From: a virus
Virus record (IMG/VR): IMGVR_UViG_3300045988_014547
Length of the DNA stretch: 38,085 nucleotides
Strand: one strand, 5' to 3'
In this document: positions 1 through 38,085 of the stretch, one piece after another
Layout of the letters: every line of letters starts with the position of its first letter
How positions within the stretch are numbered: the stretch's first letter is position 1
The notes under the pieces: model-generated
Databases searched by the model: none
Told to the model about the DNA's origin: nothing
Seen by the model: only the letters and a program-made list of their open reading frames with translations
Made by a program: the position numbers and the translations under genes

Positions 1-504
1 TGCGCCAAAGTTCCCAGCGTTGGCTGCGCCATAGTCCCCGGCGTTGGCTGCGCCAAAGTTCCCGGCGTTGGCTGCGCCATAGTCCCCGGCGTTGGCTGCG
101 CCAAAGTTCCCAGCGTTGGCTGCGCCATAGTCCCCGGCGTTGGCTGCGCCAAAGTTCCCGGCGTTGGCTGCGCCATAGTCCCCGGCGTTGGCTGCGCCAA
201 AGTTCCCAGCGTTGGCTGCGCCATAGTCCCCGGCGTTGGCTGCGCCAAAGTTCCCGGCGTTGGCTGCGCCATAGTCCCCGGCGTTGGCTGCGCCAAAGTT
301 CCCAGCGTTGGCTGCGCCATAGTCCCCGGCGTTGGCTGCGCCAAAGTTCCCGGCGTTGGCTGCGCCATAGTCCCCGGCGTTGGCTGCGCCAAAGTTCCCA
401 GCGTTGGCTGCGCCATAGTCCCCGGCGTTGGCTGCGCCATAGTTCCCGGCGTTGGCTGCGCCATAGTTCCCGGCGTTGGCTGCGCCATAGTCCCCGGCGT
501 TGGC
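1..504. repeat. Tandem array of 21 x 24-bp units with a 96-bp higher-order period; codes the octapeptide repeats
   Basis: Unit A is tgcgccaaagttcccagcgttggc, B is tgcgccatagtccccggcgttggc, C is tgcgccaaagttcccggcgttggc. ABCB is repeated 4.5 times, followed by two D units (tgcgccatagttcccggcgttggc) and one B. Units are contiguous with no spacers. Confidence 0.95.
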
Positions 505-855
505 TGCGCCGATCACTTTCGCAGTTTTCTCGATTCTGCCTGAGAAGTCTACGCTTTCAAAAAATACGCCAACACTAGCTTTCACCATATCGAATACGCT
601 GATCCTAGCGCCGATGCGTAGCTTTTTGGTACAGTACTTAGTATTATCATCCGTCGACGAATCGTCCAGTGCTTCTACCTCGGCAAATTCGTGATTTTCA
701 CCCGGGGGATAATGCGCAAACACTTGATGCGGCAGGGCGCAGAAGTGCATCCCGCTTTTGCAGATTTCGGCATCATCTTCTTCGAATACGGTGTTTTCAG
801 CGTACTGCTTGCCTCGGCACACCAGGCCTTTTTCAAATCCCTTGTAGCCTTTCAT
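1..855 (-). CDS. Octapeptide-repeat early protein, N-terminal part (DUF7666-like N-domain followed by AANAG[D/N][Y/F]G repeats); runs off the left edge and continues at 38085
   Basis: ATG at 855-853 overlaps the recT stop (ATGA). My translation: MKGYKGFEKGLVCRGKQYAENTVFEEDDAEICKSGMHFCALPH...RIEKTAKVIGAANAGDYGAANAGNYG... It stays open to position 1. It is absent from the ORF track because it has no stop inside the window. The N-terminus resembles the MK[AG]YKGF..C..F.Y phage family I remember as DUF7666. Confidence 0.7.
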   Translation of the reverse strand, partial: MKGYKGFEKGLVCRGKQYAENTVFEEDDAEICKSGMHFCALPHQVFAHYPPGENHEFAEVEALDDSSTDDNTKYCTKKLRIGARISVFDMVKASVGVFFESVDFSGRIEKTAKVIGAANAGDYGAANAGNYGAANAGNYGAANAGDYGAANAGNFGAANAGDYGAANAGNFGAANAGDYGAANAGNFGAANAGDYGAANAGNFGAANAGDYGAANAGNFGAANAGDYGAANAGNFGAANAGDYGAANAGNFGAANAGDYGAANAGNFGAANAGDYGAANAGNFGA

Positions 856-1661
856 TCACTCACAACCTCCCCCGTATTCGCATCGACGTTGGGAATCTCC
901 TCTGCATCCGCGTCAAAGATCGTCTCCGAAGGGACGGAATACATGTCATCCGAGATATCCCGTTTGATGGTCTCATCCTGTACTGCGGCCCGAACAAAGT
1001 CGGATTTCAGCGGGGCATATTTGAGGACGCGCTTTAATACGGTTTTCTTTGCCATTTCCTCGAAATTCGTTTTCCAGGGGGAATAGCTGCTGCTATATGC
1101 CTTGCTGTATTTCGCCGCGTGCTTGCGGACGTCTTCCATGCTCATGACTTCAAAGCCAAAGCCGCCGCTCTTCGTTTTGAATACGGCATAGACTTTGATC
1201 GGATCACCACGGTCATGGTCTGCAGGCCGGTGCGTCAGCTTCGGCTCCAGTCCATATTCACACGCAAATTCGTCGTTTTCGTAGACGACGTGAGCCTGGA
1301 TTACCTCGACCTCCCCGGAGCGATACGCCAGGTCAATCAGCCCCTTATATCCAAGCTGGAATTGGGCCTCCAGAACGCCCTTATTGCTGTACGGCAGGAC
1401 GTACGCCTGCCCCAGCGGGGTATTGACTTCCAGGCCAAGCTGGGCGCTCGTCATCATGGCCCCCAGGAAGCTTGCCGGGGTACAGCTGCCAAGCTTCGGA
1501 TTGACGGAGAGTGCGGAAAGCACGATCCGCGTGAATCGCTCTGGCGTGATGACGGAAGGGAGCGCCTTTCTGATCTCGCCCTCCATGCTCTTGATGTACT
1601 GCTGCATCGTCTTCTGCTCTGGCGCTCGATTGGCCAGCTGATTTTGAATTTTTCCTGCCAT
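852..1661 (-). CDS. recT: RecT-family single-strand annealing recombinase
   Basis: 269-aa ORF with typical RecT sequence (SALSVNPKL..C.P.S..GA...AQLGLE..TPLGQAY.LPY; QFQLGYKG). Sits directly downstream of a YqaJ exonuclease gene. Confidence 0.9.
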   Translation of the reverse strand: MAGKIQNQLANRAPEQKTMQQYIKSMEGEIRKALPSVITPERFTRIVLSALSVNPKLGSCTPASFLGAMMTSAQLGLEVNTPLGQAYVLPYSNKGVLEAQFQLGYKGLIDLAYRSGEVEVIQAHVVYENDEFACEYGLEPKLTHRPADHDRGDPIKVYAVFKTKSGGFGFEVMSMEDVRKHAAKYSKAYSSSYSPWKTNFEEMAKKTVLKRVLKYAPLKSDFVRAAVQDETIKRDISDDMYSVPSETIFDADAEEIPNVDANTGEVVSE

Positions 1662-1666
1662 GCGGC

Positions 1667-2602
1667 TCAGTCTCCTTTCGTTTCCATCACCCGAAACGCC
1701 CGGGCGGTCGATTCTTTGTAATAGCCGGATAGATCCATATCCGGATGGTCGCTTGCGAAGCGCTTGCTATCGAAGGTGCGCCGAGTCTGTGTTTTCCAGG
1801 AAACCTTGTACCGGTCACATGCCCCGGTTCCGGCGTCGCCCATAAATGCTTTGATGCGGTTCACGCATTCGTTCCGGTCGGTCTCCAAAGCTTTGATATT
1901 CTGGTCAATGTCTGCATACCGGTCCAGTTCCGCCGCCAGGCAGAACAGATCAACCGTGCTTTCGTTGCTGTCCGGATGCAGCGCCGTCAGGGCCGCCGTC
2001 GTGCCGCTGGAACCGTCGATTTCCGGCGGCGTGCCCGTTTTCACGTGCTCCCAAAAATCCGCTTCTGCGGTCATCAGCGCCGCAATCTCGGCTTCGTCGC
2101 GCTCGATCGTGAACCACCTGAATTCCCGGTTTCCGATAAGCACCGCCAAATACCAGCGCTGCCTTCCGGTGACGGCAAGATAATGCACGCTTTGGACATA
2201 GTAGTTTGCCGGATATTCGCCGCCCCGGAATTTCTTCAGGTTCATCGTGTCCGTCGTTTTAATCTCAAGCCCGGCGTCCTCGCCGATGATTTCCCGGTCG
2301 ATGTTTGCAATGGCCCAGGGATAATCACTATTGAGAAAGCTCTGATTTGCCCGTCGTACCTTCTTCCCGGTAATCTCTGAAAATTTCCGTGCTACGAATT
2401 CCTCCAGGTACGCGCCGACCTCAGTTGCCAGGTTTCCTGAAAATCCCGGAAGACTCCCGGTTTTTTCCGCCCACAGGCTATACGGGGAGACATATGCGTT
2501 CATGCCAACAACGGCCGCGGCATCAGAGCCGCCGATATACCGGCTGCGCAGGGCCTTCCATTCTTCCCTGTTTGCGGTTCTTACTTTTGTGATCTCTGCC
2601 AT
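1667..2602 (-). CDS. YqaJ/lambda-Exo-like viral recombinase exonuclease
   Basis: 311 aa with REEWKALRSRYIGGSDAAAVVGMNAYVSPYSLW...GLEIKT, the YqaJ PD-(D/E)XK signature. Paired with recT. Confidence 0.88.
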   Translation of the reverse strand: MAEITKVRTANREEWKALRSRYIGGSDAAAVVGMNAYVSPYSLWAEKTGSLPGFSGNLATEVGAYLEEFVARKFSEITGKKVRRANQSFLNSDYPWAIANIDREIIGEDAGLEIKTTDTMNLKKFRGGEYPANYYVQSVHYLAVTGRQRWYLAVLIGNREFRWFTIERDEAEIAALMTAEADFWEHVKTGTPPEIDGSSGTTAALTALHPDSNESTVDLFCLAAELDRYADIDQNIKALETDRNECVNRIKAFMGDAGTGACDRYKVSWKTQTRRTFDSKRFASDHPDMDLSGYYKESTARAFRVMETKGD

Positions 2603-2613
2603 TCGTTACACCC

Positions 2614-2805
2614 TCACGACGAAAAGCGGATGTGCAGCAACTCCGTGCATGCTGCGCAGTAGTTCTTTCCGGCAAACGTATAAAAGTATTCCTCTTGGAT
2701 TGGCTCCTCGCAATCTGCGCAAATCGGCAATCCCTCAAGTCGCCGCTCCTGCGCATCATCGTGTGCGCGGAACGCATCGTGGTTATCTGGAATGGGCTGA
2801 TTCAT
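2614..2805 (-). CDS. Small zinc-ribbon protein
   Basis: Internal ATG at 2805 preceded by GGAGGTGG and overlapping the upstream stop (ATGA). Contains CADC...CAAC cysteine pairs. Confidence 0.5.
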   Translation of the reverse strand: MNQPIPDNHDAFRAHDDAQERRLEGLPICADCEEPIQEEYFYTFAGKNYCAACTELLHIRFSS

Positions 2806-3125
2806 TCCGCCACCTCCTGGACCTTCTCGCGAATCTCCAGCCGCTTGCGCAGCCGTCCGCACTCCGCCTCCAGCTCCATGATTCGGATATCCCGGTCACT
2901 GTCTAGGAGAAACTGCGCGCCGTCAAGCCGGTTCTGCAGCCGCTTGATCTCTCTCCGCAGCTGCTTCGCCTGGGCAGCGCTGCGGTCCAGCTGGGCCATC
3001 AGGGTGGCATTGTCATGCTGGAGCTTCCGAAGCGACTGCCGGGATTCTGCGTTATCGCGAATCCAATCAAGCAGGAGAAACAGAACAAAGGCGATAACCA
3101 GGAAAAGCATGGTAAGTGCCATCAC
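2802..3125 (-). CDS. Membrane-anchored coiled-coil protein, unknown function
   Basis: 107 aa. Hydrophobic N-terminus (LTMLFLVIAFVLFLLL) followed by a heptad-like charged region. Overlaps both neighbouring genes. Confidence 0.5.
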   Translation of the reverse strand: MMALTMLFLVIAFVLFLLLDWIRDNAESRQSLRKLQHDNATLMAQLDRSAAQAKQLRREIKRLQNRLDGAQFLLDSDRDIRIMELEAECGRLRKRLEIREKVQEVAE

Positions 3126-3274
3126 GCATTGCCTCCCGTCTTCTTATCCCGCAGCCGCCGGAACGGCCCGAAGACCGCCGCCCAGTTGACACGAAAGTAA
3201 TATTTGAACATAGGGCACATGCACCCGCCGCATGGCGTGTTTCTGTTGCAGCCCTCGCACGGATTTGGCAACAT
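3122..3274 (-). CDS. Small Cys-rich protein
   Basis: Start ATG at 3274 with GGAGGTG 7 nt upstream. Sequence MLPNPCEGCNRNTPCGGCMCPMFKYYF... Confidence 0.45.
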   Translation of the reverse strand: MLPNPCEGCNRNTPCGGCMCPMFKYYFRVNWAAVFGPFRRLRDKKTGGNA

Positions 3275-3275
3275 C

Positions 3276-3479
3276 TCAATGCACCTCCCGCTCTGCAATC
3301 CACTGATCAAGCAGCCGCTTGAAGATCATCACGACGCGATTTTTTCCGTTTGCGCGGAAGGCTGTGCCGAATGCGAACACGCCTTGTTCCAGCCCCGCCG
3401 CGAGTGTTTCGTTGGAAATGGAAAGCCCCCGCTCACGCAGATAAGCCGCCGCCTCATTGAGCGTTAATGTTTGAATCAT
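3276..3479 (-). CDS. Small HTH DNA-binding protein (excisionase/MerR-like HTH_17 type)
   Basis: 67 aa. LTLNEAAAYLRERGLSISNETL resembles Xis/AlpA-type helix-turn-helix proteins. The function as an excisionase is a guess. Confidence 0.5.
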   Translation of the reverse strand: MIQTLTLNEAAAYLRERGLSISNETLAAGLEQGVFAFGTAFRANGKNRVVMIFKRLLDQWIAEREVH

Positions 3480-3724
3480 TGCTTTTTCCTTTCCCCTGTG
3501 CTATAATCAGCACAGGAACATAAGATTTTGTTTGGATTCTTGTTGTTTCGCTGCCCTGCTCGGTGTGTCAGACCGGGCGGGGCTTTTTCTTTCTTTTCCT
3601 TGTTCGCCTGCCGGTACGCCGCATTGCAAGCCGCGATCTTTTCCTTGTTCGCCTGGCAGTACGCCGCCTGATAGGCCGCGAGCTTGCTGCGTCCCTCCCG
3701 TTTGATGCTTCTCTCGCGTTCCAT
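3476..3724 (-). CDS. Hypothetical protein with duplicated AAY.QANKEK motif
   Basis: 82-aa ORF. Contains a 30-nt direct repeat with a 45-nt period (3593-3622 and 3638-3667). The C-terminal third looks low-complexity, so the true extent is uncertain. Confidence 0.35.
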   Translation of the reverse strand: MERERSIKREGRSKLAAYQAAYCQANKEKIAACNAAYRQANKEKKEKAPPGLTHRAGQRNNKNPNKILCSCADYSTGERKKQ

Positions 3725-3736
3725 GCTGCCGCGCCA

Positions 3737-3832
3737 TTACTCCGGGCTCATGTCCTCCTCATCCAGAATGCAGTCCGGGTATGGGCAGTGAAAGCAGTCC
3801 CGGTCGCAGGTCGGTTTATTTGGCGTGTGCAT
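3737..3832 (-). CDS. Small Cys-rich protein (31 aa)
   Basis: ATG at 3832 preceded by AAAGGAGGA. Sequence MHTPNKPTCDRDCFHCPYPDCILDEEDMSPE. Shorter than the ORF-track entry, which begins at an upstream ATG with no RBS. Confidence 0.4.
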   Translation of the reverse strand: MHTPNKPTCDRDCFHCPYPDCILDEEDMSPE

Positions 3833-4031
3833 GTCGGTCCTCCTTTCGGCGTTGTAAAATTGCGTCAAGCGCTTTCTCCATTCGCTTCTGTACGCCCTCT
3901 GGCTTGCGCTTCCCGTTGAGAAGCATCGAAACATACGGCTTCGTTACGCCCATCTCTTTCGCGAGCTCGTCGAAGGTGACGCGCTCGTTGTGCATCTTAC
4001 CAACGAGCCTCCCCGTCCATTTTTCCGGCAT
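3816..4031 (-). CDS. Cro-like HTH regulator; first gene of the leftward early operon
   Basis: 71 aa. HTH segment TFDELAKEMGVTKPYVSMLLNGKR. RBS AAAGGAGG. Divergent from the XRE repressor gene. Confidence 0.7.
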   Translation of the reverse strand: MPEKWTGRLVGKMHNERVTFDELAKEMGVTKPYVSMLLNGKRKPEGVQKRMEKALDAILQRRKEDRHAHAK

Positions 4032-4058
4032 CGTTTTGCCTCCTTTGCGTTTAATATG

Positions 4059-4087
4059 TTGACTGCTGCCCTAAAATCTGATATTCT
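4059..4087 (+). promoter_or_regulatory. Sigma-A-type promoter firing rightward into the non-coding switch region
   Basis: TTGACT (4059-4064), 17-nt spacer, TATTCT (4082-4087). Confidence 0.5.
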
Positions 4088-4093
4088 GTCTGT

Positions 4094-4420
4094 AGCCCTA
4101 TGAGGCATTTTTAAGGGGGTGGTCGCATTGACCAAACTTTTGAACTTGCCAGTTCCAGACCAAAGAAACGGCGCGATGCGTTAGGGCAAGGAGCAGAACC
4201 GGAACTGCTAAAGTGAGCGGCACATAAAGAAACGTGCTACGAACACGTATCTTTGGGCGCTGCCTCAGAAGCACTTGAGGCAACGATGAATCGCGCCTCC
4301 CGAGGCAATGTGGAGGTTGCGTGAAATCGGGCGCTCACGGGTTGTAATGTGTTCTGGTAAACAAATTCCGGTGGAGCCGTCGTCCGTGTTCGCAGCACGG
4401 GCGGCGGTTTCAAATTTTTC
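4094..4420 (+). ncRNA. Candidate ~330-nt non-coding transcript, antisense to the leader of the early lytic transcript
   Basis: Bounded by the promoter at 4059-4087 and an intrinsic terminator at 4377-4420. No ORF with an RBS and protein-like composition on either strand. Several internal hairpins, e.g. 4261-4282. Confidence 0.4.
4377..4420 (+). terminator. Intrinsic terminator (plus strand)
   Basis: 12-bp stem ccgtcgtccgtg / cacgggcggcgg (two G-U pairs), loop ttcgcag, then tttcaaatttttc. Confidence 0.55.
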
Positions 4421-4442
4421 GGGCAGCAGTCGTTTTTTGCGG

Positions 4443-4471
4443 TTGCAAATGTTAACAATCCGTGCTATTAT
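4443..4471 (+). promoter_or_regulatory. Candidate repressor (lysogenic) promoter
   Basis: TTGCAA, 17-nt spacer, TATTAT. Located ~170 nt upstream of the XRE repressor ATG and facing the leftward consensus promoter. Confidence 0.5.
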
Positions 4472-4525
4472 GGTCTTGCAAGGAACGAAATAGCTTGACG
4501 CAGGACTTTTGTCTTGGGTCTTGGT

Positions 4526-4600
4526 TTTGTTATCGTTTGCAACTCGTGCTTTCATTATAGCGATAACAAACGCAACTGTCAAGAATAAAGTGATAACAAA
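4526..4600. promoter_or_regulatory. Three operator half-site copies ([C/T]GATAACAAA)
   Basis: TTTGTTATCG at 4526-4535 (inverted), CGATAACAAA at 4561-4570, TGATAACAAA at 4591-4600. They overlap the leftward promoter. Confidence 0.6.
4554..4582 (-). promoter_or_regulatory. Consensus early (lytic) promoter, leftward
   Basis: On the minus strand: TTGACA (4582-4577), 17-nt spacer, TATAAT (4559-4554). One operator copy lies inside the spacer. Confidence 0.65.
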
Positions 4601-4641
4601 TTAAACTTTTCCATATTGCACAAAACAGTGGTGTGTAAATT

Positions 4642-4980
4642 ATGAATTTTTACGAAAACTATGTAAGGCTATGTAATTCTGTTGGAAAGTCGCCGTCGGC
4701 GGTGGCGATTGAGCTTAAACTCGGCAAGCCGTCTGTCTCTCGTTGGAAAAGTGGATCGAATCCGAGAACAGCTACTTTGTTAAAGATTGCAGACTATTTC
4801 GGCGTAACCGTCGAATACCTCAAGGGCGAAGAAGCAAAAAAAGACCCCGCCGGAACCGGCGAGGTCGGGAGTTCAGACGCTCAGGAGATATTGAATTTCA
4901 TCCGCTCTGCTTCCGTAGAGGACTTGCGGGAGGTCAGTCGTTATATCGGTTATCTGAAAAGCAAGAGGGAAACAAAATGA
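4642..4980 (+). CDS. XRE-family CI-like repressor
   Basis: 112 aa. HTH_XRE signature (YVRLCNSVGKSPSAVAIELKLGKPSVSRWKSG..P....L.KIADYFGVTVEYL). Divergent from the cro-like gene. Confidence 0.85.
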   Translation: MNFYENYVRLCNSVGKSPSAVAIELKLGKPSVSRWKSGSNPRTATLLKIADYFGVTVEYLKGEEAKKDPAGTGEVGSSDAQEILNFIRSASVEDLREVSRYIGYLKSKRETK

Positions 4981-5363
4981 GCGTATCAAAGAAGGACAGG
5001 GACGCCGCTATGCGCATCATCCTCGAACATAACAGAGAAAATGTCCGCGGGCATATGATCGGCTCTGTTTACATCGACCGCCGAGGATTGCCGGACAGCG
5101 CAGCGGGGTGCGACGCTCTCGAGGTGCTCCGCTCAATGGGTTTTGTGGAATACGAAAAAGACAAGGACGGAGAAATTTACAATGTATACCCCACGGATAG
5201 CGGAATCCATTACTTTGAAGCGGAAGAGGATGCGAAGCAAGCACAGTCTGCGATATTCCGCCACGAATGGAAAATTGCCTTATTCTCCGCACTTGTCGGA
5301 GCGTTAGCGTCGGAACCTTTGTGGTATTGCATTAAGCTTCTCTGGCGATTGGTTCGTTCTTAA
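4977..5363 (+). CDS. Hypothetical protein with C-terminal TM helix, co-transcribed with the repressor
   Basis: ATG at 4977 overlaps the repressor stop (ATGA); RBS AAGAGGGA. Hydrophobic C-terminal segment (WKIALFSALVGALASEPLWYCIKLLW). Confidence 0.6.
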   Translation: MSVSKKDRDAAMRIILEHNRENVRGHMIGSVYIDRRGLPDSAAGCDALEVLRSMGFVEYEKDKDGEIYNVYPTDSGIHYFEAEEDAKQAQSAIFRHEWKIALFSALVGALASEPLWYCIKLLWRLVRS

Positions 5364-5493
5364 ACTCGAAATCTCGACAGGCTGCTGCAAGCTCCTTGCC
5401 ACATAGAATCTTGTATTCTCCATTGCCGAGAGGATAGATCACAACGTGTTTGCAGTATCTGCAAACCTCGTTATACATTTTCCCGTTTTCCAT
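5332..5493 (-). CDS. Small Cys-containing protein (53 aa)
   Basis: ATG at 5493 with AAAGGAGGG RBS. Sequence MENGKMYNEVCRYCKHVVIYPLGNGEYKILCG... Confidence 0.5.
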   Translation of the reverse strand: MENGKMYNEVCRYCKHVVIYPLGNGEYKILCGKELAAACRDFEFKNEPIAREA

Positions 5494-5653
5494 ATAGCCC
5501 TCCTTTGATGAAGCGCAGCAATGCCGCCTGCTCATCAGCCGACAAGTGCATCACGGATTCCGCAAGTGCGGATGCCATCTCTACGCGTTTTTCTTCCACC
5601 GTTACTATATGCGAGGATTGTTCTTTTGTCAACGGCGTAACTTTTTCTCTCAC
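5471..5653 (-). CDS. Possible small protein (60 aa, GTG start)
   Basis: Only the 3' 60 codons of the 190-aa track ORF look protein-like (TPLTKEQSSHIVTVEEKRVEMASALAES...). The start choice is uncertain. Confidence 0.3.
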   Translation of the reverse strand: MREKVTPLTKEQSSHIVTVEEKRVEMASALAESVMHLSADEQAALLRFIKGGLYGKRENV

Positions 5654-5785
5654 GCTCCTACCCCTTTCGTTGAATTGTGACAAAAATAGATCATTAAAAT
5701 TGTGGAGTATTACGGTTTGTAAAAAACGTATGAAGTGGTAATATGGATATGTAAATGAAACTAAGCAAAACACGGAGGTACTACA

Positions 5786-6034
5786 ATGGTTTGTCCAGAT
5801 TGTGGAAGCGAAAATGTAACAATTTCTATGGAACAGGTTGCAAGCAAAACAAAGAAGCATGGAAACGGATTTGGTGGTCATATGAATAACGCTGCAAGGG
5901 GCGTCACTGCTATGTGTACCCTCGGTATGTCCAACCTTTTTTGGAAAAAGAGCAAAGGAACCGAAAAAACGAAAATCAGGAGCGCAAAAATATGCCTGTG
6001 CCAAAACTGCGGAAATTCCTGGGAAATCGAATGA
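5786..6034 (+). CDS. Double zinc-ribbon small protein
   Basis: 82 aa. CPDCG at the N-terminus and CQNCG at the C-terminus. RBS GGAGGT. Confidence 0.6.
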   Translation: MVCPDCGSENVTISMEQVASKTKKHGNGFGGHMNNAARGVTAMCTLGMSNLFWKKSKGTEKTKIRSAKICLCQNCGNSWEIE

Positions 6035-6060
6035 GGCGCACAAAATATACCATATTGCCG

Positions 6061-6234
6061 CTAATGTAAGATTTTTTGCTGCTCCTGCGTCCCGCCGACA
6101 TTCGCGACGCAGGAAAACAGCAGCGGGCAGCCCTTCACGTAGTCAAGTGAGAAACTATGCAGATCGGTAAAAGTTACGCCGTCAACGACGATCTTCACTT
6201 TATTTCCGTCGGCGATAATATGGATGCTTTGCAT
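6061..6234 (-). CDS. Hypothetical small protein (57 aa)
   Basis: ATG at 6234 preceded by TAGGAGGTGA. Confidence 0.5.
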   Translation of the reverse strand: MQSIHIIADGNKVKIVVDGVTFTDLHSFSLDYVKGCPLLFSCVANVGGTQEQQKILH

Positions 6235-6370
6235 GTCGTCACCTCCTAGCATCATTACGTTTCTGTCATGAGACTACTACTGAAACGCGACAATCTCAAT
6301 ACGCAAGTATGCAAAAGGCAAACTAAATGTACGCCGTACAGTCGCCATAAAAAATGCTGCACAAAAGGGA

Positions 6371-6778
6371 GTGTTTGTTACGACGGTTCAGGACATTATT
6401 TTTGGCATTATTACACAAAAAGAGGCGACCGGCATGACGAACCAGCAGATTGCGGATTCGGCGAAGGTATCAAAGACAACCGTTGACCGATTGCTGCGAA
6501 ACGACCCAGGAACCAGCCCAAATGCGCAGACGCTTATCGATGTAGCAAATGCAGTTGGGTATCAAATCGGAGGCACCGAACCGCACAGTGAGGTGCGGGA
6601 AATCTACGAGGAGCAAATCAAGCAAACGGAAGCGCATTACAACAGAATGCTTACACTGCAAAATCGGTGGCTGCGCTTTGCTGTTCTTCTCTGCCTGATT
6701 TTACTCGTCTTTGTCATAGCAATGCTTCTATTTGATGTGACGCACCCAGACACAGGCTGGATAACAGACAAGAGTTGA
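6371..6778 (+). CDS. Membrane-anchored HTH (XRE-like) regulator
   Basis: HTH segment MTNQQIADSAKVSKTTVDRLL, plus a C-terminal TM helix (FAVLLCLILLVFVIAMLLF). Start codon (GTG at 6371) is uncertain. Confidence 0.55.
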   Translation: MFVTTVQDIIFGIITQKEATGMTNQQIADSAKVSKTTVDRLLRNDPGTSPNAQTLIDVANAVGYQIGGTEPHSEVREIYEEQIKQTEAHYNRMLTLQNRWLRFAVLLCLILLVFVIAMLLFDVTHPDTGWITDKS

Positions 6779-6831
6779 TAGTGCGGGGGTATCAGCGAAA
6801 GCCGATATCCCTTTTTTGCAGGAGGGAAAAC

Positions 6832-7908
6832 ATGGGATGTATCAAATGCGGTCGAGACATTCCCGACGGGGCCATGTTCTGCCCGTGGTGCGGAAAAAAA
6901 CAGGTGCAAGAAAAGCGGAAGGCACTCAAACGGGCAAACGGGACAGGCACGGTTTACAAGCTGTCAGGCCGTCGCAGCCGTCCGTGGGTCGCGGCTAAAA
7001 ACAAGATGGTCATTGGGTATTACGCGAAGAAAACAGAGGCCATGGAAGCCATAGAGCGACTGGCTGGTAGATCAATCTCAGAGCGGTACAATATGACATT
7101 CGAAGAGGTATTTCAGGAATGGAAAGCGGAACACTTCCGGGAAATTGGAGAAAAGAGCATTGCCGCATATGAAAACGCTTACGCAAAAAGCAAGGAGCTC
7201 TATGGTAGGCAGTTTCGCTCCCTGCGCGTAAAGGACTTCCAGTCAATTATTGATAACAACAAAGCTGCCAAGTCACGCTCCGCACAAGCCAAATACAAGC
7301 ATCTGTTTGTGCAACTATCAGAGTGGGCCGTGCGCGAGGAGGCTGCTACGACAAACTACGCCAGATTTGTGAAGCTAGACGGTGAAAAGCCGAAAGAAAA
7401 AGCTGTGTTTACAGATTCAGATATCAAAAAAATGGAAGCAGCCGGAACACCCGCAGCAAAACTCACCCTCATGCTGATTTACACCGGGATGCGCATCGGC
7501 GAAATGTTTTCCCTGCCGCTTTCCGGATATCATGAAACCTATGTTATCGGCGGCGAAAAAACAGAAGCGGGCCGAAATCGAATCATACCGATCCGCCCAG
7601 AGGGGCGTGCCTACTTTGCAGAGATCGCAGCTAGAGCAGACGGTGATCTTCTGATTTCCGGGTATGACGGGCAAAAAGTAGCTGAAAACTTCCGGAAGCG
7701 AGATTATTACCCGATGTTGGAGCAGCTCGGTATTGAAAAAAAGCCACCGCACGCAACGCGTCACACCTTCGCAAGCTGGGCCGTCTCCGCCGGGATCAGA
7801 CCGGAAATGCTGCAGAAAATTCTTGGTCACTCAAACTATGATACAACAGCAGATATATACGTCCACGCAAATATTGATCAGCTTGTGGAAGCGGTAGAAG
7901 CGCACTGA
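6832..7908 (+). CDS. int: Tyrosine integrase with N-terminal zinc ribbon
   Basis: ATG at 6832 after AGGAGGG. Begins MGCIKCGRDIPDGAMFCPWCGKK. C-terminal catalytic signature HATRHTFAS...LGHSNYDTTADIYVH. Confidence 0.9.
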   Translation: MGCIKCGRDIPDGAMFCPWCGKKQVQEKRKALKRANGTGTVYKLSGRRSRPWVAAKNKMVIGYYAKKTEAMEAIERLAGRSISERYNMTFEEVFQEWKAEHFREIGEKSIAAYENAYAKSKELYGRQFRSLRVKDFQSIIDNNKAAKSRSAQAKYKHLFVQLSEWAVREEAATTNYARFVKLDGEKPKEKAVFTDSDIKKMEAAGTPAAKLTLMLIYTGMRIGEMFSLPLSGYHETYVIGGEKTEAGRNRIIPIRPEGRAYFAEIAARADGDLLISGYDGQKVAENFRKRDYYPMLEQLGIEKKPPHATRHTFASWAVSAGIRPEMLQKILGHSNYDTTADIYVHANIDQLVEAVEAH

Positions 7909-7938
7909 CGCAGACATTTTTTCATATATGCAACCGCA

Positions 7939-7960
7939 TTGTTAGCAACGTGTTAGTAAC
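7939..7960. repeat. Arm-type repeat (left of attP core)
   Basis: ttgttagcaacgtgttagtaac matches 8174-8195 at 20 of 22 positions. Each copy is itself a tandem TGTTAG[CT]AA dimer. Confidence 0.6.
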
Positions 7961-8071
7961 CGAAGTAGAACGTCGTGCACTCTGGAAACTTTTTAAATGT
8001 GCACAATCAGTAAATTCCGCTAAATTCTATTGCATTTCAAACTATAATGTTTATTTTTTTAATCTCGTCAA

Positions 8072-8116
8072 ATTCGTAATCAGCAGGTCGCCGGTTCGAG
8101 TCCGGCCAGTAGCTCC
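8072..8116 (+). other. attP core: 3' half of a tRNA (anticodon loop to CCA; Thr-CGU-like if the loop is part of the identity block)
   Basis: ttcgtaa-tcagc-aggtc-GCCGG-TTCGAGT-CCGGC-cagtagc-t-cca gives a T-arm, 3' acceptor strand and CCA. No matching 5' acceptor or D-arm lies upstream. Located 160 nt downstream of int. Confidence 0.65.
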
Positions 8117-8156
8117 AAAAAATCCTTGAAAACATCGCGTTTTCAAGGATTTTTTT
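8117..8156. terminator. Bidirectional intrinsic terminator
   Basis: A-run, then 12-bp stem atccttgaaaac / gttttcaaggat with loop atcgc, then T-run. Confidence 0.7.
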
Positions 8157-8173
8157 ATGTGGTCTCGCCTATT

Positions 8174-8195
8174 TTGTTAGTAATGTGTTAGTAAC
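8174..8195. repeat. Arm-type repeat (right of attP core)
   Basis: ttgttagtaatgtgttagtaac; direct repeat of 7939-7960. Confidence 0.6.
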
Positions 8196-8201
8196 TAAGG
8201 G

Positions 8202-8516
8202 TTAAGCGTTGCCAAGCCTGGCAAGAACAGAATTATACGCCGCGGGGTTCACAACTCGAAGCACATCCATTAACTCATCAATAATGGACCATGCCTTTAC
8301 GCTGTCTACCCCAGATACAGCAAGCAAAAACTCGCTTTCTCCATCAATAGACACCGGCTGTGGTTCGTAAACCTCCGAGTTTGAACAGAGCCGTTTGTAA
8401 ATCATCGCAGCATAGAGAGGGGCCAGCCGTTCCATCGTCGCATAAGATGTGTCGCGACTCGCCTCCATGTTGATGATTTCTTTTTCAATCTCGTCAAAGT
8501 CGATCATGGGCGTCAC
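8202..8516 (-). CDS. Hypothetical protein (accessory cassette, gene 6)
   Basis: 104-aa ORF with a GTG or ATG start overlapping the upstream stop. No motif recognised. Confidence 0.55.
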   Translation of the reverse strand: MTPMIDFDEIEKEIINMEASRDTSYATMERLAPLYAAMIYKRLCSNSEVYEPQPVSIDGESEFLLAVSGVDSVKAWSIIDELMDVLRVVNPAAYNSVLARLGNA

Positions 8517-8821
8517 CCGCGATACATCGCCTGATAGTCTTTGACCTCTTTTGCTCTTTCGATCTGCTTCTCGTGCAGGTAGTCATATACGGCCAGCATC
8601 GCGGTAGGTGGCTCGCCGTTTTCCTTGCGGTACTGGGCGATGATGCGCGCGACCTCATCATGCAGCAGTGTCATGTGCCGCATTTCGTCGGTCGACAGGT
8701 CATAAAAAGTTTTCGAGAGCGCGGGGTTCTCTTCCTTATATTTCAGCGCGCACTTGGCATACTTTCCCGCGTCCTCGATCTCTTCGTCGATCATCTCGGA
8801 GAGTTTTTCAATCAACTTCAT
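8513..8821 (-). CDS. Helical, possibly ferritin-like four-helix-bundle protein (accessory cassette, gene 5)
   Basis: ATG at 8821 with AAAGGAG RBS. Sequence MKLIEKLSEMIDEEIEDAGKYAKCALKYKEE...DEMRHMTLLHDEV. The E..H spacing is reminiscent of ferritin-like folds, but the fold call is weak. Confidence 0.45.
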   Translation of the reverse strand: MKLIEKLSEMIDEEIEDAGKYAKCALKYKEENPALSKTFYDLSTDEMRHMTLLHDEVARIIAQYRKENGEPPTAMLAVYDYLHEKQIERAKEVKDYQAMYRG

Positions 8822-8834
8822 GGCCGTTCTCCTT

Positions 8835-9236
8835 TCAGACGCGCTGCACGCGCAGGGCGACATTGCTGACGGTCGATGCCGCGCCGGTCAGCACCAGCGT
8901 GAGCGCAGCGCCGGACGCGCAGCACGCCTGACGCACCAGCGCGGGGAATGCCAGAACAACAGGAGCACCGGCAGCTCCCGCAGCGGAAGCGGTAGCGCCG
9001 GGAACGGCAATGCCGTCCTTGTAGAGAGTCGCCGTGACCGTGCCAGCTGCCGTCGGTGCGACGGTGATAGACGCGTCAACGTCGTAATAGCCATTGCCGA
9101 CGATGTTGGCGGCATTGCCATTGAGCGTGATGTCGCAGCCGTAGCGACGGATCAGGCTTCCAAGTGGGATAACGCCATTGACGGCAACCTCAGTCGGCGT
9201 CTGCATGGCAGTGTAAAGAGCGGATTTACAAGACAT
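8835..9236 (-). CDS. Ala/Gly/Thr/Val-rich beta-type protein, possibly a BclA-C-terminal/C1q-like jelly roll (accessory cassette, gene 4)
   Basis: ATG at 9236 with AAAGGAG RBS. Sequence MSCKSALYTAMQTPTEVAVNGVIPLGSLIRRYGCDITLNGNAANIVGNGYYDVDASITVAPTAAGTVTATLYKDGIAVPGATA...ALTLVLTGAASTVSNVALRVQRV. The alternating beta pattern resembles exosporium BclA CTD-type domains. Cysteines at residues 3, 34 and 104-105. Confidence 0.4.
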   Translation of the reverse strand: MSCKSALYTAMQTPTEVAVNGVIPLGSLIRRYGCDITLNGNAANIVGNGYYDVDASITVAPTAAGTVTATLYKDGIAVPGATASAAGAAGAPVVLAFPALVRQACCASGAALTLVLTGAASTVSNVALRVQRV

Positions 9237-9261
9237 AGTAAAGTCTCCTTTCAAAATATAA

Positions 9262-9284
9262 GGGCGAGGGGATGGCCCTCGCCC
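9262..9284 (-). promoter_or_regulatory. GC-rich hairpin with T-rich tail between cassette genes 3 and 4 (attenuator, terminator or processing site)
   Basis: 9-bp stem gggcgaggg / ccctcgccc with loop gatgg. On the minus strand it is followed by TTATATTTTGA and then the gene-4 RBS. Confidence 0.45.
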
Positions 9285-9335
9285 ATTCACCCGGCCAAAG
9301 AGGGCCTGAACTGTTTCCGGTTTGGAAATAGTTAC

Positions 9336-9974
9336 TCAGATATTGCCGTTGCAGCCGCTATTGCAGCCACAGAACGGGGACGAGCCAGCGCTGTATGTAA
9401 GGCCATTGGGATAGCGAACGACGCCACACATGCGGTTGTCCATTTCAAGGCTTGCTACCTTGTCGCGGAGCGCCTGAAGTTCGTTCGCCTGCATCATTGC
9501 GCGGGTCGCCTCGCCCTCAGCGTGGATGGCCGTCGTGATGTCGCAAGTCTGGCGATCCATCTGCGCGGACAGATTGGCAGTCGCCAGGCGGTTGTCGCAG
9601 CAGCACTGCGCAATCTGGCCATGAATACTGTTGCCGGTCTGCATGATCGTTGTGTTTGTGCCAGCCTGCGCCAGCGCGACCTCCTTGCCAATTTGGCCAA
9701 TATTTCCCTGCATCTCATAGCCGAGCGTGCATAGACCGTTGCCTACGTTGGTGATTCGATCGTTGAGCTGTCCAAAGTGCTGGCCGAACAAGATTTCCTG
9801 TTGGCTGGCTGCAGTGGCGTACTGCCCAAACTCGCCCTGGCGGTTGAAGCCACCCCATCCGCCGCCCATAAAGACGAACAAGAAAAGGATGATAATCCAC
9901 CATGCGCCACCGCCGCCCCAACCGTCGTTGTCTTTGCTAACTGCAGCGAGATCGGAAAGGCTATAGTTGTCCAA
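9336..9974 (-). CDS. Gly/Trp-rich membrane protein with Cys-rich ectodomain (accessory cassette, gene 3)
   Basis: Likely TTG start at 9974 (AAGAGGTG 6 nt upstream); the track ORF starts at 9992. Contains DNDGWGGGGAWWIIILFLFVFMGGGWGGF (TM), then a Q/N/G-rich region with QCCCDNR and a C-terminal FCGCNSGCNGNI. Confidence 0.55.
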   Translation of the reverse strand: MDNYSLSDLAAVSKDNDGWGGGGAWWIIILFLFVFMGGGWGGFNRQGEFGQYATAASQQEILFGQHFGQLNDRITNVGNGLCTLGYEMQGNIGQIGKEVALAQAGTNTTIMQTGNSIHGQIAQCCCDNRLATANLSAQMDRQTCDITTAIHAEGEATRAMMQANELQALRDKVASLEMDNRMCGVVRYPNGLTYSAGSSPFCGCNSGCNGNI

Positions 9975-10021
9975 GTTAAACACCTCTTTCAAATTAAAAT
10001 TATAAACCGTGTCGACCCGGC

Positions 10022-10240
10022 TTATTTCAAAAATTGTATGAAGTCCTTTGCTTGTTTTTGAAGCTGCTGAAATTGATCCTGCGTCATCTGCCCGGACGAC
10101 AGCAACTGTTCAATCTGCTGCTTCGCATTCTGCGGCGTCATACCGGCTGCAAATTTTCTAAACTCAGATATCATTGCAAGCGGGTTATTCTGCTTTCTGG
10201 CCCCGTTTCCCATCAACATTTGCATCATCGGATTTGCCAT
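10022..10240 (-). CDS. Small Q-rich protein (accessory cassette, gene 2)
   Basis: 72 aa. RBS GGAGGA 8 nt upstream of the ATG. Confidence 0.55.
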   Translation of the reverse strand: MANPMMQMLMGNGARKQNNPLAMISEFRKFAAGMTPQNAKQQIEQLLSSGQMTQDQFQQLQKQAKDFIQFLK

Positions 10241-10574
10241 TGATCAAGTCCTCCAATCTCTTCACGCGCTCCTCTAAACTGTTGACATCCACCGGCAAGG
10301 CCGTCTGATATGGTGCAATGCTATACGGTGTGGTCGTCGCATAGCCAGCACCATCCGTCACTTTTAGCCATACAATAGGATCGTTTTCATCCATCAGCAG
10401 AACAGAGCTATTCGGGGCTAGCCTGAGCGCGTCTGCGCCGTTTTTCCCGTTCACGCGGATAATTTGGCCGTTGAAAACTTGCTGCGCTCCTGCGGCGTTC
10501 TGCGGCCCGGTAGGCATGTAATTACTGTATGGGTTATATGGTTGATAAGTATTTCCGTAGTACGGGTATGCCAT
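10185..10574 (-). CDS. Protein with Tyr/Pro/Asn-rich N-terminus (accessory cassette, gene 1)
   Basis: ATG at 10574 after GGAAAGGAATGTGGAG. Sequence MAYPYYGNTYQPYNPYSNYMPTGPQ... followed by a globular region and a short coiled coil. Overlaps gene 2 by 56 nt. Confidence 0.55.
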   Translation of the reverse strand: MAYPYYGNTYQPYNPYSNYMPTGPQNAAGAQQVFNGQIIRVNGKNGADALRLAPNSSVLLMDENDPIVWLKVTDGAGYATTTPYSIAPYQTALPVDVNSLEERVKRLEDLINGKSDDANVDGKRGQKAE

Positions 10575-10692
10575 CGCTCCACATTCCTTTCCTCTAGCAT
10601 TGGGTTGAATAGAATCGCACATTTTTAATTTCCATATAAATCATACAACACGTCGATGCGCGCTGTGCCTCAAAAGCGCATCATCTTTGCGC

Positions 10693-10720
10693 AAAAAAAC
10701 GCCGCCCCGAAGGGCGGCGT
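10693..10720 (-). terminator. Intrinsic terminator (minus sense); copy 1 of a duplicated hairpin
   Basis: 9-bp stem acgccgccc / gggcggcgt with CGAA tetraloop, followed on the minus strand by TTTTTTT. The 26-nt core is identical to 11514-11539. Confidence 0.7.
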
Positions 10721-10753
10721 AAGCTTAACTTTTAAAATATTTTGAAAAAACGC

Positions 10754-10782
10754 TTGACATACCACGCAATGCGTGGTATTAT
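10754..10782 (+). promoter_or_regulatory. Strong promoter with a perfect palindromic operator in its spacer
   Basis: TTGACA (10754-10759), 17-nt spacer, TATTAT (10777-10782). ACCACGCA-A-TGCGTGGT (10761-10777) fills the spacer. An AT-rich UP-like tract lies upstream. Confidence 0.65.
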
Positions 10783-10826
10783 AATCATGCAAACAAAAGA
10801 GGGCAATAGCCCATGAGGATAAAAAA

Positions 10827-11096
10827 ATGAAGCTTACTGATGGAAAGAAAACTGTGGAGATCAAGATCCAGCGTTGGAACGGTTCCGGCTATGACCCCGA
10901 TTGGAGCGCCGACTACTTTACCGCGGGCTCCCTACCGTACAACGAAGAGACCGACACCTACACTGTCGAGGATGTGGATTACTGCATCGAGGCCGCGAAC
11001 ATGGCCAACGAAGACGGCGCTTGCGGCAAGTATGATGAGAATGGCGATCTCGTCCGCGACGAAGACATGTTCGTTTTTGTCGAAGAACTGAATTAA
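10827..11096 (+). CDS. Acidic hypothetical protein (moron gene 1)
   Basis: 89 aa with a GAGGA RBS. One of the few plus-strand genes inside the minus-strand late region. Confidence 0.6.
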   Translation: MKLTDGKKTVEIKIQRWNGSGYDPDWSADYFTAGSLPYNEETDTYTVEDVDYCIEAANMANEDGACGKYDENGDLVRDEDMFVFVEELN

Positions 11097-11110
11097 AGGA
11101 GGAATTTACC

Positions 11111-11461
11111 ATGACCGACAAGCAGTTTTACAGCATCTTTACTGACGCGATCTCGGATGATGGTGCATCACGCGAAGCTTTTGTCTCCGACTGGGCGCTG
11201 AGCTCCATTTGGGATGACGATGATACCCGGGATATCCCAGATGAGCGCATTACCGAGATTGGGGATATTTGGGATGTTGCCCACCTAACGATTTGCGACA
11301 TCCGACAGTATGCCGACCTGTCGCAAGCAAAATTTGCAACTCGCTTTTGCATCCCCCGCCGATCTATTGAGGATTGGGAGTCCGGCGCAAGACGTTGCCC
11401 AGACTATTTGCGTTTGTTGCTTGCACAGGCTGTTGGTTTGTACAATAAGCCTGTTGTCTGA
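11111..11461 (+). CDS. Protein with C-terminal XRE/MqsA-type HTH (moron gene 2)
   Basis: 116 aa with an AAAGGAGGA RBS. C-terminus IRQYADLSQAKFATRFCIPRRSIEDWESGARRCPDYLRLLL resembles antitoxin-type HTH domains. Confidence 0.6.
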   Translation: MTDKQFYSIFTDAISDDGASREAFVSDWALSSIWDDDDTRDIPDERITEIGDIWDVAHLTICDIRQYADLSQAKFATRFCIPRRSIEDWESGARRCPDYLRLLLAQAVGLYNKPVV

Positions 11462-11513
11462 TACCAACGCCGAATAGCTGTGTCTCACTTGTGTATCATA
11501 TTTGACAGAAAAC

Positions 11514-11539
11514 AAAAACGCCGCCCCGAAGGGCGGCGT
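11514..11539 (-). terminator. Intrinsic terminator of the late/lysis operon; copy 2 of the duplicated hairpin
   Basis: Same stem-loop as 10699-10720, followed on the minus strand by TTTTTGTTTTC. Confidence 0.7.
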
Positions 11540-11543
11540 TTAG

Positions 11544-11792
11544 TCAATGCTTAATATGCTTGGTTGCGATCTCCATTTTTCGCTGTATTTCTGGTAAGCG
11601 GCGCTGTACTGTCGCTCTCCCAAGATACAGCTCTGAGGCTATATCAACTTGTGGAATGCGATCCACAAAGTATAGCCGTGCAATCTTTTCGTTCTCTCGG
11701 CCAACACCTGCTGCATCAATCACCTGGAGAAGTTCCGGTTTTGTCAAGCCGGATAAGTCATCTGGCAGGCGTCCCCGCGCCTGCGGACTCAT
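11544..11792 (-). CDS. Small sigma-70 region-4-like HTH protein
   Basis: 82 aa. Contains ENEKIARLYFVDRIPQVDIASELYLGRATVQRRL. The ATG overlaps the endolysin stop. Confidence 0.5.
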   Translation of the reverse strand: MSPQARGRLPDDLSGLTKPELLQVIDAAGVGRENEKIARLYFVDRIPQVDIASELYLGRATVQRRLPEIQRKMEIATKHIKH

Positions 11793-12595
11793 TTGGCCCG
11801 CAGCACCATCGCCGCGACCTCCTCGCGCTTGGCATACCCGCCCGGGCGCGTGCCGTCGGTGATCCCCGCCGATACGGCAGCGGCCAGCTCCTCCTTTGCC
11901 CAGGCGCTGGCCTCGGTTCCCTTGCCCTCAAGGGCAACCTGGATGCGCGCATCAATCAGTGCAATCACTTCCGCTTTCGTCATGTCGATCTCCTCCTTTG
12001 GTTTCATTGCTTTTTCCACATCCTGCCGGAACCCCGCCATTGTATACGGCAGGCCCAGGCCGCGCCACAGATGTTCCGGGTCGACGTGGCCGCTGGCAAT
12101 GCCCCGCTTGCCCGCTTCGTTGTGGCTGAGGATTACGCCGTCCGCCAGCGGATTTTTCCCGTGGAAGCTGCACAGCCGTGCAAAGAGCTGCACAGCGTGC
12201 TGGTACGTCTTGCGGCAATACGCCTGGGCCGCAGCCTTGTCCTGCACAGTAAATCTTGCGCCGCCGGTATAGCGAATCTGCCCCGGTTCGCACATCTCAA
12301 AGCCAATGTACCCATTGTTTCCCGCAGGCTTCCCCGCGTGGGGCATACGCTTCACCTTGCCCGGGGTCTCCAGGCAGGGGGCGGTGAGGTAGACGGTGTC
12401 GGCTCCAATAAAGCCGTTGATCCCCGCATAGGTGAAGCTTGCCTTGTCCCACTGCCGGATAAAGACCAGCGGGTCCGGCTGGCCGACGCCGACGGAGTGG
12501 AGGAAGAACCCCCGGAAGGCGGGTCCTGTGATCCACCGCCCGTCATTGAAATACGGATTCTTCGTCAGATACTTTGTCTCAAGTCGCATCTGCAT
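11789..12595 (-). CDS. Endolysin, N-acetylmuramoyl-L-alanine amidase (Amidase_2/PGRP type) with SLH-like C-terminal motif
   Basis: 268 aa. Located after the holin. Contains HSVG...GFEMCEP...SHNEAG..G.ASGHVDPEHLW. C-terminus SAWAKEELAAAVSAGITDGTRPGGYAKREEVAAMVLRA. Confidence 0.8.
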   Translation of the reverse strand: MQMRLETKYLTKNPYFNDGRWITGPAFRGFFLHSVGVGQPDPLVFIRQWDKASFTYAGINGFIGADTVYLTAPCLETPGKVKRMPHAGKPAGNNGYIGFEMCEPGQIRYTGGARFTVQDKAAAQAYCRKTYQHAVQLFARLCSFHGKNPLADGVILSHNEAGKRGIASGHVDPEHLWRGLGLPYTMAGFRQDVEKAMKPKEEIDMTKAEVIALIDARIQVALEGKGTEASAWAKEELAAAVSAGITDGTRPGGYAKREEVAAMVLRAK

Positions 12596-12785
12596 CCACC
12601 TCCGGCAGCCCAGCGACCGACGTCAGCAGACTCACGACTCCCGCCAGTGCCGCCGTCCCGGCCACCGTGACCCAATCCACGTCCGTAATCATCGCCGCCG
12701 CCGGAATGAGCGCCACCGCCGTCTGGCAGACCGTCTTCCCGGCCCGCACCAATGCAGCCCGCAGCCATTTTCTAAAATTCTTCAT
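12579..12785 (-). CDS. Holin (r1t/LL-H-like)
   Basis: ATG at 12785 after AAAGGGGGG. Sequence MKNFRKWLRAALVRAGKTVCQTAVALIPAAAMI..VDW..VAGTAALAGVVSLLTSVAGLPE. Immediately upstream of the endolysin. Confidence 0.65.
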   Translation of the reverse strand: MKNFRKWLRAALVRAGKTVCQTAVALIPAAAMITDVDWVTVAGTAALAGVVSLLTSVAGLPEVDADAT

Positions 12786-12799
12786 GCCGTACCCCCCTT

Positions 12800-13084
12800 T
12801 CACTGTACCGTGTGCTCTTTGAGCAACTGTTCATAGTATTTTTTCACGTCTCCGTTGCCGCCGAGTTCGATATACTTCTGTCCGGCAATAATCCGCTCCG
12901 AAATTGGCATATCCCGGGACATAGTAGTAAGCCGCAGAATTGCCAAGTATTGCTCCCGGTCATGCTTTGTCAGCACCTTTACCTCGTTCAGCAGCTTAAC
13001 AATTGGCTTTCCCACCTTCTGCGCGATCAGCCCAACCGCGCTGACCAACGCCCCGGCGGTAATCAGCATCTCGTACCATTCCAA
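12800..13084 (-). CDS. N-terminally membrane-anchored protein, unknown function (lysis- or tail-associated)
   Basis: Probable TTG start at 13084 (AAGGGGGGTGA RBS) or ATG at 13069. TM segment MLITAGALVSAVGLIAQ. Confidence 0.5.
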   Translation of the reverse strand: MEWYEMLITAGALVSAVGLIAQKVGKPIVKLLNEVKVLTKHDREQYLAILRLTTMSRDMPISERIIAGQKYIELGGNGDVKKYYEQLLKEHTVQ

Positions 13085-13097
13085 ACCATCACCCCCC

Positions 13098-15395
13098 TTA
13101 AACACTGCCAATGGCAACCCAGGCCATCTGGCGGGTCGAGACGGTCGAAGAGCCGACGGCGGGGACATTTACCGTGAATTTTGTCGTTGTAACCGAATCT
13201 TTGAATACGGTACAAATTACGCCATTGAACGGCTGCCCGATAATCACAATCGGCTTTGCGGTGAACGTCGTCCCAAAATTGATGGTTGTATTCGTCTGGC
13301 CTGTGCTTTTGAAACTGATGGCGGACCAACCGCAGACGATTTTCTTGCCGCCCAGCAGCGTCGTTTCGGCTCTGTTTGCCAGGTCGTATGCTTTTTTTAC
13401 GGCGCCGGGCGTCGCGGCAGTGCCGCCGGCGGTGTCGGAGGTACTGAGGATGGAGTCCGAGAGCTTGACGTGCCCATAGTTCGTCGATGTGCCCTTGCCG
13501 TAGGTCGTCACCGTGCTGGCATGATTAGTCGGGGCCTTTCCACCGACGGCGGCCTGTGCAGCCTCTGCCGCGCTCTGCGCGTCTGCGGCCGTCTGCGCCG
13601 CGTCCGTCGCAACCTGCCCCGCCTCATTGGCTAGGTCGTACGCGCTGCTCGCTGCGCTGGAAGCCTGACTTGCCAGATCATAGGCGGCCTTGACGGCGGC
13701 GGGGGTGGCTGCAGTACCGCCGGAGGCGGCTGATAATGTGGAATTTGTTGCGTCGGAAAGCTTGGAATGTCCATAGTAACTGCCCGTCGCCTTGCCGTAG
13801 GTTGTGGCGGAGCTGGCGTGGTCCGTCGGCGCTTTCCCGCTGACGGCGCTGCTCGCCGCTGCCGCCTCGCTTGCCGCGCTCTCCGCCGCCGCCTGCGCCG
13901 CCTCCGCCGCGTTCTGCGCCGCGCTCGCCGTGTCATAAGCCTTTTTCACAGCAATAGGCGTCGCCGCCGTTCCGTTGGACGCGCCAAGGGTGCTGTTGGC
14001 GGAATCCGAAAGCTTTACGTGCCCGTACTTGCTCCCGTCTCCCACTCCGTATGACGTCGCGGTGCTGGCGTGAGCCTTGGGAGCCTTGTCAGCGGCAGCG
14101 GAGGCCGCTGCTTCGGCCGCCGCCAATGCGTCAGCGGCAGTGCTCTGCGCCGCTTCGGCGGTGGCCTGCGCGCTGGCTGCGTCGGCGACAGCGTTTCCCG
14201 CGTCGGACAGTGCCTTGTTTGCAACGCCGGAAACAGATGCGGCAGCAGCAACACTGCTGCGGATTGCGGCATCGCCGTTTTTTACAGCCGACGTCAGCGT
14301 CTGCGTCTTTGGGCCGATGGTTATCCTCGTGCTTGCCGGATCTGCAAGGTCTGTCGTTTTGGCCGTGCAGAGCAGTTTCTTGTTGATACCGTGTGGCGTA
14401 GAGATAATGCGGACATAATCTCCGACATAGATAGGCTTCATGCCCGCATCAACAGCGCTGAGGTCCAGCGCCTCCGCCGATACGGTATTCAGTGCCTCCT
14501 TCTGCGCATTGAGATACGACTGCGCCGCCTGGAGAAGCTGACCCGGGTCCGTGATCTCGTCCCAGGTCTGCGTCCCCCAGATATTCCGGTATTTTGCGAT
14601 TGTTTCTGCGTCTGCCTTGATATACGATTTTCCATTGTTTACGCTTTCAATCGTTGTGCGAGCATCCACCCCCTCCGGCTTGCCGCCATATGGGAGCAGC
14701 ACGGTGATGATATCGCCGCCAACAATGCCGTCCTCCAGGCTCAGAAGGTTCTTGCCATATTCTACCGTCTGCTGCGCCGTACCGGTGTAATCGGCCAGGT
14801 AATCTATGTATGTCGTACCATCGTCGGCATGGCGCGTGCGGAGATAGCCGCCCAACTGATTGATCAGCCCATCAATCAGCAAATCCCAGGTGCTCCGCGC
14901 TGTGTCGGCAGAGTATGTATACCCCTTACGCGCTGGAATGGTTACCTGTCCAACCGTAAACAACTTTTCCCGGTTGGAATTATCAATGCTGGTTGTATAG
15001 GCGTTATGATTTGCGATGAGTCGGCGGAACAGGTCCCCCGGCGTTGCCGTGCTGCCGCCGTACACAAATGGCGTGTGAACGGAATCGCACAGGAACGCAA
15101 GTTCTCCTTCGCAGTAAACCGAGACAATACCGTCTATGTCCTGCGTTGTCTCGATCACGCGCCCCCGGAAGATGAGGTCGTCCCCATCGTGGACGGTTAC
15201 AACAGTCATTAACTTCCGGATGCTGCCATACTCCGGATTCGTCGGGAGCACCTTAAAGCTCAAGCTTCCGTGTGAGTTGACCGCCTGATCCAGTGTTGGT
15301 TCTAATACATGGAGGGCCGGGTCCAGCGCATTTGATGCGTGCACCAGATGATTTTCTTTGCTATCTGGATTACGCCAATAGATTTTGTAATTCAC
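13098..15395 (-). CDS. Tail-associated (Tal-like) protein fused to fibre repeats and a C-terminal receptor-binding-like domain
   Basis: 765 aa. Positioned after Dit. The central part has three copies of a fibre-repeat motif (YG.....YGH[VS]KLSD..NST......GTAATP.AVK.AYD.A) separated by Ala-rich linkers. Confidence 0.75.
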   Translation of the reverse strand: MNYKIYWRNPDSKENHLVHASNALDPALHVLEPTLDQAVNSHGSLSFKVLPTNPEYGSIRKLMTVVTVHDGDDLIFRGRVIETTQDIDGIVSVYCEGELAFLCDSVHTPFVYGGSTATPGDLFRRLIANHNAYTTSIDNSNREKLFTVGQVTIPARKGYTYSADTARSTWDLLIDGLINQLGGYLRTRHADDGTTYIDYLADYTGTAQQTVEYGKNLLSLEDGIVGGDIITVLLPYGGKPEGVDARTTIESVNNGKSYIKADAETIAKYRNIWGTQTWDEITDPGQLLQAAQSYLNAQKEALNTVSAEALDLSAVDAGMKPIYVGDYVRIISTPHGINKKLLCTAKTTDLADPASTRITIGPKTQTLTSAVKNGDAAIRSSVAAAASVSGVANKALSDAGNAVADAASAQATAEAAQSTAADALAAAEAAASAAADKAPKAHASTATSYGVGDGSKYGHVKLSDSANSTLGASNGTAATPIAVKKAYDTASAAQNAAEAAQAAAESAASEAAAASSAVSGKAPTDHASSATTYGKATGSYYGHSKLSDATNSTLSAASGGTAATPAAVKAAYDLASQASSAASSAYDLANEAGQVATDAAQTAADAQSAAEAAQAAVGGKAPTNHASTVTTYGKGTSTNYGHVKLSDSILSTSDTAGGTAATPGAVKKAYDLANRAETTLLGGKKIVCGWSAISFKSTGQTNTTINFGTTFTAKPIVIIGQPFNGVICTVFKDSVTTTKFTVNVPAVGSSTVSTRQMAWVAIGSV

Positions 15396-16465
15396 AGCAC
15401 ACCCTCCTGATATGTGATTTTCACAACGCCGTTGCCATTGGGGAAGGTATCCGGAACGATCATAAGGTCCAGCATGTCACGCAGCACGATATCATCGCTG
15501 GATTTTGTTTCTCCCGCGGCGACATGGATTGACGCTCCAAGAACCAGAGACGGCCGCGAAGACTCAACAACGGAGATTGTTGCGCCATCGTTCGCGCAAG
15601 AGAATGTCGGCACAGTCGGTCGCGTGCATGCCGTAGGCGTAGCCGTAGAGGATTGTCCGTTGGTGATTCGTTCAGCCCGTCCGGGTTTCTGCCCACTGAT
15701 TTCCGTCGGTTCAAACTTCGACGTCTCAATTTCGATTGACGTTACAGCAGCAGCGTCGACCGTGGTCAGCTCCGAAATTCCGATGAAAAATTCCGGCCCG
15801 TCCTCTGCGTAAAAGGTAAACACCTGTGCGCGGTCGGAATTCGTTATCAGAATTTTAAATTGGCCCGACGAGATTTCCACGCCGACAAAACGCAGCGCGT
15901 AATATTTGCTCAAATCGGGATCAGCCAGCGCATATACGGTTCTCTCGCCCTTCGGCGTCTCCGAGCTGATCTGCAGATCGTAATCAAGCAGATCTGTATT
16001 GCTCAATGCGATCGTCTTCACCGTCGGTTCCGCAGTTGTTCGATAAGGTTGAGCCACCGCAGTTACATCAACGTCCCACGCATCGCCAGATGCGGACATT
16101 TCGCCGACCGTCAAACGGCAATCAAAGCAATACTTGTCCGATTCATCCAGATACAGTTTGCAGCGACGCCCCTGCAAGCACGCTGCGAAGTGAAGATATT
16201 CATCTGTCCGTTTGTCGCTTGTGCCATTCATTTCCGGCATAACACGCCGGAAGTGCAGGACGATCTCCCGATCCTCATACACCACATACCCCGTCAGCGC
16301 TTCCGACAGGTCGATGCTGCCGTTCGCCCCGGGGACCTCGACGTAATTTGTTTTTGGCGCCGGAGGGGTTACCTCCGGCGCGCTTTTCTGGATGAGTCCG
16401 AAGTCAGCATAGGACTTTAGGACCCGGTCCCCAAAATCAAAAACCACATTTCTTGTAAGATTCAT
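15392..16465 (-). CDS. Distal tail protein (Dit)
   Basis: 357 aa, between the tape measure and Tal genes. N-terminus has the DFGL...PPAPKTNYVEVPGANGSIDLSE pattern typical of siphovirus Dit. Confidence 0.75.
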   Translation of the reverse strand: MNLTRNVVFDFGDRVLKSYADFGLIQKSAPEVTPPAPKTNYVEVPGANGSIDLSEALTGYVVYEDREIVLHFRRVMPEMNGTSDKRTDEYLHFAACLQGRRCKLYLDESDKYCFDCRLTVGEMSASGDAWDVDVTAVAQPYRTTAEPTVKTIALSNTDLLDYDLQISSETPKGERTVYALADPDLSKYYALRFVGVEISSGQFKILITNSDRAQVFTFYAEDGPEFFIGISELTTVDAAAVTSIEIETSKFEPTEISGQKPGRAERITNGQSSTATPTACTRPTVPTFSCANDGATISVVESSRPSLVLGASIHVAAGETKSSDDIVLRDMLDLMIVPDTFPNGNGVVKITYQEGVL

Positions 16466-16468
16466 TGT

Positions 16469-19400
16469 TTAATTTCCCCTCGCTTTCCGCCGCAGCGTTG
16501 TACCATAAAGCTCATCCAGGGCGCGCCCGCTCACTTGGGACGCACCAGTGACAAGTACCGGTTGATTTTCCGCAATCTTCGGCAGATATGCATCCAGCCG
16601 GTTCAGCACACGGGCAAGCTTCGCATTCAGCGCGTCATATCCAACCCGGGGAGTATCGCTGCGCGTCGTTTCCCAGGAAAAATACTTCACCCCGCCGACG
16701 GCAGACTTTTTACCCGCACTGCTTTCCAACTGCGCGGCGCTGGTTTGTACCCGCCATTTGGCAGAGGATAGGCCATCCGCAAACGACCGGCCCGCGTCTG
16801 CGCCGAGATTATACAGACGGTCTTTCAGATTCAGCGTCGCAGTAACCGTCGCCGATAGGATAGATGCAGCGACACGGACCGAGCTTTGACTGCCGCGTAG
16901 GCCGCTTTGCAAGCCCTCCCCCGCATACTGCCCCATCTGACGCAACACCTTCGACGGGCTTGCAATACCCAGATAGGATTTGATTGCATCGACGATAGAC
17001 TGTGCAGACATTTTTGACGTGTCCTTCAGTCCTGGGATTGTGTCGTCCAAGCCCGATGTGAGCCCCAGCAGGGCATCTTTACCGGTGTCCTCCATATCGT
17101 CTGGCAAGCCATCAAAAGCGGCTAACATGCTTTCTGCAGACGTCTTAGCGGAATCCGATAGCTGACCGCCGCTCTTGACAAGCATAGACAACGTTGTCAG
17201 CGTTGCATTGCCCGCCTCCAGCTGATCTTCCGTCAGTCCAGCTGCGGCTAGCGCGTACTCTTCCGCGACCGCCTGTTGAGCGTGATAGAGATCCATCAGC
17301 TCAGCCTGGCCCTTGCCTGCTACGTCGCTCTGCTCGGCATAGTACCGGGAAACGATCCCCTGGAGCTCATCATAGGTGCTCTGCTCAGAAGAGATAGTCG
17401 CAGCCGCGTTGTCCGACAGCGCCGCCAGTGCTTCCTGCTGGTATTGGTCATTCTGAGCCTGCATCGCGTCGTGGTGGGCCTTTGCATCCTCCAGGCGTTT
17501 CTGGTATTCCTGCTCCGTAAGGGAACCCTCGACCTGGTACTGATTCTGAATCAGGGCCAGCTCGTTTAGATAATTGGTTTTCTCCAGCTCCGTTGCCTGC
17601 TCATAGGCAGCCTGGACATTGGAGATATACTGGGCCATTCCCTCCTGTGTGATTTGGTTCTTTTCCAGCTGGATTGCCTGCACGAGTGCCGCCTGCTGCT
17701 GCTGTGCAATACCGAGCTTCTCGGTTTCCAGCTCCCGCAGATTGTCATAGTGCTGGGCGATCTCGTCGAGCTCCGTCTGCCGTAAAGCCCGGCCTTCTTC
17801 CAGCGCCGCCGCAAAGATGCGGTTGATCGCATTAGCCTCAGTCTCGATCTGGGAATCCAGGTCGCCGACGGTCTTGCCGGTGCTGGAAAGCAGAGTGTTG
17901 AGATCCGAAATATTGGGCTGCGCTGCACCAATCGCATCTGAGAACGACGTAACACTAGCTGCTGCCTCTTCTAAGCTGATTTTTGCCTCATACACAGCCT
18001 TATTCGTAGCTCCAAAAATATTCTGAACAGTTTCAACAATGGACTTAACCCCGTTCCAAAGTCCATCAACAACAGCCTTGATAATTTTAGGCATATTTTT
18101 TAGGACTTCTTTGGCGACACCTGGTATTGCACGCACAACGCCAGAAAACAGCTCTGATGCAGCATCAATGATTACAGGAAGGCTTTTGGTAAGCGTTCCC
18201 GCAATATTCTGCACCATTTTAGTTGTCGACCTGATAAAACTCGGAAGTACCTTGCTAAGAAGGCCAGGAATTTTAGAGGAAAGCCGCTGCGTCAAATCGG
18301 ATAGCCCATGCGTCAGCCTGGGCAGCAGCTTTTGAATACGCGGGATGACATTATCCGCGACCGTGTCGACGGAGTCCACGACGTTGTCAACCAGGGTGTC
18401 AAAATCCTGTGTGTCATCCGCCATGCCAGTTGTAAAATTCTTCCAGGCCGCACGCATAGCGCTGACGCTGCCCTGGATTGTCTCGCTGGACTCCTTTGCC
18501 GTTGTGCCGGTAATGCCCATGTTAGTTTGCACAACATGGATTGCCTCGATCATCTTGTCAAAGGACACCTCATTCACCGTCCGTTCGGTGACCTTCATCG
18601 TATCGCCGAGCACGCCGGAGTCGTTGATAAGGCGGGCCATTTCGCCCGCCGTGCCGCCATACCCTAACTTGAGGTTGTCGAGCATGGTGTAATTCTGCTT
18701 TGCAAAGCCCTGATAGGCATTCTGGATCATCTCCATATCCGTGCCCATCTTGTTTGCGTTGTCCGACATGTCGGTAATGGCCTGATCCGCAATCACCGCC
18801 GCCGCCTCGGTATCGCCGCCGAGGCCCTGTAGCAGGGACGCGGAAAAGCTCGTGACCGTCTCCATGTAGTCGTTCGCAGACAATCCAGCGGTTTTATATG
18901 CAGTGTTCGCGTACGCGACCACTTTATCCGAGCTGCTCTTGAATAGCGTCTCAACGCCGCCAACGAGCTGCTCATAGTCGGAGTAACCCACAATGCTCTG
19001 CTTTGCCACCGATGTAAAAACCGCTGCAGCTGCTGCAGTGACAGCGGCAAGTCCCTTTACGACGGCCGATGCGACAGGGCTTAATTGGGATAGGCCGTTT
19101 TTTAACTTACTTAAAAATCCGCCGGATTTTTCACCCGCATCCTCTGCATCGTCACCAGCATCATCCATGGACTTACCCAGACGGTCCATCTCCTTTTTGA
19201 GACTTCCGGCCTCCTTTTCCGCTTCGGCAAGCTTCGCCGCCAGCTCCTGTGTCTCTTTCGATGTTTCGCCGGTCTCCTGCGCAGATTGATTAAACTGCTT
19301 CGTCAGGTCGTCGACTTCTTTGCTCGCAGACTCGTACTGTTCGCCCAGGCTATTGATTTTGTTTCGCAGGGTCTCTGAATCCTTCCCGGTCGTTTTCATA

Positions 19401-19501
19401 TCGCCGCCAAGGGATTTACAGGCTTTCGACACCCGATCCACGCCGCTGTCAAAGTCGCCGGTGTCCACAGAGATTTTGACGAACAGATCAAATAGATTCA
19501 T
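16469..19501 (-). CDS. Tail tape measure protein
   Basis: 1010 aa, helical and Ala/Gln-rich. Canonical position after the chaperone genes. Confidence 0.9.
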   Translation of the reverse strand: MNLFDLFVKISVDTGDFDSGVDRVSKACKSLGGDMKTTGKDSETLRNKINSLGEQYESASKEVDDLTKQFNQSAQETGETSKETQELAAKLAEAEKEAGSLKKEMDRLGKSMDDAGDDAEDAGEKSGGFLSKLKNGLSQLSPVASAVVKGLAAVTAAAAAVFTSVAKQSIVGYSDYEQLVGGVETLFKSSSDKVVAYANTAYKTAGLSANDYMETVTSFSASLLQGLGGDTEAAAVIADQAITDMSDNANKMGTDMEMIQNAYQGFAKQNYTMLDNLKLGYGGTAGEMARLINDSGVLGDTMKVTERTVNEVSFDKMIEAIHVVQTNMGITGTTAKESSETIQGSVSAMRAAWKNFTTGMADDTQDFDTLVDNVVDSVDTVADNVIPRIQKLLPRLTHGLSDLTQRLSSKIPGLLSKVLPSFIRSTTKMVQNIAGTLTKSLPVIIDAASELFSGVVRAIPGVAKEVLKNMPKIIKAVVDGLWNGVKSIVETVQNIFGATNKAVYEAKISLEEAAASVTSFSDAIGAAQPNISDLNTLLSSTGKTVGDLDSQIETEANAINRIFAAALEEGRALRQTELDEIAQHYDNLRELETEKLGIAQQQQAALVQAIQLEKNQITQEGMAQYISNVQAAYEQATELEKTNYLNELALIQNQYQVEGSLTEQEYQKRLEDAKAHHDAMQAQNDQYQQEALAALSDNAAATISSEQSTYDELQGIVSRYYAEQSDVAGKGQAELMDLYHAQQAVAEEYALAAAGLTEDQLEAGNATLTTLSMLVKSGGQLSDSAKTSAESMLAAFDGLPDDMEDTGKDALLGLTSGLDDTIPGLKDTSKMSAQSIVDAIKSYLGIASPSKVLRQMGQYAGEGLQSGLRGSQSSVRVAASILSATVTATLNLKDRLYNLGADAGRSFADGLSSAKWRVQTSAAQLESSAGKKSAVGGVKYFSWETTRSDTPRVGYDALNAKLARVLNRLDAYLPKIAENQPVLVTGASQVSGRALDELYGTTLRRKARGN

Positions 19502-19504
19502 CTT

Positions 19505-19735
19505 TTACTCACCTGCCTTTTTCTCTGCGATCCGCCTGACAAGGTCTGCCGCAACCTCCTCCGCGTCGCATGGTTCCTCCGGCTGACCGCCTGGCAGGAC
19601 AATCTCCATCCAGTCCGTCAGCCGCTTACCGCTGACGGCGTCCATCACGCTGTTTAGGCACTCTGCCACATAGCACTGGAACGCCAGTCCCAGCGACAGG
19701 TCGTCAAACCGCGCCGCGCAAAACGTGAGGAAAGC
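19505..19735 (-). CDS. Possible -1 frame extension of the tail assembly chaperone (gpT-like)
   Basis: 76 open codons (AFLTFCAARFDDLSLGLAFQCYVAECLNSVMDAVSGKRLTDWMEIV...) in the -1 frame relative to 19738-20142. No start codon or RBS of its own. Ends 1 nt before the TMP RBS region. Confidence 0.4.
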   Translation of the reverse strand, partial: AFLTFCAARFDDLSLGLAFQCYVAECLNSVMDAVSGKRLTDWMEIVLPGGQPEEPCDAEEVAADLVRRIAEKKAGE

Positions 19736-19737
19736 GT

Positions 19738-20142
19738 TTACTGTGCTTGGGCCGTGGTATTCTCCGATGCAGAGCCAGAGACAGCGGCGTCCGTTTCTGT
19801 CTCCGCAGAGGGAAAAAGCCCGAGAAACTCCGGGTCCGTCATGAGGTCGACAATGTCGGAAGTGAGTTTGAACAGATTCAAACTCTCCGCGTATGCCTCC
19901 GGCGTAACACCAGCCAGCGCCGCCAGAAGCTGCACAATATCCTCCCGGTGCCCCTTGATGAGAGCTGGAGCGGATTTTTTCACCCGCTCCAGCATAAACT
20001 CCTTCGGTTTCTTTCCCTTCGGGCAGCGCTGCCGCTGGAACAGCGCCGCTGCGGTCTGATCTGCGGCGATATTGGCAATAGGTTCGATGATTTCCGCGAT
20101 CACGTCCAGCGTCCGCTCGCCTTTGATATCAGAAAGCTTCAT
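19738..20142 (-). CDS. Tail assembly chaperone (gpG-like)
   Basis: 134 aa, acidic C-terminus, located between the major tail and tape measure genes. Confidence 0.7.
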   Translation of the reverse strand: MKLSDIKGERTLDVIAEIIEPIANIAADQTAAALFQRQRCPKGKKPKEFMLERVKKSAPALIKGHREDIVQLLAALAGVTPEAYAESLNLFKLTSDIVDLMTDPEFLGLFPSAETETDAAVSGSASENTTAQAQ

Positions 20143-20741
20143 GCCCCAGCCTCCGCCGTACCGGCCTTGACAAAGACCTCATAGGGCACCTTGTTCTGGT
20201 CTACCATGGAATAATGGCCGGTAAATTCAAAGGCAAACTGGCCCTTTCCCTTATTGGTGCTCTGGATCTGGAAACCGCCGGTAGACAGGGAGTTAAGCAT
20301 ATGGATCGCGACAAAGCCGCCGTTTGTCGCGCCGTTTTTGTCGGAGTAATCGCCGACCCACCAGATATCCTTGAAGTCCGTGTCCGCAACATCGTTGCGC
20401 GGCGTGATCTTCGTTGTGTCGGTCTTGTCCACATCCGCAGCACCCGCCATAAGCGCCGCGGAGGACGTCGAGACCGTGATAAAACTGCCGGACATTTTGA
20501 CCTCCCAGCCGGTCAGCTTTTTCAGCTCCTTCACGTTAACCGGGGCATTATCGATATCGGCTCCATAGTCCTCATAGGTCGGCGTGGCGATGAAGTTGAC
20601 GCCGCCGCTGGTCGCGCCGATCATGACAGCGAGGAGTTCCTGCTCCGTCATGCCGTCCTTCGTGTCGAAGTCAGTGAGCAAAACGCCTGCGTTCAGCTGC
20701 AACTCCTTAAACGCGTTTTCTGGAATCTTCGTATATTTCAT
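20139..20741 (-). CDS. Major tail protein
   Basis: 200 aa. Assigned by position and a beta-rich sequence typical of siphovirus tube proteins. Confidence 0.7.
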   Translation of the reverse strand: MKYTKIPENAFKELQLNAGVLLTDFDTKDGMTEQELLAVMIGATSGGVNFIATPTYEDYGADIDNAPVNVKELKKLTGWEVKMSGSFITVSTSSAALMAGAADVDKTDTTKITPRNDVADTDFKDIWWVGDYSDKNGATNGGFVAIHMLNSLSTGGFQIQSTNKGKGQFAFEFTGHYSMVDQNKVPYEVFVKAGTAEAGA

Positions 20742-20757
20742 GTTATCGTTCCTCCAT

Positions 20758-21126
20758 TCAGTCCTGCGACAGGTATTCTACCGTGATATTTAAATACCGC
20801 CGCTTGATGTTTTTGTCGTCGTCCTGTGCAATATTCTGGCACCACGGAGAGCCGCGCTTGAACCACATCACGCCACCGTCATACGGCACAATGCAGCCGC
20901 CCATTCCGATGGTGTCCGCGATTTCCTGAGCCTTTGCATTGGGGACCGCTTCGCTTTCCGTGTAAAACCAGAGGTTGACCGTCAGTCCGATTTCCCCGCT
21001 GTCCCACGCGCCGGTGACCAGCTCATAAGTCAGCCACGGGAAAACCGCATCATCCGGCACATTCGAAGCTGGATAAGCCGGCAGAAATTGGGAAAACCAC
21101 GCATGAAGCGCCTTGTCCTTTGTCAT
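20758..21126 (-). CDS. Tail terminator/completion-like protein
   Basis: 122 aa, immediately upstream of the major tail gene. Assigned by position only. Confidence 0.45.
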   Translation of the reverse strand: MTKDKALHAWFSQFLPAYPASNVPDDAVFPWLTYELVTGAWDSGEIGLTVNLWFYTESEAVPNAKAQEIADTIGMGGCIVPYDGGVMWFKRGSPWCQNIAQDDDKNIKRRYLNITVEYLSQD

Positions 21127-21482
21127 TTTGGAAGGTCCTTTCGTTCTGCGGTGAAGAATTTTAGCCCGCGAATTGTCGCCCCCGCAGACTTCGGCGCTTC
21201 CCGTTCCTCCGGGTTCGACGTTACGCGGTATGTGACGCCGGATGCAACGTCGCGGAAATAGTCCATGTATTCAATGGGGACAGTCTTGTTCACCAGCGCG
21301 GAATATACCGAGGTAACGCCCTCTTTTTCCGCCCGGCGGGCCTCCATCGAAGTATCGAGGGCCTGGTAATTGAGAAATTCCGCCCCCTCCGTCCATGTGA
21401 CTTCATAGCCGCCCGCGCCATCAGGGACGCGCTTTTTCTCCATCAGCACACACTGTTGGGAAAAATCATCTAACAGACTCAT
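21123..21482 (-). CDS. Head closure/head-tail adaptor-like protein
   Basis: ATG at 21482 (MSLLDDFSQQCVLMEKKRVPDGAGGYEVTWTEG...). The track ORF starts further upstream without support. Confidence 0.5.
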   Translation of the reverse strand: MSLLDDFSQQCVLMEKKRVPDGAGGYEVTWTEGAEFLNYQALDTSMEARRAEKEGVTSVYSALVNKTVPIEYMDYFRDVASGVTYRVTSNPEEREAPKSAGATIRGLKFFTAERKDLPK

Positions 21483-21504
21483 ATCGGGATTTGCACCTCC
21501 ATTT

Positions 21505-21942
21505 TCACGGCTCCACGCCCTTAATTTTTCTCCATGGATTGAGCTGCGCCCGGAAAGCCGCCTGCCAGCCGCCAGCCGCCCCGTTGCCGGTATTTTCTGC
21601 GGATTTGCTGTAACTGTACCCGCCGAAGCTTTCGCTTGTATACGGGCTTGCAGCGGCTTCCCCGTACTTCTCCAGCCATGCGGAAATCTCATCCGCCAGG
21701 GAAAAGATTGCCTTCGGAATCGCCAGCGCCCAGATGTAGCCGGTGAAAGATTCGTCCATCAGATCTGTCGCCGGGTATTGATGCAGCCCGTCATTGAACA
21801 CCGAGCCGATGATCCGGAAGTACTGCCCGGACGCGACAAAGGGCAGCGTGATGCTGCCCTTTTCTACGCTATAATCGCCCGGCTGAACGTCCACAACGAA
21901 CCAGTTGTTTAGGTGCCGCAGGATCTGTTCCAGCATCGCCAC
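21505..21942 (-). CDS. Head-tail connector-like protein
   Basis: 145 aa, directly after the capsid gene. Assigned by position. Confidence 0.45.
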   Translation of the reverse strand: MAMLEQILRHLNNWFVVDVQPGDYSVEKGSITLPFVASGQYFRIIGSVFNDGLHQYPATDLMDESFTGYIWALAIPKAIFSLADEISAWLEKYGEAAASPYTSESFGGYSYSKSAENTGNGAAGGWQAAFRAQLNPWRKIKGVEP

Positions 21943-21951
21943 GCCCTCCGA

Positions 21952-22818
21952 TTAGGCCACGGAAGCAATAAGCTTTGCGATCTGGCTGCCGTCGGTGACC
22001 TTCGCGCCGTAGACATGCAGGCCCTTGACGGCGTCGGCAAAGCGCTTTTCGAGGCGGTATGCCTCAGTCTTGATGATCTGCTCTGCATAGGTCGTCGCCG
22101 TGCTGACCTGGGCCGTGATCTCGAAATACGGGGTCTTCCCAGTGTCCGTGCCGGTGCCGGTGTGGACGTTGTTGGACATGTAAACCGTAAAGCCAGCCAC
22201 GCGGCCAACCTCGCCGTTGAGTAGGGCACTCTGCCCGGCGGCGGCGTCGCTCTTGGCGAAGCGGTCGTCCATCAGCAGCAGCGCATAGACCTCAGGCGGG
22301 ACGATGATGGTCCGGCCCGGGTTGGGAACGTTGGCCTTGTCCAGTTTCGTGCGCAGTTTCACGATGTTCTCATACACGTTTGCTGCCGTCAGTGCAATCG
22401 GGCCGCTGGACGCGCCGACCGTGTTGCCGGAAGCTGCGCCCGCAGCGATCGTCTTGAGCAGATAAGCGTCCGCGACATCTGCCAGGCTATAGGCAGCGCG
22501 GCTCATCGCAGTATCGACCAGGTCGCCAGCCGCCTGCACATTATCCACGTCATCGACCTGGAAGTTGAAGTATTTGCACTGGTCGATGACAAGTGTCTGG
22601 TCCGTCGTGGTCAGCGCATCGGGATCAGCAATGTCGGCGTTTTTGGTGTAATCCTTGACGGTGATCGCGCCGATGGAGTTGATGTGAACGGTGTCGCCCT
22701 GGTTGGCAATAATGCCCTGGTACTCCCGGTTGACCAGGTTCGTTGCGACGTGCGCCTTGTCCAGCGCGTAGAGGAGCCGTGCGCTCCAAAGTTCAGGGAT
22801 AAAAGTAGTAGTAGCCAT
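21952..22818 (-). CDS. Major capsid protein (P22-coat/gp5-like family)
   Basis: 288 aa. Begins MATTTFIPELWSARLLYALDKAHVATNLVNREYQGIIANQGDTVHIN. Follows the scaffold gene. Confidence 0.85.
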   Translation of the reverse strand: MATTTFIPELWSARLLYALDKAHVATNLVNREYQGIIANQGDTVHINSIGAITVKDYTKNADIADPDALTTTDQTLVIDQCKYFNFQVDDVDNVQAAGDLVDTAMSRAAYSLADVADAYLLKTIAAGAASGNTVGASSGPIALTAANVYENIVKLRTKLDKANVPNPGRTIIVPPEVYALLLMDDRFAKSDAAAGQSALLNGEVGRVAGFTVYMSNNVHTGTGTDTGKTPYFEITAQVSTATTYAEQIIKTEAYRLEKRFADAVKGLHVYGAKVTDGSQIAKLIASVA

Positions 22819-22820
22819 GT

Positions 22821-30760: not shown

Positions 30761-30789
30761 AGTATAGCACAGAGTTTTTCGCTTGTCAC
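30761..30789 (-). promoter_or_regulatory. Promoter ~15 nt upstream of the terminator hairpin
   Basis: Minus strand: GTGACA (30789-30784), 17-nt spacer, TATACT (30766-30761). The -35 element overlaps a short inverted repeat GTCAC..GTGAC. Confidence 0.5.
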
Positions 30790-30816
30790 TGACAGAAAAG
30801 TGACACTTTCGCCTGC

Positions 30817-31257
30817 TTAAGTTTCACCCACGCCATATAACGCAATTACGAACCGCCGAAGTGCGCGATCTGCGCGTCGGTAAACGCTGCGCTCGTCTAA
30901 TCCCAGCATTTCCGCTATGCGCGGCGTTCCGCCCGAAATGCGGTGTATGTACATATCAGTTAATAAATCCCGTTCTGCAGCGTCCAGGGCCGCGAGGGAC
31001 GTGTTCACGACATTGCACGCGAGCTTCGCCCCGGCAATCATCCGCTTGATCTCGTCGCGGTGAATGATATTTGACAGCAGCTTGTCCTCCCGGGAGCTGC
31101 CGCCGCCCTGGACGGGCGTAGCGTCCGCCGTGGCGCTTCGGATGTTGGTAGCCTCCAACTCCAGCCGCTGCAGTTCCTCCTGTAGGCTCTGGATTGCAGC
31201 AGCCTTTAGCGGATAATCCCGCAGCTTGTCAATCGCCTTGAATTTCCAGTATTCCAT
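30817..31257 (-). CDS. Putative late-gene regulator (sigma-70 region-4/ArpU-RinA-like HTH)
   Basis: 146 aa. C-terminal ERDLLTDMYIHRISGGTPRIAEMLGLDERSVYRRADRALRRF. It is the last gene before the packaging/late block. Confidence 0.5.
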   Translation of the reverse strand: MEYWKFKAIDKLRDYPLKAAAIQSLQEELQRLELEATNIRSATADATPVQGGGSSREDKLLSNIIHRDEIKRMIAGAKLACNVVNTSLAALDAAERDLLTDMYIHRISGGTPRIAEMLGLDERSVYRRADRALRRFVIALYGVGET

Positions 31258-31266
31258 CTGGCCCTC

Positions 31267-31557
31267 CTATTTTGCGGGCGGCTCGTTCTCCCGCACCGCC
31301 CGGCTGCAATAATCCTCCGGCGTGATCGCGCCGCCGTACTCGTTGCAATAGCAGACGCCGTGTGCGTTCTGGCGGAAATTGGCGCAGTTGCGGCAGCGGA
31401 TGATATATTCCGGCGTCAGCCCTGTATCTTCGTATTCTTTCAGCCGCTCCCAAACCTTCCGCTGGTAGCAGGCACCGTCCTCGCAGAAGCTTCCGCCTGG
31501 TATGTCTGTGCATTGTGCAATGTCGCAGAAGCTTCCTTCAAACGTCAGGCGCTTCAT
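31267..31557 (-). CDS. Cys-rich small protein
   Basis: ATG at 31557. Sequence MKRLTFEGSFCDIAQCTDIPGGSFCEDGACYQRKVWERLKEYEDTGLTPE...CRNCANF...CYC. Confidence 0.5.
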   Translation of the reverse strand: MKRLTFEGSFCDIAQCTDIPGGSFCEDGACYQRKVWERLKEYEDTGLTPEYIIRCRNCANFRQNAHGVCYCNEYGGAITPEDYCSRAVRENEPPAK

Positions 31558-32068
31558 TCCCGTCACCGATCCTTTCAAATTTCATAAAGCACCCCCAAAA
31601 GGTCTGCGATTTCTTTCCGCTATGGTGCCCGAACAACGGCCGCTGGCCTATTGCTTTCCATACTTCGACGGCAGGGATCTGCGCTTCGCTCCATTTGAAG
31701 ATCAATACTCCATCCGGCTTGAGAACGCGCATACACTCCTCGAACCCGGCATGGAGCATTTCCGGCCAATTATCATCAAGCCTGCCATACTTTTTTGCAA
31801 TCCATGCATTCTCTCCGACTTGGCGAAGGTGGGGGGGATCAAACACTACAAGGGCAAACGAATTATCTTCAAACGGAAGGTCCGTAAAATCGCATCGAAC
31901 ATCGGGAGCGATAACGCAAGGCCTCTCGGACTGACCGTTTCCCGATTTCCAAACATCCTTCAGTTCTTCAGCTCGTTTGTCCGTATAAATTGCGGCAGGG
32001 TGATTTTTGTTGAACCACATTGTTCGCGATCCACAAGTTACATCGAGTATCTTTTTATCCATTGCCAT
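31538..32068 (-). CDS. SAM-dependent methyltransferase with DPPH motif (DNA N6-A/N4-C methylase-like)
   Basis: ATG at 32068 or 32062. Contains ILDVTCGSR (motif I-like) and LVVFDPPHL (motif IV-like), then VLKPDGVLIFKW. Confidence 0.7.
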   Translation of the reverse strand: MAMDKKILDVTCGSRTMWFNKNHPAAIYTDKRAEELKDVWKSGNGQSERPCVIAPDVRCDFTDLPFEDNSFALVVFDPPHLRQVGENAWIAKKYGRLDDNWPEMLHAGFEECMRVLKPDGVLIFKWSEAQIPAVEVWKAIGQRPLFGHHSGKKSQTFWGCFMKFERIGDGNEAPDV

Positions 32069-32417
32069 CACCGTCCTTTCCGTCCATCCTCGCGCCGCAA
32101 TCCTCGCAGTATTTTTTAGTAGGCTTGTCCCAACTGCCCTCAGTGGTAATGACAAAGCCGCACACAGGGCAGCACCACTCGTCCCCGCCAAGATGCGCCC
32201 ACCGTCCGCGCCGCACCGGCGCAACGTCGGCGGCGGGAGCATTATCAAAAACAGATGCAACAGCATTGCAGAGTTCCTGCATCTTAAAGCAACGGTTAAT
32301 CTGCCGCTTCCCGTCAGCCGCTGCCATTGCAAGGTTCCATTCGTTGAATGCGTGTTCCGCAAGCGCAACAGCCACCTCCCGGCTTATGTAATCAGCCACG
32401 TTCACCACTCCTTTCAT
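32055..32417 (-). CDS. Hypothetical protein with C-terminal zinc ribbon
   Basis: 120 aa. Contains RGRW....CCPVCG....YCEDCGARMDG. Confidence 0.5.
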   Translation of the reverse strand: MKGVVNVADYISREVAVALAEHAFNEWNLAMAAADGKRQINRCFKMQELCNAVASVFDNAPAADVAPVRRGRWAHLGGDEWCCPVCGFVITTEGSWDKPTKKYCEDCGARMDGKDGDGNG

Positions 32418-33255
32418 ACCAAAATTCGTTAAATTTCTTCCCCGTTATAATTGGCCTGCACCACTCGCGCTGAAATCTTCTCCATTTCGCATCTGTCCGC
32501 CCTTCCTCATTCCGGAAAAGCATTGCATAGGGAATAAAGCCTGCATGCATCGTTTGGCGCATCCGTTTTTCTGCCTCATCGAAGCTATCCTCCTCATAGC
32601 CGCACAGCACATAGCAGCACATTGTATGGCTCGATGGTGCAAAGCCGGCCGTGCGCAGTTTCTTTCCCATCTCTATAAGCGGCTCCAGATCATCCTTCGT
32701 GTCATAAGCCGTATAAAGCCGCTTTGGCTTGAGTTCCCGCAGTAGATTCGCCTGCCATTGTTGGAGTAGCGACGGTTCCAGGCCTCCCGTGAAGATTGCA
32801 GGATGTTCCTGCCGCTTCAGCATCTCGCAGACTGCCCGAAAATGCGATTCGGATGTTCCGAGGATATTATCATCAAGTATATTCCAGCCGTCCACGATCG
32901 GAAGCTCTCGTATCACGCCATGGGCGCAGCGCGGGACTGAGCAAAACCAGCATTCCTTTGTGCAGCCGCGTGACGTGAATATATACCCATCCCGAAGATA
33001 CAGCCCCGGATTAAAATCTCCCATTCGATCATCAAACGCTGGGCCTCCAACCTCAACGGGGACCCCGAGAATTTGCCATGCGTAGTACAGCTCTTCAGCC
33101 CTGTTTATATCCCACGTGAAGGTAACGGAAATATGCACCTCTGTAACGCCTGCCTCAATGCAATCAGAAATATTTTCGATTGTCGGTTCCCGGAAAAAAG
33201 CCATGCCATCCATCGGAGATGCGTTTGTTTTGCGCGGGAAAACTCTAGCAATCAT
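32392..33255 (-). CDS. Radical SAM enzyme (phage family, unknown substrate)
   Basis: ATG at 33255 after GGAGGTG. CX3CX2C cluster motif in TSRGCTKECWFCSVP. 287 aa. Confidence 0.75.
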   Translation of the reverse strand: MIARVFPRKTNASPMDGMAFFREPTIENISDCIEAGVTEVHISVTFTWDINRAEELYYAWQILGVPVEVGGPAFDDRMGDFNPGLYLRDGYIFTSRGCTKECWFCSVPRCAHGVIRELPIVDGWNILDDNILGTSESHFRAVCEMLKRQEHPAIFTGGLEPSLLQQWQANLLRELKPKRLYTAYDTKDDLEPLIEMGKKLRTAGFAPSSHTMCCYVLCGYEEDSFDEAEKRMRQTMHAGFIPYAMLFRNEEGRTDAKWRRFQREWCRPIITGKKFNEFWYERSGERG

Positions 33256-33631
33256 CGCCCACCTCCACTGGCCTTGTCCGACATTCCAGATAATCAACCT
33301 CCAGCAGCAACTGATCCATCCGCAAATCTGTCCGATCCTCCATGTGGTATCTCCACCGTATGAATCGATCAAAGGATGCCAGCGGGTCAGGCCGGATCAA
33401 ATCAAAAATTTCTTTTGCATCTGGAAAATATTTTCCACCGTACGCGCCGACGTACATTTCTGCTGCGCCCATCACTTCCGAGAAACTGTATTTTGCAAAA
33501 AACTTTTGCCATTGCTTCAAAATCGAATTCATCATTCTTTTTTTCTCGGCGGCGGTGCTTTTGCTTTCGAATTTGCGTGGGAAGCATTCTCGCAAATAGC
33601 AAAGCACCTTCCGCGTCTCGTCTGTTGTCAC
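33245..33631 (-). CDS. Hypothetical replication-module protein (weak resemblance to G39P-type helicase loader N-domain)
   Basis: GTG at 33631 has AAAAGGAG 7 nt upstream; an alternative ATG lies at 33652. Sequence TTDETRKVLCYLRECFPRKF...W.KFF.KYSFSEV. The function call is weak. Confidence 0.35.
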   Translation of the reverse strand: MTTDETRKVLCYLRECFPRKFESKSTAAEKKRMMNSILKQWQKFFAKYSFSEVMGAAEMYVGAYGGKYFPDAKEIFDLIRPDPLASFDRFIRWRYHMEDRTDLRMDQLLLEVDYLECRTRPVEVGDDC

Positions 33632-33734
33632 GATATCAGCTCCTTTTTGCATCAGCCCTCTTACGTCTTAGTAAGTCTTACATAGAGCCGCCGAAGTAAG
33701 TATAGAGGGATAAGCTATAATTTTCTGAGCACTA

Positions 33735-33861
33735 AGTACATTTGTACTCTACCTTACACTTGTACTCTTACTTATTCTCTTACTCCTCCTCTCTCTTGTT
33801 GCGGCTATCTTTCCGGTATCTTATCGGTATCTTGCGGCTATCTTTCCGGTATCTTATCGGT
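33735..33861. repeat. Iteron/palindrome block (candidate origin or regulatory region)
   Basis: Palindrome AGTACATTTGTACT (33735-33748). TTGTACTCT occurs twice. A 28-nt direct repeat gcggctatctttccggtatcttatcggt occurs at 33801-33828 and 33834-33861 (33-nt period), with internal CGGTATCTT 9-mers. Confidence 0.6.
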
Positions 33862-34101
33862 TTTTTTTACCGCTCCACCACCGGCTTTCCGCCTGCTGGC
33901 ATCCAGATTCGGCCGCACCAATTCAAACGCCAACGCCACAACATCCGGCAGGCTCTCCAGATCTGGGAGGACGCCATACAGGGCATATTCGATCAGCGCA
34001 TCATAGAATGCGCACCGATCTGTTTTCTTTCGAATGCGGCCACCAGCCCTTGCAAACGATTCGTAAAATGTAAACTGTGATCTTTGCACTTCTTCCGCCA
34101 C
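33838..34101 (-). CDS. DUF6291-like phage protein (replication-associated?)
   Basis: 87 aa. Sequence FTFYESFARAGGRI...RCAFYDALIEYALYGVLPD...ALAFELVRPNLDASRRKAGGG matches the pattern I remember for DUF6291. The stop codon lies inside iteron copy 2. Confidence 0.45.
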   Translation of the reverse strand: MAEEVQRSQFTFYESFARAGGRIRKKTDRCAFYDALIEYALYGVLPDLESLPDVVALAFELVRPNLDASRRKAGGGAVKKTDKIPER

Positions 34102-34105
34102 GCGC

Positions 34106-34288
34106 TCACCCCTCTTCTGCGTATTTGAACGCCTCTCGCAGCGCCTGCCGACCGGCGGGGTACTCGGCCAAATAATGCCGGTGCTGCCGGTTGATGTAGA
34201 CGATGCGGCCCGTCACCATGTTCTCGGTGTCGTCTCTGTTAAAGCACGGCGGAAGGAAACGCACCCGTTCACCTAATTGCACTCTCAC
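34106..34288 (-). CDS. Small hypothetical protein (60 aa, GTG start)
   Basis: GTG at 34288 with AAGGAGGG 7 nt upstream. The track ORF starts earlier without an RBS. Confidence 0.4.
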   Translation of the reverse strand: MRVQLGERVRFLPPCFNRDDTENMVTGRIVYINRQHRHYLAEYPAGRQALREAFKYAEEG

Positions 34289-34508
34289 GGCTTGTCCCTC
34301 CTTCCTCCAGGCGATAGCGCTTAATATGGCACGTCTCGCCGTAGCGGTTCTTGACGCACTCAGTCGCGCCGGTGATCTCATACCCCTGGTTCTTCAGATC
34401 GAAAATTCTAGCCCCCAGCCGATAGCAGCCGTACTCTGTCATGGCCTCGGCCTGGGTGATGCTGCCATAGTCCCGCAAATGGCGGAGGATGCGTTCACAC
34501 TGTGTCAT
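34269..34508 (-). CDS. Winged-helix DNA-binding small protein
   Basis: ATG at 34508 after GGAGGTGA. Sequence MTQCERILRHLRDYGSITQAEAMTEYGCYRLGARIFDLKNQGYEI....NRYGE..HIKRYRL. Confidence 0.55.
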   Translation of the reverse strand: MTQCERILRHLRDYGSITQAEAMTEYGCYRLGARIFDLKNQGYEITGATECVKNRYGETCHIKRYRLEEGGTSRESAIR

Positions 34509-34734
34509 AGTCGTCACCTCCGGAAAGCAGGTCCAGATATTTGTTGATGTACCAGCGGGCCTTTTCAATGTCCTCTGTGCCGCCTTTGTGGTCGGCCCGC
34601 CACAGATACTTGAACGCCGCAATCTTCGCGTATACGGCCACCTGGGCCGCCCCAAAGGCAGATACCATGGCGTCAATACATTCCATGCTGCCGCTCGTGT
34701 AATGTGCCGGATGATTCACAGGATCATTATACAT
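34495..34734 (-). CDS. DUF3310-family protein
   Basis: ATG at 34734. Sequence MYNDPVNHPAHYTSGSMECIDAM......AAFKYLWRADHKGGTEDIEKARWYINKYL. Confidence 0.65.
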   Translation of the reverse strand: MYNDPVNHPAHYTSGSMECIDAMVSAFGAAQVAVYAKIAAFKYLWRADHKGGTEDIEKARWYINKYLDLLSGGDDYDTV

Positions 34735-35083
34735 TTTCTTTTCCCTCCGTTTCCGCACACCGCTGCGCAAGCCGCGCAATTTTGGCATCCGACCAGTGCG
34801 CTACCGCTTCCGCGCAGTCAAACAGCTGCACCATCTGATCTACCGTGATGAGCACGTCCGCGATTTCCTCCGCGATATGATCCGGATCGCCGCCGCCGCG
34901 GAGGTATTTGCAAAGCTCTTTTTGCAGCTCGGAAAGCTCTTCGACGCAGACGGTCGCTTGCATTTTCCCGCCGAATTTCTCCAGCGCAGCGGCGTAGGTT
35001 GGCTGATTGTCCTTCGTCCGCGACGCCCGGCCAAAAGCAAAGCCGTTGCGGAACGCAGTTTCCAGCATATCGTATTGATTCAT
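34727..35083 (-). CDS. MazG-like nucleotide pyrophosphohydrolase
   Basis: 118 aa. Contains EELSELQKELCKYLRG....IAEEIADVLITVDQM, typical of small all-alpha NTP-PPases. Confidence 0.5.
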   Translation of the reverse strand: MNQYDMLETAFRNGFAFGRASRTKDNQPTYAAALEKFGGKMQATVCVEELSELQKELCKYLRGGGDPDHIAEEIADVLITVDQMVQLFDCAEAVAHWSDAKIARLAQRCAETEGKENV

Positions 35084-35436
35084 GGAGTCTCCTTTCCTTT
35101 CAGATCCATCCCGACCTCGTATTCCCGGTAAATTTCCATAAAATCCGGCAGTTCCAGCGTCACCAAAATCTCGTGATTGTTTCGCTTGTGGAATACCGCT
35201 GGAAGCCGTTCAGTGCCCGCACAATCGCGTTTTGCCTGGGCCATCCAATCATAAAGCCGCATCTGTTCGCAGGCCTTTGCTTCGATGTGCAGGCCCGGCA
35301 GACCGACGACGTCGGATGCGTCGCCGGTATTGCCACAATACTGGGCCGTCCGCCGCGCCGGGTAGCCGTACTCCCGCAGCCGGGATGCAAGCTGCCGCTC
35401 AAAGCGGGCCCCTTTTTGTTTGCTGTTGATTGGCAC
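35080..35436 (-). CDS. PD-(D/E)XK Holliday-junction-resolvase-like nuclease
   Basis: Contains KGARFERQLASRLREYGYPARR...SDVVGLPGLHIEAKACEQMRLYDWMAQAKRD. Start is GTG at 35436 (best RBS spacing) or GTG at 35445. Confidence 0.6.
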   Translation of the reverse strand: MPINSKQKGARFERQLASRLREYGYPARRTAQYCGNTGDASDVVGLPGLHIEAKACEQMRLYDWMAQAKRDCAGTERLPAVFHKRNNHEILVTLELPDFMEIYREYEVGMDLKGKETP

Positions 35437-35497
35437 GATCGCCACCCCTTTCCTGTGTGCTGCGCGGCCCTATATGGGCCGCGCAGCAGTATGAATA

Positions 35498-36232
35498 TCA
35501 TAGCATCACTACAACGCTGCCCGCTTCGATTTCAGGTGAAAGCGCTTCGTCCAGGTATGATTTGATACGCTTTCTGGCTTCTAGTTTCCACATTCCGCCA
35601 TCAGCTTCAACAAAACTAATCCCGCGCTCATCAATGCGAATCAGGAAAAGTCCGTCCGGCTGCTCCAGCTCCTGGAAGGTTCGATAAGGACGCAGGGAAA
35701 CAAGCGGTTTTATTGTTGCGTTTTGCTGCAGCGAAACGCCCTTTTGCGTGACAACTGTAGTCGCAACCCCGATATCGTTATAGGTAACTTTCGCTCCGGT
35801 GGTAATCTGACTGAGTAGCTGTAGGGTATAAGCACGGTCGGGGCTATCCTGGAATCTCGTCTGCAACGCCACGGCGGCGCGTTCAAACGAGAGCTTCGTT
35901 TCTTCATCCCACCCGGGGACAGCCGTTGCGTGTACGGAATAAATCACAGGCCGAATTTCGCAGGTCTGCGGCTGCAGGAATGATTCCACCAGCAGGTGGG
36001 ACGGAATATCGATATAAATCGGACCAGCACCGGAATATTTCTTGAGTGCTTCGGTGCGAATCATCTTTACAATCGCATCCAAACTGTTCAACTTCAAAAC
36101 TTCCGGGAGGTCGATTTCCTCGCGGATTTCTGCGAATTCGCCATCCCGATTGATCAGAAAAGAATGGCCATCCTTCTCGTAAACGCTCGGCTCTACCATG
36201 GATTCGATTTTTTCAATTGCACTTTTCAGCAT
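35498..36232 (-). CDS. Conserved-looking early protein, unknown function
   Basis: 244-aa ORF with protein-like composition. No motif recognised with confidence. Confidence 0.5.
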   Translation of the reverse strand: MLKSAIEKIESMVEPSVYEKDGHSFLINRDGEFAEIREEIDLPEVLKLNSLDAIVKMIRTEALKKYSGAGPIYIDIPSHLLVESFLQPQTCEIRPVIYSVHATAVPGWDEETKLSFERAAVALQTRFQDSPDRAYTLQLLSQITTGAKVTYNDIGVATTVVTQKGVSLQQNATIKPLVSLRPYRTFQELEQPDGLFLIRIDERGISFVEADGGMWKLEARKRIKSYLDEALSPEIEAGSVVVML

Positions 36233-36244
36233 TTTTCTTCCTCC

Positions 36245-36616
36245 TTATGCATTTCTTACCATTTTCAAAATCGGCGCGGCTTCCTGCTCTTCGCCGAACA
36301 TATCCTGCTGCCCCGGAACATTGGGCACCATTTCCACGGCTACCACTTCGCCAGTAGCGCCATCTCCAGTGATGTACAGCGATGTAGATACCGGATTCGT
36401 CGGGCAAAGTGCGCTTTTCGCTGTGCAATTTACGAACACGGTCTGCCGATTATCGTCCGGCTGCAGCTCAATCGTCAGTGTCAGCTTGCGCTTTTTCTGC
36501 GTGCTTGTGTTCGGGTCCAGGATGTTGTCAATTACCTTCGCCATCTCATAGTCGATCCGTTCCTGAATCGCACCCCTGGCCATTTGCAAAATACTTGTTT
36601 TCGCTTCTTCGTTCAT
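36245..36616 (-). CDS. Early protein of unknown function (resembles a family sometimes annotated as phage replication terminator protein)
   Basis: 123 aa. Contains ARGAIQERIDYEMAKVIDNILDPNTSTQKKRKLTLTIEL. The family recollection is from memory only. Confidence 0.4.
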   Translation of the reverse strand: MNEEAKTSILQMARGAIQERIDYEMAKVIDNILDPNTSTQKKRKLTLTIELQPDDNRQTVFVNCTAKSALCPTNPVSTSLYITGDGATGEVVAVEMVPNVPGQQDMFGEEQEAAPILKMVRNA

Positions 36617-36632
36617 GTTTTACCTCACTTTC

Positions 36633-37055
36633 TCAAAACGGCAGGCCGTCATCGTCGCATTCCGGCAGTTCTTCCAGCGCCGGGGCCGTGCCATCCTGGG
36701 CCGCCGCCTGCGGAGCCGCGCTGCCGGTTTCTTTCTTGCTGCCGCCAAAATACACGTGCTCCGCGACGACCTCGGTGCTTCGGCGCTTATTCCCGTTGTC
36801 GTCCGTCCATGGCCGGATCTGCAGCCGTCCGGAGACGATTGCCAGCTGTCCCTTGGTAAAATACTTGCTGACAAACTCCGCCGTGCCGCGCCAGGCAACG
36901 ATGTCGACAAAGTCCGTTTCCCGTTCGCCGCCGTCCTTGCTGGTATAATCCCGGTCGACGGCCAGCGCGAAGGACGCAACCGCAGTCCCGTTTGTAGTGT
37001 GCCGAAGCTCCGGGTCTCGCGTCAGGCGGCCTTGAATTGTTATTACGTTTAGCAT
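36633..37055 (-). CDS. ssb: Single-stranded DNA-binding protein
   Basis: 140 aa. OB-fold N-terminus (VITIQGRLTRDPELRHTTNGTAVASFALAV) and an acidic DDDGLPF tail. Confidence 0.92.
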   Translation of the reverse strand: MLNVITIQGRLTRDPELRHTTNGTAVASFALAVDRDYTSKDGGERETDFVDIVAWRGTAEFVSKYFTKGQLAIVSGRLQIRPWTDDNGNKRRSTEVVAEHVYFGGSKKETGSAAPQAAAQDGTAPALEELPECDDDGLPF

Positions 37056-37609
37056 TTTGAAGCCCTCTTTTCCTTGTGTCGCTCTTTCATGTGCATTGAC
37101 ATATGGTCGTGAGCCGTCATAAGGCGGAGATTTTCAATTTGGTTATCATCTCGCACATGATTTATGTGATGAACAACTTCGCCGCTGTTCAAATGCCGAC
37201 CAATTTTGCGCTCCATGACAAGGATATGTTTCATTACATACCCGTCCTTTGTGGCGTTTGGATGATCTGGAACATAGACTTTTATGTAACCATCACCGCG
37301 CTTTTTTTCATGGCCGCCAAATTCGTAATCATCTCTTCTTCGGCGCCCCTTGTTCGCCTTGCCAGACTTTTTCCCTGCCATGCGGGCCGCATCCGATGTT
37401 CCAAGTCTGTGTCCGTTCTCTTTCCATGCCTTGATCTGTTTTTTAGTTGGCGGATAATCATGCGGCGAACGGGCCTTGATCCCAGAAGATTTCATTCTCA
37501 TACAGACGGCTGCGGGTGTACATCCAAGCACTGCGGCAATTTCTTTCCCTGACATATGCTGTGTCCAGTACATATCCATCAGCTCATAGTCGCTGATCTG
37601 ATTAAGCAT
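37049..37609 (-). CDS. HNH homing endonuclease with N-terminal HTH
   Basis: 186 aa. Contains VVHHINHVRDDNQIENLRLMTAHDHMSMH. Overlaps both neighbouring genes. Confidence 0.8.
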   Translation of the reverse strand: MLNQISDYELMDMYWTQHMSGKEIAAVLGCTPAAVCMRMKSSGIKARSPHDYPPTKKQIKAWKENGHRLGTSDAARMAGKKSGKANKGRRRRDDYEFGGHEKKRGDGYIKVYVPDHPNATKDGYVMKHILVMERKIGRHLNSGEVVHHINHVRDDNQIENLRLMTAHDHMSMHMKERHKEKRASKC

Positions 37610-38085
37610 TGTCGATTACCTCCACAATTTTCCCAGACTCCAGCTTGTACCATGTGTTTTCTTTAATTGTTTCACCGTCCACTTTCACGGCGACAAAATC
37701 GAGCGTGTTGCCGTAATCATCCGTATCTACCAGCAGAAGGATCGCGCCGACCTTCCCGCTGACAGTCCCGCCGTTGCCGATCACAGCGGCGGTTCCGTTG
37801 CGTCCAACGGACGCTTTGCCTTCTTTCCGCGCTATGGCTGCGCCACGGTGCCCAGCGTTGGCTGCGCCATAGTCCCCGGCGTTGGCTGCGCCAAAGTTCC
37901 CGGCGTTGGCTGCGCCATAGTCCCCGGCGTTGGCTGCGCCAAAGTTCCCAGCGTTGGCTGCGCCATAGTCCCCGGCGTTGGCTGCGCCAAAGTTCCCGGC
38001 GTTGGCTGCGCCATAGTCCCCGGCGTTGGCTGCGCCAAAGTTCCCAGCGTTGGCTGCGCCATAGTCCCCGGCGTTGGCTGCGCCA
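37602..38085 (-). CDS. Octapeptide-repeat early protein, C-terminal part (continuation of 1-855)
   Basis: In the AANAG.YG frame the repeats run on without a stop: ...ANAGHRGAAIARKEGKASVGRNGTAAVIGNGGTVSGKVGAILLLVDTDDYGNTLDFVAVKVDGETIKENTWYKLESGKIVEVIDNA*. The 60-aa track ORF 37602-37784 is only its tail. The reading frame is preserved across a 55- or 151-nt end overlap. Confidence 0.7.
   Translation of the reverse strand, partial: GAANAGDYGAANAGNFGAANAGDYGAANAGNFGAANAGDYGAANAGNFGAANAGDYGAANAGNFGAANAGDYGAANAGHRGAAIARKEGKASVGRNGTAAVIGNGGTVSGKVGAILLLVDTDDYGNTLDFVAVKVDGETIKENTWYKLESGKIVEVIDNA
37839..38085. repeat. Tandem 24-bp array (10 units plus 7 nt), same family as 1-504
   Basis: One degenerate unit (tgcgccacggtgcccagcgttggc), then B C B A B C B A B and tgcgcca. 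Positions 38031-38085 equal 1-55. Confidence 0.95.

What the first reader, a model, noticed from the sequence alone, without database searches (positions are those of the whole stretch)
4059..4431. Self-contained promoter-to-terminator unit (~330 nt, no ORF) antisense to a 515-nt lytic leader and bracketed by inverted repeats
The gap between the cro-like gene and the repressor gene is 610 bp, unusually long, and the lytic promoter sits ~515 nt from its first ORF. Inside this leader, on the opposite strand, are a good promoter (TTGACT, 17 nt, TATTCT; 4059-4087) and, ~290 nt downstream, a 12-bp GC-rich hairpin with a U-rich tail (4377-4420). No frame on either strand offers an RBS-preceded, protein-like ORF. 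The largest track ORFs here are Pro/Thr/Arg-rich with no RBS. Stable local hairpins are visible: TGCCTCA/TGAGGCA at 4261-4282, and CAGTTCC/GGAACTG at 4150-4156/4201-4207. The unit is flanked by a 16/17 inverted repeat, GACTGCTGCCC[T/G]AAAA, at 4061-4077 and (reverse complement) 4415-4431. This could be an antisense regulator of early lytic transcription, a structured phage ncRNA of unknown class, or a small inserted element.
Basis: partly seen in the sequence, partly recalled or inferred. Interest (0 to 1): 0.65.

Follow-up and report, generated by a model that had tools for sequence, protein, structure and literature searches.

The report
FuFi-1 RNA cassette in phage switch
The unit is a copy of FuFi-1, a catalogued structured phage RNA of unknown function, carried as a swappable promoter-to-terminator cassette between the cro-like and repressor genes of a temperate gut phage and transcribed against the early lytic transcript.

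Summary
The unit is not an unknown class. Window 4171-4410 (+) matches Rfam RF02986 (FuFi-1) over the full model at 79.9 bits, above the 59.6 gathering score. FuFi-1 was described in 2017 as a terminator-ended orphan RNA whose function is still unknown.

Comparison with about 98 related units from gut viral contigs adds five points:
- The fold has strong covariation. It includes a pseudoknot and a kissing loop between an internal hairpin and the terminator loop. The + strand is the functional one.
They lie in a conserved hairpin and recur in 94 of 98 units. Translation is unproven.
- The unit nearly always points away from a small cro-like gene. No strong leftward promoter lies inside it, so the early lytic leader must cross it in antisense.
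- The unit is an exchangeable cassette. Related phages have an empty slot, other small RNAs, or a 39-aa gene there.
- The flanking inverted repeat comes and goes with the cassette.

My best reading is a stable, autonomously transcribed accessory RNA that acts through its fold and also opposes early lytic transcription. Verdict: a new member of a known kind, of moderate interest.

The parts
4059..4087 (+). Promoter of the RNA unit: -35 TTGACT (4059-4064), 17-nt spacer, TG-extended -10 TGATATTCT (4079-4087). The predicted start is near 4094.
   Evidence: One search scored it 9/12 with a TG extension. A promoter at the same place scores 10/12 or better in 48 of 67 distinct related units (sequences).
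4061..4076 (.). Left arm of the flanking inverted repeat, GACTGCTGCCCTAAAA. It overlaps the -35 box and marks the left edge of the exchangeable cassette.
   Evidence: Both arms change together between lineages (GCTGCCC, GCGGCGGGG, GCGGCAGGG, GCGGTRGGA). Homology with phage Chenonceau breaks right after TTGACT.
4095..4106 (+). 5'-terminal hairpin, GCC-CUAUGA-GGC.
   Evidence: A hairpin sits at this place in all units, with varying stems and loops such as GCCC/GGGC and UGCC/GGCA. In the alignment fold, its 3' half (GGCA) alternatively pairs with UGCC of the short ORF.
4113..4184 (+). Shine-Dalgarno sequence AAGGGGGTGG (4113-4122) and 18-codon ORF from TTG 4128 to TAG 4184 (MTKLLNLPVPDQRNGAMR). 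Both lie inside a conserved hairpin in which the SD pairs with codons 4-5. The stop codon overlaps the 5' end of the Rfam match.
   Evidence: One search found an SD plus TTG/GTG/ATG ORF in 94 of 98 units, with a conserved N-terminus and a variable length of 12-36 aa. One search predicted the hairpin in 25 of 29 distinct sequences, mean z -3.8. Translation is not shown.
4171..4410 (+). Match to Rfam RF02986 (FuFi-1 RNA) over the full model, positions 1-175.
   Evidence: 79.9 bits against a gathering score of 59.6, E 6e-17.
4193..4208 (+). Conserved hairpin GCAG-AACCGGAA-CUGC. Its loop bases CCGGAA (4199-4204) pair with UUCCGG (4366-4371) to form a pseudoknot.
   Evidence: the loop dinucleotide and its 3' partner change together (GG/CC, AA/UU, AG/CU, CA/UG). 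The hairpin stem covaries.
4232..4248 (+). Hairpin P3, ACGUG-CUACGAA-CACGU. Its loop (4237-4243) is complementary to the terminator loop (4389-4395), giving a kissing loop with 6 of 7 pairs.
   Evidence: One search reported it as inverted repeat I5 (4233-4247 x 4385-4399). In 44 distinct cores the loop-loop helix is 94.6% paired and 5 of 7 pairs show double changes.
4254..4345 (+). Lineage-specific insertion where the consensus has a small GNRA hairpin. It holds hairpins 4261-4282 and 4293-4321.
   Evidence: One search shows an insertion of about 75 nt relative to the model. Searches show compensatory changes in L404 and L414. Other lineages carry unrelated insertions here (L108, L408, L016).
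4356..4371 (+). Most conserved single-stranded element, GGUAAACAAAUU, followed by CCGG, which belongs to the pseudoknot's 3' strand (UUCCGG, 4366-4371). UCUGG..AAC here may also pair with GUUCCAGA (4153-4160) of the short ORF.
   Evidence: invariant across 44 cores; the pair at columns 68/307 is G-C in 13 sequences and A-U in 2.
4372..4419 (+). Intrinsic terminator: stem-loop 4376-4407 (extendable to 4372-4412) and an interrupted U-tract 4408-4419. It is part of the RNA fold through the kissing loop.
   Evidence: 9 of the 10 counted terminator stem pairs show double changes.
4416..4431 (.). Right arm of the flanking inverted repeat, TTTTCGGGCAGCAGTC, at the right edge of the cassette.
   Evidence: Homology with L414, L401 and Chenonceau ends or resumes at this arm.
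4554..4582 (-). Early lytic (PR-like) promoter, TTGACA-17-TATAAT. Its transcript must cross the whole unit in antisense to reach the cro-like gene.
   Evidence: One search scored it 12/12. Operator-like 17-mers overlap it. The arrangement recurs in 49 of 67 related units.
4443..4471 (+). Repressor-side (PRM-like) promoter, TTGCAA-17-TATTAT, downstream of the unit's terminator. The repressor gene therefore has its own promoter.
   Evidence: One search scored it 9/12 with a TG extension. It overlaps the operator-like site 4442-4458.
3816..4031 (-). Cro-like HTH gene (71 aa), the first gene of the leftward early operon, which continues to RecT and a YqaJ exonuclease.
4642..4980 (+). XRE-type repressor-like gene (112 aa) heading the rightward lysogeny module, with the integrase at 6775-7908.

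Best explanation
Identity (shown). The unit is a gene for a FuFi-1 RNA (Rfam RF02986). It runs about 325 nt from its own sigma-70 promoter (4059-4087) to an intrinsic terminator (4372-4419).

Setting (shown). It sits as a self-contained, exchangeable cassette in the cro/repressor intergenic region of a temperate phage related to Flavonifractor phage Chenonceau. It points in the lysogeny direction.

Fold (shown by comparison). The RNA is compact. It has a 5' hairpin holding an SD and a short ORF, a conserved hairpin whose loop forms a pseudoknot with the GGUAAACAAAUU-CCGG element, and a kissing loop that ties an internal hairpin to the terminator loop. The terminated transcript is therefore the functional molecule.

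Mechanism (inferred). It is an accessory, moron-like RNA made independently of the early lytic operon. It accumulates as a very stable RNA, with a locked 3' end and a ribosome-binding 5' end. It acts through its conserved fold on a partner that is the same in many hosts or phages.

Secondary effect (inferred). Because of where it sits, its transcription collides with the early lytic promoter, and the RNA is fully complementary to the 516-nt cro leader. It should therefore also dampen early lytic expression. I put about 0.95 on the identity, 0.8 on the cassette nature, and about 0.4 on fold-mediated action in trans as the main mechanism.
For: Identity:
- Searches give 79.9 bits against 59.6 over the full model.
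- The family is described as terminator-ended, rarely in 5' UTRs and not self-cleaving (PMC5737381).

Fold:
- On 44 distinct cores, 95.8% of cells are paired and 31 of 45 pairs show double changes. None of 500 shuffles reached this, and slid controls gave 35-47%.
- The pseudoknot covaries, and the kissing loop is 94.6% paired.
- G-U pairs are frequent on the + strand, and the + strand folds better (z -5.2 against -2.7).

Autonomy:
- The promoter is conserved and the terminator is conserved.

Cassette:
- Chenonceau has the same cro gene, repressor gene and operators, but the slot holds a promoter, a 39-aa ORF and a terminator.
- L436 is empty. L434 has the same inverted repeat with a different small RNA. 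L416 has a divergent FuFi-1.

Context:
- 80 of 82 units are divergent from a small ORF with an RBS. In a Pfam scan of 22 representative distinct ORF types, 9 matched HTH_3 and 2 HTH_17.
- No leftward promoter of 10/12 or better lies inside any of 67 units, and 49 of 67 have one within 600 nt to the right.
Against: - No expression data exist for either strand. The promoters and the terminator are predictions.
- No partner of the RNA is known, and the literature held here gives no function.
- Empty slots show that the switch works without the unit, so any effect on the switch is modulatory.
- The SD and short ORF could mean a peptide or a translation-coupled mechanism that this model does not need.
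- The flanking inverted repeat is not explained by the model.
Confidence: 0.55

Rival explanations
1. Pure cis-antisense or transcriptional-interference regulator. The unit exists to fire against the early lytic promoter and to pair with the cro leader, in the manner of lambda OOP or P22 sar. The fold would serve only for RNA stability and fast kissing with the complementary leader hairpins.
For: - Position and orientation are conserved: 80 of 82 units are divergent from the first early gene.
- The leader must cross the unit.
- Other cargos in the same slot keep the same promoter-to-terminator design and orientation.
- The antisense of hairpin P3 plus a U-rich run forms a terminator-like site for leftward transcription at 4248..4232.
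Against: - An antisense RNA needs no sequence shared between phages. Yet loops and junctions (GAACC, AAG, GGUAAACAAAUU) are invariant in phages with unrelated cro genes and leaders.
- The intramolecular pseudoknot and kissing loop covary.
- Empty slots exist.
Confidence: 0.15
2. Cis-acting leader or attenuator for the repressor gene, comparable to an establishment promoter. Translation of the short ORF or a ligand would decide whether the terminator is read through into the repressor gene.
For: - An SD plus short ORF rich in Leu and Pro codons sits at the 5' end.
- The unit lies upstream of a co-oriented repressor-like gene in the window and in 40 of 85 related units.
- The window's U-tract is interrupted.
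Against: - In 30 of 85 units the next gene is convergent, so there is nothing to read into.
- The terminator stem is complete on its own, and its loop is part of the fold.
- A separate promoter precedes the repressor gene.
- The position of the ORF's stop codon is not conserved.
- The original description notes that the motif is rarely in 5' UTRs.
Confidence: 0.07
3. The short ORF product is the effector, either a micropeptide or a type I toxin-like peptide. The structured RNA would then be its regulated mRNA.
For: - The SD is strong and the start codon varies only among TTG, GTG and ATG, never CTG.
- Where TTG has become TTA, an in-frame ATG sits one codon upstream.
- The SD is sequestered in a hairpin, as in type I toxin mRNAs.
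Against: - Only the first 10 or so codons are conserved, and these are the bases that pair in the hairpin.
- Length (12-36 aa) and C-terminus vary freely.
- The divergent FuFi-1 in L416 has an unrelated peptide.
- There is no transmembrane-like segment and no family match.
- The strongly conserved part of the unit is the RNA downstream.
Confidence: 0.05
4. The essence is a mobile or invertible DNA element. The 16-bp inverted repeats would be terminal repeats of a MITE-like element, or sites for a DNA invertase that flips the unit.
For: - The inverted repeats flank the unit exactly at the edges of homology with relatives.
- The repeats are absent from the empty site and present around a different cargo.
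- Both arms change together between lineages.
- Unrelated flanking inverted repeats occur in L208 and L328.
Against: - No target-site duplication is visible at filled versus empty sites.
- The phage holds only one copy.
- Orientation is fixed in 80 of 82 loci, so there is no sign of inversion.
- About 27 of 62 distinct units have no flanking inverted repeat.
- No transposase or invertase is associated with the unit.
Confidence: 0.08

Closest known systems
FuFi-1 RNA motif (Rfam RF02986; Weinberg et al. 2017, PMC5737381)
   Same: The window matches the full model above the gathering score. It shares the hairpin with the GAACC..AAC loop, the multistem junction, the GGUAAACAAAUU element and the 3' intrinsic terminator. 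It is not in a 5' UTR.
   Different: - The window copy scores low for the family (79.9 bits against 120-147 in typical copies).
- It carries an insertion of about 90 nt (4254-4345) in place of a small GNRA hairpin.
- It lacks the extra 5' domain of about 170 nt seen in most gut-phage copies.
- The Rfam model starts downstream of the 5' hairpin and the SD, and overlaps only the last codons of the short ORF, all of which belong to the transcript.
- I could not check whether the published consensus already shows the pseudoknot and kissing loop, because figures and supplements are not held.
Phage cis-antisense RNAs in or near the genetic switch (lambda OOP, P22 sar); from general knowledge, not tested here
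   Same: It is a short, terminator-ended transcript made convergently to an early lytic transcript and fully complementary to it.
   Different: Those RNAs are short simple hairpins whose sequence is dictated by the target. This RNA is about 325 nt, with a conserved tertiary fold and sequence shared by phages with unrelated targets.
Morons of lambdoid phages (promoter-gene-terminator units inserted between core genes); from general knowledge
   Same: It has its own promoter and terminator, varies in presence among close relatives, allows alternative cargos in one slot, and is placed in the lysogeny-expressed region.
   Different: The cargo is an RNA rather than a protein. The slot lies inside the leader of the early lytic operon. 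In one large phage clade the cassette is bounded by inverted repeats.
prgQ/Qs RNA and Anti-Q of Enterococcus plasmid pCF10; from general knowledge
   Same: A short ORF lies at the 5' end of a structured RNA that ends at a terminator, within a pair of convergent, overlapping transcription units controlled by HTH regulators.
   Different: There is no sequence relation. In pCF10 the conserved, functional part of the peptide is its C-terminus and the peptide is exported. Here only the N-terminal codons are conserved, and they pair in a hairpin.
Phage-associated ornate RNAs that assemble through loop-loop contacts (phi29 pRNA; ROOL and GOLLD); from general knowledge
   Same: It is phage-borne, protein-independent by context, and highly structured. 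It has a long (7-9 bp), strongly covarying loop-loop complementarity.
   Different: I read the FuFi-1 loop-loop pairing as intramolecular, but sequence alone cannot distinguish that from intermolecular pairing. FuFi-1 is much smaller than ROOL or GOLLD and is not near packaging genes.

Membership tests
FuFi-1 RNA (Rfam RF02986) | Covariance-model score at or above the curated gathering score over the full model | tested here: met
   79.9 bits against 59.6, model positions 1-175, E 6e-17.
FuFi-1 RNA (Rfam RF02986) | Hairpin with the conserved GAACC..AAC loop, followed by AAG | tested here: met
   GCAGAACCGGAACUGC-UAAAG at 4193-4213. The stem covaries across 44 cores.
FuFi-1 RNA (Rfam RF02986) | Conserved junction and 3' elements (AUAGAAG, UGCAA, GGUAAACAAAUUUGG) | tested here: met
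   The window has AUAAAGAA, UGUAA and GGUAAACAAAUUCCGG. The last differs only where the pseudoknot partner has changed in step.
FuFi-1 RNA (Rfam RF02986) | Rho-independent terminator as the 3' end of the motif | tested here: met
   4372-4412 plus a T-run, aligned to the model's terminal hairpin.
FuFi-1 RNA (Rfam RF02986) | First helix (P1) of the model | tested here: inconclusive
   The model's P1 aligns with non-canonical pairs in the window. In the window's lineage GUGAGCG (4214-4220) can instead pair with CGCUCAC (4332-4338), a pairing seen in the minimum-free-energy fold (coordinates). I did not resolve which applies.
FuFi-1 RNA (Rfam RF02986) | Occurrence in Firmicutes or Fusobacteria and their phages | tested here: met
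   The closest annotated relative of the flanking genes is Flavonifractor phage Chenonceau. All related units come from viral contigs of about 40 kb.
Cis-antisense RNA regulator of a phage switch | Convergent transcription that overlaps the target transcript | tested here: met
   This rests on predicted promoters only: + 4059-4087 against - 4582..4554, with none in between. The arrangement is general in 49 of 67 units.
Cis-antisense RNA regulator of a phage switch | Measurable effect on target RNA level or translation | not testable with these tools
   Needs RNA and genetic experiments.
Moron-like accessory cassette | Own promoter and terminator, with presence/absence and cargo variation between close relatives | tested here: met
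   empty L436 and L432, alternative cargos in L434, L428 and Chenonceau.
Moron-like accessory cassette | Expression from the repressed prophage | not testable with these tools
   No transcript data. An operator-like partial site abuts the -35 box (repeats I8 and I9), so control by the repressor is possible.
MITE-like or invertible element | Terminal inverted repeats | tested here: met
   15 of 16 in the window, and 16-18 of 18 in relatives.
MITE-like or invertible element | Target-site duplication, multiple copies, or both orientations seen | tested here: not met
   No duplication at filled versus empty sites, a single copy in the window, and one orientation in 80 of 82 loci.
Type I toxin or leader-peptide gene | Peptide conserved along its length, with a conserved stop position | tested here: not met
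   Length is 12-36 aa, only about 10 N-terminal codons are conserved, and L416 has an unrelated peptide.

The most novel reading that the evidence does not exclude
FuFi-1 would be one cargo of an undescribed kind of inverted-repeat-bounded promoter-to-terminator cassette that inserts into the early-leader region of temperate Clostridia phages. In the leftward lytic transcript the two repeat arms would pair, so the inserted antisense cargo is looped out or cut away. The RNA itself would engage the ribosome through its near-perfect SD and short ORF. Alternatively, it would multimerise through its 7-9 bp loop-loop complementarity, as phi29 pRNA or ROOL does, and act as a prophage-encoded defence or host-modulating particle.
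Probability: 0.15. Interest if true: 0.75.

Novelty: new member of a known kind. Interest (0 to 1): 0.45.

Why it matters
FuFi-1 was singled out in 2017 as one of a few orphan bacterial RNAs whose conservation suggests a demanding biochemical job. The paper library held here contains no later report of a function.

This locus and its relatives place the RNA in a defined and genetically tractable setting. That setting is the lysis-lysogeny switch of temperate phages of cultivable gut Clostridia, and natural controls exist:
- the same phage backbone with an empty slot;
- the same backbone with a different cargo;
- the same backbone with divergent FuFi-1 versions.

The comparison also extends the transcript beyond the catalogued model, adding a 5' hairpin, an SD and a short ORF. 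It identifies tertiary contacts that can be tested by compensatory mutation. If the RNA proves to affect lysogeny, superinfection or the host, it would give a function to a long-standing orphan class.

Tried and rejected
- **Other Rfam families.** A permissive scan of 3500-5200 gave only chance-level hits besides FuFi-1. Gathering-threshold scans found nothing for the extra 5' domain of typical units or for the alternative slot cargos.
- **Genome collection scan.** I scanned with the 15-mer GGTAAACAAATTTGG. Only L261 and L328 were real. I therefore have no taxonomic survey and no Fusobacteria copies.
- **First viral scan.** GCAGAACCNNAACTGC was also unspecific: 12 of 121 loci were real.
- **Invertible segment.** Rejected, because orientation is fixed in 80 of 82 loci.
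- **Transposon-like insertion.** No target duplication and no second copy.
- **Right repeat arm as a leftward promoter.** By eye there is a -35-like TTGACT but no -10 box (sequences). Rejected.
- **Strand test on the flanking repeat.** I counted G-U-compatible mismatches by hand on the output. In the GACTGC clade, 11 fit the leftward RNA and 2 fit the rightward RNA. L208 shows the reverse (1 against 4), and the events are not independent. Suggestive only.
- **Trans target of the conserved 3' element.** No complementary site elsewhere in the window.
- **PHROGs search.** No meaningful hit for the short peptides or for Chenonceau's 39-aa alternative cargo (one search failed on length).
- **Naive nearest-ORF calling.** It picked spurious ORFs on the wrong strand in this GC-rich DNA. 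I replaced it with RBS-anchored calling.
- **RNAalifold on the mixed short-class alignment.** It could not resolve the non-homologous insertion region.
Full report
**What is at the coordinates.** The window carries a classical temperate-phage switch.
- A 71-aa HTH gene (3816-4031, -) heads a leftward operon that continues to a YqaJ exonuclease and RecT.
- A 112-aa XRE-type gene (4642-4980, +) heads a rightward module that reaches a tyrosine integrase at 6775-7908.
- The gap between the two genes is 610 bp.
- The promoter and terminator scan found four elements:
  - a perfect leftward promoter at 4582..4554;
  - a rightward promoter at 4059-4087 (TTGACT-17-TATTCT, TG-extended);
  - a second rightward promoter at 4443-4471;
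  - a strong + strand terminator at 4372-4412.
- No other leftward promoter lies between 4554 and the cro start, so the early lytic leader is about 516 nt.
- The 16-nt inverted repeat 4061-4076 / 4416-4431 matches 15 of 16. It is longer than any inverted repeat found in 200 shuffles of the gap.
- The + strand of 4094-4420 folds to -134.8 kcal/mol (z -5.2). The - strand gives -104.5 kcal/mol (z -2.7).

**Identity.** An Rfam scan places window 4171-4410 (+) in family RF02986, FuFi-1 RNA. It scores 79.9 bits against a gathering score of 59.6, E 6e-17, over the whole model. An insertion of about 75 nt sits in one hairpin.

FuFi-1 was described by Weinberg et al. 2017 (PMC5737381). [quoted passage not shown] The authors found it rarely in 5' UTRs and saw no self-cleavage. 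Full-text searches of the held library found no later work on it. This is a known class whose function is unknown.

**Relatives.** DNA-pattern scans of the viral contig collection returned about 98 FuFi-1 units, mostly on contigs of about 40 kb from one large metagenome dataset (IMG/VR taxon 3300045988). Rfam confirmed every tested example at 80-147 bits.

Close relatives of the window's unit are L404, L410 and L414. They show double changes that keep the window-specific hairpins paired.

**Structure.** I analysed 44 distinct standard cores.
- 95.8% of cells form standard pairs.
- 31 of 45 pairs show changes on both sides.
- None of 500 shuffles reached these values, and sliding the partners by 1-3 columns dropped pairing to 35-47%.

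Two tertiary contacts stand out.
- **Pseudoknot.** The loop of the conserved hairpin (window CCGGAA, 4199-4204) pairs with the bases after GGUAAACAAAUU (UUCCGG, 4366-4371). Across lineages the variable dinucleotides change together: GG/CC, AA/UU, AG/CU and CA/UG.
- **Kissing loop.** The loop of hairpin P3 is complementary to the loop of the terminator hairpin over 7-9 nt.
  - The contact is 94.6% paired, and 5 of 7 pairs show double changes.
  - In the window this is CUACGAA (4237-4243) against UUCGCAG (4389-4395). The repeat finder had reported it as an inverted repeat (I5).

The terminator is thus part of the fold, so the terminated RNA is the functional product. Frequent G-U pairs in the + orientation, which would be A-C mismatches on the other strand, fix the functional strand.

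**A missed 5' module.** Upstream of the Rfam match, 94 of 98 units carry a strong Shine-Dalgarno sequence (typically AAAGGAGGTG). It lies 6-9 nt before a TTG, GTG or ATG codon that opens a short ORF. The ORF begins M-T-[KNQE]-L-L-x-L-P-[VA]-P, and its length and C-terminus vary from 12 to 36 aa.

In the window the SD is AAGGGGGTGG (4113-4122). The ORF runs from TTG 4128 to TAG 4184 and encodes MTKLLNLPVPDQRNGAMR. Its stop codon overlaps the start of the Rfam match.

The same bases form a hairpin in which three pairings occur:
- GGCA pairs with UGCC (the Leu-Pro codons);
- the A-rich part of the SD pairs with CUUUUG (the Leu-Leu codons);
- GGUC pairs with GACC.

This hairpin was predicted in 25 of 29 distinct sequences, mean z -3.8. 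The divergent FuFi-1 of L416 keeps an SD, an ATG and this pairing but encodes an unrelated peptide.

The nucleotide conservation is therefore largely structural. The constant SD and the constant start codon still point to ribosome binding. That binding could serve translation, or it could act as a 5' stabiliser of the kind known from Bacillus mRNAs (general knowledge). Translation is unproven.

It competes with the conserved hairpin and pseudoknot, and it is broken in relatives.

**Genomic setting.**
- In 80 of 82 units with enough flank, a small ORF with an RBS starts 84-300 nt to the left on the opposite strand. In a Pfam scan of 22 representative distinct ORF types, 9 matched HTH_3 (Cro/CI-type) and 2 matched HTH_17.
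- Of 85 units with enough downstream flank, 40 have a co-oriented gene, mostly repressor-like XRE (one 206-aa gene looks LexA/CI-like by eye), as in the window. Another 30 have a convergent gene, mostly small HTH genes ending right after the terminator. In 15, no gene was called.
- None of 67 distinct units has a leftward promoter of 10/12 or better inside it. 49 of 67 have one within 600 nt to the right.

**An exchangeable cassette.**
- Flavonifractor phage Chenonceau (ON453904) shares the cro-like gene, the repressor gene and the operator region with the window at about 70% identity. Between TTGACT and AGTCA it carries a promoter, a 39-aa ORF and a terminator instead of FuFi-1.
- Among 54 loci found through the repressor protein, only two of the 20 scanned have FuFi-1.
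- Sequence comparison of the slots shows:
  - an empty slot in L436;
  - in L434, which has the same flanks as L436, the same inverted repeat (TTGACTGCGGCAGA...TCTGCCGCAGTCAA) around an unrelated RNA unit of about 150 nt;
  - a similar repeat around a divergent FuFi-1 in L416;
  - another SD, short ORF, RNA and terminator cargo in L428, with the RNA part missing in L429.
- The repeat arms are absent from the empty site.
- The arms lie exactly at the edges of homology.
- The arms change together between lineages.
- Unrelated flanking repeats occur in L208 and L328. About 27 of 62 distinct units have none.
- I found no target duplication, no second copy in the window, and no inverted orientation.

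The unit is best described as a moron-like cassette. What the repeat does is open. Possibilities are a stem in the leftward leader RNA that loops out the cargo, a trace of how cassettes are exchanged, or protein sites.

**How it most likely works.**

Shown:
- the identity, the fold and the functional strand;
- the autonomy of the unit, from conserved promoter and terminator predictions;
- the position and orientation;
- the cassette nature.

Inferred:
- The RNA is made independently of the lytic operon, in the lysogeny direction.
- It is built for stability.
- It acts through its conserved fold on a partner common to many hosts or phages. Sequence in loops and junctions is invariant in phages whose switch genes are unrelated, and an antisense role alone would not require that.
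- Its placement makes promoter collision and full complementarity with the cro leader unavoidable, so a damping effect on early lytic expression is likely as a secondary role or a role of the slot itself.
- Empty slots show it is not a core switch component.

Rivals are a pure antisense regulator, a read-through leader for the repressor, a peptide effector, and a mobile or invertible element. Each is weighed in its own section and none fits all the data.

**Novelty and interest.** The element is a new, somewhat atypical member of a known orphan family, so the headline claim of an unknown class falls. Several results may go beyond the published description:
- the consistent switch-region context;
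- the 5' ribosome-binding module;
- the terminator kissing loop;
- the cassette polymorphism.

I could not check the paper's figures or supplements. These results make the function of FuFi-1 experimentally approachable. I rate the interest as moderate.

Noticed in passing
window 3480-3590 (+): A second small promoter-to-terminator unit lies inside the leftward early operon. It has TTGCTT-17-TATAAT with a TG extension, and the -10 box sits inside an 8-bp palindrome (CCTGTGCT..AGCACAGG, about 3492-3513). A + strand terminator follows at 3553-3583. The same design recurs next to the cro-like gene in 26 related loci (16 distinct). It has no Rfam match and may be another small antisense RNA.
   Followed up: partly
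window 4248..4232 (-): A terminator-like site for leftward transcription lies inside the unit. It is the antisense of hairpin P3 followed by UUCUUUAUGU. It could attenuate the early lytic leader.
   Followed up: no
window 4442-4458, 4527-4543, 4560-4576, 4589-4605; partial copy 4044-4060: Four operator-like 17-mers (GTTGCAAAYGWTAACAA and GYGATAACAAAYKMAAC types) overlap the PRM-like and PR-like promoters. A partial copy abuts the -35 box of the FuFi-1 promoter, so the repressor might also control the RNA promoter.
   Followed up: partly
L115 3760-3980, and most 'long-class' units (alignment A3): Most gut-phage FuFi-1 units have an extra conserved domain of about 170 nt between the short ORF and the Rfam model's start. 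It is closed by a covarying helix (A3 columns 75-82 with 248-255). No Rfam family covers it, and it is absent from the window's unit.
   Followed up: partly
L434 about 1990-2200; L428/L429 upstream of 2501: The same cro/repressor slot holds other unannotated promoter-to-terminator RNA cargos. L434 has an RNA of about 150 nt inside the same inverted repeat. L428 has an SD, a short ORF (MESLFGSF...), an RNA and a terminator, and its RNA part is deleted in L429. None matches Rfam.
   Followed up: partly
L417-L427, between the cro-like gene and the operator region: Here the slot holds only a 10-bp GC-rich palindrome, GCCGCAGGCG-N19-CGCCTGCGGC. Its halves resemble the cassette's repeat arms in swapped order. 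I have no explanation.
   Followed up: no
L163 10560-10630; L168 2776-2829: FuFi-1-bearing phages also carry other orphan Rfam RNAs: skipping-rope (58.8 bits) in L163 and RAGATH-31 (75.9 bits) in L168.
   Followed up: no
window 29320-29394 (-): A tRNA-Gly (anticodon TCC) gene lies in the late part of the window.
   Followed up: no
L208, flanks of the FuFi-1 unit: A 34-nt inverted repeat with five transition mismatches flanks the unit. Its right arm lies inside the 3' end of the convergent HTH gene. This looks like a trace of the rearrangement that placed the unit there.
   Followed up: no

Follow-up and report, generated by a model that had tools for sequence, protein, structure and literature searches.

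A terminator-bounded six-gene cassette beside a tRNA-Thr-type attP and its widespread relatives in gut tailed phages

BclA is the nap protein of the exosporium in the Bacillus cereus group, and most of its C-terminal domain (BclA_C, PF18573) was matched by the family of g4, one of six genes (g1 to g6) that form a cassette in the virus record IMGVR_UViG_3300045988_014547 of IMG/VR, whose whole analysed stretch of 38,085 nucleotides is called the window here. Both proteins lack a signal peptide. However, g4 is a bare 133-aa domain with neither the collagen-like GXX stalk nor the exosporium-targeting N-terminus of BclA, it is phage-encoded, and the cassette family reaches phages of non-sporulating hosts. 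The ferritin/bacterioferritin/rubrerythrin superfamily was approached by g5, whose profile matched helices A and B of BfrB. With about 100 aa, roughly half a ferritin, and with an invariant Glu, a Tyr 7 residues later and a Glu-x-x-His, g5 resembled encapsulated ferritin (EncFtn), and its ligand set is presumably the half ferroxidase site that is completed across the dimer in EncFtn. Unlike EncFtn, the cassette had no encapsulin shell gene and g5 had no recognisable C-terminal targeting peptide; other cassettes, differing in this from EncFtn and ferritins alike, filled the g5 slot with a full-length ferritin-like protein or with DUF7841.

Phage morons and lysogenic-conversion cassettes, such as the genes for toxins and immune evasion in prophages of staphylococci and streptococci, share with the window cassette its position between lysis genes and attP, its own terminators and an adjoining insertion hot spot. 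In contrast to them, the cassette was also present in virulent-looking phages, head modules and early regions, and it was a five- to seven-gene co-inherited set with a regulator rather than a single cargo gene. GerE-controlled spore-coat sets and the disulfide-linked Ena (DUF3992) endospore appendages have several themes in common with it, namely Tyr-/Gln-rich low-complexity proteins, small beta-sandwich proteins that are rich in Cys and carry both a Cys tail at the N-terminus and a CC motif further in, a ferritin-like member and a small GerE/LuxR-type regulator. Yet this likeness was one of "chemistry" only, the host range of the cassette family exceeded the spore formers, and no cassette member matched Ena/DUF3992 or any coat family in Pfam. 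Finally, g3 had the i-spanin layout of the two-component spanins (Rz/Rz1), with an N-terminal TM, a long coiled coil and conserved Cys, whereas a lipoprotein partner was not found, the hosts were mostly monoderm and g3 was predicted to lie N-out/C-in.

Layout and boundaries of the cassette

Six consecutive and tightly packed minus-strand ORFs were confirmed between 8202 and 10574 of the window (Table 1). The g1 ORF could be extended to 10622, and near-identical contigs had gene calls of 129 aa. Overlaps of 56 nt between g1 and g2, also present in relatives, and of 4 nt between g5 and g6 were determined. The block was enclosed by two terminators, the upstream one of which insulates it against transcription from upstream, and the hairpin between g3 and g4 may be an internal attenuator or processing site. 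The match to a 655-kb bacterial contig (L006) stopped at 8072, within the 3' half of the tRNA-Thr(cgt) gene of that contig, which supported, at the sequence level, a putative attP of tRNA-Thr type adjoining the downstream terminator. The block was supported as a discrete, terminator-bounded unit adjoining attP.

Table 1. Features of the cassette and its surroundings in the window
Feature	Coordinates	Strand	Size	Description
Putative attP core	8072..8118	-		Equal to the 3' half of tRNA-Thr(cgt)
Downstream terminator	8117..8155	-		Closes the cassette; 17-bp perfect stem, then T-run (inverted repeat I4); -20.5 kcal/mol, z = -5.7
g6	8202..8516	-	104 aa	Acidic; GTG start overlapping the g5 stop
g5	8513..8821	-	102 aa	Half-size ferritin-like di-iron protein
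g4	8835..9236	-	133 aa	Stand-alone BclA C-terminal / C1q-TNF-type jelly-roll protein
Hairpin between g3 and g4	9262..9284	-		GC-rich hairpin, then T-rich sequence
g3	9336..9974/9992	-	212-218 aa	Matches phrog_16490
g2	10022..10240	-	72 aa	phrog_22984, E=2.7e-13
g1	10185..10574	-	129 aa	Matches phrog_21718
Leader and promoter region	10575..10698	-		Between the upstream terminator and g1
Upstream terminator	10699..10720	-		Strong, intrinsic; -20.6 kcal/mol, z = -2.6
Insertion	10721..11513	+		Outside the cassette; two plus-strand genes
Insertion gene	10827-11096	+	89 aa	
Insertion gene	11111-11461	+	116 aa	MqsA-like HTH
Terminator after sig	11516..11541	-		Intrinsic; -23.5 kcal/mol, z = -4.7
sig	11544..11792	-	82 aa	Stand-alone sigma-70 region-4 / LuxR(GerE)-type HTH protein

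The preliminary description of the window had reported a block of six odd minus-strand genes with terminators on both sides and attP beside it. The block proved real, its order recurring in related loci, both terminators were found and folded, and the attP assignment agreed with the end of the bacterial homology inside tRNA-Thr(cgt). Its placement of the block between the lysis module and attP held on the attP side, but the lysis module did not abut the block, with sig, the last gene after the lysin, and an 819-bp insertion intervening. The insertion was flanked by a 26-nt exact duplication (10695-10720 = 11514-11539, repeat family D2) that was common to the sig and g1-upstream terminators. 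A near-consensus sigma-70 promoter was located inside it (10754-10782), it was missing from the close relatives L004 and L005, and the same slot held an IS200-type transposase in L007.

The six products and their families

Searches with Pfam, NCBIfam and PADLOC gave nothing above cut-off for the cassette proteins and PHROGs gave families of "unknown function" only, so that no standard library names the cassette, in agreement with the preliminary description, which had left the products unassigned. The compositions that it had listed (Tyr/Pro/Asn head, Gln-rich, Cys-rich, Ala/Gly/Thr/Val-rich, acidic) matched the computed values. In g1, the first 33 residues contained 21% Tyr, 15% Pro and 12% Asn, and the head (residues 1-34) was disordered, Tyr/Pro/Asn/Gln-rich and prion-like, followed by a compact alpha/beta domain (residues 35-95) and a C-terminal amphipathic "zipper" helix (residues 97-112). 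The AlphaFold2 model of g1 reached a pLDDT of about 90 over residues 40-110, and its fold had no structural match in the PDB (best E=0.22). It had 21 matches in BFVD at E<=1e-3, mostly "uncharacterized" proteins of uncultured phages of sipho-, podo- and myo-type, a few of which bore automatic coiled-coil labels. The g2 product was a Met/Gln-rich helical protein with 19% Gln and 11% Met.

The core protein g3 was the only one of the six products with a membrane (hydrophobic) segment, which was strongly hydrophobic over 13 residues. From the N-terminus onwards it ran through a short acidic tail, a hydrophobic helix with Gly/Trp flanks, a long helix of some 130 residues and a C-terminus rich in Pro, Tyr and Cys, and among its 9 Cys were the conserved clusters GLC and CCC. 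The AlphaFold2 model displayed a TM helix and one long helix with low confidence (pLDDT 51). Of the two flanks of the segment, the one on the N-side was the more negative in 237 of 247 family members, and from this charge bias, with K/R counts equal on both flanks, a predicted N-out/C-in topology was favoured. The g3 family comprised 4208 clusters at 90% identity and 1036 at 50% identity, and g3 weakly matched the coiled-coil tail of ZorA (E=1e-3 in NCBIfam, 2e-3 in PADLOC).

The guesses of a BclA-like and a ferritin-like protein in the preliminary description were both confirmed at the family level. In g4, Ala, Val, Thr and Gly made up 52% of the residues; the N-terminus carried a Cys, and a CC motif was located close to the C-terminus. 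Its best four PDB matches were all BclA, the family profile matched BclA at E=2e-5, and PF18573 was matched by 15 of 22 family members. The window g4 itself scored 14.7 bits against PF18573, below the 38-bit cut-off, and precomputed PF18573 assignments were carried by homologues at 59-90% identity, mostly 77-80%. The family held at least 5786 clusters. For g5, the residues E14, Y21, E46 and H49 (E-Y-ExxH di-iron ligands) were invariant, and the profile matched the BfrB ferritin across the ligand helices (E=2e-4). Rubrerythrin was matched by 10 of 14 family members (best E about 1e-3), while the window g5 reached 20.0 bits against a Pfam cut-off of 22.8. The g6 product had a net charge of -9; it was without a match in Pfam, NCBIfam and PADLOC, and its family profile was without a match in the PDB.

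Synteny, regulator and genomic settings

A set of 109 related loci was used for the synteny comparison. The order g1-g2-g3-g4 was nearly invariant, followed by a fifth-slot gene and sometimes by g6. The presence of g1 (107 loci), g2 (101), g3 (107) and g4 (101, plus 5 with g4') always followed the same order, and the g4 position was diversified into g4 subtypes and g4'. The fifth slot was occupied by g5 (57 loci), DUF7841 (29) or "fer" (13), a full-length and likewise ferritin-like protein, and never by two of them together, whereas g6 was optional (28/109 loci, C. perfringens phages among them; phrog_17454). Judged from sequence comparison, the same order in about 100 independent contigs is that of a gene block beyond chance. 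The co-occurrence of the six genes, proposed as a check in the preliminary description, was thereby found to extend as a system far beyond this phage, and the cassette apparently represents a large, unnamed, very widespread and undescribed family in gut tailed phages.

A sig homologue was located upstream of the cassette in 88/109 loci, which makes sig a candidate activator. It matched sigma70-ECF region 4 of NCBIfam (E=0.0025), and in the family alignment (A8) Sigma70_r4_2 was matched by 11 of 19 members and GerE by 7 of 19 (best E=1.5e-11). By sequence reading, the leader contained a -10-like TATGAT at 10640-10645 without a -35 element; no sigma-70 promoter was called in the leader, and a sigma-E or sigma-K-like promoter was not recognised there by eye. 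Three TGCGC/GCGC motifs (10689-10693, 10676-10680 and 10658-10664) may constitute an operator. Upstream of g1 in 62/104 loci, direct repeats were found, with a spacing of 11 bp and in some cases of 10, 12, 21 or 22 bp, and their units were alike within clusters of similar sig proteins; the window promoter region lacked the clear 11-bp repeats of its relatives. A terminator before g1 was also present in distant relatives, including C. perfringens phages.

The settings of the cassette were diverse. It followed the lysis genes in the window, L001 and L004, and the window phage already carried a holin and an amidase. In Dulem virus 36, which had no annotated integrase in the first 50 kb of its 53.8 kb, the receptor-binding protein immediately preceded it. 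An annotated integrase was likewise absent from C. perfringens phage PMQ04, and C. perfringens phage HMD-PC1 was another carrier of the cassette. In L008 and L111 it had portal/minor-head genes on one side and scaffold/capsid genes on the other, and C. perfringens phages and Bacteroides phage C3_41T2LP carried it in early or recombination regions. Of the crAss-like phages, cr116_1 had it in the interval that separates the small terminase from the capsid genes, and cr273_1 just upstream of the endolysin. The g3 core together with a neighbouring beta-rich protein extended to crAss-like phages, a phage isolated on Bacteroides uniformis and viruses assigned to Methanomassiliicoccales, and the crAss-like g3 homologues had been labelled by their depositors "spike protein/glycoprotein" or "outer capsid protein/viral fiber". 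In the bacterial contig L006, which also encodes the sporulation protein BofA, the exact six-gene block was intact and stood alone beside tRNA-Thr as a prophage remnant.

Proposed role and competing explanations

The explanation that we lean towards, tentatively and at somewhat less than even confidence, is that the cassette is an autonomous accessory operon whose products form, while the phage develops, a multiprotein assembly that lies in the cytoplasm and is anchored to the membrane. The sig HTH protein would turn on an activator-dependent promoter before g1 (-10, no -35, direct-repeat operator). Inserted into the cytoplasmic membrane, g3 would expose its short acidic N-tail to the outside and keep the coiled-coil stalk (about 130 residues) and the Cys-rich end inside, and the remaining products would assemble on it in the cytoplasm, because they carry no export signals; that the six proteins touch one another is assumed here from their synteny. 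The g4 protein would act as a trimer of C1q/BclA type, g1 would add its sticky prion-like head and zipper helix together with a globular domain of novel type, g2 could be a Met/Gln-rich helper or holdase, g5 may provide di-iron redox or iron chemistry, for example in handling the many Cys and Tyr residues, and g6 may be an acidic accessory factor. Such an assembly would serve productive growth in many different hosts rather than being a lysogen-specific or spore-specific trait, and it could benefit the phage as a platform for assembly or lysis, by excluding other phages or as a cross-linked matrix. Counted in favour of this explanation were the synteny, the size of the families, the flanking terminators, the regulator upstream, the lack of a hydrophobic segment outside g3, the folds of g1, g4, g5 and "fer", the independence of the cassette from lysogeny, virion type and host, and the intact copy that persists in L006.

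Several observations were counted against this explanation. The head- or tail-gene neighbours in several phages were equally compatible with a virion role, the crAss-like g3 homologues carried the spike or fibre annotations of others, no homology-based function was obtained for g1, g2, g3 and g6, the g3 model was of low confidence, its topology was called from charge bias at equal K/R counts, and the window promoter was without clear 11-bp repeats.

An accessory fibre or decoration of the virion is unlikely, although the settings give it some weight. Stalk-and-knob architecture is known from BclA, adenovirus fibre and reovirus sigma-1, and g3 could form a trimeric coiled-coil stalk with g4 as its C1q/TNF-type distal knob and g1 and g2 as assembly helpers or more fibre parts, in a structure on heads or tails for gut adhesion. 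The positions within head genes (L008, L111, cr116_1) and after the receptor-binding protein (Dulem virus 36), a g4 fold typical of fibre tips, the depositors' labels and the diversity at the g4 position, expected of a binding tip, point in this direction. However, a hydrophobic segment such as that of g3 is not typical of fibres on heads or tails, the cassette is equipped with terminators and a regulator of its own and is not read as part of the late operon, it occupies early or recombination sites in the C. perfringens and C3_41T2LP phages, and a conserved di-iron slot is hard to fit into a fibre. The g1 family also spans phages labelled sipho-, podo- and myo-type, and therefore a common attachment site is unlikely. 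Moreover, phiCrAss001, which we take to be the only member of the crAss-like group whose virion structure has been solved, was absent from the 33 phage records matched by the g3-like protein of cr116_1. Rather more doubtful is a membrane-based module for superinfection exclusion, defence or anti-defence, in which a g3 complex would block the entry or development of competing phages or counter a membrane-associated host defence. The cassette does behave as a mobile unit landing in typical moron slots; it includes a membrane protein, its positions 4 and 5 come in alternative alleles, an insertion hot spot adjoins it, and g3 weakly matches ZorA. But all PADLOC and NCBIfam models stayed below significance, and known exclusion systems consist of one or two genes, not of operons with five to seven genes that encode a di-iron enzyme and many low-complexity proteins. 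The conservation of g3 over Gram-positive, Gram-negative and archaeal-virus contexts further argues against an envelope-specific entry block.

The preliminary description, whose interpretation was partly supported overall, had suggested that the block is lysogenic-conversion cargo through which the surface of the lysogen's cell or spore might be remodelled. The spore or cell would then receive coat- or exosporium-like proteins (Tyr-rich, Cys-rich, BclA-like and ferritin-like of CotJC type), whose genes a GerE-like regulator perhaps controls. Consistent with this are the terminator-insulated block between lysis genes and attP, the BclA_C-like g4, the GerE/LuxR family of the regulator, the absence of signal peptides, which fits assembly in the mother-cell cytoplasm, BofA on the contig bearing the remnant, the cassette in C. 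perfringens phages, and the retention of only these six genes in that remnant. This interpretation was not upheld and is improbable: the cassette occurred in phages without an annotated integrase, in head-gene clusters and in early regions, and the g3 core with its beta-rich neighbour occurred in viruses of crAss-like, B. uniformis and Methanomassiliicoccales contexts whose hosts do not sporulate, so that remodelling of the spore or lysogen surface is unlikely to be the general role. The missing BclA stalk and targeting N-terminus of g4 and the leader without a recognised sigma-E or sigma-K-like promoter also speak against it, and remodelling of the vegetative cell surface is unlikely because an export signal or a hydrophobic N-terminus is absent from 5/6 products. 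Least probable of all, at a slim chance, is an accessory role in lysis, with g3 as a spanin-like or holin-regulating membrane protein working with the neighbouring holin and endolysin. Its i-spanin architecture and the sites after the lysis genes (window, L001, L004) or upstream of the endolysin (cr273_1) would suit such a role, whereas the monoderm Clostridia that make up most of the hosts need no spanin, a lipoprotein partner is missing, since neither a lipobox nor a signal peptide occurs in any product, the holin and amidase of the window phage are already in place, and in many phages the cassette is distant from the lysis genes.

Organization and proposed regulation of the cassette

Six consecutive ORFs, all on the minus strand, were found in 8202-10622, and their boundaries follow the genes called on public contigs that are nearly identical. 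They were named g1 to g6 in the order of transcription; the overlap is 56 nt between g1 and g2 and 4 nt between g5 and g6. The preliminary description had placed a six-gene block with terminators and attP here and had called its products odd in composition. The block, its flanks and the odd compositions were confirmed, while the sig gene after the lysin (a sigma-70 region-4/LuxR(GerE)-type HTH gene, the candidate activator of the cassette) and an 819-bp insertion had been missed. As had also been proposed, the block lies at the prophage end, next to attP, and is insulated from the phage operons by the flanking terminators, which is a trait of lysogenic-conversion morons.

Coordinates of the cassette genes and of neighbouring features
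Feature	Position	Strand	Product
g1	10185-10574	-	129 aa
g2	10022-10240	-	72 aa
g3	9336-9974/9992	-	212-218 aa
g4	8835-9236	-	133 aa
g5	8513-8821	-	102 aa
g6	8202-8516	-	104 aa
sig gene	11544-11792	-	82 aa
GC-rich terminator upstream of cassette	10699-10720		
26-nt direct repeat of terminator	10695-10720, 11514-11539		
Near-consensus sigma-70 promoter in insertion	10754-10782		
GC-rich hairpin, then T-rich sequence	9262-9284		
22-nt direct repeat	7939-7960, 8174-8195		
Terminator downstream of cassette, 17-bp stem	8117-8155		
Integrase gene, past attP core	6775-7908	+	
tRNA-Gly(tcc) gene within phage	29320-29394	-	

The 3' half of tRNA-Thr(cgt) lies directly past the downstream terminator, and it was taken as the attP core because the similarity to a bacterial chromosome contig ends within it, at 8072. 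The attP core and the tRNA fragment are bracketed by a 22-nt direct repeat (TTGTTAGCAACGTGTTAGTAAC, copies 91% identical), and the two copies may be integrase arm-type binding sites. The hairpin inside the 99-nt g3-g4 gap could attenuate or process the transcript, giving g1-g3 and g4-g6 different levels. In the Rfam search of the flanks and the leader, no family came near its gathering score and the matches were terminators only.

The 819-bp insertion parts sig from the cassette, with the exact 26-nt terminator repeat on both sides. Besides the sigma-70 promoter it holds two plus-strand genes, one for an 89-aa protein without matches and one for a 116-aa protein that weakly matched the antitoxin-type HTH of the MqsA family (E = 0.0034). 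The insertion is missing from close relatives, and in the related locus L007 the equivalent spot is taken by an IS200-type Y1 transposase; this site was therefore regarded as an insertion hot spot.

In 88 of 109 related loci, a member of the sig family was detected upstream of the cassette, about half of them within 300 bp of g1. The others were 0.6-2.8 kb off, which again pointed to an insertion hot spot between sig and g1. Sigma70_r4_2 was matched by 11 of 19 family members and GerE/LuxR by 7 of 19 (best E = 1.5e-11). The region upstream of g1 in distant relatives showed a terminator followed by two to four direct repeats and a -10-like hexamer with no -35 element. At least two direct repeats were present in 62 of 104 loci, with a spacing of mostly 11 bp, which is one helical turn, and in some cases 10, 12, 21 or 22 bp. 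The units of the relatives (e.g. loci L055, L029, L026, L014, L042 and L010) were 8-10 bp long and lay 45-125 nt upstream of g1, and they were alike among loci whose sig proteins cluster, suggesting from sequence comparison that sig proteins and repeats are co-evolving activator-operator pairs. The signal in the g1 leader of the window was weaker, with three TGCGC/GCGC motifs and TATGAT; the TGCGC core is common to the window and the related locus L068, where the HTH protein and the window sig share 37-40% identity. Given the upstream sig and the layout of terminator, repeats and -10 without -35, we infer that the cassette is a self-contained activator-dependent transcription unit.

Conservation and distribution among phages

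The 109 loci were collected from a phage database, 18 genome contigs and 80 IMG/VR contigs, and an iterated HMM built for every cassette gene was run over them. A three-sequence g3 alignment was used in the collection scan in place of a six-sequence one, which was too divergent. The genes g1, g2, g3 and g4 were present in 107, 101, 107 and 101 loci respectively, and a different Cys-rich beta protein (g4') occupied the g4 position in five others. The last gene, g6, was found in 28 of the 109 loci, and a small 65-77-aa protein in some. The gene order was constant throughout. The genes recur beyond this phage as a system, and synteny across the loci ruled out chance or unrelated orphan ORFs. The relatives of g3 formed 4208 clusters at 90% identity and 1036 at 50%, none with a Pfam domain or an informative name. 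When the integrase was used as probe, only near-identical phages were recovered, every one of which bears the cassette.

The cassette lies between the lysis genes and attP/integrase in the lineage of the window and in many other lineages. In the loci L008 and L111 it is located between the portal/minor head protein and scaffold/capsid genes (Phage_scaffold match in L008, E = 1e-21), and in Dulem virus 36 directly after the receptor-binding protein; the 50 kb of this 53.8-kb genome that were inspected have no annotated integrase. The architecture was also recognisable in two lemur-gut viruses and in the C. perfringens phages HMD-PC1, PMQ04 and 17DYC; in the C. perfringens phages, which include PMQ04 and have no annotated integrase, it stands in a stretch of small genes with antirepressor genes on one side and recombination genes on the other. 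The confinement to temperate phages expected of a moron was thus not observed, considering Dulem virus 36, PMQ04 and the copies in head modules.

Homologues of g3 were found in many crAss-like phages, the Bacteroides uniformis phage C3_41T2LP and viruses attributed to Methanomassiliicoccales. In one of the crAss-like phages the homologue precedes a g4' relative that is still recognisable (E = 1.8e-5), and in another it precedes a similar small, beta-rich protein with Cys. The g3-like proteins of crAss-like cr273_1 (L110) and cr116_1 (L114), C3_41T2LP (L115) and Methanomassiliicoccales virus vir215 (L116) have the Gly/Trp-flanked hydrophobic segment and a QCCC(E/D)NRLA motif, and proteins of this type carry the depositor labels "spike protein/glycoprotein" or "outer capsid protein/viral fiber". 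The crAss001 structural atlas, in which the head fibres gp21 and gp29 are described, contained no g3 homologue. In Bacteroides-type phages the g3-like gene stands first in a separate block of about five genes, whose other products are a Cys protein rich in beta structure, a ~170-aa protein combining a beta domain with a coiled coil, a ~75-aa protein and a ~130-aa protein that contains an HExxH motif. Small HExxH proteins of 115 and 131 aa (5072-5419 and 7652-8047) also stand on both sides of the cassette version of crAss-like L114, and by this motif they could be minimal zinc metallopeptidases.

In the literature searched on DUF7841, prophage and exosporium, Ena and phage, C. perfringens virion proteomics and methanogen viruses, no description of the cassette was found. 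The folds of g4 and g5 are already known; the multi-gene system, g1-g3 and the regulator-operator pair had no description in Pfam, NCBIfam, PADLOC, PHROGs or the searchable literature, and the cassette was filed as an undescribed system.

Predicted features of the six products

The preliminary description could assign none of the six products to a known family and guessed that g4 was BclA-like and g5 possibly ferritin-like. The lack of a known family held for g1, g2, g3 and g6 in Pfam, NCBIfam and PADLOC, and for g1 and g6 also in PDB. Both guesses were borne out at family level, that for g4 by profile and Pfam matches to BclA_C and that for g5 by its ligand set and a BfrB profile match. None of the six window proteins scored above the cut-offs of Pfam, NCBIfam and PADLOC, and PHROGs gave only families of unknown function (g1, phrog 21718, E = 2e-8; g2, 22984, E = 2.7e-13; g3, 16490, E = 2.5e-16). 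The g1 and g3 homologues of C. perfringens phages belong to PHROGs 21718 and 16490 as well.

The disordered head of g1 is rich in Tyr, Pro, Asn and Gln, and is followed in the predicted structure (pLDDT ~90) by a beta-alpha-3-beta unit and a zipper helix. The family profile matched nothing in PDB and Pfam, and an SH2/Cbl-like fold was discarded, since the Foldseek PDB matches were insignificant (best E = 0.22). In BFVD, the g1 model matched mostly "uncharacterized" proteins of uncultured phages with sipho-, podo- and myo-type labels, a few of the proteins bearing automatic coiled-coil names. The g2 protein is Met/Gln-rich and helical. In g3, a short acidic N-tail, a Gly/Trp-flanked hydrophobic helix, a predicted single helix of ~130 residues and a Pro/Tyr/Cys-rich end follow one another, with conserved GLC and CCC motifs; AlphaFold2 (53-sequence alignment) gave one long helix at low confidence (pLDDT 51). 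Among 247 family members, the N-tail has on average 3.7 acidic and 0.9 basic residues and the C-flank is neutral, and these charges favour an N-out/C-in topology. The hydrophobic segment occurs in g3 only, and the other five products have no export signal. The g6 profile matched nothing in PDB and no relatives of known function were detected; an acyl-carrier-like identity was rejected because the match was weak and the would-be Ser is not conserved. In some loci (L008, 6338-6898; L111, 6270-6794; L112, 6209-6952) the last cassette gene codes for a protein whose helical ends enclose a low-complexity centre rich in Arg, Tyr, Asp, Gly and Ser, a predicted further prion-like or RGG-like member without Pfam match.

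Among 14 diverse g5 members, E14, Y21, E46 and H49 were invariant, and in the PDB profile match to BfrB (E = 2e-4) they align with the ferroxidase ligands. By these ligands, g5 is a putative half-size ferritin-like di-iron protein, with a score against Rubrerythrin PF02915 (20.0 bits) under the curated cut-off of 22.8 bits. Unlike in an encapsulated ferritin system, no encapsulin shell gene stood beside the cassette in any of the 109 loci and the g5 C-terminus, KDYQAMYRG, showed no targeting peptide. The fifth slot held g5 in 57 loci, DUF7841 (PF25223) in 29 and a full ferritin-like protein of 175-259 aa (phrog_17879) in 13, and never two together. The PDB matches of the phrog_17879 protein were only ferritins (best E = 2e-3), so that two of the three alternatives are ferritin-like; the DUF7841 profile had no relative in PDB. 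From the strict mutual exclusion, the three are probably functional analogues, which provides the first context clue for DUF7841.

The best four PDB matches of g4 were all BclA, and the family profile (22 sequences) matched five BclA sequences (E = 2e-5 to 2e-4), then cerebellin/C1q. Pfam BclA_C (PF18573) was matched by 15 of the 22 members (best E = 1e-6), and many homologues of 59-90% identity (mostly 77-80%) bear precomputed PF18573; window g4 alone was below the cut-off (E = 0.028, 14.7 versus 38 bits). These matches place the g4 family among the predicted members of the BclA_C jelly-roll domain family. Compared to the BclA-type exosporium glycoprotein, however, g4 is a bare domain, without the collagen-like GXX stalk and the exosporium-targeting N-terminal segment. 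The Ena endospore appendage family DUF3992 had no match at E ≤ 0.1 among the 22 members and two g4' proteins. If the present account of the cassette holds, BclA-like probably does not mean exosporium here, tempting as that reading is.

Possible roles of the cassette

As the best though tentative reading, the cassette may be an autonomous operon of accessory genes; its products would assemble on a g3 stalk, on the cytoplasmic side of the membrane, during phage development. A wider proposal, which we consider somewhat unlikely, is that a mobile operon with its own regulation is common to gut tailed phages of Clostridia, Bacteroides and possibly methanogenic archaea and builds a new membrane-anchored, possibly redox-cross-linked protein structure in the infected cell. 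Such a structure would consist of g3 as coiled-coil anchor, a trimer resembling C1q, prion-like proteins and a di-iron enzyme; its chemistry would be analogous to that of the spore coat, yet independent of sporulation.

The knob-like fold of g4 and the position beside head or tail genes in several phages are consistent with a virion fibre. This was judged unlikely, because the cassette has its own regulator and terminators and a conserved di-iron slot, and occurs independently of virion type. It is quite unlikely that the cassette is an exclusion or defence module, as the sole match among the PADLOC-DB models was a weak ZorA coiled-coil for g3 (E = 2.3e-3, 14 bits).

The preliminary description had favoured lysogenic conversion, with the cell or spore surface of the lysogen being remodelled. 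Phages with no annotated integrase, head-module copies, non-spore contexts and the absence of export signals speak against this, and a spore- or lysogen-specific role was considered very unlikely in view of the phages without lysogeny module and the breadth of hosts, since crAss-like phages, C3_41T2LP and the Methanomassiliicoccales viruses have g3 with a neighbouring beta-rich protein. No convincing sigma-E or sigma-K promoter motif was seen by eye upstream of g1 either, and for products without export signals the vegetative cell surface is an unlikely target of remodelling. An accessory role in lysis seems extremely improbable: a two-component spanin pairs an i-spanin with a lipoprotein o-spanin of the outer membrane and belongs to diderm hosts, whereas the six products carry neither lipobox nor signal peptide and the hosts of the close relatives are Clostridia.

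Should the account of the cassette as a system be right, a sizeable share of gut phages would bear a multi-protein system of this kind (thousands of protein clusters, more than 1000 at 50% identity for the core protein) that shifts as a unit between unrelated phages, its own regulator included. Its role, once worked out, would annotate thousands of "hypothetical" genes together and might bring to light a novel structure, cellular or virion, that phages build, and the defined promoter-activator pair would serve phage engineering in Clostridia and Bacteroides.

One copy was found on a 655-kb bacterial contig (ENA ERZ28750607 contig_4679, 9251-11882; L006), where only window 8072-10721 is represented, at 89% nucleotide identity and with the six ORFs intact. 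With an IS (rve transposase) on one side and tRNA-Thr(cgt)/MgtC on the other, this copy is a prophage remnant in which only the cassette was retained. BofA is encoded nearby, so the host has a sporulation gene.
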